Shown here in pieces: positions 1 to 64,000 of a stretch of DNA of 64,000 bases. This DNA comes from Escherichia coli O127:H6 str. E2348/69. GTDB lineage: Bacteria; Pseudomonadota; Gammaproteobacteria; Enterobacterales; Enterobacteriaceae. The notes below the pieces were generated by a model, which did not search any database, was not told where the DNA came from, and was given only the letters and a program-made list of their open reading frames with translations. A program made the translations under genes and the position numbers. The stretch lies in the NCBI RefSeq assembly GCF_000026545.1, contig NC_011601.1; one strand, 5' to 3'. Positions within the stretch are counted from its first letter, which is position 1. Each line of letters opens with the position of its first letter.

Positions 1-3000
1 AAGGTAAAACCCACTCTTCGGGTAAAGTGCTGTATAACGCGCGCATCATCCCTTACCGTGGTTCCTGGCTGGACTTCGAATTCGATCCGAAGGACAACCT
101 GTTCGTACGTATTGACCGTCGCCGTAAACTGCCTGCGACCATCATTCTGCGTGCCCTGAACTACACCACAGAGCAGATCCTCGACCTGTTCTTTGAAAAA
201 GTTATCTTTGAAATCCGTGATAACAAGCTGCAGATGGAACTGGTGCCGGAACGCCTGCGTGGTGAAACCGCATCTTTCGACATCGAAGCTAACGGTAAAG
301 TGTACGTAGAAAAAGGCCGCCGTATCACTGCGCGCCACATTCGCCAGCTGGAAAAAGACGACGTCAAACTGATCGAAGTCCCGGTTGAGTACATCGCAGG
401 TAAAGTGGTTGCTAAAGACTATATTGATGAGTCTACCGGCGAGCTGATCTGCGCAGCGAACATGGAGCTGAGCCTGGATCTGCTGGCTAAGCTGAGCCAG
501 TCTGGTCATAAGCGTATCGAAACGCTGTTCACCAACGATCTGGATCACGGCCCATATATCTCTGAAACCTTACGTGTCGACCCAACTAACGACCGTCTGA
601 GCGCACTGGTAGAAATCTACCGTATGATGCGCCCTGGCGAGCCGCCGACTCGTGAAGCAGCTGAAAGCCTGTTTGAGAACCTGTTCTTCTCCGAAGACCG
701 CTATGACCTGTCTGCGGTTGGTCGTATGAAGTTCAACCGTTCTCTGCTGCGCGAAGAAATCGAAGGTTCCGGTATCCTGAGCAAAGACGACATCATTGAT
801 GTTATGAAAAAGCTCATCGATATCCGTAACGGTAAAGGCGAAGTCGATGATATTGACCACCTCGGCAACCGTCGTATCCGTTCCGTTGGCGAAATGGCGG
901 AAAACCAGTTCCGCGTTGGCCTGGTGCGTGTAGAGCGTGCGGTGAAAGAGCGTCTGTCTCTGGGCGATCTGGATACCCTGATGCCTCAGGATATGATCAA
1001 CGCCAAGCCGATTTCCGCAGCAGTGAAAGAGTTCTTCGGTTCCAGCCAGCTGTCTCAGTTTATGGACCAGAACAACCCGCTGTCTGAGATTACGCACAAA
1101 CGTCGTATCTCGGCCCTTGGCCCAGGCGGTCTGACCCGTGAACGTGCAGGCTTCGAAGTTCGAGACGTACATCCGACTCACTACGGTCGCGTATGTCCAA
1201 TCGAAACCCCTGAAGGTCCGAACATCGGTCTGATCAACTCCCTGTCCGTGTACGCACAGACTAACGAATACGGCTTCCTTGAGACTCCGTATCGTAAAGT
1301 GACCGACGGTGTTGTAACTGACGAAATTCACTATCTGTCTGCTATCGAAGAAGGCAACTACGTTATCGCCCAGGCGAACTCCAACCTGGATGAAGAAGGC
1401 CACTTCGTAGAAGACCTGGTAACTTGCCGTAGCAAAGGCGAATCCAGTTTGTTCAGCCGCGACCAGGTTGATTACATGGACGTATCCACCCAGCAGGTGG
1501 TATCCGTCGGTGCGTCCCTGATCCCGTTCCTGGAACACGATGACGCCAACCGTGCATTGATGGGTGCGAACATGCAACGCCAGGCCGTTCCGACTCTGCG
1601 TGCTGATAAGCCGCTGGTTGGTACGGGTATGGAACGTGCTGTTGCCGTTGACTCCGGTGTAACTGCGGTTGCTAAACGTGGTGGTGTCGTTCAGTACGTG
1701 GATGCTTCCCGTATCGTTATCAAAGTTAACGAAGACGAGATGTATCCGGGTGAAGCAGGTATCGACATCTACAACCTGACCAAGTACACCCGTTCTAACC
1801 AGAACACCTGTATCAACCAGATGCCGTGTGTGTCTCTGGGTGAACCGGTAGAACGTGGCGACGTGCTGGCAGACGGTCCGTCCACCGACCTCGGTGAACT
1901 GGCGCTTGGTCAGAACATGCGCGTAGCGTTCATGCCGTGGAATGGTTACAACTTCGAAGACTCCATCCTCGTATCCGAGCGTGTTGTTCAGGAAGACCGT
2001 TTCACCACCATCCATATTCAGGAACTGGCGTGTGTGTCCCGTGATACCAAGCTGGGGCCGGAAGAGATCACCGCTGACATCCCGAACGTGGGTGAAGCTG
2101 CTCTCTCCAAACTGGATGAATCCGGTATCGTTTACATTGGTGCGGAAGTGACCGGTGGCGACATTCTGGTTGGTAAGGTAACGCCGAAAGGTGAAACTCA
2201 GCTAACCCCAGAAGAGAAACTGCTGCGTGCGATCTTCGGTGAGAAAGCGTCTGACGTTAAAGACTCTTCTCTGCGCGTACCAAACGGTGTATCCGGTACG
2301 GTTATCGATGTTCAGGTCTTTACTCGCGATGGCGTAGAAAAAGACAAACGTGCGCTGGAAATCGAAGAAATGCAGCTCAAACAGGCGAAGAAAGACCTGT
2401 CTGAAGAACTGCAGATCCTCGAAGCAGGTCTGTTCAGCCGTATCCGTGCTGTGCTGGTAGCCGGTGGCGTTGAAGCTGAGAAGCTCGACAAACTGCCGCG
2501 CGATCGCTGGCTGGAGCTGGGCCTGACCGACGAAGAGAAACAAAATCAGCTGGAACAGCTGGCTGAGCAGTATGACGAACTGAAACACGAGTTCGAGAAG
2601 AAACTCGAAGCGAAACGCCGCAAAATCACCCAGGGCGACGATCTGGCACCGGGCGTGCTGAAGATTGTTAAAGTATATCTGGCGGTTAAACGCCGTATCC
2701 AGCCTGGTGACAAGATGGCAGGTCGTCACGGTAACAAGGGTGTAATTTCTAAGATCAACCCGATCGAAGATATGCCTTACGATGAAAACGGTACGCCGGT
2801 AGACATCGTACTGAACCCGCTGGGCGTACCGTCTCGTATGAACATCGGTCAGATCCTCGAAACCCACCTGGGTATGGCTGCGAAAGGTATCGGCGACAAG
2901 ATCAACGCCATGCTGAAACAGCAGCAAGAAGTCGCGAAACTGCGCGAATTCATCCAGCGTGCGTACGATCTGGGCGCTGATGTTCGTCAGAAAGTTGACC

Positions 3001-3548
3001 TGAGTACCTTCAGCGATGAAGAAGTTATGCGTCTGGCTGAAAACCTGCGCAAAGGTATGCCAATCGCAACGCCGGTGTTCGACGGTGCGAAAGAAGCAGA
3101 AATTAAAGAGCTGCTGAAACTTGGCGACCTGCCGACTTCTGGTCAGATCCGCCTGTACGACGGTCGTACTGGTGAACAGTTCGAACGTCCGGTAACCGTT
3201 GGTTACATGTACATGCTGAAACTGAACCACTTGGTCGACGACAAGATGCACGCGCGTTCCACCGGTTCTTACAGCCTGGTTACTCAGCAGCCGCTGGGTG
3301 GTAAGGCACAGTTCGGTGGTCAGCGTTTCGGGGAGATGGAAGTGTGGGCGCTGGAAGCATACGGCGCAGCATACACCTTGCAGGAAATGCTCACCGTTAA
3401 GTCTGATGACGTGAACGGTCGTACTAAGATGTATAAAAACATCGTGGACGGCAACCATCAGATGGAGCCGGGCATGCCAGAATCCTTCAACGTATTGTTG
3501 AAAGAGATTCGTTCGCTGGGTATCAACATCGAACTGGAAGACGAGTAA
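1..3548 (+). CDS. rpoB: DNA-directed RNA polymerase beta subunit (5' partial; gene begins upstream of window)
   Basis: ORF reads ...[32 protein letters not shown]... through to ...[10 protein letters not shown] stop at 3546-3548; contains the conserved rifampicin cluster I block [29 protein letters not shown]; recognised by memory of the E. coli protein. Confidence 0.97.
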
Positions 3549-3624
3549 TTCTCGCTCAAACAGGTCACTGCTGTCGGGGTAAAACCCGGCAGCGGATTGT
3601 GCTAACTCCGACGGGAGCAAATCC

Positions 3625-6600
3625 GTGAAAGATTTATTAAAGTTTCTGAAAGCGCAGACTAAAACCGAAGAGTTTGATGCGATCAAAATTGCTCTGGCTT
3701 CGCCAGACATGATCCGTTCATGGTCTTTCGGTGAAGTTAAAAAGCCGGAAACCATCAACTACCGTACGTTCAAACCAGAACGTGACGGCCTTTTCTGCGC
3801 CCGTATCTTTGGGCCGGTAAAAGATTACGAGTGCCTGTGCGGTAAGTACAAGCGCCTGAAACACCGTGGCGTCATCTGTGAGAAGTGCGGCGTTGAAGTG
3901 ACCCAGACTAAAGTACGCCGTGAGCGTATGGGCCACATCGAACTGGCTTCCCCGACTGCGCACATCTGGTTCCTGAAATCGCTGCCGTCCCGTATCGGCC
4001 TGCTGCTCGATATGCCGCTGCGCGATATCGAACGTGTACTGTACTTCGAATCCTATGTGGTTATCGAAGGTGGTATGACCAACCTGGAGCGTCAGCAGAT
4101 CCTGACTGAAGAGCAGTATCTGGACGCGCTGGAAGAGTTCGGTGACGAATTCGACGCGAAGATGGGTGCGGAAGCAATCCAGGCCCTGCTGAAGAGCATG
4201 GATCTGGAGCAAGAGTGCGAACACCTGCGTGAAGAGCTGAACGAAACCAACTCCGAAACCAAGCGTAAAAAGCTGACCAAGCGTATCAAACTGCTGGAAG
4301 CGTTCGTTCAGTCTGGTAACAAACCAGAGTGGATGATCCTGACCGTTCTGCCGGTACTGCCGCCAGATCTGCGTCCGCTGGTTCCGCTGGATGGTGGTCG
4401 TTTCGCGACTTCTGACCTGAACGATCTGTATCGTCGCGTCATTAACCGTAACAACCGTCTGAAACGTCTGCTGGATCTGGCTGCGCCGGATATCATCGTA
4501 CGTAACGAAAAACGTATGCTGCAGGAAGCGGTAGACGCCCTGCTGGATAACGGTCGTCGCGGTCGTGCAATCACCGGTTCTAACAAGCGTCCTCTGAAAT
4601 CTTTGGCCGACATGATCAAAGGTAAACAGGGTCGTTTCCGTCAGAACCTGCTCGGTAAGCGTGTTGACTACTCCGGTCGTTCTGTCATCACCGTAGGTCC
4701 ATACCTGCGTCTGCATCAGTGCGGTCTGCCGAAGAAAATGGCGCTGGAGCTGTTCAAACCGTTCATCTACGGCAAGCTGGAACTGCGTGGTCTTGCTACC
4801 ACCATCAAAGCTGCGAAGAAAATGGTTGAGCGCGAAGAAGCTGTCGTTTGGGATATCCTGGACGAAGTTATCCGCGAACACCCGGTACTGCTGAACCGTG
4901 CACCGACTCTGCACCGTCTGGGTATCCAGGCATTTGAACCGGTACTGATCGAAGGTAAAGCTATCCAGCTGCACCCGCTGGTTTGTGCGGCATATAACGC
5001 CGACTTCGATGGTGACCAGATGGCTGTGCACGTACCGCTGACGCTGGAAGCCCAGCTGGAAGCGCGTGCGCTGATGATGTCTACCAACAACATCCTGTCC
5101 CCGGCGAACGGCGAACCAATCATCGTTCCGTCTCAGGACGTTGTACTGGGTCTGTACTACATGACCCGCGACTGTGTTAACGCCAAAGGCGAAGGCATGG
5201 TGCTGACTGGCCCGAAAGAAGCAGAACGTCTGTATCGCTCTGGTCTGGCTTCTCTGCATGCGCGCGTTAAAGTGCGTATCACCGAGTATGAAAAAGATGC
5301 TAACGGTGAATTAGTGGCGAAAACCAGCCTGAAAGACACGACTGTTGGCCGTGCCATTCTGTGGATGATTGTACCGAAAGGTCTGCCTTACACCATCGTC
5401 AACCAGGCGCTGGGTAAAAAAGCAATCTCCAAAATGCTGAACACCTGCTACCGCATTCTCGGTCTGAAACCGACCGTTATTTTTGCGGACCAGATCATGT
5501 ATACCGGCTTTGCATATGCAGCGCGTTCTGGTGCATCTGTTGGTATCGATGACATGGTCATCCCGGAGAAGAAACACGAAATCATCTCCGAGGCAGAAGC
5601 AGAAGTTGCTGAAATTCAGGAGCAGTTCCAGTCTGGTCTGGTAACTGCGGGCGAACGCTACAACAAAGTTATCGATATCTGGGCTGCGGCGAACGATCGT
5701 GTATCCAAAGCGATGATGGATAACCTGCAAACTGAAACCGTTATTAACCGTGACGGTCAGGAAGAGAAGCAGGTTTCCTTCAACAGCATCTACATGATGG
5801 CCGACTCCGGTGCGCGTGGTTCTGCGGCACAGATTCGTCAGCTTGCTGGTATGCGTGGTCTGATGGCGAAGCCGGATGGCTCCATCATCGAAACGCCAAT
5901 CACCGCGAACTTCCGTGAAGGTCTGAACGTACTCCAGTACTTCATCTCCACCCACGGTGCTCGTAAAGGTCTGGCGGATACCGCACTGAAAACGGCGAAC
6001 TCCGGTTACCTGACTCGTCGTCTGGTTGACGTGGCGCAGGACCTGGTGGTTACCGAAGACGATTGTGGTACCCATGAAGGTATCATGATGACTCCGGTTA
6101 TCGAGGGTGGTGACGTTAAAGAGCCGCTGCGCGATCGCGTACTGGGTCGTGTAACTGCTGAAGACGTTCTGAAGCCGGGTACTGCTGATATCCTCGTTCC
6201 GCGCAACACGCTGCTGCACGAACAGTGGTGTGACCTGCTGGAAGAGAACTCTGTCGACGCGGTTAAAGTACGTTCTGTTGTATCTTGTGACACCGACTTT
6301 GGTGTATGTGCGCACTGCTACGGTCGTGACCTGGCGCGTGGCCACCTCATCAACAAAGGTGAAGCAATCGGTGTTATCGCGGCACAGTCCATCGGTGAAC
6401 CGGGTACACAGCTGACCATGCGTACGTTCCACATCGGTGGTGCGGCATCTCGTGCGGCTGCTGAATCCAGCATCCAGGTGAAAAACAAAGGTAGCATCAA
6501 GCTCAGCAACGTGAAGTCGGTTGTGAACTCCAGCGGTAAACTGGTTATCACTTCCCGTAACACCGAACTGAAACTGATCGACGAATTCGGTCGTACCAAA

Positions 6601-7848
6601 GAAAGCTACAAAGTACCTTACGGTGCGGTACTGGCGAAAGGCGATGGCGAACAGGTTGCTGGCGGCGAAACCGTTGCAAACTGGGACCCGCACACCATGC
6701 CGGTTATCACCGAAGTAAGCGGTTTTGTACGCTTTACTGACATGATCGACGGCCAGACCATTACTCGTCAGACCGACGAATTGACCGGTCTGTCTTCGCT
6801 GGTGGTTCTGGATTCCGCAGAACGTACCGCAGGTGGTAAAGATCTGCGTCCGGCACTGAAAATCGTTGATGCTCAGGGTAACGACGTTCTGATCCCGGGT
6901 ACCGATATGCCTGCGCAGTACTTCCTGCCGGGTAAAGCGATTGTTCAGCTGGAAGATGGCGTACAGATCAGCTCTGGTGACACCCTGGCGCGTATTCCGC
7001 AGGAATCCGGCGGTACCAAGGACATCACCGGTGGTCTGCCGCGCGTTGCGGACCTGTTCGAAGCACGTCGTCCGAAAGAGCCGGCAATCCTGGCTGAAAT
7101 CAGCGGTATCGTTTCCTTCGGTAAAGAAACCAAAGGTAAACGTCGTCTGGTTATTACCCCGGTAGACGGTAGCGATCCGTACGAAGAGATGATTCCGAAA
7201 TGGCGTCAGCTCAACGTGTTCGAAGGTGAACGTGTAGAACGTGGTGACGTAATTTCCGACGGTCCGGAAGCGCCGCACGACATTCTGCGTCTGCGTGGTG
7301 TTCATGCTGTGACTCGTTACATCGTTAACGAAGTACAGGACGTATACCGTCTGCAGGGCGTTAAGATTAACGATAAACACATCGAAGTTATCGTTCGTCA
7401 GATGCTGCGTAAAGCTACCATCGTTAACGCGGGCAGCTCCGACTTCCTGGAAGGTGAACAGGTTGAATACTCTCGCGTCAAGATCGCAAACCGCGAACTG
7501 GAAGCGAACGGCAAAGTGGGTGCAACTTACTCCCGCGATCTGCTGGGTATCACCAAAGCGTCTCTGGCAACCGAGTCCTTCATCTCCGCGGCATCGTTCC
7601 AGGAGACCACTCGCGTGCTGACCGAAGCAGCCGTTGCGGGCAAACGCGACGAACTGCGCGGCCTGAAAGAGAACGTTATCGTGGGTCGTCTGATCCCGGC
7701 AGGTACCGGTTACGCGTACCACCAGGATCGTATGCGTCGCCGTGCTGCGGGTGAAGCTCCGGCTGCACCGCAGGTGACTGCAGAAGACGCATCTGCCAGC
7801 CTGGCAGAACTGCTGAACGCAGGTCTGGGCGGTTCTGATAACGAGTAA
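3625..7848 (+). CDS. rpoC: DNA-directed RNA polymerase beta' subunit
   Basis: 1407-codon ORF starting at GTG 3625 ([40 protein letters not shown]...), 76 bp after rpoB stop; zinc-binding CxxC motifs near N-terminus. Confidence 0.97.
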
Positions 7849-7870
7849 TCGTTAATCCGCAAATAACGTA

Positions 7871-7896
7871 AAAACCCGCTTCGGCGGGTTTTTTTA
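7871..7896 (+). terminator. rho-independent terminator after rpoC
   Basis: GC stem AAACCCGC-TTCG-GCGGGTTT followed by T-run (ttttttta) about 25 bp after the rpoC stop. Confidence 0.8.
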
Positions 7897-8089
7897 TGGG
7901 TGTTATTCAGAGGGCAAAGTCTTCACGGGAAATATTAAGAAAGGCAGGGCGAAACGAGGAAGAAGCTTTTCGCCCTGGACAACATTCCTGTTGACGGCGC
8001 TACCATAAAAAAACAAAACGCTTTCAACAACCTTGCGTTTTTCATCTTCCGTAGCGGCTCGGAATAAATTTACGTTCTTACATTCTGTC

Positions 8090-9223
8090 TCATGGCCTTT
8101 GCGATGGGCGTCCCAGATAGCTGTCCCAGTCTTTCCATACCGGCTGCAAACCCTGAGCGGTTAACGCGGCAGCAACCGCTTCCGGTCTGCGATCGTCGTG
8201 CGGTGAGAACTGTTCCAGCTCGGGGTGATTGTCGGCATAGCCACCTGGCTGCGTTTTCGAAAAAGCGCTGACGTTATTAATTGCCAGCGGAATAACACGA
8301 TCGCGAAACCACGGTGATTCCCGCGTGGAGAGTGACAGTTCAATATCCGGCGCAAGCAGCCGGAAGGCGCAGATGGTTTGCACTAACTGGCGTTCATCCA
8401 TAATCGACGCTGGCTCAATGCCGCCAGTACATGGACGCAGGCGTGGGAAGGAGACAGAATAACGGCTTTGCCAGTAATGCTGTTGCAGCCATAGCAAATG
8501 TTCGGCAACCATATAGCAGTCAACTCGCCAGCTGTCGGAAAGGCCAATTAGCGCGCCGAGGCCAATCTTATCAATCCCCGCACGGCCCAGCCGATCCGGC
8601 GTTTCCAGCCGCCAGAAGAAGTCCTGTTTTTTGCCTTTCAGATGATGGCGGGCATAAGTCGCCTCGTGATATGTCTCCTGATAAACCATCACGCCATCCA
8701 GACCAAGTTGCTTTAACTCGGCGTATTCCGTCTCCGCCAGCGGCTGTACTTCCATCTGTAGTGAAGAGAACTGTTCACGCAGGGCAGGGAGATGACGACG
8801 AAAGTAATCCATCCCCACTTTCACCTGATGTTCACCAGTGACTAAAAGCAGATGTTCAAAGCCCATCTCCCGTATAGCGGCGCTTTCCCTGGCAATATCC
8901 GCTTCATCCAGCGTTTTGCGCTTGATGCGATTGCTCATGGAAAATCCGCAGTACGTGCAGTCGTTAGCGCAAAGATTGGAAAGATAAAGCGGGACGTAGA
9001 AGCTGACGACGTTGCCAAATCGCTGACGGGTCAGACGCTGCGCCCGTTGGGCCAGTGGTTCCAGATAGCCACTGGCGGCGGGTGATAGCAATGCCATCAT
9101 GTCGTCGCGGGTGAGTTGCGAGGCATTTAGCGCCCGCTCTACGTCAGCAGCCGTTTTGCCGTTGATACGCAGGCGGATGTCATCCCAGTCCAGTTGTCGC
9201 CAGCGATCGCTGAAGGTTTTCAT
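8090..9223 (-). CDS. thiH: 2-iminoacetate synthase (thiazole biosynthesis, radical SAM tyrosine lyase)
   Basis: 377-aa [26 protein letters not shown]... with radical-[13 protein letters not shown] motif; last gene of the thi operon. Confidence 0.93.
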
Positions 9224-9990
9224 GCCGATGCCTCCAGAAATCCAGTCAGCGGGCTGGTGGCATGAGCAAAATGACTGCGACTGCCCGGTCCGGACTGACG
9301 TGCCAGCAGGCCTGCTTCTACCGCCAGACGAAATGCCTTCGCCATGTTGACGGGATCGTCCGCGACGGCAATCGCCGTATTCACTAACACCGCGTCGGCC
9401 CCCATTTCCAGCGCCTGCGCGGCATGGCTGGGAACGCCGATGCCAGCATCGACAACCACCGGAACGGTGGCCTGCTGGATAATAATCTCCAGCATGGCGC
9501 GGGTTTCCAGTCCCTGATTCGAGCCAATCGGCGCGCCGAGCGGCATCACCGCTGCACAGCCGACTTCTTCCAGACGTTTACACAATACCGGATCGGCCCC
9601 GCAGTAAGGCAGCACGACAAATCCCTGTTGTACCAGCGTTTCGGCGGCTTTCAGGGTTTCTATGGGGTCGGGCAACAGCCAGCGGGCGTCAGGGTGAATC
9701 TCCAATTTTAGCCAGTTTGTGCCTAACGCTTCACGTGCCAGATGGGCGGCGAAAATGGCTTCTTCCGCGGTTTTCGCCCCGGAAGTATTCGGCAGCAGGG
9801 TCACACCCGCCGCGATAAGCGGTTCGAGGATAGCGTCGTTGTGCTGGCGCAAGTCGACACGTTTCATCGCCAGCGTTACCAGTTGGCTGCCGGATGCGCG
9901 AATAGACTCCACCATCAGTTGTGAAGAGGCGAATTTTCCGGTGCCAGTAAACAGATGTGAATCAAACGTTTTGTCCGCAATATGTAACAT
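9220..9990 (-). CDS. thiG: thiazole synthase
   Basis: Track ORF 9220..10101 trimmed to internal ATG at 9988-9990 ([34 protein letters not shown]...), giving a 256-aa protein that abuts thiS; 4-bp overlap with thiH start. Confidence 0.9.
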
Positions 9991-9991
9991 C

Positions 9992-10192
9992 TCAACCCCC
10001 TGCAATAACTTGAAAAAGCAGGATCTGGTCGCCATCCTGCACGATATGTTGCGCCCATTGTTCCCGCGGGACGATTTGCTGATTAATCGCCAGTGCCGCA
10101 CCTGCTTGTTGTTGATCGAGTTGCTCCAGCAGTTCGTGAACAGTTAGTCCGGCGACACACTGCATCGGTTGATCGTTAAACAGGATCTGCAT
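9992..10192 (-). CDS. thiS: sulfur carrier protein ThiS
   Basis: 66-aa protein [31 protein letters not shown]...LLFQVIAGG with C-terminal Gly-Gly; track ORF trimmed to internal Met. Confidence 0.9.
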
Positions 10193-10931
10193 TGCATCCT
10201 CCACATACCGGGCAACCGCTGGCGCGGCGCAACGTCAGACTGCGCCACTGGCTCGATTTACCGTCGAACAGTCGGAGTTCTCCCGCAGGCGTCTCTATAC
10301 CACTTAATAACTTAATCGCTTCCAGTGCCTGTAAAGTGCCCATAACCCCGACCACCGGGCCAACCACGCCCACCGTGCGGCAGTTGCGTTCTGGCTCCTG
10401 GTTATCTGGCCACAGGCAGCGGTAACACCCCTGCTCCCAGGGCGGCGTCAGTACCATCAACTGACCGCCAAATCCGACCGCGCTGGCGGTGACAAGCGGC
10501 GTGTTGAGTGCCACGCAGGTGGCATTAATCTCCTGGCGAGTCGCCATATTGTCAGTACAGTCGAGCACCACATCGGCTTGTGCAACCGCATCTTTTAACG
10601 TCTCACCCGTTAATCGTTGTTGTAATGCCATCAGTTGAATGTCGGGATTCAACTGTGTCAGTCGCTGTTGGCTGACCTGTGATTTCGGGAGATCGATATC
10701 TTCAGTGGTAAAGAGGATTTGTCGTTGCAGATTGCTTAAATGCACATCGTCATCATCTGCCAGTACCAGCGTCCCGACGCCAGCCCCCGCCAGGTATAGC
10801 GCAGCAGGTGTACCCAGCCCGCCAAGACCAATAATCAGCACCTGGCTGTCGAGCAGTTTTTGCTGCCCGTCCAGAGCGATATCGTCGAGCAGGATTTGGC
10901 GGCTATAACGCATAAAGTCACGGTCATTCAT
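10176..10931 (-). CDS. thiF: ThiS adenylyltransferase (E1-like)
   Basis: 251-aa protein from internal Met ([27 protein letters not shown]...), ThiF/MoeB nucleotide-binding GLGGLG motif, C-terminal CxxC; overlaps thiS start. Confidence 0.9.
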
Positions 10932-11558
10932 CGCCAACTCCTGAAATTTCCAGCAACTGTGCCGTTGCCAAACGCCAGTCTGCGGCTTGAGTAATGGCGC
11001 TGACGACAGCGATACTGCCGACACCCGTTGCTATCACCGCAGGCGCGCGCGCCAGACTGATACCGCCAATCGCCACGGTGGGATAATCCGCCAGGCGCTC
11101 AACATGCCGTGCCAGCTGTTCCAGTCCCTGCGGTGCAGAAGGCATCTGTTTGGTTTGTGTCGGAAACACATGTCCCAGCGCGATATAAGAAGGACGTGCC
11201 GCCAGCGCGACGTCGATCTCCATATCGTCATGGGTCGAAACGCCCAGCCGCAGGCCTGCCGCGCGGATGGCGCTGAGATCGGTGGCTTGCAAATCTTCCT
11301 GCCCCAGATGGACGCCATACGCCTGATGCTTAATCGCCAGCCGCCAGTAATCGTTGATAAACAATCGCGCGTTATAGCGGCGGCCCAGCGCAATTGCCGC
11401 CACCACATCGGCTTCTACCTCTTCATCGCGCTGATCTTTGATGCGTAGCTGGAGAGTACGTACGCCTGCATCCAACAGACGTTCGATCCACTGTACGCTG
11501 TCAACCACCGGGTACAGTCCTAAACGAAAGGGTACAGGAGGAAACTCAGGCTGATACA

Positions 11559-11559
<1 letters not shown>
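10924..11559 (-). CDS. thiE: thiamine-phosphate synthase
   Basis: ORF (M)[42 protein letters not shown]...; start taken at second Met; overlaps thiF start and thiC stop. Confidence 0.92.
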
Positions 11560-13457
<1,898 letters not shown>

Positions 13458-13469
13458 TCATTCCAAAAA

Positions 13470-13640
13470 GTTAAGGACGTGGCTTGTCAGACGACGGATG
13501 AAGCAAGAGACGATCGCCGCAAAGGCGATGCGATAGCAGATTAACTCTTGTTCCCTTCGCAGGTATTAGCCTGATCAGGTTCCGCGGATCCCGAATAAAC
13601 GGTCTCAGCCAGTTAAGGCACTCCGACAAGAAATTAGCCC
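13470..13640 (-). promoter_or_regulatory. TPP riboswitch (thi-box) in thiC leader
   Basis: Minus-strand leader contains the conserved thi-box core CTGAGA (reverse complement ggtctcag at 13611-13618) followed by ...ACCUGAUC...GGCUAAUACC...GAAGGGAACAAG, immediately upstream of the thiC start. Confidence 0.85.
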
Positions 13641-13686
13641 CACAAACGGGGCGTTGAATGTAAATTACGCGTTAACAGCGCAGAAC

Positions 13687-14163
13687 TCAAGCAGGATATT
13701 TGACGCGGGCGGCGTCAAGCACCAGCAGAATCAGCTTATCTTCCAGCACAAAGCGCGCTTCCAGTGCCTCGCCGATGTCAGATAAAACCTGTTGAAACTC
13801 AAGGTAATTATCATGATCGATGGCGGTTTCCAGACTGGAATCGTAGTCATCCATAATCTGTTGAGTATTGGCTTCGAGTTGTGGCCAAATCTTCGCGGCG
13901 CGTGCGAGTTGCCCATTGCCTTCCAGCTTATGAAGAATGCGCTCATAAATACTGAAATGTCCGGCAGACAAGTAATCGACCAGGCTTTGACAAAAATCAT
14001 CAAGGGCTTTTTCGTTTAGCCTCATGTACGATTCTTTGCCAGGCTTAATGCCAACCAGATTGTAGTAAGCCACGAGCAGATGCTTACGTACATGTAGCCA
14101 GCGATAAACCAGTTTGTTACTTCCTCTGACGCGCTCCGTCAGGTTATCGAGCTGGTTAAGCAT
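13687..14163 (-). CDS. rsd: regulator of sigma D (anti-sigma70 factor)
   Basis: 158-aa ORF MLNQLDNLTERVRGSNKLVYRWLHVRKHLLVAYYNLVGIKP... recognised as Rsd. Confidence 0.93.
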   Translation of the reverse strand: MLNQLDNLTERVRGSNKLVYRWLHVRKHLLVAYYNLVGIKPGKESYMRLNEKALDDFCQSLVDYLSAGHFSIYERILHKLEGNGQLARAAKIWPQLEANTQQIMDDYDSSLETAIDHDNYLEFQQVLSDIGEALEARFVLEDKLILLVLDAARVKYPA

Positions 14164-14257
14164 GATTGACTCCGCAAGTTTGTATTCAAAAACTGCTCAG
14201 TGAGAAATGTAAAAACCATGTTAAACATGCCAGTGATGCAAAGGTAGTGCAAGAGCT

Positions 14258-15031
14258 ATGGATCGTATAATTGAAAAATTAGATCACGGCTGGTGGGTCG
14301 TCAGCCATGAACAAAAATTATGGTTGCCGAAGGGAGAATTGCCATATGGCGAAGCGGCAAATTTCGATCTTGTGGGTCAGCGCGCACTACAAATCGGCGA
14401 ATGGCAGGGGGAACCTGTTTGGTTAGTACAACTGCAGCGGCGTCACGATATGGGGTCGGTACGTCAGGTCATTGATCTCGATGTTGGGCTGTTTCAACTG
14501 GCCGGACGTGGCGTGCAACTGGCGGAGTTTTACCGATCGCATAAATACTGTGGTTACTGCGGGCATGAAATGTATCCAAGCAAAACTGAATGGGCGATGC
14601 TGTGCAGCCATTGCCGTGAGCGTTACTACCCGCAAATCGCCCCCTGCATTATTGTTGCCATCCGTCGCGATGATTCGATCCTCCTCGCCCAGCATACCCG
14701 CCATCGTAACGGTGTCCATACAGTACTTGCCGGATTCGTCGAAGTGGGTGAAACCCTCGAGCAGGCAGTCGCGCGGGAAGTGATGGAAGAGAGCGGAATT
14801 AAAGTTAAAAACTTGCGTTACGTGACCTCCCAACCGTGGCCGTTTCCTCAGTCTTTAATGACCGCGTTTATGGCGGAATATGACAGCGGCGAGATCGTGA
14901 TCGACCCGAAAGAATTGCTTGAGGCGAACTGGTATCGCTATGACGATTTGCCGTTACTCCCGCCGCCCGGCACCGTAGCGCGCCGTCTGATAGAAGATAC
15001 AGTGGCGATGTGTCGGGCAGAGTATGAGTGA
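14258..15031 (+). CDS. nudC: NADH pyrophosphatase (Nudix hydrolase)
   Basis: 257-aa ORF with zinc-ribbon [22 protein letters not shown] and Nudix box ([22 protein letters not shown]). Confidence 0.94.
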
Positions 15032-15070
15032 TGATACACTGACCGCCTGACGCACTAAGGAACAGCCAAA

Positions 15071-16135
15071 ATGACCGAACTTAAAAACGATCGTTATCTG
15101 CGGGCGCTGCTGCGCCAGCCCGTTGATGTCACTCCAGTATGGATGATGCGCCAGGCGGGTCGCTATCTACCGGAATATAAAGCCACGCGCGCCCAGGCGG
15201 GCGATTTTATGTCGCTGTGCAAAAATGCCGAGCTGGCGTGCGAAGTGACTTTGCAACCGCTGCGTCGCTATCCGCTGGATGCGGCGATCCTCTTTTCCGA
15301 TATCCTCACCGTGCCGGACGCGATGGGTTTAGGGCTCTATTTTGAAGCCGGAGAAGGTCCGCGTTTTACCTCGCCAGTCACCTGCAAAGCCGACGTCGAT
15401 AAACTGCCAATTCCGGACCCAGAAGATGAGCTGGGTTACGTGATGAACGCGGTGCGTACCATTCGTCGCGAACTGAAAGGCGAAGTGCCGCTGATTGGTT
15501 TTTCCGGCAGCCCGTGGACGCTGGCGACCTACATGGTGGAAGGCGGCAGCAGCAAAGCGTTCACCGTGATCAAAAAAATGATGTATGCCGATCCACAGGC
15601 GCTGCACGCGCTACTCGATAAACTGGCGAAAAGCGTCACTTTGTATCTGAATGCGCAGATTAAAGCCGGTGCTCAGGCAGTCATGATTTTCGACACCTGG
15701 GGCGGCGTGCTTACCGGGCGCGATTATCAACAGTTCTCGCTTTATTACATGCATAAAATTGTTGATGGTTTACTGCGTGAAAACGACGGTCGCCGCGTAC
15801 CGGTCACGCTGTTTACCAAAGGTGGCGGACAGTGGCTGGAAGCGATGGCAGAAACCGGTTGCGATGCGCTGGGCCTCGACTGGACAACGGACATCGCCGA
15901 TGCGCGCCGTCGCGTGGGCAATAAAGTCGCGCTGCAGGGTAATATGGACCCGTCGATGCTGTACGCGCCGCCTGCCCGCATTGAAGAAGAAGTGGCGTCT
16001 ATACTTGCCGGTTTCGGTCACGGCGAAGGCCATGTCTTTAACCTTGGTCACGGCATTCATCAGGATGTGCCGCCAGAACATGCAGGCGTGTTTGTGGAGG
16101 CAGTGCATCGCTTGTCTGAACAGTATCACCGCTAA
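15071..16135 (+). CDS. hemE: uroporphyrinogen decarboxylase
   Basis: 354-aa [39 protein letters not shown]... (URO-D signature). Confidence 0.96.
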
Positions 16136-16144
16136 GGAGCGATT

Positions 16145-16816
16145 ATGGATCTCGCGTCATTACGCGCTCAACAAATTGAACTGGCTTCTTCTGTGATCCG
16201 CGAGGATCGACTCGATAAAGATCCGCCGGATCTGATCGCCGGAGCCGATGTCGGATTTGAGCAGGGCGGCGAAGTGACGCGAGCGGCGATGGTGCTGCTG
16301 AAATACCCCTCGCTTGAGCTGGTGGAGTATAAAGTGGCCCGCATCGCCACCACCATGCCTTACATTCCTGGTTTTCTCTCCTTTCGTGAATATCCTGCGC
16401 TGCTGGCAGCGTGGGAGATGCTGTCACAAAAGCCGGATTTAGTGTTTGTCGATGGTCATGGGATCTCGCATCCTCGCCGTCTTGGCGTCGCCAGCCATTT
16501 TGGCTTATTGGTGGATGTGCCGACCATTGGCGTAGCGAAAAAACGGCTCTGCGGTAAATTCGAACCGCTCTCCAGCGAACCGGGCGCGCTGGCCCCGCTG
16601 ATGGATAAAGGCGAGCAGCTGGCCTGGGTCTGGCGCAGCAAAGCGCGCTGTAACCCGTTGTTTATCGCTACCGGCCATCGGGTCAGCGTGGACAGCGCGC
16701 TGGCGTGGGTACAACGCTGCATGAAAGGCTATCGTCTGCCGGAGCCAACGCGCTGGGCGGACGCGGTGGCCTCGGAACGTCCGGCGTTCGTGCGCTATAC
16801 AGCAAATCAGCCCTAA
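16145..16816 (+). CDS. nfi: endonuclease V (deoxyinosine 3' endonuclease)
   Basis: 223-aa [55 protein letters not shown]... 9 bp after hemE stop. Confidence 0.94.
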
Positions 16817-16858
16817 TTCAGGTAAACTGCGGATAATTTCCGTATTTGAGAACTCAAC

Positions 16859-17449
16859 ATGTTACAAAACCCAATTCATCTGCGTCTGGAGCGCCTGGAA
16901 AGCTGGCAGCACGTCACTTTTATGGCCTGCTTATGCGAACGTATGTACCCCAATTACGCCGTATTCTGTCAGCAAACCGGCTTCGGCGATGGGCAGATTT
17001 ACCGCCGCATTCTCGATCTCATTTGGGAAACGCTGACCGTCAAAGACGCAAAAGTAAATTTCGACAGCCAACTGGAGAAATTTGAAGAAGCGATTCCTTC
17101 AGCCGACGATTTCGATCTGTACGGCGTTTATCCGGCAATCGATGCTTGCGTGGCGTTAAGTGAACTGGTCCATTCGCGTTTAAGTGGCGAAACGCTCGAA
17201 CACGCGGTGGAAGTGAGTAAGACTTCCATCACGACCGTGGCGATGCTGGAAATGACTCAGGCTGGTCGCGAAATGAGCGATGAAGAGCTCAAAGAAAACC
17301 CAGCTGTAGAGCAAGAATGGGACATTCAGTGGGAAATATTCCGACTTTTAGCTGAGTGCGAAGAACGCGATATCGAGCTGATAAAAGGCCTTAGGGCAGA
17401 CCTGCGTGAGGCGGGTGAGAGCAATATTGGTATAATTTTTCAGCAATAA
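16859..17449 (+). CDS. yjaG: DUF416 family protein
   Basis: 196-aa ORF MLQNPIHLRLERLESWQHVTFMACLCERMYPNYAVFCQQTGFGDGQIYRR... recognised as YjaG. Confidence 0.88.
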   Translation: MLQNPIHLRLERLESWQHVTFMACLCERMYPNYAVFCQQTGFGDGQIYRRILDLIWETLTVKDAKVNFDSQLEKFEEAIPSADDFDLYGVYPAIDACVALSELVHSRLSGETLEHAVEVSKTSITTVAMLEMTQAGREMSDEELKENPAVEQEWDIQWEIFRLLAECEERDIELIKGLRADLREAGESNIGIIFQQ

Positions 17450-17635
17450 GACCAGAAAACGTGATTTAACGCCTGATTTGTCGTACCTGGAGTCTTCCCT
17501 TTCGCCCCCCGTCTGGTCTACATTTGGGGGGCGAAAAAAAGTGGCTATCGGTGCGTGTATGCAGGAGAGTGCTATTCTGGCATTTCCGTCGCACTCGATG
17601 CTTAGCAAGCGATAAACACATTGTAAGGATAACTT

Positions 17636-17908
17636 ATGAACAAGACTCAACTGATTGATGTAATTGCAGAGAAAGCAGAACTGTCCAAAACCCAGGCTAA
17701 AGCTGCTCTGGAGTCCACTCTGGCTGCAATTACTGAGTCTCTGAAAGAAGGCGATGCTGTACAACTGGTTGGTTTCGGTACCTTCAAAGTGAACCACCGC
17801 GCTGAGCGTACTGGCCGCAACCCGCAGACCGGTAAAGAAATCAAAATTGCCGCAGCTAACGTACCGGCATTTGTTTCTGGCAAGGCACTGAAAGACGCAG
17901 TTAAGTAA
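17636..17908 (+). CDS. hupA: DNA-binding protein HU-alpha
   Basis: 90-aa [93 protein letters not shown]. Confidence 0.97.
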
Positions 17909-17914
17909 GATTGC

Positions 17915-18616
17915 GTGGCAGTGAACAGTTTTAACGAAGGGGTGGTTTCACCCCTTTTGTCTTTCTGGCGTCGATCATTGATGCTGGCTGGCGCTCTGTT
18001 TCTCACTGCCTGTAGTCACAACTCTTCACTTCCTCCCTTTACCGCCAGTGGATTTGCTGAAGACCAGGGCGCGGTACGCATCTGGCGAAAAGACAGCGGC
18101 GATAATGTGCATCTTCTTGCCGTGTTTAGCCCGTGGCGCAGTGGCGATACCACGACGCGAGAGTATCGCTGGCAGGGCGATAACCTCACGCTCATCAATA
18201 TCAATGTTTACAGCAAACCCCCGGTGAATATTCGCGCGCGTTTTGACGATCGAGGCGATCTGAGCTTTATGCAACGCGAATCCGATGGGGAAAAGCAGCA
18301 GCTTTCTAACGACCAAATCGATTTATACCGTTATCGTGCTGATCAGATCCGCCAGATTAGCGATGCCTTACGTCAGGGGAGAGTCGTGCTGCGCCAGGGG
18401 CGCTGGCATGCGATGGAGCAGACTGTGACCACCTGCGAAGGGCAAACCATTAAACCTGATTTAGATTCGCAGGCGATAGCGCATATCGAGCGCCGCCAGA
18501 GCCGCTCTTCTGTTGATGTCAGCGTGGCATGGCTGGAAGCGCCCGAAGGCTCGCAATTACTGTTGGTGGCAAACTCTGATTTCTGTCGCTGGCAACCCAA
18601 CGAGAAAACGTTCTGA
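17915..18616 (+). CDS. yjaH: DUF1481 family lipoprotein
   Basis: ORF with signal peptide and lipobox (…WRRSLMLAGALFLTACS); start uncertain: GTG 17915/17921 overlap the hupA terminator, an ATG at 17981 lies downstream of it. Confidence 0.8.
   Translation: MAVNSFNEGVVSPLLSFWRRSLMLAGALFLTACSHNSSLPPFTASGFAEDQGAVRIWRKDSGDNVHLLAVFSPWRSGDTTTREYRWQGDNLTLININVYSKPPVNIRARFDDRGDLSFMQRESDGEKQQLSNDQIDLYRYRADQIRQISDALRQGRVVLRQGRWHAMEQTVTTCEGQTIKPDLDSQAIAHIERRQSRSSVDVSVAWLEAPEGSQLLLVANSDFCRWQPNEKTF
17934..17960 (+). terminator. rho-independent terminator after hupA
   Basis: Hairpin GAAGGGGTG-GTTTC-ACCCCTT followed by ttgtcttt. Confidence 0.7.
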
Positions 18617-18617
18617 T

Positions 18618-19043
18618 TTACCAGTGGCCCATACCCATATGACCGCCACCACCGCAGCCGCCGTAACCCATGCCCATTCCGGTACCGCGCGGAATACCCG
18701 CTTCAGCCATCGCAATATCTCGTTTCACCCGTAACTCATCTAACGACTGACGCAAATTCTCCATCTCTTTGGCGACCGCGTTAATTTTGTTGCTATCCGG
18801 TGGGTTCGCGGCTAACAGGGCATTGTATTCATAACGCTTTGTCACCAGTTGCTGTTGCAGTGCGCTGCTTTGAGCGTAAAAGTCATTATGGATTTTCTGC
18901 CACGCTGTCTGTTGTTCGCTGGTCAAAGGCGCGGCATTTTGCTGCCACATACCGTGTCCGCCGTGAGCAAATGCCGATGTCGATCCCATCGCCATTGCTG
19001 AAAGCGCCATCATTACCAGGGCAATTTTCGTGTTCCGTTTCAT
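18618..19043 (-). CDS. zraP: zinc resistance-associated periplasmic protein
   Basis: 141-aa protein from internal Met (MKRNTKIALVMMALSAMAMGSTSAFAHGGHGMWQQ...) with Gly/His/Met-rich C-terminus; track ORF N-extension rejected. Confidence 0.9.
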   Translation of the reverse strand: MKRNTKIALVMMALSAMAMGSTSAFAHGGHGMWQQNAAPLTSEQQTAWQKIHNDFYAQSSALQQQLVTKRYEYNALLAANPPDSNKINAVAKEMENLRQSLDELRVKRDIAMAEAGIPRGTGMGMGYGGCGGGGHMGMGHW

Positions 19044-19077
19044 GGTTAATCCTCCAGTGGTTGTCTTACTTCGGGTA

Positions 19078-19095
19078 TTGCATCTTTCGTGCCAA
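19078..19095 (-). promoter_or_regulatory. sigma54 (-24/-12) promoter of zraP
   Basis: Reverse complement reads TTGGCACgaaagATGCAa (GG-N10-GC spacing) about 35-50 bp upstream of the zraP start codon. Confidence 0.75.
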
Positions 19096-19136
19096 CGGCG
19101 AAACGCTGATATGACGGGTAATCTGGCATGATAAAC

Positions 19137-19182
19137 GAGTAAAAATGACCCGCCTGTTGTGGGTAGCGAGTCATTTTTACTC
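19137..19182. promoter_or_regulatory. palindromic enhancer (probable ZraR binding sites) between zraP and zraS
   Basis: Near-perfect inverted repeat GAGTAAAAATGAC-N20-GTCATTTTTACTC centred between the two divergent sigma54 promoters. Confidence 0.7.
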
Positions 19183-19233
19183 ATTGAAACTTAAGCCTTT
19201 GTGTTACAGCGCAGGGTAAGCGCTGATAAAAGA

Positions 19234-19249
19234 TGGCATGATTTCTGCT
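19234..19249 (+). promoter_or_regulatory. sigma54 (-24/-12) promoter of zraSR
   Basis: TGGCATgatttcTGCTg with GG-N10-GC spacing about 30 bp upstream of the zraS start. Confidence 0.7.
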
Positions 19250-19280
19250 GTCAGAAAGGGATGAGCAGGCAAAGAAGAAG

Positions 19281-20657
19281 ATGCGTTTTATGCAACGTTC
19301 TAAAGACTCCTTAGCTAAATGGTTAAGCGCGATCCTCCCCGTGGTCATTGTTGGGCTGGTGGGGCTGTTTGCGGTGACAGTGATTCGTGATTATGGGCGC
19401 GAGACTGCCGCCGCCAGACAAACGCTGCTGGAAAAAGGCAGTGTACTTATCCGTGCTCTCGAATCCGGCTCGCGCGTCGGCATGGGGATGCGCATGCATC
19501 ATGCGCAGCAGCAGGCATTACTGGAAGAAATGGCCGGGCAGCCTGGTGTACGTTGGTTTGCGGTCACGGATGAACAAGGAACAATCGTGATGCATAGCAA
19601 CTCCGGCATGATGGGAAAACAGCTTTATTCCCCGCAGGAAATGCAGCAGTTACATCCGGGAGATGAAGAAGCGTGGCGGCGGATCGATAGCGCAGACGGC
19701 GAGCCTGTTCTGGAAATTTATCGCCAGTTTCAACCGATGTTTGCTGCTGGAATGCACCGGATGCGCCATATGCAGCAGTATGCCGCGACACCACAAGCAA
19801 TTTTTATCGCTTTCGACGCCAGTAACATTGTGAGTGCTGAAGATCGTGAGCAGAGAAACACCCTGATTATCCTCTTCGCCCTGGCGACGGTCTTGCTGGC
19901 AAGCGTGTTGTCATTCTTCTGGTATCGCCGATATCTGCGCTCGCGGCAGCTATTGCAGGATGAAATGAAGCGCAAAGAGAAGCTGGTGGCACTGGGGCAT
20001 CTGGCGGCAGGCGTTGCCCACGAAATCCGTAACCCACTTTCCTCGATTAAAGGGCTGGCGAAATACTTTGCCGAACGCGCGTCAGCAGGGGGAGAAGCGC
20101 ATCAACTGGCGCAGGTGATGGCGAAAGAAGCCGACCGTTTAAACCGCGTGGTAAGCGAGTTGCTGGAACTGGTTAAGCCAACGCATCTGGCTTTGCAGGC
20201 GGTGGAGCTCAACACGCTGATTAACCACTCATTACAGCTGGTAAGCCAGGATGCAAACAGCCGGGAGATCCAGTTACGCTTTACCGCCAACGACACATTA
20301 CCGGAAATTCAGGCCGATCCGGACAGGCTGACTCAGGTCCTGTTGAATCTCTATCTCAATGCTATTCAGGCGATTGGTCAGCATGGCGTGATTAGCGTGA
20401 CGGCCAGCGAAAGCGGCGCGGGCGTGAAAATCAGCGTTACCGACAGCGGTAAGGGAATTGCGGCAGATCAGCTTGAAGCCATCTTCACCCCGTACTTCAC
20501 CACCAAAGCCGAAGGTACCGGACTGGGGCTGGCGGTCGTGCATAATATTGTTGAACAACACGGTGGTACAATTCAGGTCGCAAGCCAGGAGGGAAAAGGC
20601 GCAACGTTCACCCTCTGGCTTCCGGTCAATATTACGCGTAAGGACCCACAAGGATGA
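19281..20657 (+). CDS. zraS: sensor histidine kinase (zinc/lead responsive two-component system)
   Basis: 458-aa ORF with N-terminal TM segment, H-box (HEIRNPLSSIKGL) and ATPase G-boxes (DSGKGI, GTGLGL). Confidence 0.92.
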   Translation: MRFMQRSKDSLAKWLSAILPVVIVGLVGLFAVTVIRDYGRETAAARQTLLEKGSVLIRALESGSRVGMGMRMHHAQQQALLEEMAGQPGVRWFAVTDEQGTIVMHSNSGMMGKQLYSPQEMQQLHPGDEEAWRRIDSADGEPVLEIYRQFQPMFAAGMHRMRHMQQYAATPQAIFIAFDASNIVSAEDREQRNTLIILFALATVLLASVLSFFWYRRYLRSRQLLQDEMKRKEKLVALGHLAAGVAHEIRNPLSSIKGLAKYFAERASAGGEAHQLAQVMAKEADRLNRVVSELLELVKPTHLALQAVELNTLINHSLQLVSQDANSREIQLRFTANDTLPEIQADPDRLTQVLLNLYLNAIQAIGQHGVISVTASESGAGVKISVTDSGKGIAADQLEAIFTPYFTTKAEGTGLGLAVVHNIVEQHGGTIQVASQEGKGATFTLWLPVNITRKDPQG

Positions 20658-21979
20658 CGCACGATAATATCGATATTCTGGTGGTGGATGATGACATTAG
20701 CCACTGCACTATTTTGCAGGCTTTGCTGCGCGGCTGGGGCTATAACGTCGCGCTGGCGAACAGCGGGCGACAGGCGCTGGAGCAGGTGCGGGAACAGGTT
20801 TTTGATCTTGTGCTTTGCGATGTGCGAATGGCAGAGATGGACGGCATCGCCACGCTCAAAGAGATCAAAGCGTTAAATCCGGCAATTCCGGTACTGATTA
20901 TGACCGCGTACTCCAGCGTCGAGACAGCGGTAGAGGCGTTGAAAACCGGGGCGCTGGATTATCTCATCAAGCCGCTGGATTTCGATAACCTGCAGGCGAC
21001 GCTGGAAAAGGCGCTCGCACATACGCACAGTGTTGACGCTGAAACGCCTGCGGTGTCTGCCAGCCAGTTCAGTATGGTCGGTAAAAGCCCGGCGATGCAA
21101 CACCTGCTCAGTGAAATCGCCCTCGTCGCGCCATCGGAAGCCACGGTGCTGATCCACGGCGATTCCGGCACCGGTAAAGAGCTGGTCGCCAGGGCGATTC
21201 ACGCCAGTAGCGCACGGAGTGAAAAACCACTGGTAACGCTCAACTGTGCGGCACTCAACGAATCCTTGCTGGAATCTGAATTGTTCGGTCACGAAAAAGG
21301 GGCGTTTACCGGAGCCGACAAACGGCGGGAAGGGCGCTTTGTTGAGGCGGACGGCGGCACGCTGTTTCTCGATGAAATTGGCGATATCTCGCCGATGATG
21401 CAGGTTCGTCTGCTGCGTGCGATTCAGGAGCGCGAAGTTCAGCGTGTCGGCAGCAACCAGACCATCTCGGTTGATGTCCGGCTGATTGCGGCGACTCATC
21501 GCGATCTTGCCGCAGAGGTGAATGCCGGGCGTTTTCGCCAGGATCTCTACTATCGCCTGAACGTGGTGGCGATTGAAGTTCCGTCGCTGCGTCAGCGGCG
21601 GGAAGATATTCCTCTGCTGGCTGGCCATTTTCTTCAGCGCTTTGCCGAACGTAATCGCAAGGCGGTAAAAGGCTTTACGCCCCAGGCGATGGATCTGCTG
21701 ATTCATTACGACTGGCCGGGAAATATTCGTGAACTGGAAAACGCGGTGGAACGGGCGGTGGTGCTGCTGACCGGGGAATATATTTCCGAACGCGAGCTGC
21801 CGCTGGCGATTGCCAGTACGCCGATCCCGCCGGTACAAAGTCAGGATATTCAGCCGCTGGTGGAAGTCGAAAAAGAAGTGATTCTGGCGGCACTGGAGAA
21901 AACGGGCGGCAACAAAACCGAAGCCGCCCGTCAGTTAGGGATCACGCGTAAAACGCTATTGGCAAAACTGTCGCGTTAG
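20654..21979 (+). CDS. zraR: sigma54-dependent response regulator
   Basis: 441-aa ORF: receiver domain (DDD...K), AAA+ sigma54-interaction domain with GESGTGKE-like Walker A (GDSGTGKE) and GAFTGA motif, C-terminal HTH; overlaps zraS stop. Confidence 0.94.
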
Positions 21980-23265
21980 TTCTGCTCGCGTTCGATAGCG
22001 CGCCAGCCGATATCTTTCCGGCAGAAGCAGTCGTCCCAATGGATATCTGTCATTAAGGCATAAGCGCGTTTCTGCGCTTCTGCCACGGTATGACCCAGCG
22101 CGGTAACGCACAGTACGCGCCCGCCGCTGGTCACTACCTGCTCGTCATCCGCCAGTTTCGTGCCCGCGTGGAACACTTTGCCGTCTGCCACTTCTTCCAG
22201 CGGCAGGCCGTGGATCACATCGCCGGTGCGGTAATCGCCCGGATATCCACCCGCAGCCATCACCACGCCGAGAGAAGCGCGTTCATCCCACTCGGACGTT
22301 TTCTCGTCAAGCGTACCTTCACAGGCCGCCAGGCAGAGCTCAACCAGATCGGACTTCATGCGCAGCATAATCGGCTGGGTTTCCGGATCGCCAAAGCGGC
22401 AGTTAAATTCAATAACCTTCGGATTGCCCTGTTTGTCGATCATCAGGCCCGCGTAGAGAAAACCAGTGTAGGTGTTGCCTTCCGCCGCCATGCCTTTCAC
22501 GGTTGGCCAGATGATACGCTCCATCGTGCGCTGATGAACCTCATCAGTCACTACTGGCGCAGGGGAGTAAGCGCCCATCCCGCCGGTGTTCGGCCCGGTA
22601 TCTTTATCGCCTACGCGTTTGTGATCCTGGCTGGTGGCCATCGGCAGCACATGCTCGCCGTCCACCATCACGATAAAGCTCGCTTCTTCGCCGTCGAGGA
22701 ACTCTTCGATAACAATGCGATGACCCGCGTCGCCAAACGCGTTGCCCGCCAGCATGTCGCGCACGGCGGCTTCAGCTTCTTCCAGCGTCATCGCCACGAT
22801 AACGCCTTTCCCGGCGGCCAGACCGTCCGCTTTAATGACGATTGGCGCGCCTTTCTCACGCAGATACGCCAGCGCAGGTTCTACCTCGGTGAAGTTCTGG
22901 TATTCCGCTGTGGGAATGTTATGGCGGGCCAGAAAGTCTTTGGTGAATGCTTTAGAACCTTCCAGTTGTGCAGCACCTGCGGTTGGGCCGAAGATTTTCA
23001 GCCCGGCGGCGCGGAAGGTATCGACTACGCCTTTCACCAGCGGCGCTTCCGGGCCGACGATGGTTAGATCTACCTTTTCGTTTTGTGCGAAATCCAGCAG
23101 CGCCGGGATATCGGTTACGCCGATAGCGACGTTCTGTAGCGCGGGTTCCAGCGCAGTGCCTGCATTACCCGGAGCAACAAAAACAGTTTCAACCAGCGGC
23201 GACTGAGCCGCTTTCCAGGCCAGCGCGTGCTCGCGCCCGCCGTTACCAATCACTAATACTTTCAT
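21976..23265 (-). CDS. purD: phosphoribosylamine-glycine ligase (GAR synthetase)
   Basis: 429-aa ORF MKVLVIGNGGREHALAWKAAQSPLVETVFVAPGNAGTALE... Confidence 0.96.
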   Translation of the reverse strand: MKVLVIGNGGREHALAWKAAQSPLVETVFVAPGNAGTALEPALQNVAIGVTDIPALLDFAQNEKVDLTIVGPEAPLVKGVVDTFRAAGLKIFGPTAGAAQLEGSKAFTKDFLARHNIPTAEYQNFTEVEPALAYLREKGAPIVIKADGLAAGKGVIVAMTLEEAEAAVRDMLAGNAFGDAGHRIVIEEFLDGEEASFIVMVDGEHVLPMATSQDHKRVGDKDTGPNTGGMGAYSPAPVVTDEVHQRTMERIIWPTVKGMAAEGNTYTGFLYAGLMIDKQGNPKVIEFNCRFGDPETQPIMLRMKSDLVELCLAACEGTLDEKTSEWDERASLGVVMAAGGYPGDYRTGDVIHGLPLEEVADGKVFHAGTKLADDEQVVTSGGRVLCVTALGHTVAEAQKRAYALMTDIHWDDCFCRKDIGWRAIEREQN

Positions 23266-23276
23266 CTATTGCTCCA

Positions 23277-24866
23277 TTAATGGCGGAAGTGGCGCATGTC
23301 GGTGAAGAGCATCGCAATACCGTGCTCGTCGGCGGCGGCAATCACTTCGTCATCACGGATGGAACCGCCAGGCTGGATTACACAGGTCACGCCCGCAGCG
23401 GCGGCGGCATCAATACCGTCGCGGAACGGGAAGAACGCGTCAGAAGCCATTGACGAACCTTTCACTTCCAAACCTTCATCGGCAGCTTTGATACCGGCGA
23501 TTTTCGCGGAGTACACGCGGCTCATCTGGCCTGCGCCAATACCGATGGTCATATTGTTTTTGGCATAGACGATAGCGTTGGATTTCACGAACTTCGCCAC
23601 TTTCCAGCAGAACAGCGCATCACGAAGTTCCTGTTCGGTCGGCTGGCGTTTGGTGACGACGCGCAGTTCTTCTGCACCGACTATCCCCAGGTCGCGATCC
23701 TGAACCAGCAGACCGCCGTTCACGCGTTTGAAATCAAGACCCGGAGCACGCTCGCCCCACTGACCGCAGATCAGGACGCGAACGTTCTGTTTAGCGGCGG
23801 TTATTTTCAGGGCTTCTTCGCTGGCGGACGGCGCAATAATCACTTCAACAAACTGACGAGAAATGATGGCCTGCGCGGTTTCCGCATCCAGCTCGCGGTT
23901 AAAGGCGATAATGCCGCCGAATGCGGAGGTTGGGTCGGTTTTATACGCGCGATCGTAAGCATCGAGAATGGAGTTGCTGACCGCCACGCCGCATGGGTTT
24001 GCATGCTTCACGATCACACAGGCCGGCTCGGCGAACTCTTTCACGCACTCCAGCGCCGCATCGGTATCGGCGATGTTGTTATAAGAGAGGGCTTTACCCT
24101 GAACCTGGGTTGCGGTGGCAACGGAGGCTTCTTTCACATTCTCTTCTATATAGAAGGCAGCCTGCTGGTGGCTGTTCTCGCCGTAGCGCATATCCTGCTT
24201 CTTGATGAAGTTCAGGTTCAGCGTACGCGGGAAGCGACCGGCGGCTTCTTTGCTTTCACCGTGATAGGCCGGAACCATGCTGCCGAAGTAGTTGGCAATC
24301 ATGCTGTCGTAGGCGGCAGTGTGTTCGAAGGCTTTGATGGCAAGGTCGAAACGGGTTGCAAGCATCAGCGATCCTTCGTTGGCATCCATCTCTTTAATAA
24401 TGGCGTCGTAGTCGCTGCTCTTCACCACGATTGCGACATCTTTATGGTTCTTGGCGGCGGAGCGCACCATCGTTGGGCCGCCGATATCGATGTTCTCTAC
24501 CGCATCTTCCAGCGAGCAGCCTTCACGAGCAACGGTCTGGGCGAACGGATACAGGTTAACAACCACCATATCGATAGGCAGGATCTGATGTTCTTCCATA
24601 ATGGCATCGTCCAGGCCGCGACGGCCCAGAATGCCACCATGTACTTTCGGATGCAGGGTCTTCACGCGTCCATCCATCATCTCCGGGAAACCGGTGTAAT
24701 CGGAAACTTCGGTTACCGGCAGACCTTTTTCTGCTAACAGACGGGCTGTGCCCCCTGTAGACAGCAGCTCCACACCACGTGCGGAAAGTGCCTGGGCGAA
24801 TTCGACGATACCGGCCTTGTCAGAAACACTGAGCAGAGCGCGGCGGACTGGACGACGTTGTTGCAT
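23277..24866 (-). CDS. purH: bifunctional AICAR transformylase / IMP cyclohydrolase
   Basis: 529-aa [83 protein letters not shown]... Confidence 0.96.
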
Positions 24867-24973
24867 GGTAAATCCCCTGGATTTGACTATTACAGAGAGC
24901 GTTAGCTGAATTTTTCGCGAAAAACTCAGCTAACGCCCCTAACGGGGCATCCTTATTTTTCGCCCGCATTGTA

Positions 24974-24989
24974 ACGAAAACGTTTGCGC
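24974..24989. promoter_or_regulatory. PurR operator (pur box) upstream of purHD
   Basis: ACGAAAACGTTTGCGC matches the palindromic pur-box consensus aCGCAAACGTTTgCgt; about 110 bp upstream of the purH start. Confidence 0.7.
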
Positions 24990-25137
24990 AACGCTCGCGA
25001 ATTTTTCTCTTTCAATGGTGATCACAATTTTGACAGTGTTTACCGTGGGAAAAATACAGAAATTACATTGATGATTGTGGATAACTCTGTGCGTAAAAAG
25101 GTATAAAGCGGGGTTTTGCTGGGGAATGCAGCAGTCA

Positions 25138-25195
25138 GTCATTTTTCTGCAATTTTTCTATTGCGGCCTGCGGAGAACTCCCTATAATGCGCCTC
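25138..25195 (+). promoter_or_regulatory. rRNA operon promoter P1 with AT-rich UP element
   Basis: TTGCGG (25161-25166) - 16 bp - TATAAT (25183-25188) followed by GC-rich discriminator GCGCCTCC; AT-rich tract immediately upstream. Confidence 0.8.
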
Positions 25196-25270
25196 CATAG
25201 ACACGGCGGATGTGAATCACTTCACACAAACAGCCGGTTCGGTTGAAGAGAAAAATCCTGAAATTCAGGG

Positions 25271-25305
25271 TTGACTCTGAAAGAGGAAGGCGTAATATAC
25301 GCCAC
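25271..25305 (+). promoter_or_regulatory. rRNA operon promoter P2
   Basis: TTGACT (25271-25276) - 16 bp - TAATAT (25293-25298) followed by GC-rich discriminator ACGCCACC. Confidence 0.75.
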
Positions 25306-25338
25306 CTCGCGACAGTGAGCTGAAAGCCGCGTCGCAAC

Positions 25339-25351
25339 TGCTCTTTAACAA
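25339..25351 (+). promoter_or_regulatory. boxA antitermination element in rRNA leader
   Basis: TGCTCTTTAACAA matches the rrn boxA consensus; a second copy TGCTCTTTAAAAA occurs at 27351-27363 in the spacer before 23S. Confidence 0.75.
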
Positions 25352-25482
25352 TTTATCAGACAATCTGTGTGGGCACTCGAAGATACGGATTCTTAACGTC
25401 GCAAGACGAAAAATGAATACCAAGTCTCAAGAGTGAACACGTAATTCATTACGAAGTTTAATTCTTTGAGCATCAAACTTTT

Positions 25483-27024
<1,542 letters not shown>

Positions 27025-27092
27025 CCTTAAAGAAGCGTACTTTGAAGTGCTCACACAGATTGTCTGATGAAAATGAGCAGTAAAACCTCTAC

Positions 27093-27169
<77 letters not shown>

Positions 27170-27211
27170 AATTTGCACCGCAAATTTGAAGAGGTTTTAA
27201 CTACATGTTAT

Positions 27212-27287
27212 GGGGCTATAGCTCAGCTGGGAGAGCGCCTGCTTTGCACGCAGGAGGTCTGCGGTTCGATCCCGCATAGCTCCACCA
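27212..27287 (+). tRNA. ala: tRNA-Ala (anticodon TGC)
   Basis: GGGGCTATAGCTCAGCTGGGAGAGCGCCTGCTTTGCACGCAGGAGGTCTGCGGTTCGATCCCGCATAGCTCCACCA; G3:U70 identity pair present. Confidence 0.96.
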
Positions 27288-27470
27288 TCTCTGTAGTGAT
27301 TAAATAAAAAATACTTCAGAGTGTACCTGCAAAGGTTCACTGCGAAGTTTTGCTCTTTAAAAATCTGGATCAAGCTGAAAATTGAAACACTGAACAACGA
27401 GAGTTGTTCGTGAGTCTCTCAAATTTTCGCAACACGATGATGGATCGCAAGAAACATCTTCGGGTTGTGA

Positions 27471-30374
<2,904 letters not shown>

Positions 30375-30472
30375 ACAACGCCGAAGATGTTTTGGCGGAT
30401 TGAGAGAAGATTTTCAGCCTGATACAGATTAAATCGACAGGTCATAACGTGACGTGTTGATAAAACAGAATT

Positions 30473-64000: not shown

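What the first reader, a model, noticed from the sequence alone, without database searches (positions are those of the whole stretch)
7849..8089. No yjaZ/htrC gene between rpoC and thiH
Only 241 bp separate the rpoC stop from the thiH stop, and no ORF of appreciable size is present on either strand. In the K-12 order as I recall it, a roughly 180-codon gene (yjaZ/htrC) lies here. The spacer contains the rpoC terminator and an imperfect inverted repeat (CAGGGCGAAA…TTTCGCCCTGG, about 7945-7978) that could mark a deletion scar or serve as a thiH-side terminator.
Basis: partly seen in the sequence, partly recalled or inferred. Interest (0 to 1): 0.3.

Follow-up and report, generated by a model that had tools for sequence, protein, structure and literature searches.

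The report
Lineage-specific deletion of yjaZ and sroH
This E. coli strain (EPEC E2348/69) lacks the 0.95-kb piece holding the gene yjaZ and the small RNA sroH that K-12 carries between rpoC and thiH. It is an ordinary deletion shared by about 30% of complete E. coli genomes, the sroH part is already documented, and both neighbouring terminators are intact.

Summary
The rpoC stop (7848) and the thiH stop (8090, minus strand) are 241 bp apart, with no ORF over 43 aa.

- **What is missing.** The window is 100% identical to E. coli E2348/69. K-12 has a 1161-bp spacer with yjaZ (179 aa) and also the sRNA gene sroH. A 947-bp, 41.5%-GC K-12 segment is replaced here by 27 bp (7901-7927).
- **How common.** The short allele is in 1629 of 5426 complete E. 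coli genomes; the K-12 segment is in 3741.
- **Direction of change.** E69, a genome outside all 5420 matched E. coli (at most 96.0% identity), has the long form at the same site, with intact yjaZ (dN/dS 0.19) and 98.8%-conserved sroH. The short form is therefore a deletion.
- **No second copy.** None is in the window or elsewhere on the E2348/69 chromosome.
- **The inverted repeat (7945-7977) is not the scar.** It is identical in long and short alleles and conserved in two other enterobacterial lineages with one compensatory pair. Published Term-seq in K-12 places a strong minus-strand RNA 3' end right after it, so it is the thiH-side terminator or 3'-end hairpin.
- **Prior knowledge.** Loss of sroH in phylogroups B2+D was reported in 2012.

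Ordinary and already known; low interest.

The parts
3625..7848 (+). rpoC (1407 aa), left border of the spacer
   Evidence: ORF list; RefSeq annotation of the identical E2348/69 stretch
7870..7897 (+). rpoC intrinsic terminator: 10-bp stem AAAAACCCGC/GCGGGTTTTT, UUCG loop, T-run. It is palindromic, so it also reads as a terminator on the minus strand.
   Evidence: Inverted repeat I1. Fold -15.5 kcal/mol, z = -4.4. Minus-strand terminator-like site. 7849-7900 is 100% identical to K-12.
7901..7927 (.). Deletion junction: 27 bp standing in place of the 947-bp K-12 segment (L001 802-1748) that carries the yjaZ promoter, yjaZ, the shared bidirectional terminator and sroH with its promoter
   Evidence: blastn breakpoints; multiple alignment of long, intermediate and short alleles
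7907..7919 (+). Probable yjaZ remnant TCAGAGGGCAAAG (13/14 match to yjaZ codons ~35-39, L001 1063-1076)
   Evidence: It is the best local alignment of the 27-mer to the K-12 and E69 segments; 11 of 500 shuffles score as well. In strain HH45, 45 bp of yjaZ end at the same nucleotide and continue into the same right-hand junction.
7939..7977 (-). Conserved hairpin CAGGGCGAAA/UUUCGCCCUG plus CCUUUCUU tail on the thiH strand: thi-operon-side terminator or 3'-end hairpin. The expected RNA 3' end is at about 7939-7940.
   Evidence: I2 perfect 10-bp arms. Minus-strand fold z = -3.2. Identical in all long and short E. coli alleles sampled, and conserved with an A-U to G-C compensatory pair in L029 and L092. 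Term-seq 3' end at MG1655 4190584 (-) with exactly this sequence.
8015..8041 (-). Second, A/U-rich hairpin AAAACGC/GCGUUUU followed by a U7 run, 45-75 nt after the thiH stop. A possible weak terminator; role uncertain.
   Evidence: I4. The fold of 7990-8089 is not better than shuffles, z = -0.02. The listed rows show no curated Term-seq 3' end between 4190584 and 4196185/6 in MG1655.
8090..9223 (-). thiH (377 aa), right border of the spacer
   Evidence: ORF list; annotation

Best explanation
The window is E. coli E2348/69 (phylogroup B2, from established knowledge). Its 241-bp rpoC-thiH spacer is a deletion allele. An ancestral ~1.16-kb spacer of the K-12 type carried yjaZ (plus strand) and the sRNA gene sroH (minus strand) back to back between two outward-facing terminators. 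About 0.95 kb was lost by illegitimate recombination, that is, without long flanking repeats. What remains is a 27-bp junction that still holds a ~13-nt yjaZ fragment. The cut falls just after the rpoC terminator and about 12 nt beyond the RNA 3' end of the thiH-side hairpin. Both flanking operons therefore keep their terminators, now roughly 40-50 bp apart and convergent. The only functional consequence is loss of YjaZ and SroH. The allele is old and common, and it also occurs next to K-12-identical thiH sequence, so it moves between lineages by homologous recombination. Shown: absence, breakpoints, distribution, presence in an outgroup, and the terminator identity of the hairpin in K-12. Inferred: the deletion mechanism, a single origin, and the spread by recombination.
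For: The window is 100% identical to E2348/69. K-12 has yjaZ at L001 962-1501 and sroH at 1663-1503 (Rfam RF00372, 201 bits). K-12 802-1748 (947 bp) is replaced by window 7901-7927, with flanks 100% and ~95% identical. The short allele with the same junction is in 1629 of 5426 complete genomes; the K-12 segment is in 3741. For polarity, E69 is at most 96.0% identical to any of the 5420 matched E. coli. Its rpoC 3' end is 96.4-96.7% identical to both K-12 and the window, which are 99.5% identical to each other. E69 carries the long form at the same site, with yjaZ 91.3% identical in nucleotides (dN/dS 0.19) and sroH 98.8% identical. A yjaZ remnant sits in the junction, and the HH45 allele keeps 45 bp of yjaZ with the same junction ends. 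No other copy is in the window or on the E2348/69 chromosome. Other lineages show independent decay of yjaZ: a 71-bp deletion in O157:H7 (147-aa 'HtrC'), a frameshift in L142, and IS1 or IS2 insertions. Literature: sroH was inferred lost in B2+D (PMC3318445). A Term-seq 3' end lies at the hairpin (PMC7815308). L126 has the short allele beside a thiH stretch 611/611 identical to K-12.
Against: The yjaZ remnant alone is weak: 13/14 nt, and about 2% of shuffles do as well. The HH45 'intermediate' is a singleton among 5426 genomes, and it could be a secondary rearrangement rather than a true intermediate. Only one outgroup genome was obtained. The low GC of the segment and the plasmid-borne relatives of YjaZ show that the segment was itself once acquired. 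'Ancestral' therefore holds only back to the common ancestor with E69.
Confidence: 0.9

Rival explanations
1. The short spacer is the ancestral state, and K-12-type strains gained a 947-bp yjaZ-sroH cassette by insertion between the two terminators.
For: The segment has 41.5% GC against 52.6% for the window. YjaZ-family genes (PF27200) sit on 559 plasmids, 288 of them conjugative, and next to transposases, resolvases and umuD-like genes. Other Enterobacteriaceae hold quite different genes in this interval.
Against: E69, which lies outside all sampled E. coli, has the long form at exactly the same site, and its divergence is scaled to the flanks. The junction of the short form contains a yjaZ fragment. 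A published parsimony analysis infers loss, not gain, for sroH. An acquisition may well have happened, but before the E. coli/E69 split, so it does not explain the short allele.
Confidence: 0.06
2. Assembly or sequencing artefact: the gene is present in the strain but collapsed out of the sequence.
For: None found.
Against: An identical 1201-bp stretch occurs in several independent O127:H6/E2348/69 assemblies. The same junction occurs in 1629 complete genomes from many laboratories.
Confidence: 0.01
3. yjaZ and sroH were translocated rather than lost, and reside elsewhere in the E2348/69 genome.
For: A few E. coli records carry yjaZ-like DNA on plasmids (5 plasmid places; 23 Escherichia plasmids).
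Against: The E2348/69 chromosome shows only the rpoC-thiH place for a query that included yjaZ and sroH, in blastn distant mode. Nothing is in the 64-kb window. sroH was reported absent from E2348/69 by BLAST.
Confidence: 0.02

Closest known systems
E. coli K-12 MG1655 rpoC-yjaZ-sroH-thiH locus (b3988-b3990)
   Same: The rpoC 3' end, the rpoC terminator and the first 52 bp of the spacer are identical. The last 162 bp of the spacer (the thiH-side hairpins) are 156/162 identical.
   Different: 947 bp holding yjaZ and sroH are replaced by 27 bp.
sroH phyletic pattern in Skippington & Ragan 2012 (PMC3318445)
   Same: sroH is reported missing from B2+D strains, E2348/69 among them, and the pattern is inferred as secondary loss.
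   Different: The one passage I read lists only sRNA gains and losses. It gives no breakpoints, does not mention the co-deleted yjaZ, and says nothing about retention of both terminators. The rest of the paper was not read.
O157:H7 'protein HtrC' allele and other decayed yjaZ alleles
   Same: The same locus, and the same trend of yjaZ inactivation within E. coli.
   Different: Those alleles keep sroH and most of yjaZ (a 71-bp deletion, a frameshift, or an IS insertion). Here the whole module is gone.

Membership tests
YjaZ family (NCBIfam NF007263 equivalog; Pfam PF27200) | An ORF whose product matches the YjaZ profile | tested here: not met
   K-12 YjaZ scores 430 bits on NF007263. tblastn of YjaZ against the window gives nothing better than E = 0.28. 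No ORF over 43 aa lies in the spacer.
sroH sRNA (Rfam RF00372) | A match to the covariance model at or above the gathering score (80 bits) | tested here: not met
   K-12 and O157 score 201 bits. Window 7000-14500 has no sroH hit even at E <= 1. blastn of the K-12 segment against the whole window finds nothing.
Rho-independent terminator (rpoC) | A G+C-rich stem-loop followed by a U-run directly after the gene | tested here: met
   10-bp stem, UUCG loop, T7 run at 7870-7897, 22 nt after the stop. Identical to K-12.
thiH-side terminator or 3'-end hairpin | A stable stem-loop on the thiH strand with a U-rich tail | tested here: met
   10-bp perfect stem, z = -3.2, tail CCUUUCUU.
thiH-side terminator or 3'-end hairpin | An RNA 3' end mapped at its base | tested here: met
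   Met for K-12 only. A Term-seq 3' end at 4190584 (-) is listed with the identical hairpin sequence under two of the three growth conditions. It has not been measured in E2348/69.
thiH-side terminator or 3'-end hairpin | The structure conserved across species with covariation | tested here: inconclusive
   Only two sequences from outside Escherichia are available (L029, L092). The stem is kept with one A-U to G-C double change, but the U-rich tail is not conserved there.
Common E. coli short rpoC-thiH allele | The same left and right junctions as other short alleles | tested here: met
   Nine sampled short alleles share GGGTGTTATTCAGAGGGCAAA(G/T)TCTTCAC. 1629 genomes cover at least 80% of the 241-bp spacer in one piece.

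The most novel reading that the evidence does not exclude
The yjaZ-sroH module is a formerly mobile cassette lodged between two convergent terminators. YjaZ relatives are common on conjugative plasmids. Its clean loss is not neutral decay but is favoured in some lineages (B2/D, including ExPEC and EPEC), and it is spread into other backgrounds by homologous recombination, as in strain MSB1_9D, where the short allele sits beside K-12-identical thiH.
Probability: 0.12. Interest if true: 0.25.

Novelty: already known. Interest (0 to 1): 0.07.

Why it matters
It matters little. It is a routine presence/absence polymorphism of a poorly characterised accessory gene and a small RNA of unknown function. 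It is useful as an annotation note: E2348/69 and about 30% of E. coli lack both YjaZ and SroH, so K-12 results on these two genes (stationary-phase competition, envelope-stress sensitivity of an sroH mutant) do not transfer to B2/D strains. It also shows that the hairpin at 7945-7977 is the thi-operon-side 3'-end element, which curated Term-seq tables list only as an 'orphan' 3' end.

Tried and rejected
1. Deletion between short direct repeats. GAATATTTAAGGAA at the left end of the K-12 segment resembles GAATTTTTAAGAAA at the right end. I rejected this. The window's GAAATATTAAG is a derived variant, since other short alleles (L128, L132) have the K-12-like GGAATTTTTAAG. The 27-mer also aligns only about 45% by eye with the left end of the long form.

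2. A small inversion (GACTTTGC to GCAAAGTC) of the K-12 right flank as the origin of the 27-mer. This is less well supported than the yjaZ remnant, because HH45 continues the yjaZ homology for 45 bp into the same junction.

3. The genome-contig scan with the 30-nt rpoC terminator, meant to fetch outgroup loci.

4. HH45 as a population-level intermediate. It is a singleton, so I use it only as supporting evidence.

5. The local Pfam copy has no model for YjaZ. PHROGs and PDB sequence searches were also empty.

6. The 37-bp HH45-specific filler has no convincing source: only short 13-26-nt chance-level matches (E from 3e-4 to 3e-3) in unrelated loci.

7. Dar & Sorek Term-seq supplements are not held.

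Full report
**Observation.** The window matches E. coli E2348/69 (NZ_CP059840.2) at 100% over 7400-8600. rpoC is the 1407-aa ORF ending at 7848, and thiH the 377-aa minus-strand ORF whose stop codon begins at 8090. The spacer 7849-8089 is therefore 241 bp, as stated. The ORFs overlapping it are 32, 37, 36 and 43 aa. The 32-aa ORF that crosses the junction is broken by a 1-bp indel in other strains with the same short allele. The rpoC terminator (7870-7893 plus T-run) and the inverted repeat (perfect 10-nt arms at 7945-7954 and 7968-7977) are both present.

**Comparison with K-12.** In MG1655 the rpoC-thiH spacer is 1161 bp and contains yjaZ (179 aa, plus strand). An Rfam scan also places the sRNA gene sroH (RF00372, 201 bits) on the minus strand immediately downstream of yjaZ, the two sharing a bidirectional terminator. 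blastn gives the breakpoints. Window 7700-7900 equals K-12 L001 601-801 at 100%. Window 7928-8300 equals L001 1749-2121 at 95.4%. Between them, 947 bp of K-12 (L001 802-1748) correspond to 27 bp of the window (7901-7927). The missing piece holds the yjaZ promoter region, yjaZ, the shared terminator and all of sroH with its upstream region. No sroH or yjaZ signal exists elsewhere in the window. I also ran a blastn search in distant mode with a chimeric query: the window locus plus reverse-complemented yjaZ-sroH. It returns a single place on the E2348/69 chromosome, the rpoC-thiH locus itself.

**How common it is.** Among 5426 complete E. coli genomes, 1629 cover at least 80% of the 241-bp spacer in one piece, which is the short allele. 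The K-12 segment matches 3741 genomes. Nine short alleles sampled across the identity range all have the same junction, differing by a few SNPs or one indel. The carriers include O25b:H4-ST131, a B2 clone by established knowledge. One of them, MSB1_9D (L126), has the short allele next to a thiH stretch that is 611/611 identical to K-12. The allele is therefore not strictly clonal and has probably been moved by homologous recombination.

**Direction of change.** The genome deposited as 'E. coli E69' (CP089930.1) represents its own GTDB species in the one-genome-per-species collection. No complete E. coli genome is more than 96.0% identical to its locus. Its rpoC 3' end is 96.4-96.7% identical to both K-12 and the window, which are 99.5% identical to each other. 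It lies outside the K-12/B2 split, yet it carries the long form at exactly the same site. Its yjaZ is intact and 91.3% identical in nucleotides, with dN/dS 0.19. Its sroH is 98.8% identical. The long form thus predates E. coli diversification, and the short form is derived.

Two weaker lines agree.
- The best local match of the 27-mer anywhere in the long segment is TCA-GAGGGCAAAG against yjaZ TCATGAGGGCAAAG; 11 of 500 shuffles do as well.
- Strain HH45 has a 304-bp spacer that keeps 45 bp of yjaZ. That fragment ends at this same nucleotide and runs into the same right-hand junction, and HH45 shares the GGTTAT left junction.

HH45 is a singleton, so I treat it as support only. yjaZ is also decaying elsewhere. 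O157:H7 has a 71-bp deletion giving a 147-aa 'HtrC'. L142 has a frameshift. IS1 and IS2 insertions occur. Many truncated variants sit in the protein database. No long direct repeats flank the deletion, so I infer illegitimate recombination, but this is not shown.

**The inverted repeat.** It is not the scar. It lies inside sequence shared with K-12 (L001 1766-1798) and is identical in every long and short E. coli allele examined. It is also present about 150 nt past thiH in two other enterobacterial lineages (L029, and the Enterobacter-like contig L092), which differ in what follows it. There the stem is kept through an A-U to G-C double change. On the thiH strand it folds with z = -3.2 and is followed by CCUUUCUU. 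The curated Term-seq table of Adams et al. 2021 (PMC7815308, Suppl. file 1) lists a strong 'orphan' 3' end at MG1655 4190584 (-). The sequence given there is ...CCAGGGCGAAAAGCTTCTTCCTCGTTTCGCCCTGCCTTT, and the intensity is comparable to the sroH 3' end. This maps to window 7939-7940. Whether the 3' end comes from intrinsic termination or from a processing-protected end is not resolved, because the U-rich tail is not conserved in the other lineages. A second A/U-rich hairpin with a U7 run (8015-8041) is closer to thiH. It does not fold better than shuffles, and the listed rows show no curated 3' end between 4190584 and 4196185/6.

**Net picture.** The deletion removed everything between the rpoC terminator and the thiH-side 3'-end hairpin. 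The two convergent terminators are left roughly 40-50 bp apart and intact. The expected consequence is limited to loss of YjaZ and SroH. YjaZ is named 'stationary phase growth adaptation protein' (NF007263), and its original HtrC function has been retracted (PMC11551758). SroH has no known function. Its deletion mutant is reported sensitive to envelope stress (PMC5389530), and kbl is a target confirmed by gel-shift binding assay (PMC6172242).

**What is already known.** Skippington & Ragan 2012 list sroH as lost in 'B2 + D', in E. coli ATCC 8739, in S. flexneri and in S. sonnei 046. They conclude that secondary loss dominates sRNA variation, and they single out E2348/69 as a lineage with many sRNA losses (PMC3318445). 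The present finding is the same event seen from the yjaZ side. It is an ordinary, already documented polymorphism. I add the exact breakpoints, the frequency in current genomes, outgroup support for polarity, and the identification of the hairpin.

**Origin of the segment (background).** The 947-bp segment has 41.5% GC against 52.6% for the window. YjaZ-family proteins (PF27200) occur on 559 PLSDB plasmids, 288 of them conjugative. In chromosomes and plasmids of other genera they sit next to Tn3 and IS1 transposases, resolvases, umuDC-like genes and HigB toxins. Other Enterobacteriaceae carry different genes between rpoC and thiH: PTS cellobiose-type IIA and IIB, and a dCache-GGDEF cyclase. 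The interval is a variable spot, and the yjaZ-sroH module was probably acquired before the E. coli/E69 split. This is inference.

Noticed in passing
window 7868-7897 (rpoC terminator); loci L004-L123: The exact 30-mer AAAAACCCGCTTCGGCGGGTTTTTTTATGG is not unique to rpoC. Only about nine hits are at rpoC. Many enterobacterial hits are downstream of rpsI, and E. coli itself carries the identical terminator after rpsI. Others follow unrelated genes in Pseudomonas, Marinobacter, Rhodoferax and other genera, with no flank similarity. Often the repeat extends to a 16-nt-arm palindrome, CCATAAAAAAACCCGC-TTCG-GCGGGTTTTTTTATGG. It looks like convergent reuse of one optimal UUCG-tetraloop bidirectional terminator.
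   Followed up: partly
L124 (E. coli HH45) 1411-1714: A unique 304-bp spacer allele: 45 bp of yjaZ, preceded by about 37 bp of filler with no convincing source (only short chance-level matches in unrelated loci), with the same outer junctions as the common short allele. It is a singleton among 5426 genomes.
   Followed up: partly
L126 (E. coli MSB1_9D) 550-790: The short allele lies beside a thiH stretch 611/611 identical to K-12 and a K-12-type RpoC protein. This suggests transfer of the deletion allele, or of its flank, by homologous recombination between phylogroups.
   Followed up: partly
L042 (genome deposited as E. coli E69, CP089930.1): No complete E. coli genome is more than 96.0% identical to this locus, and its rpoC 3' end differs by about 3.4% with dN/dS 0.04. 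The genome is probably a non-coli Escherichia labelled as E. coli. sroH is 98.8% conserved there, while the adjacent yjaZ is only 91.3%.
   Followed up: partly
L133-L140; PLSDB hits H172-H200: YjaZ-family (PF27200) genes are widespread on plasmids of Klebsiella, Enterobacter, Serratia, Pseudomonas and Vibrio, and lie next to transposases, resolvases and umuD-like genes. Relatives about 50% identical occur even in cyanobacteria. The family has no solved structure and no known biochemical function.
   Followed up: partly
L029, L092, L113, L117 (other Enterobacteriaceae), rpoC-thiH interval: Instead of yjaZ and sroH, these lineages carry PTS lactose/cellobiose-type IIA and IIB genes and, in some, a dCache-GGDEF diguanylate cyclase (degraded in L092). 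The interval ranges from 0.75 to 2.9 kb. L092 is an Enterobacter-like contig inside an assembly labelled Chryseobacterium, so it is likely contamination.
   Followed up: partly
window 13535-13635 (-): TPP riboswitch (RF00059, 74.8 bits) at the head of the thi operon, as expected upstream of thiC.
   Followed up: no
window 7957-7966 (loop of the conserved hairpin): The hairpin loop is a conserved polypyrimidine run on the thiH strand: CUUCUUCCUC in E. coli, and UUCUUCCUCU and UUCCUCCCCC in two other enterobacterial lineages. This resembles an anti-Shine-Dalgarno sequence. Its significance is unknown.
   Followed up: no

What the first reader, a model, noticed from the sequence alone, without database searches (positions are those of the whole stretch)
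17496..17536. 11-bp perfect inverted repeat with a 15-nt loop between yjaG and hupA
CCCTTTCGCCCCCC-gtctggtctacattt-GGGGGGCGAAAAAAAG. The stem is GC-rich, but the run after it on the plus strand is A-rich rather than T-rich, so it is not a canonical terminator for yjaG. On the minus strand the T-run precedes the stem. It could be a protein-binding palindrome in the hupA promoter region or an RNA structure in the hupA 5' region.
Basis: seen in the sequence. Interest (0 to 1): 0.2.

Follow-up and report, generated by a model that had tools for sequence, protein, structure and literature searches.

The report
Palindrome is the hupA core promoter
The 11-bp inverted repeat between yjaG and hupA is real, but it lies on the already-mapped promoter of the HU-alpha gene (its loop holds the -10 box and transcription starts inside its right arm), and it is conserved as promoter DNA rather than as a hairpin, so it is ordinary.

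Summary
The arms are TTTCGCCCCCC (17500-17510) and GGGGGGCGAAA (17526-17536), perfect, with a 15-nt loop. About 0.3 such repeats are expected per 64 kb. The window is E. coli hemE-nfi-yjaG-hupA.

The repeat is not an independent element. The published hupA start site lies 105 nt upstream of the ATG (Kohno 1990 and Claret 1996, re-mapped by Mendoza-Vargas 2009). That puts +1 at window 17531, inside the right arm. The loop then carries the -10 hexamer TACATT (17519-17524). The left arm lies in the 18-bp spacer next to the -35 (TTCCCT; TTCACA in other genera). The G-run is the discriminator.

hupA mRNA therefore lacks the left arm and cannot form the hairpin. Across 86 Enterobacterales loci the -10, G-run and 5' UTR are nearly invariant. 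The outer left arm varies freely and G-run changes are never compensated, so there is no covariation (79.0% of cells paired, 78.8% in shuffles). The hairpin has no U-tract, no match to any Rfam family, and no Term-seq 3' end.

Best reading: a chance consequence of a C-rich spacer facing a G-rich discriminator in a known sigma-70 promoter. Interest is low. A small residual possibility is a cruciform or HU-sensing role.

The parts
16859..17449 (+). yjaG (DUF416) coding sequence, the upstream neighbour
   Evidence: ORF list. RefSeq annotation of identical E. coli sequence.
17495..17500 (+). -35 hexamer of hupAp: TTCCCT in E. coli (3/6), TTCACA (5/6) in Kluyvera, Pluralibacter, Dickeya, Erwinia and Pantoea
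   Evidence: Position follows from the mapped +1 and an 18-bp spacer. CTTC (17494-17497) is invariant in 35 non-redundant sequences. The scanner calls TTCACA-18-TACATT at the orthologous place in L033 and L082.
17500..17510 (+). Left arm of the inverted repeat (TTTCGCCCCCC), at -31..-21 of hupAp. It covers the last base of the -35 hexamer and the first ten bases of the spacer.
   Evidence: The outer five bases vary freely between species, while the C-run is at least 90% conserved.
17501..17518 (+). 18-bp spacer of hupAp
   Evidence: Derived from the -35 and -10 assignment.
17511..17525 (+). 'Loop' of the repeat (GTCTGGTCTACATTT), at -20..-6 of hupAp
   Evidence: CTGGTCTACATTTG is found exactly once in 85 of the 86 related loci; the exception is a truncated contig.
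17519..17524 (+). -10 hexamer TACATT (-12..-7)
   Evidence: It ends 7 nt upstream of the published start site (PMC2760140). Invariant in all aligned sequences. Called by the scanner in orthologues.
17525..17530 (+). Discriminator TGGGGG (-6..-1)
   Evidence: [quoted passage not shown] Variation at 17527-17529 (G to A/T) is never compensated in the C-run.
17526..17536 (+). Right arm of the inverted repeat (GGGGGGCGAAA), at -5..+6 of hupAp
   Evidence: with position relative to +1.
17531..17531 (+). hupA transcription start (+1, G; MG1655 coordinate 4,200,176), accurate to about 1 nt
   Evidence: PMC2760140 Table 1 lists hupA p1 at -105, both 'known' (Kohno 1990; Claret 1996) and by DMTSS, with no additional TSS flagged. 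Coordinate offset.
17531..17635 (+). hupA 5' UTR (105 nt), beginning GCGAAAAAAAG. It contains only the 3' six bases of the right arm.
   Evidence: Nearly invariant across Enterobacterales. The leading bases are unpaired in the predicted fold.
17636..17908 (+). hupA (HU-alpha) coding sequence
17936..17960 (+). hupA intrinsic terminator, the real terminator of this unit, given for contrast
   Evidence: Scanner: 9-bp stem, 4-nt loop, T-run. Strong Term-seq 3' end at 4,200,605 = window 17960 (PMC7815308 supplement).

Best explanation
The inverted repeat is the double-stranded core of the known sigma-70 promoter hupAp, not a hairpin-forming element. RNA polymerase reads it asymmetrically. The -35 (TTCCCT, 17495-17500) abuts the left arm, and the left arm's C-run fills the first part of an 18-bp spacer. 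The 'loop' carries the -10 hexamer TACATT (17519-17524). The right arm's G-run is the discriminator, and transcription starts at G17531 inside that arm, followed by a conserved A7 tract at +4..+10. The perfect 11-bp symmetry arises because a C6 run in the spacer faces a G6 run in the discriminator, and because in Escherichia and some Enterobacter the variable bases next to the -35 happen to read TTTCG. Shown: the repeat, its position relative to the published start site, conservation as sequence without covariation, and the absence of terminator features. Inferred: that the G-run acts as a discriminator. From general knowledge, a non-template G two bases after the -10 favours sigma region 1.2 contacts, and G/C-rich discriminators make promoter opening depend on supercoiling. 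Also inferred: that the C-run is conserved for a spacer property rather than for pairing.
For: 1) Start site: hupA p1 is at -105 from the ATG by earlier S1/primer-extension work and by independent DMTSS mapping, with no second TSS flagged (PMC2760140). That gives window 17531, with TACATT ending exactly 7 nt upstream. 2) A fragment spanning 17460-17633 drives lacZ as 'hupAp' (PMC6047807). 3) In orthologous intergenic regions the scanner's only promoter call is TTCACA-18-TACATT at the same place. 4) In 86 loci from three families of Enterobacterales the -10/loop core is identical, and everything from the C-run to the ATG is nearly invariant. 5) No covariation: 79.0% of cells paired against 78.8% in shuffles (251/500 reach it), and the covariation score is reached by 138/500. 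In the 58 unique full intergenic rows, G17528 is A or T in 23 while C17508 never changes, and all 11 pairs are kept in only 7. 6) The E. coli hairpin is the most stable in the set (-24.4 kcal/mol); others range up to -7.6. 7) The real mRNA lacks the left arm, and its first 10 nt are predicted unpaired.
Against: The start site is taken from the literature (one table citing three studies). I could not re-verify it in genome-wide 5'-end tables, because the supplements were not held in searchable form. The E. coli promoter scores only 7/12 against consensus and the scanner misses it, which is unusual for a very highly expressed gene. The C6 run in the spacer is conserved more strongly than spacers usually are, and I have no tested reason for this, so selection on some C-run/G-run relationship cannot be excluded. 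The expected physiological signature of a G/C-rich discriminator is not clear-cut. hupA mRNA rises 1.6-1.7-fold at 5-10 min of isoleucine starvation and falls to 0.41-fold only by 80 min (PMC7066862 supplement).
Confidence: 0.85

Rival explanations
1. DNA cruciform or structure-sensing switch at the promoter. Under high negative supercoiling the repeat extrudes, occluding or exposing the -10. HU, which prefers cruciform and distorted DNA, binds it and autoregulates hupA.
For: The repeat is perfect and stable as single-stranded DNA on both strands (-14.0 and -13.3 kcal/mol, z -4.8 and -3.9). Its centre is the easily melted -10 region. It is fixed in E. coli: 5,357 of 5,388 genomes are identical over 60 bp. 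From general knowledge, HU binds four-way junctions tightly, and Kohno et al. 1990 reported autogenous control of hupA and hupB. C-run and G-run are both conserved.
Against: A 15-nt spacer between the arms makes extrusion costly. In most genera the stem has an uncompensated C-A or C-T mismatch in the middle of the G/C run or loses its outer third, although the promoter and HU are conserved there. No experiment in the literature I could search links the repeat to HU.
Confidence: 0.05
2. RNA hairpin at the 3' end of yjaG transcripts: a U-less terminator, pause site or 3'-stabilising stem-loop that insulates hupA from read-through.
For: The repeat lies 51 nt after the yjaG stop codon and would be fully transcribed in any read-through RNA. 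It folds to -24.8 kcal/mol. No other terminator-like site lies between yjaG and hupA.
Against: There is no U-tract (an A7 run follows the stem) and the loop is 15 nt. No 3' end is listed between yjaG and 4,200,253 in the Term-seq tables, and there is no yjaG entry at all (PMC7815308 supplement). There is no covariation, and the stem is weakened in most species. No Rfam family fits; the only hit is a meaningless miRNA match at E = 2.7.
Confidence: 0.05
3. Palindromic operator for an unidentified dimeric regulator overlapping the hupA core promoter.
For: It has perfect dyad symmetry centred on the -10 region, a typical place for a repressor. hupA is regulated by several factors: CRP and Fis (Claret 1996, cited in PMC2760140 and PMC9221221), and an RstA effect (PMC6047807).
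Against: The half-sites are not co-conserved: the outer left arm varies while the right arm is fixed. The centre-to-centre distance is 26 bp, about 2.5 helical turns, so the halves lie on opposite faces. Runs of C6 and G6 resemble no operator I know. The symmetry is perfect in only 7 of 58 unique intergenic sequences.
Confidence: 0.04
4. Structured element of the hupA 5' UTR.
For: The 5' UTR is long (105 nt) and extremely conserved.
Against: The mapped +1 (17531) lies inside the right arm, so the left arm is absent from the mRNA. No additional upstream TSS was flagged for hupA in that study.
Confidence: 0.01

Closest known systems
hupAp, the single sigma-70 promoter of E. coli hupA (Kohno et al. 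1990; Claret & Rouviere-Yaniv 1996; RegulonDB entry re-mapped by Mendoza-Vargas et al. 2009)
   Same: Same locus and the same start site (-105 from the ATG). The repeat spans -31..+6 of this promoter.
   Different: None in identity. The dyad symmetry of the core promoter is not mentioned in any paper I could search, but the evidence here gives it no separate function.
Promoters with G/C-rich discriminators (stable-RNA and fis-type 'stringent', supercoiling-sensitive promoters)
   Same: A G/C-rich stretch between the -10 and +1, a sub-optimal -35, and a growth-phase-regulated, Fis-activated gene (PMC9221221).
   Different: The spacer is 18 bp rather than 16. The discriminator is a non-template G-run, which from general knowledge favours sigma 1.2 contacts, rather than the C-containing rrn type. 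hupA mRNA is not shut off early in amino-acid starvation.
Rho-independent (intrinsic) terminators
   Same: A G/C-rich perfect stem just downstream of a stop codon.
   Different: 15-nt loop, no U-tract on either strand, no mapped 3' end, and not called by the scanner. The real hupA terminator at 17936-17960 shows what one looks like here.
REP/BIME and ERIC extragenic palindromes
   Same: An intergenic, G/C-rich palindrome in an enterobacterial genome.
   Different: It is single-copy, with a median of 1 place per E. coli genome. The ERIC-like insertion seen in Dickeya, by contrast, has a median of 7 places per genome.

Membership tests
sigma-70 core promoter (hupAp) | Experimentally mapped transcription start a few bases downstream of a -10 hexamer | tested here: met
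   The published +1 at -105 (PMC2760140) maps to 17531. TACATT ends at 17524, 7 nt upstream. The mapping itself comes from the literature and was not repeated here.
sigma-70 core promoter (hupAp) | -10 hexamer with A at position 2 and T at position 6; -35 hexamer 16-18 bp upstream | tested here: met
   TACATT scores 4/6 and has both key bases. The -35 is TTCCCT (3/6) in E. coli, below the scanner's threshold, but TTCACA (5/6) with an 18-bp spacer in orthologues, where the scanner calls it.
sigma-70 core promoter (hupAp) | Promoter activity of the DNA fragment | not testable with these tools
   Literature only: the 17460-17633 fragment fused to lacZ is active (PMC6047807).
sigma-70 core promoter (hupAp) | Conservation of promoter elements in orthologous regions | tested here: met
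   The -10/loop core is identical in 85 of 86 loci. CTTC of the -35 and the G-run/+1 region are conserved.
Intrinsic terminator | Short loop (3-8 nt) and a U-tract directly after a G/C-rich stem | tested here: not met
   The loop is 15 nt. The stem is followed by A7 on + and by AAAGGGAAG on -. The scanner does not call it.
Intrinsic terminator | RNA 3' end mapped at the site | tested here: not met
   The Term-seq tables list 4,200,253, 4,200,389 and 4,200,605, but nothing at 4,200,181-4,200,195 (PMC7815308 supplement). Low yjaG expression could hide a weak end.
Conserved cis-regulatory RNA structure | Both arms present in the transcript it regulates | tested here: not met
   hupA mRNA starts at 17531, inside the right arm.
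Conserved cis-regulatory RNA structure | Base pairing maintained by compensatory change | tested here: not met
   The count of structure pairs gives 79.0% paired against 78.8% shuffled. Covariation is 0.064 against 0.060 (138/500). Five of 11 pairs depart only through unpaired cells.
Conserved cis-regulatory RNA structure | Match to a curated RNA family | tested here: not met
   The Rfam 15 E-value scan of 17300-18000 gives only a mir-4716 hit at 16.2 bits against a gathering score of 76, E = 2.7.
Palindromic operator of a dimeric regulator | Both half-sites conserved together | tested here: not met
   The outer left arm varies (pair 17502/17534 intact in 28% of unique rows, pair 17500/17536 in 50%) while the right arm is fixed.
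Palindromic operator of a dimeric regulator | A cognate protein that binds it | not testable with these tools
   No binding data were found.
REP/BIME-type repeated palindromes | Many dispersed copies per genome | tested here: not met
   Median of 1 place per genome among 5,388 E. coli genomes.

The most novel reading that the evidence does not exclude
The perfect dyad that wraps the -10 element of hupAp is a supercoil-driven cruciform or hairpin switch. HU, a protein that prefers cruciform and distorted DNA, senses it, giving the nucleoid protein a structural read-out of chromosome superhelicity at its own promoter. The repeat is sharpened to perfection in the Escherichia lineage.
Probability: 0.04. 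Interest if true: 0.6.

Novelty: already known. Interest (0 to 1): 0.08.

Why it matters
As it stands it matters little. The finding re-discovers the mapped hupA promoter. It shows that a statistically striking palindrome can be a by-product of promoter composition, here a C-rich spacer facing a G-rich discriminator. It is a useful caution for sequence-only scans: an inverted repeat in an intergenic region should be placed against known start sites before it is read as RNA structure or as an operator. If the small residual possibility were true, that the dyad extrudes and is sensed by HU, it would give a direct structural mechanism for the autogenous and supercoiling-linked control of a major nucleoid protein.

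Tried and rejected
1) Terminator reading: rejected by the scanner, by the sequence (no U-tract, 15-nt loop) and by the Term-seq tables.
2) Known RNA family: the Rfam E-value scan found nothing meaningful.
3) TGcTATTCT (17571-17578) as an extended -10 promoter. I first considered it from the E. coli sequence, then rejected it because the key A is T in most species and in one E. coli strain, and because the published +1 is about 50 nt upstream.
4) Independent confirmation of the TSS in genome-wide tables failed. These were Kim 2012, Ettwiller 2016 and Yan 2018. The held supplements contain neither the gene name nor the coordinates. Thomason 2015 and Sanchez-Vazquez 2019 are not held.
5) Checking the '-105' convention with pgi in this window failed, because the window is not collinear with MG1655 at that distance. 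I relied instead on table entries whose UTR lengths I know (galE P1 -26, ompF -110).
6) Stringent-control prediction: searches for hupA together with discriminator or ppGpp found nothing direct. The starvation RNA-seq shows a transient rise and not an immediate fall, so I do not claim rrn-like stringent control.
7) CRP or Fis sites within the repeat: I could not place a convincing CRP half-site pair in or near the arms by eye, and Claret 1996 is not held. This is left unresolved.
8) Repeated-element reading (REP/BIME): rejected, because the sequence is single-copy.

Full report
WHAT IS THERE. The window is the Escherichia coli hemE-nfi-yjaG-hupA-yjaH-zraP region. The ORFs and a 451-bp query around the finding match 5,419 complete E. 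coli genomes at 99% identity or more, annotated yjaG and hupA. Window coordinates equal MG1655 coordinates minus 4,182,645 in this stretch. yjaG ends at 17449 and the hupA ATG is at 17636, leaving a 186-bp intergenic region. The inverted repeat is exactly as described. The arms are 17500-17510 (TTTCGCCCCCC) and 17526-17536 (GGGGGGCGAAA), 11 bp and perfect, separated by 15 nt. The pair outside them (C17499/A17537) is a mismatch.

IS IT MORE THAN CHANCE. Yes, as a sequence feature. The window holds six perfect inverted repeats of at least 11 bp with 3-20-nt loops, against a mean of 0.3 in 30 first-order Markov simulations. The stretch folds far better than shuffles as RNA (-24.8 kcal/mol on + and -25.6 on -; z -3.4 and -4.1). 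The same holds as DNA (-14.0 and -13.3 kcal/mol; z -4.8 and -3.9). Statistical oddity is not evidence of function, so the remaining sections ask what occupies these bases.

WHAT OCCUPIES THESE BASES. Table 1 of Mendoza-Vargas et al. 2009 (PMC2760140) lists hupA promoter p1 at -105 from the start codon. That value is given both as the previously known site (citing Kohno 1990 and Claret 1996) and as the authors' own directed mapping. It is a 'perfect match', and it lacks the asterisk the authors use when additional start sites were seen. Other rows of that table agree with 5'-UTR lengths I know (galE P1 -26, ompF -110), so -105 means a 105-nt leader. Hence +1 = 17636 - 105 = 17531, a G inside the right arm.

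With that anchor the anatomy follows.
- TACATT (17519-17524), in the middle of the 'loop', is the -10 hexamer at -12..-7. It has the key A at position 2 and T at position 6.
- TGGGGG (17525-17530) is the discriminator.
- The right arm spans -5..+6.
- The A7 run after it is +4..+10 of the mRNA.
- The left arm spans -31..-21, which is the last base of the -35 hexamer plus the first ten bases of an 18-bp spacer.
- The -35 hexamer is TTCCCT (17495-17500).

A fragment covering 17460-17633 has been cloned as 'the hupA promoter' and drives lacZ (PMC6047807).

COMPARATIVE EVIDENCE. I retrieved the orthologous yjaG-hupA intergenic region from 80 species of Enterobacteriaceae. I added six more from Cronobacter, Atlantibacter, Shimwellia, Dickeya, Erwinia and Pantoea. 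The region is 185-188 bp in nearly all of them. From the C-run to the hupA ATG it is almost invariant. The core CTGGTCTACATTTG, which contains the -10, is present exactly once in 85 of the 86 loci; the exception is a truncated contig.

In Kluyvera, Pluralibacter, Dickeya, Erwinia and Pantoea the -35 position reads TTCACA (5/6). There the promoter scanner's only call in the intergenic region is TTCACA-18-TACATT, at precisely the place orthologous to the E. coli repeat. The E. coli version (3/6 + 4/6) falls below the scanner's threshold, which is why one search found nothing.

IS THE PAIRING CONSERVED. No. Among 58 unique intergenic sequences, all 11 pairs are kept in 7. The outer left arm varies freely (TTTCG, TTCCG, ATCTG, ATTAG and others) against a fixed right arm. 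Pair 17502/17534 is intact in 28% of rows and pair 17500/17536 in 50%. In the G-run, position 17528 is A or T in 23 of 58 rows while its partner C17508 never changes, which puts a mismatch in the middle of the G/C stem.

On 35 non-redundant sequences, the formal count gives 79.0% of cells paired against 78.8% in column shuffles (251 of 500 shuffles reach it). The covariation score is 0.064 against 0.060 (138 of 500). Five of the 11 pairs depart from pairing only through unpaired cells. The slid controls do give lower pairing (44-65%). That is expected when the structure is derived from one of the sequences, and when a conserved C-run faces a conserved G-run. Predicted hairpin stability runs from -24.4 kcal/mol in E. 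coli, the extreme of the set, to -7.6. The perfect dyad is therefore a lineage peculiarity of Escherichia and a few Enterobacter. Within E. coli it is fixed: 5,357 of 5,388 genomes are identical over 60 bp.

WHAT IT IS NOT.
- It is not a terminator. The loop is 15 nt, no U-tract follows on either strand, and the scanner does not call it, whereas the scanner does call the genuine hupA terminator at 17936-17957. The Term-seq tables of Adams et al. 2021 list 3' ends at 4,200,253, 4,200,389 and 4,200,605 (the last being that terminator, window 17960) but none at the repeat, and no yjaG entry.
- It is not a known RNA family.
- It is not a hupA 5'-UTR structure. The mRNA begins inside the right arm, and in the real leader the remaining bases GCGAAAAAAA are predicted to be unpaired.
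- It is not a dispersed palindromic repeat, because it is single-copy.
- It is not a convincing symmetric operator. The two halves are not conserved together, and their centres are 26 bp apart, on opposite faces of the helix.

HOW IT MOST LIKELY WORKS. It works as ordinary promoter DNA, read asymmetrically by RNA polymerase holoenzyme.

Shown: the positions of -35, spacer, -10, discriminator and +1 relative to a published start site, and their conservation.

Inferred from established knowledge of sigma-70 promoters: the non-template G-run immediately after the -10 acts as a discriminator. A G two bases downstream of the -10 is the base preferred by sigma region 1.2 (Haugen et al. 2006, from memory). 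G/C-rich discriminators make bubble extension, and hence promoter output, sensitive to negative supercoiling (reviewed in PMC9221221). This could offset the weak -35 and -10 hexamers in a very highly expressed, Fis-activated gene.

I do not claim rrn-like stringent control. In spike-in-normalised RNA-seq, hupA mRNA rises 1.6- and 1.7-fold at 5 and 10 min of isoleucine starvation. It then falls to 0.70- and 0.41-fold at 40 and 80 min, while hupB falls monotonically (PMC7066862, Data Sheet 1).

The strong conservation of the C6 run inside the spacer is the one thing this account does not explain. It leaves a small space for a DNA-structural role.

RIVALS. The most interesting rival is supercoil-driven cruciform extrusion sensed by HU. 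HU prefers four-way junctions, and Kohno 1990 reported that hupA is autogenously controlled; both points are from memory. The long central spacer and the uncompensated mismatches in most genera argue against it, and I give it about 5%. A U-less RNA hairpin for yjaG read-through transcripts (about 5%) and an unknown palindromic operator (about 4%) are not excluded, but each lacks positive evidence.

COMPARISON WITH WHAT IS KNOWN, AND VERDICT. The feature coincides with hupAp, a promoter mapped in 1990 and 1996 and re-mapped in 2009. None of the papers I could search mentions its dyad symmetry. However, the evidence here assigns each part of the dyad to a standard promoter element and finds no selection on pairing. 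The finding is therefore already known as a promoter and ordinary as a palindrome. Interest is low.

LIMITS. The start site rests on the literature, and my attempts to see it in genome-wide 5'-end supplements failed. The CRP and Fis sites of Claret 1996 could not be placed. Taxa more distant than Dickeya, Erwinia and Pantoea were not sampled.

Noticed in passing
window 17531-17635 (hupA 5' UTR); also L001-L087: The whole 105-nt hupA leader is almost invariant across three families of Enterobacterales, which is more conserved than the neighbouring yjaG 3' end. Its predicted fold is nevertheless unremarkable (z -1.2). Adams 2021 lists a minor 3' end inside it at 4,200,253 = window 17608. This suggests an undescribed post-transcriptional function for the leader.
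   Followed up: partly
L082 (Dickeya fangzhongdai), about 1920-2046: A 127-bp insertion splits the otherwise conserved hupA 5' UTR. It is a dispersed repeat with a median of 7 copies per E. coli genome at 60-87% identity. By recall it is ERIC/IRU-like. The flanking UTR sequence stays conserved on both sides.
   Followed up: partly
window 17456-17481: A conserved box lies directly after the yjaG stop codon: AAAACGTGAyTTA...CCTGAwTTGT, with two TGATTT direct repeats 12 bp apart, at about -75..-50 of hupAp. It is a candidate upstream activator (CRP or Fis) or UP-element region. I could not assign it.
   Followed up: no
window 17495-17500 versus L033, L082, L083, L084: The E. coli -35 hexamer is TTCCCT (3/6), while Kluyvera, Dickeya, Erwinia and Pantoea have TTCACA (5/6). 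The Escherichia lineage carries a weaker -35 together with the most perfect dyad.
   Followed up: partly
window 17571-17578: TGcTATTCT looks like an extended -10 element inside the 5' UTR in E. coli. The key A is T in most species and in E. coli strain SCPM-O-B-8794 (L002), so it is probably not a conserved promoter.
   Followed up: partly
window 17534-17540: A conserved A7 tract lies at +4..+10 of the hupA transcript, immediately after the start site. Homopolymer runs this close to +1 can support transcript slippage in other genes. This was not examined.
   Followed up: no
hupA and hupB expression data (PMC7066862 supplement): During valine-induced isoleucine starvation, hupA mRNA rises transiently (1.6-1.7-fold at 5-10 min) before falling. 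hupB mRNA holds for the first 10 min (1.02- and 0.88-fold) and then falls to 0.37- and 0.21-fold at 40 and 80 min, with no rise. The two HU subunit genes respond differently.
   Followed up: partly
window 17660-17669 / 17724-17733: A second perfect inverted repeat (10 bp, GTAATTGCAG/CTGCAATTAC, 54 nt apart) lies inside the hupA coding sequence. Adams 2021 lists an internal 3' end at 4,200,389 = window 17744, just downstream of it.
   Followed up: no

What the first reader, a model, noticed from the sequence alone, without database searches (positions are those of the whole stretch)
19044..19280. Divergent sigma54 promoters with a central palindromic enhancer between zraP and zraSR
Both -24/-12 elements are readable (TGGCAC-N5-ATGCA toward zraP; TGGCAT-N5-CTGCT toward zraS), and they flank a 46-bp near-perfect palindrome (GAGTAAAAATGAC…GTCATTTTTACTC). 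This is the expected ZraR-dependent architecture and gives precise coordinates for the regulatory sites.
Basis: partly seen in the sequence, partly recalled or inferred. Interest (0 to 1): 0.25.

Follow-up and report, generated by a model that had tools for sequence, protein, structure and literature searches.

The report
Known zraP–zraSR sigma-54 control region

Summary
The window is E. coli chromosome and is 100% identical to EPEC E2348/69 at this locus. Coordinates 19044-19280 are exactly the zraP/zraS intergenic spacer.

Both -24/-12 elements are present as described:
- TGGCACGAAAGATGCA, minus strand, 19094→19079.
- TGGCATGATTTCTGCT, plus strand, 19234-19249.

A matrix built from 40 other ChIP-verified E. 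coli sigma-54 sites ranks them first and second among all positions in the 64 kb.

The "46-bp palindrome" (19137-19182) is two 17-bp inverted arms matching at 16 of 17 positions. They flank a 12-bp non-palindromic spacer. The single mismatch is a SNP private to the E2348/69 lineage.

Across 18 orthologous spacers from at least five genera, both promoters, both arm cores and the 12-bp spacer length are invariant. The surrounding sequence diverges.

Published data on K-12 agree. Sigma-54 ChIP-seq peaks carry these motifs. ZraR gSELEX picks this spacer as its single target. The strongest ZraR ChIP-exo peak maps inside the repeat.

I found no mapped transcription start. In passing, the ZraS periplasmic sensor domain has two deeply divergent alleles.

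The parts
18618..19043 (-). zraP coding sequence (141 aa periplasmic Metal_resist / CpxP-like protein), the main regulated target
   Evidence: ORF list; RefSeq annotation of the identical E2348/69 locus; Pfam PF13801, E = 1.8e-23
19079..19095 (-). zraP sigma-54 promoter 17-mer TTGGCACGAAAGATGCA (GG 19093-19092, GC 19081-19080)
   Evidence: Sequence. Weight-matrix score 17.3 bits, rank 2 in the window. K-12 ChIP-seq peak OS38 has the same motif with one change in the N5 spacer. Conserved in 18 of 18 orthologous spacers.
19068..19068 (-). Predicted zraP transcription start, giving a 25-nt leader (inferred, not mapped)
   Evidence: Bonocora rule: 19 nt downstream of the motif centre. This reproduces their 'distance 25' for zraP.
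19137..19153 (.). Left arm of the ZraR enhancer, GAGTAAAAATGACcCGC. The C at 19150 is the only mismatch to the right arm.
   Evidence: K-12 has T at this position, giving perfect 17/17 arms. The C is private to the E2348/69 lineage.
19154..19165 (.). 12-bp spacer between the arms (CTGTTGTGGGTA): length invariant, sequence unconstrained
   Evidence: In 18 of 18 orthologues the spacer is 12 bp with unrelated sequences.
19166..19182 (.). Right arm of the ZraR enhancer, GCGAGTCATTTTTACTC
   Evidence: ZraR ChIP-exo peak_9 (signal/noise 73) maps to window 19141-19173 and spans both arms' inner parts.
19233..19249 (+). zraSR sigma-54 promoter 17-mer ATGGCATGATTTCTGCT (GG 19235-19236, GC 19247-19248)
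   Evidence: Sequence. Weight-matrix score 17.9 bits, rank 1 in the window. Identical to K-12 ChIP-seq peak OS39. Near-invariant in 18 orthologues.
19260..19260 (+). Predicted zraSR transcription start, giving a 21-nt leader (inferred, not mapped)
   Evidence: Same rule as for zraP.
19281..20657 (+). zraS sensor histidine kinase (458 aa allele)
20654..21979 (+). zraR, the sigma-54 enhancer-binding response regulator (receiver + AAA+ with GAFTGA + Fis-type HTH)
   Evidence: Pfam. PDB 1OJL ZraR matches residues 141-441, E = 3e-178. The HTH is invariant across the genera sampled.

Best explanation
This is the native control region of the E. coli ZraPSR envelope-stress and zinc-responsive system.

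Proposed sequence of events:
1. Sigma-54 RNA polymerase sits in closed complexes on two divergent -24/-12 promoters. One faces zraP and one faces zraSR.
2. When ZraS phosphorylates ZraR, ZraR dimers occupy the two 17-bp inverted half-sites (consensus G-R-GTAAAAATGAC-Y-CG) between the promoters.
3. ZraR assembles there into an AAA+ ring.
4. By DNA looping over about 90-100 bp, the ring uses ATP hydrolysis to open either promoter.

The single enhancer therefore drives both the effector/feedback gene zraP and, autoregulatorily, zraSR.

Shown here or in cited data: the motifs, their statistical distinctness, their conservation, sigma-54 occupancy (K-12, Salmonella), ZraR occupancy of the repeat (K-12 ChIP-exo), and ZraR-dependent expression.

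Inferred: the exact transcription starts (19068 and 19260), one dimer per arm, ring assembly and looping (by analogy with NtrC), and the assumption that the strain's two SNPs inside the sites are neutral.
For: Identity of the locus and its proteins.

The sigma-54 sites rank 1 and 2 of all window positions with an independent matrix.

The repeat far exceeds shuffles: 16 matches against a maximum of 12.

Phylogenetic footprint over 18 spacers (Escherichia, Salmonella, Citrobacter, [Enterobacter] lignolyticus, Kosakonia):
- Both promoters are near-invariant, 13 of 15 arm positions are invariant, and the 12-bp spacer length is invariant. Flanks fall to an alignment mean of about 65% column identity.
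- The enhancer-to-zraS distance is fixed at 99.5-100.5 bp.
- The enhancer-to-zraP distance is 90.5-91.5 bp in Escherichia and 102.5-103.5 bp elsewhere. That is an 11-bp, one-helical-turn difference, which keeps the face of the helix.

The ZraR HTH is invariant across the same genera.

Literature:
- Sigma-54 ChIP-seq peaks OS38/OS39.
- Salmonella ChIP-chip.
- RpoN holoenzyme gSELEX peak in this spacer.
- rpoN-dependent expression.
- ZraR gSELEX single target.
- ZraR ChIP-exo peak_9 inside the repeat.
- ΔzraR lowers zraP by 12.7 and zraS by 3.2 log2 units in zinc.

The spacer contains no sigma-70-like promoter, terminator or Rfam element.
Against: No experimentally mapped transcription start was found for either promoter. 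EcoCyc status was 'predicted' according to Bonocora et al..

All experimental data are from K-12 or Salmonella, not this strain. This strain differs by a T->C in the left arm (19150) and a G->A in the N5 spacer of the zraP promoter.

No IHF consensus lies between the enhancer and either promoter, so how the short loop forms is unexplained.

A second ZraR ChIP-exo peak lies over the zraP start codon (window 19028-19053), where there is no half-site.

The original footprint paper (Leonhartsberger et al. 2001, PMID 11243806) is not held. A 2016 review lists the ZraR enhancer sequence as 'not known'.
Confidence: 0.95

Rival explanations
1. The zraS-side (or zraP-side) motif is a sigma-54 binding site that never fires. 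Many such sites exist in E. coli, and zraSR would then be transcribed from another promoter.
For: Bonocora et al. stress that many of their 135 sites may be non-productive. The zraS site has lower ChIP occupancy (FAT 9, against 39 for zraP). zraS is unchanged in ΔzraR without zinc, so some basal ZraR-independent expression must exist.
Against: The zraS site is the top-scoring site in the window. It is near-invariant in 18 orthologues while the flanks diverge. It lies 21 nt from the start codon. zraS drops 3.2 log2 units in ΔzraR under zinc and is rpoN-dependent. No sigma-70-like promoter was found in the spacer.
Confidence: 0.03
2. The inverted repeat is not a ZraR site. It would instead be a structural or other-factor element: a cruciform, a hairpin terminator, the site of a different regulator, or a repeat-element remnant.
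For: A 17-bp stem could fold as a hairpin. The primary footprint paper could not be read. A review lists the ZraR enhancer as unknown.
Against: It lies upstream of both predicted starts, so it is not transcribed from them. No terminator-like site or Rfam match was found. The sequence of the 12-bp centre is unconstrained but its length is fixed, which fits a protein-spacing signature. The ZraR ChIP-exo maximum falls inside it. ZraR gSELEX selects this spacer. The half-site occurs nowhere else in the 64 kb with fewer than 2 mismatches, so it is not a dispersed repeat.
Confidence: 0.02
3. The extra TGGCATGAT at 19124-19132, an exact copy of the zraS -24 element, is a third, alternative or decoy sigma-54 site.
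For: It is an exact 9-bp direct repeat of the zraS -24 region.
Against: The -12 position reads GA, not GC. It is not among the top weight-matrix scores. It is absent in E. albertii and in all non-Escherichia orthologues.
Confidence: 0.02

Closest known systems
E. coli K-12 zraP-zraSR (hydHG) intergenic region (Leonhartsberger et al. 2001, J Mol Biol 307:93; sigma-54 ChIP-seq sites OS38/OS39 of Bonocora et al. 2015)
   Same: The same locus and the same architecture. The spacer is 237 bp with no indels. The zraS promoter and the right arm are identical.
   Different: There are six substitutions in the spacer:
- T->C at 19150, which breaks one pair of the 17-bp repeat.
- G->A in the N5 spacer of the zraP promoter.
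- Two changes in the unconstrained 12-bp centre.
- Two more between the zraP promoter and the repeat.
My recollection that the 2001 paper describes 'inverted repeats separated by a 14-bp spacer' could not be checked.
Salmonella Typhimurium zraP-hydHG divergent sigma-54 promoters (Samuels et al. 2013)
   Same: The same two motifs (TGGCACGGAAGATGCA and TGGCATGATCTCTGCT) and the same inverted arms with a 12-bp spacer.
   Different: The enhancer lies 11 bp (one helical turn) further from the zraP promoter than in Escherichia.
AtoC enhancer upstream of atoDAEB
   Same: AtoC is an NtrC-family response regulator that activates a sigma-54 promoter. Its site is a palindrome made of two inverted copies (40 bp, 2 x 20 bp).
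   Different: The AtoC arms abut with no spacer and serve one promoter. The sequences are unrelated.
NtrC sites at glnAp2 and NorR sites at norR-norVW
   Same: Multiple dyad sites about 100 bp upstream of a sigma-54 promoter nucleate an AAA+ oligomer. NorR also sits in a divergent spacer (NtrC geometry from general knowledge).
   Different: Only one of the divergent nor promoters is sigma-54 dependent, and NorR uses three GT-N7-AC sites. Here both promoters are sigma-54 dependent and share one two-arm enhancer.

Membership tests
Sigma-54 (RpoN) -24/-12 promoter | GG and GC dinucleotides exactly ten bases apart, in a TGGCAC-N5-TTGCW context | tested here: met
   Both sites: one mismatch to the consensus for zraP, two for zraS.
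Sigma-54 (RpoN) -24/-12 promoter | Score within the range of experimentally bound sites and above background | tested here: met
   17.9 and 17.3 bits. The training-set median is 15.9. The sites rank 1 and 2 in 64 kb. Shuffles give 0.1-0.2 such hits per 64 kb.
Sigma-54 (RpoN) -24/-12 promoter | Correct orientation and short distance to the downstream gene | tested here: met
   Predicted leaders of 25 nt (zraP) and 21 nt (zraS).
Sigma-54 (RpoN) -24/-12 promoter | Occupancy by sigma-54 holoenzyme | not testable with these tools
   Reported for K-12 (ChIP-seq; gSELEX) and Salmonella at the orthologous motifs. Not measured in this strain.
Sigma-54 (RpoN) -24/-12 promoter | Mapped transcription start 11-13 nt downstream of the -12 GC | not tested
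   No mapped start was found in the held literature. EcoCyc status is 'predicted' according to Bonocora Table 1.
Sigma-54 (RpoN) -24/-12 promoter | Expression depends on rpoN and on an enhancer-binding protein | not testable with these tools
   Literature for K-12: rpoN dependence; ΔzraR lowers zraP by 12.7 and zraS by 3.2 log2 units.
Enhancer (UAS) of an NtrC-family activator: ZraR site | Dyad-symmetric site or sites about 80-150 bp upstream of the start | tested here: met
   The 17-bp arms match at 16 of 17 positions. The centre lies 91.5 bp from the predicted zraP start and 100.5 bp from the predicted zraS start.
Enhancer (UAS) of an NtrC-family activator: ZraR site | The cognate activator, with a DNA-binding HTH, is encoded at the locus | tested here: met
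   ZraR has Response_reg, Sigma54_activat and HTH_8. It matches PDB 1OJL.
Enhancer (UAS) of an NtrC-family activator: ZraR site | Bound by ZraR | tested here: met
   I mapped published K-12 ChIP-exo peak_9 (4201786-4201818) onto the repeat (K-12 4201782-4201827, window 19137-19182). gSELEX supports binding to this spacer. The experiment itself is on K-12, not this strain.
Enhancer (UAS) of an NtrC-family activator: ZraR site | Site and spacing conserved with the regulator across species | tested here: met
   18 of 18 spacers keep both arm cores and the 12-bp gap. The HTH is invariant.
Enhancer (UAS) of an NtrC-family activator: ZraR site | IHF site between enhancer and promoter (frequent accessory feature, not defining) | tested here: not met
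   No WATCAANNNNTTR match with up to 1 mismatch in 19044-19280.

The most novel reading that the evidence does not exclude
The enhancer may be better read as two separate ZraR-dimer sites than as one palindrome.
- Each arm would be a 15-bp imperfect internal dyad, GRGT-N7-ACYC.
- The two sites sit three helical turns apart (31 bp), as at NtrC's glnAp2.
- In the right arm, positions 2 and 14 change together in 5 of 8 variant sequences.
- Symmetry within an arm is kept more often than symmetry between the arms at the variable position: intact in 12 of 18 left arms and 15 of 18 right arms, against 9 of 18 between arms.

In addition, Escherichia has lost exactly one helical turn (11 bp) between the enhancer and the zraP promoter. 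This suggests face-of-helix-dependent activation without IHF.
Probability: 0.4. Interest if true: 0.2.

Novelty: already known. Interest (0 to 1): 0.08.

Why it matters
The finding matters little beyond annotation. It gives base-precise coordinates for the two sigma-54 promoters and the ZraR enhancer in an EPEC-type genome. It also yields a cross-genus half-site consensus, G-R-GTAAAAATGAC-Y-CG, repeated in inverted orientation after a fixed 12-bp gap. At least one review lists this enhancer as unknown. The zraP promoter is used in zinc and lead biosensors, so knowing which positions are invariant and that spacing changes come in whole helical turns has some practical use.

Tried and rejected
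1. A loose consensus search for TGGCAC-N5-TTGCW gave fewer hits than chance (33 against 40). I replaced it with a weight matrix.
2. The IHF consensus, sigma-70 promoter scan, terminator scan and Rfam search found nothing in the spacer.
3. The second TGGCATGAT (19124-19132) and the AARCGCTGATA direct repeats (19101 and 19218) are confined to Escherichia. I rejected them as core elements.
4. Other half-site-like sequences in the window (36199, 46815) have two mismatches each and no partner. I did not follow them up; with about one such match expected by chance, I treat them as chance matches.
5. The third-best sigma-54 score (14237-14253, CTTGCAC...) lacks the GG and is at shuffle level.
6. Leonhartsberger 2001 is not held. 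Full-text searches for the half-site sequence and for 'HydG + inverted repeats' found nothing.
7. The genome-collection scan with ZraP peptides returned only 12 loci because the patterns were E. coli-specific. I added Salmonella, C. rodentium, C. freundii and [Enterobacter] lignolyticus through protein look-ups.

Full report
**What the window is.**
- A 501-bp query across the finding is 100% identical to E. coli E2348/69. It matches 5,420 of 5,426 complete E. coli genomes, always at zraP/zraS.
- The ORFs and the RefSeq annotation of the identical locus give this order: hupA, yjaH, zraP (18618-19043, minus strand), zraS (19281-20657), zraR (20654-21979), purD.
- Pfam confirms the three Zra proteins. 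ZraR carries a receiver domain, a sigma-54 interaction AAA+ domain and a Fis-type HTH. It matches the solved ZraR structure 1OJL.
- The finding's coordinates, 19044-19280, are exactly the 237-bp intergenic spacer.

- On the minus strand, TGGCACGAAAGATGCA runs from 19094 down to 19079.
- On the plus strand, TGGCATGATTTCTGCT runs from 19234 to 19249.
- A loose consensus search says nothing by itself: 33 matches with up to two mismatches in 64 kb, against 40 expected.
- I therefore built a weight matrix from the 40 other intergenic-sense sigma-54 ChIP-seq sites of K-12, listed in Bonocora et al. 2015 Table 1. zraP and zraS were left out.
- With this matrix, the two claimed sites are the two best-scoring positions on either strand of the whole window: 17.9 and 17.3 bits, with 14.6 next. 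Shuffled windows give 0.1-0.2 hits at those scores.

**The repeat.**
- GAGTAAAAATGAC (19137-19149) and GTCATTTTTACTC (19170-19182) are perfect 13-bp inverted arms.
- Extended, the arms are 17 bp (19137-19153 and 19166-19182) and match at 16 of 17 positions, with 12 bp between them.
- In 500 shuffles of the spacer, the best repeat with one mismatch allowed never exceeded 12 matches.
The central 12 bp has no self-complementarity.
- The one arm mismatch (C at 19150) is a strain peculiarity. K-12 has T there, giving perfect 17/17 arms.
- The K-12 71-mer around the repeat matches at ≥99% identity in 4,354 of 5,419 genomes. The window's 71-mer does so in only 3.
- The closest other haplotype (strain noe1104) keeps T.

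**Conservation.**
- I collected 18 orthologous spacers: five Escherichia lineages besides the window and K-12, Salmonella, eight Citrobacter, [Enterobacter] lignolyticus, Kosakonia and one metagenome-assembled genome.
- The alignment shows three islands of near-total conservation in a background averaging about 65% column identity. The islands are the zraP promoter, the two arms and the zraS promoter.
- 13 of 15 arm positions are invariant in both arms. Only positions 2 and 14 vary, and they vary by transitions. The window's SNP falls on position 14, which is C in 6 of 18 left arms. It is therefore probably neutral.
- The 12-bp gap is 12 bp in all 18 spacers, with unrelated sequences.
- The enhancer centre lies 99.5-100.5 bp from the predicted zraS start in every spacer.
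- The distance to the predicted zraP start is 90.5-91.5 bp in Escherichia and 102.5-103.5 bp in all other genera. The difference is 11 bp, or 1.05 helical turns.
- The ZraR HTH (…[22 protein letters not shown]…) is invariant across the genera for which it was available.

**Published experiments.**
- Sigma-54 ChIP-seq in K-12 reports peaks OS38 (TTGGCACGGAAGATGCA, zraP) and OS39 (ATGGCATGATTTCTGCT, zraS).
- Zhao et al. list both among known sigma-54 promoters with rpoN-dependent expression.
- Salmonella ChIP-chip finds the orthologous sites.
- RpoN-holoenzyme gSELEX has a peak in this spacer.
- ZraR gSELEX finds this spacer as its single high-affinity target, with 81 of 86 clones.
- ZraR ChIP-exo finds peaks upstream of zraP and zraSR. 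In the supplementary table, the strongest ZraR peak (peak_9, signal/noise 73) is K-12 4201786-4201818.
- The spacer has no indels between K-12 and the window. That peak therefore maps to window 19141-19173, inside the repeat (K-12 4201782-4201827).
- Deleting zraR lowers zraP by 12.7 and zraS by 3.2 log2 units in zinc.

**Mechanism.**
- The best explanation is the standard one for an NtrC-family activator. Sigma-54 polymerase waits in closed complexes at both promoters. Phosphorylated ZraR binds the two arms, assembles an AAA+ ring and opens either promoter by looping.
- Shown: the sites, their conservation, and occupancy in K-12.
- Inferred: the starts at 19068 and 19260, taken by the rule of 19 nt from the motif centre; one dimer per arm; and looping.
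- I found no IHF consensus, sigma-70-like promoter, terminator or Rfam element in the spacer.

**What could not be done.**
- No mapped transcription start was found. Bonocora et al. mark both promoters as only predicted in EcoCyc.
- The original footprint paper is not held. My memory of its abstract ("inverted repeats separated by a 14-bp spacer") is unverified.
- A 2016 review lists the ZraR enhancer sequence as not known.

**Verdict.** The feature is already known, and interest is low. The most interesting by-product lies outside the finding: the dimorphism of the ZraS sensor domain, described under things noticed in passing.

Noticed in passing
window 19390-19900 (zraS codons ~40-200): The ZraS periplasmic sensor domain exists as two deeply divergent alleles.
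- The window's ZraS (458 aa) and K-12's (465 aa) are about 60% identical in this domain, with a 21-bp indel. The flanks, the whole promoter region and zraR are 93-100% identical at DNA level.
- 4,183 complete E. coli genomes carry the window-type allele (at least 95% identity). 1,236 carry the K-12 type (60-80%). None fall between.
- Both types occur in other Escherichia species. The K-12 type is found in E. albertii and E. whittamii. The window type is found in Escherichia sp. MOD1.
- The two alleles are as far from each other as either is from Salmonella or Citrobacter.
This points to an old, possibly balanced or recombined, polymorphism in the signal-sensing part of the kinase.
   Followed up: partly
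window 19150: The T->C substitution in the left enhancer arm is private to the E2348/69 lineage. The identical 71-mer occurs in 3 of 5,407 genomes, against 4,354 of 5,419 for the K-12 version. It falls on the one arm position that also varies T/C between genera.
   Followed up: yes
window 19096-19136, compared with L008-L014 and L018-L021: Escherichia has 11 bp fewer (one helical turn) between the zraP promoter and the enhancer than Salmonella, Citrobacter, Kosakonia and [Enterobacter] lignolyticus. The zraS side differs by at most 1 bp.
   Followed up: yes
window 19028-19053: A second published ZraR ChIP-exo peak (peak_8, signal/noise 34, K-12 4201673-4201698) maps over the zraP ribosome-binding site and start codon, +16 to +41 from the predicted start. 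No half-site-like sequence is there. It could be a looping cross-link or an artefact of very high transcription.
   Followed up: partly
window 19199-19219: A weaker conserved block (TTTGTGT ... CAGGGT), about -61 to -41 from the predicted zraS start, persists across genera. It matches neither the ZraR half-site nor IHF. Its function is unknown.
   Followed up: no
window 19101-19132 and 19218-19242: Escherichia-specific direct repeats: AARCGCTGATA (19101 and 19218) and TGGCATGAT (19124 and 19234). The upstream copy mimics the zraS -24 element but has no -12 GC and is not conserved outside Escherichia.
   Followed up: partly
window 19046-19174 (-): Some RefSeq genomes annotate a 42-aa 'hypothetical protein' (WP_001298656.1) inside the spacer. 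It overlaps the zraP promoter and the left enhancer arm and is almost certainly a spurious gene call.
   Followed up: partly
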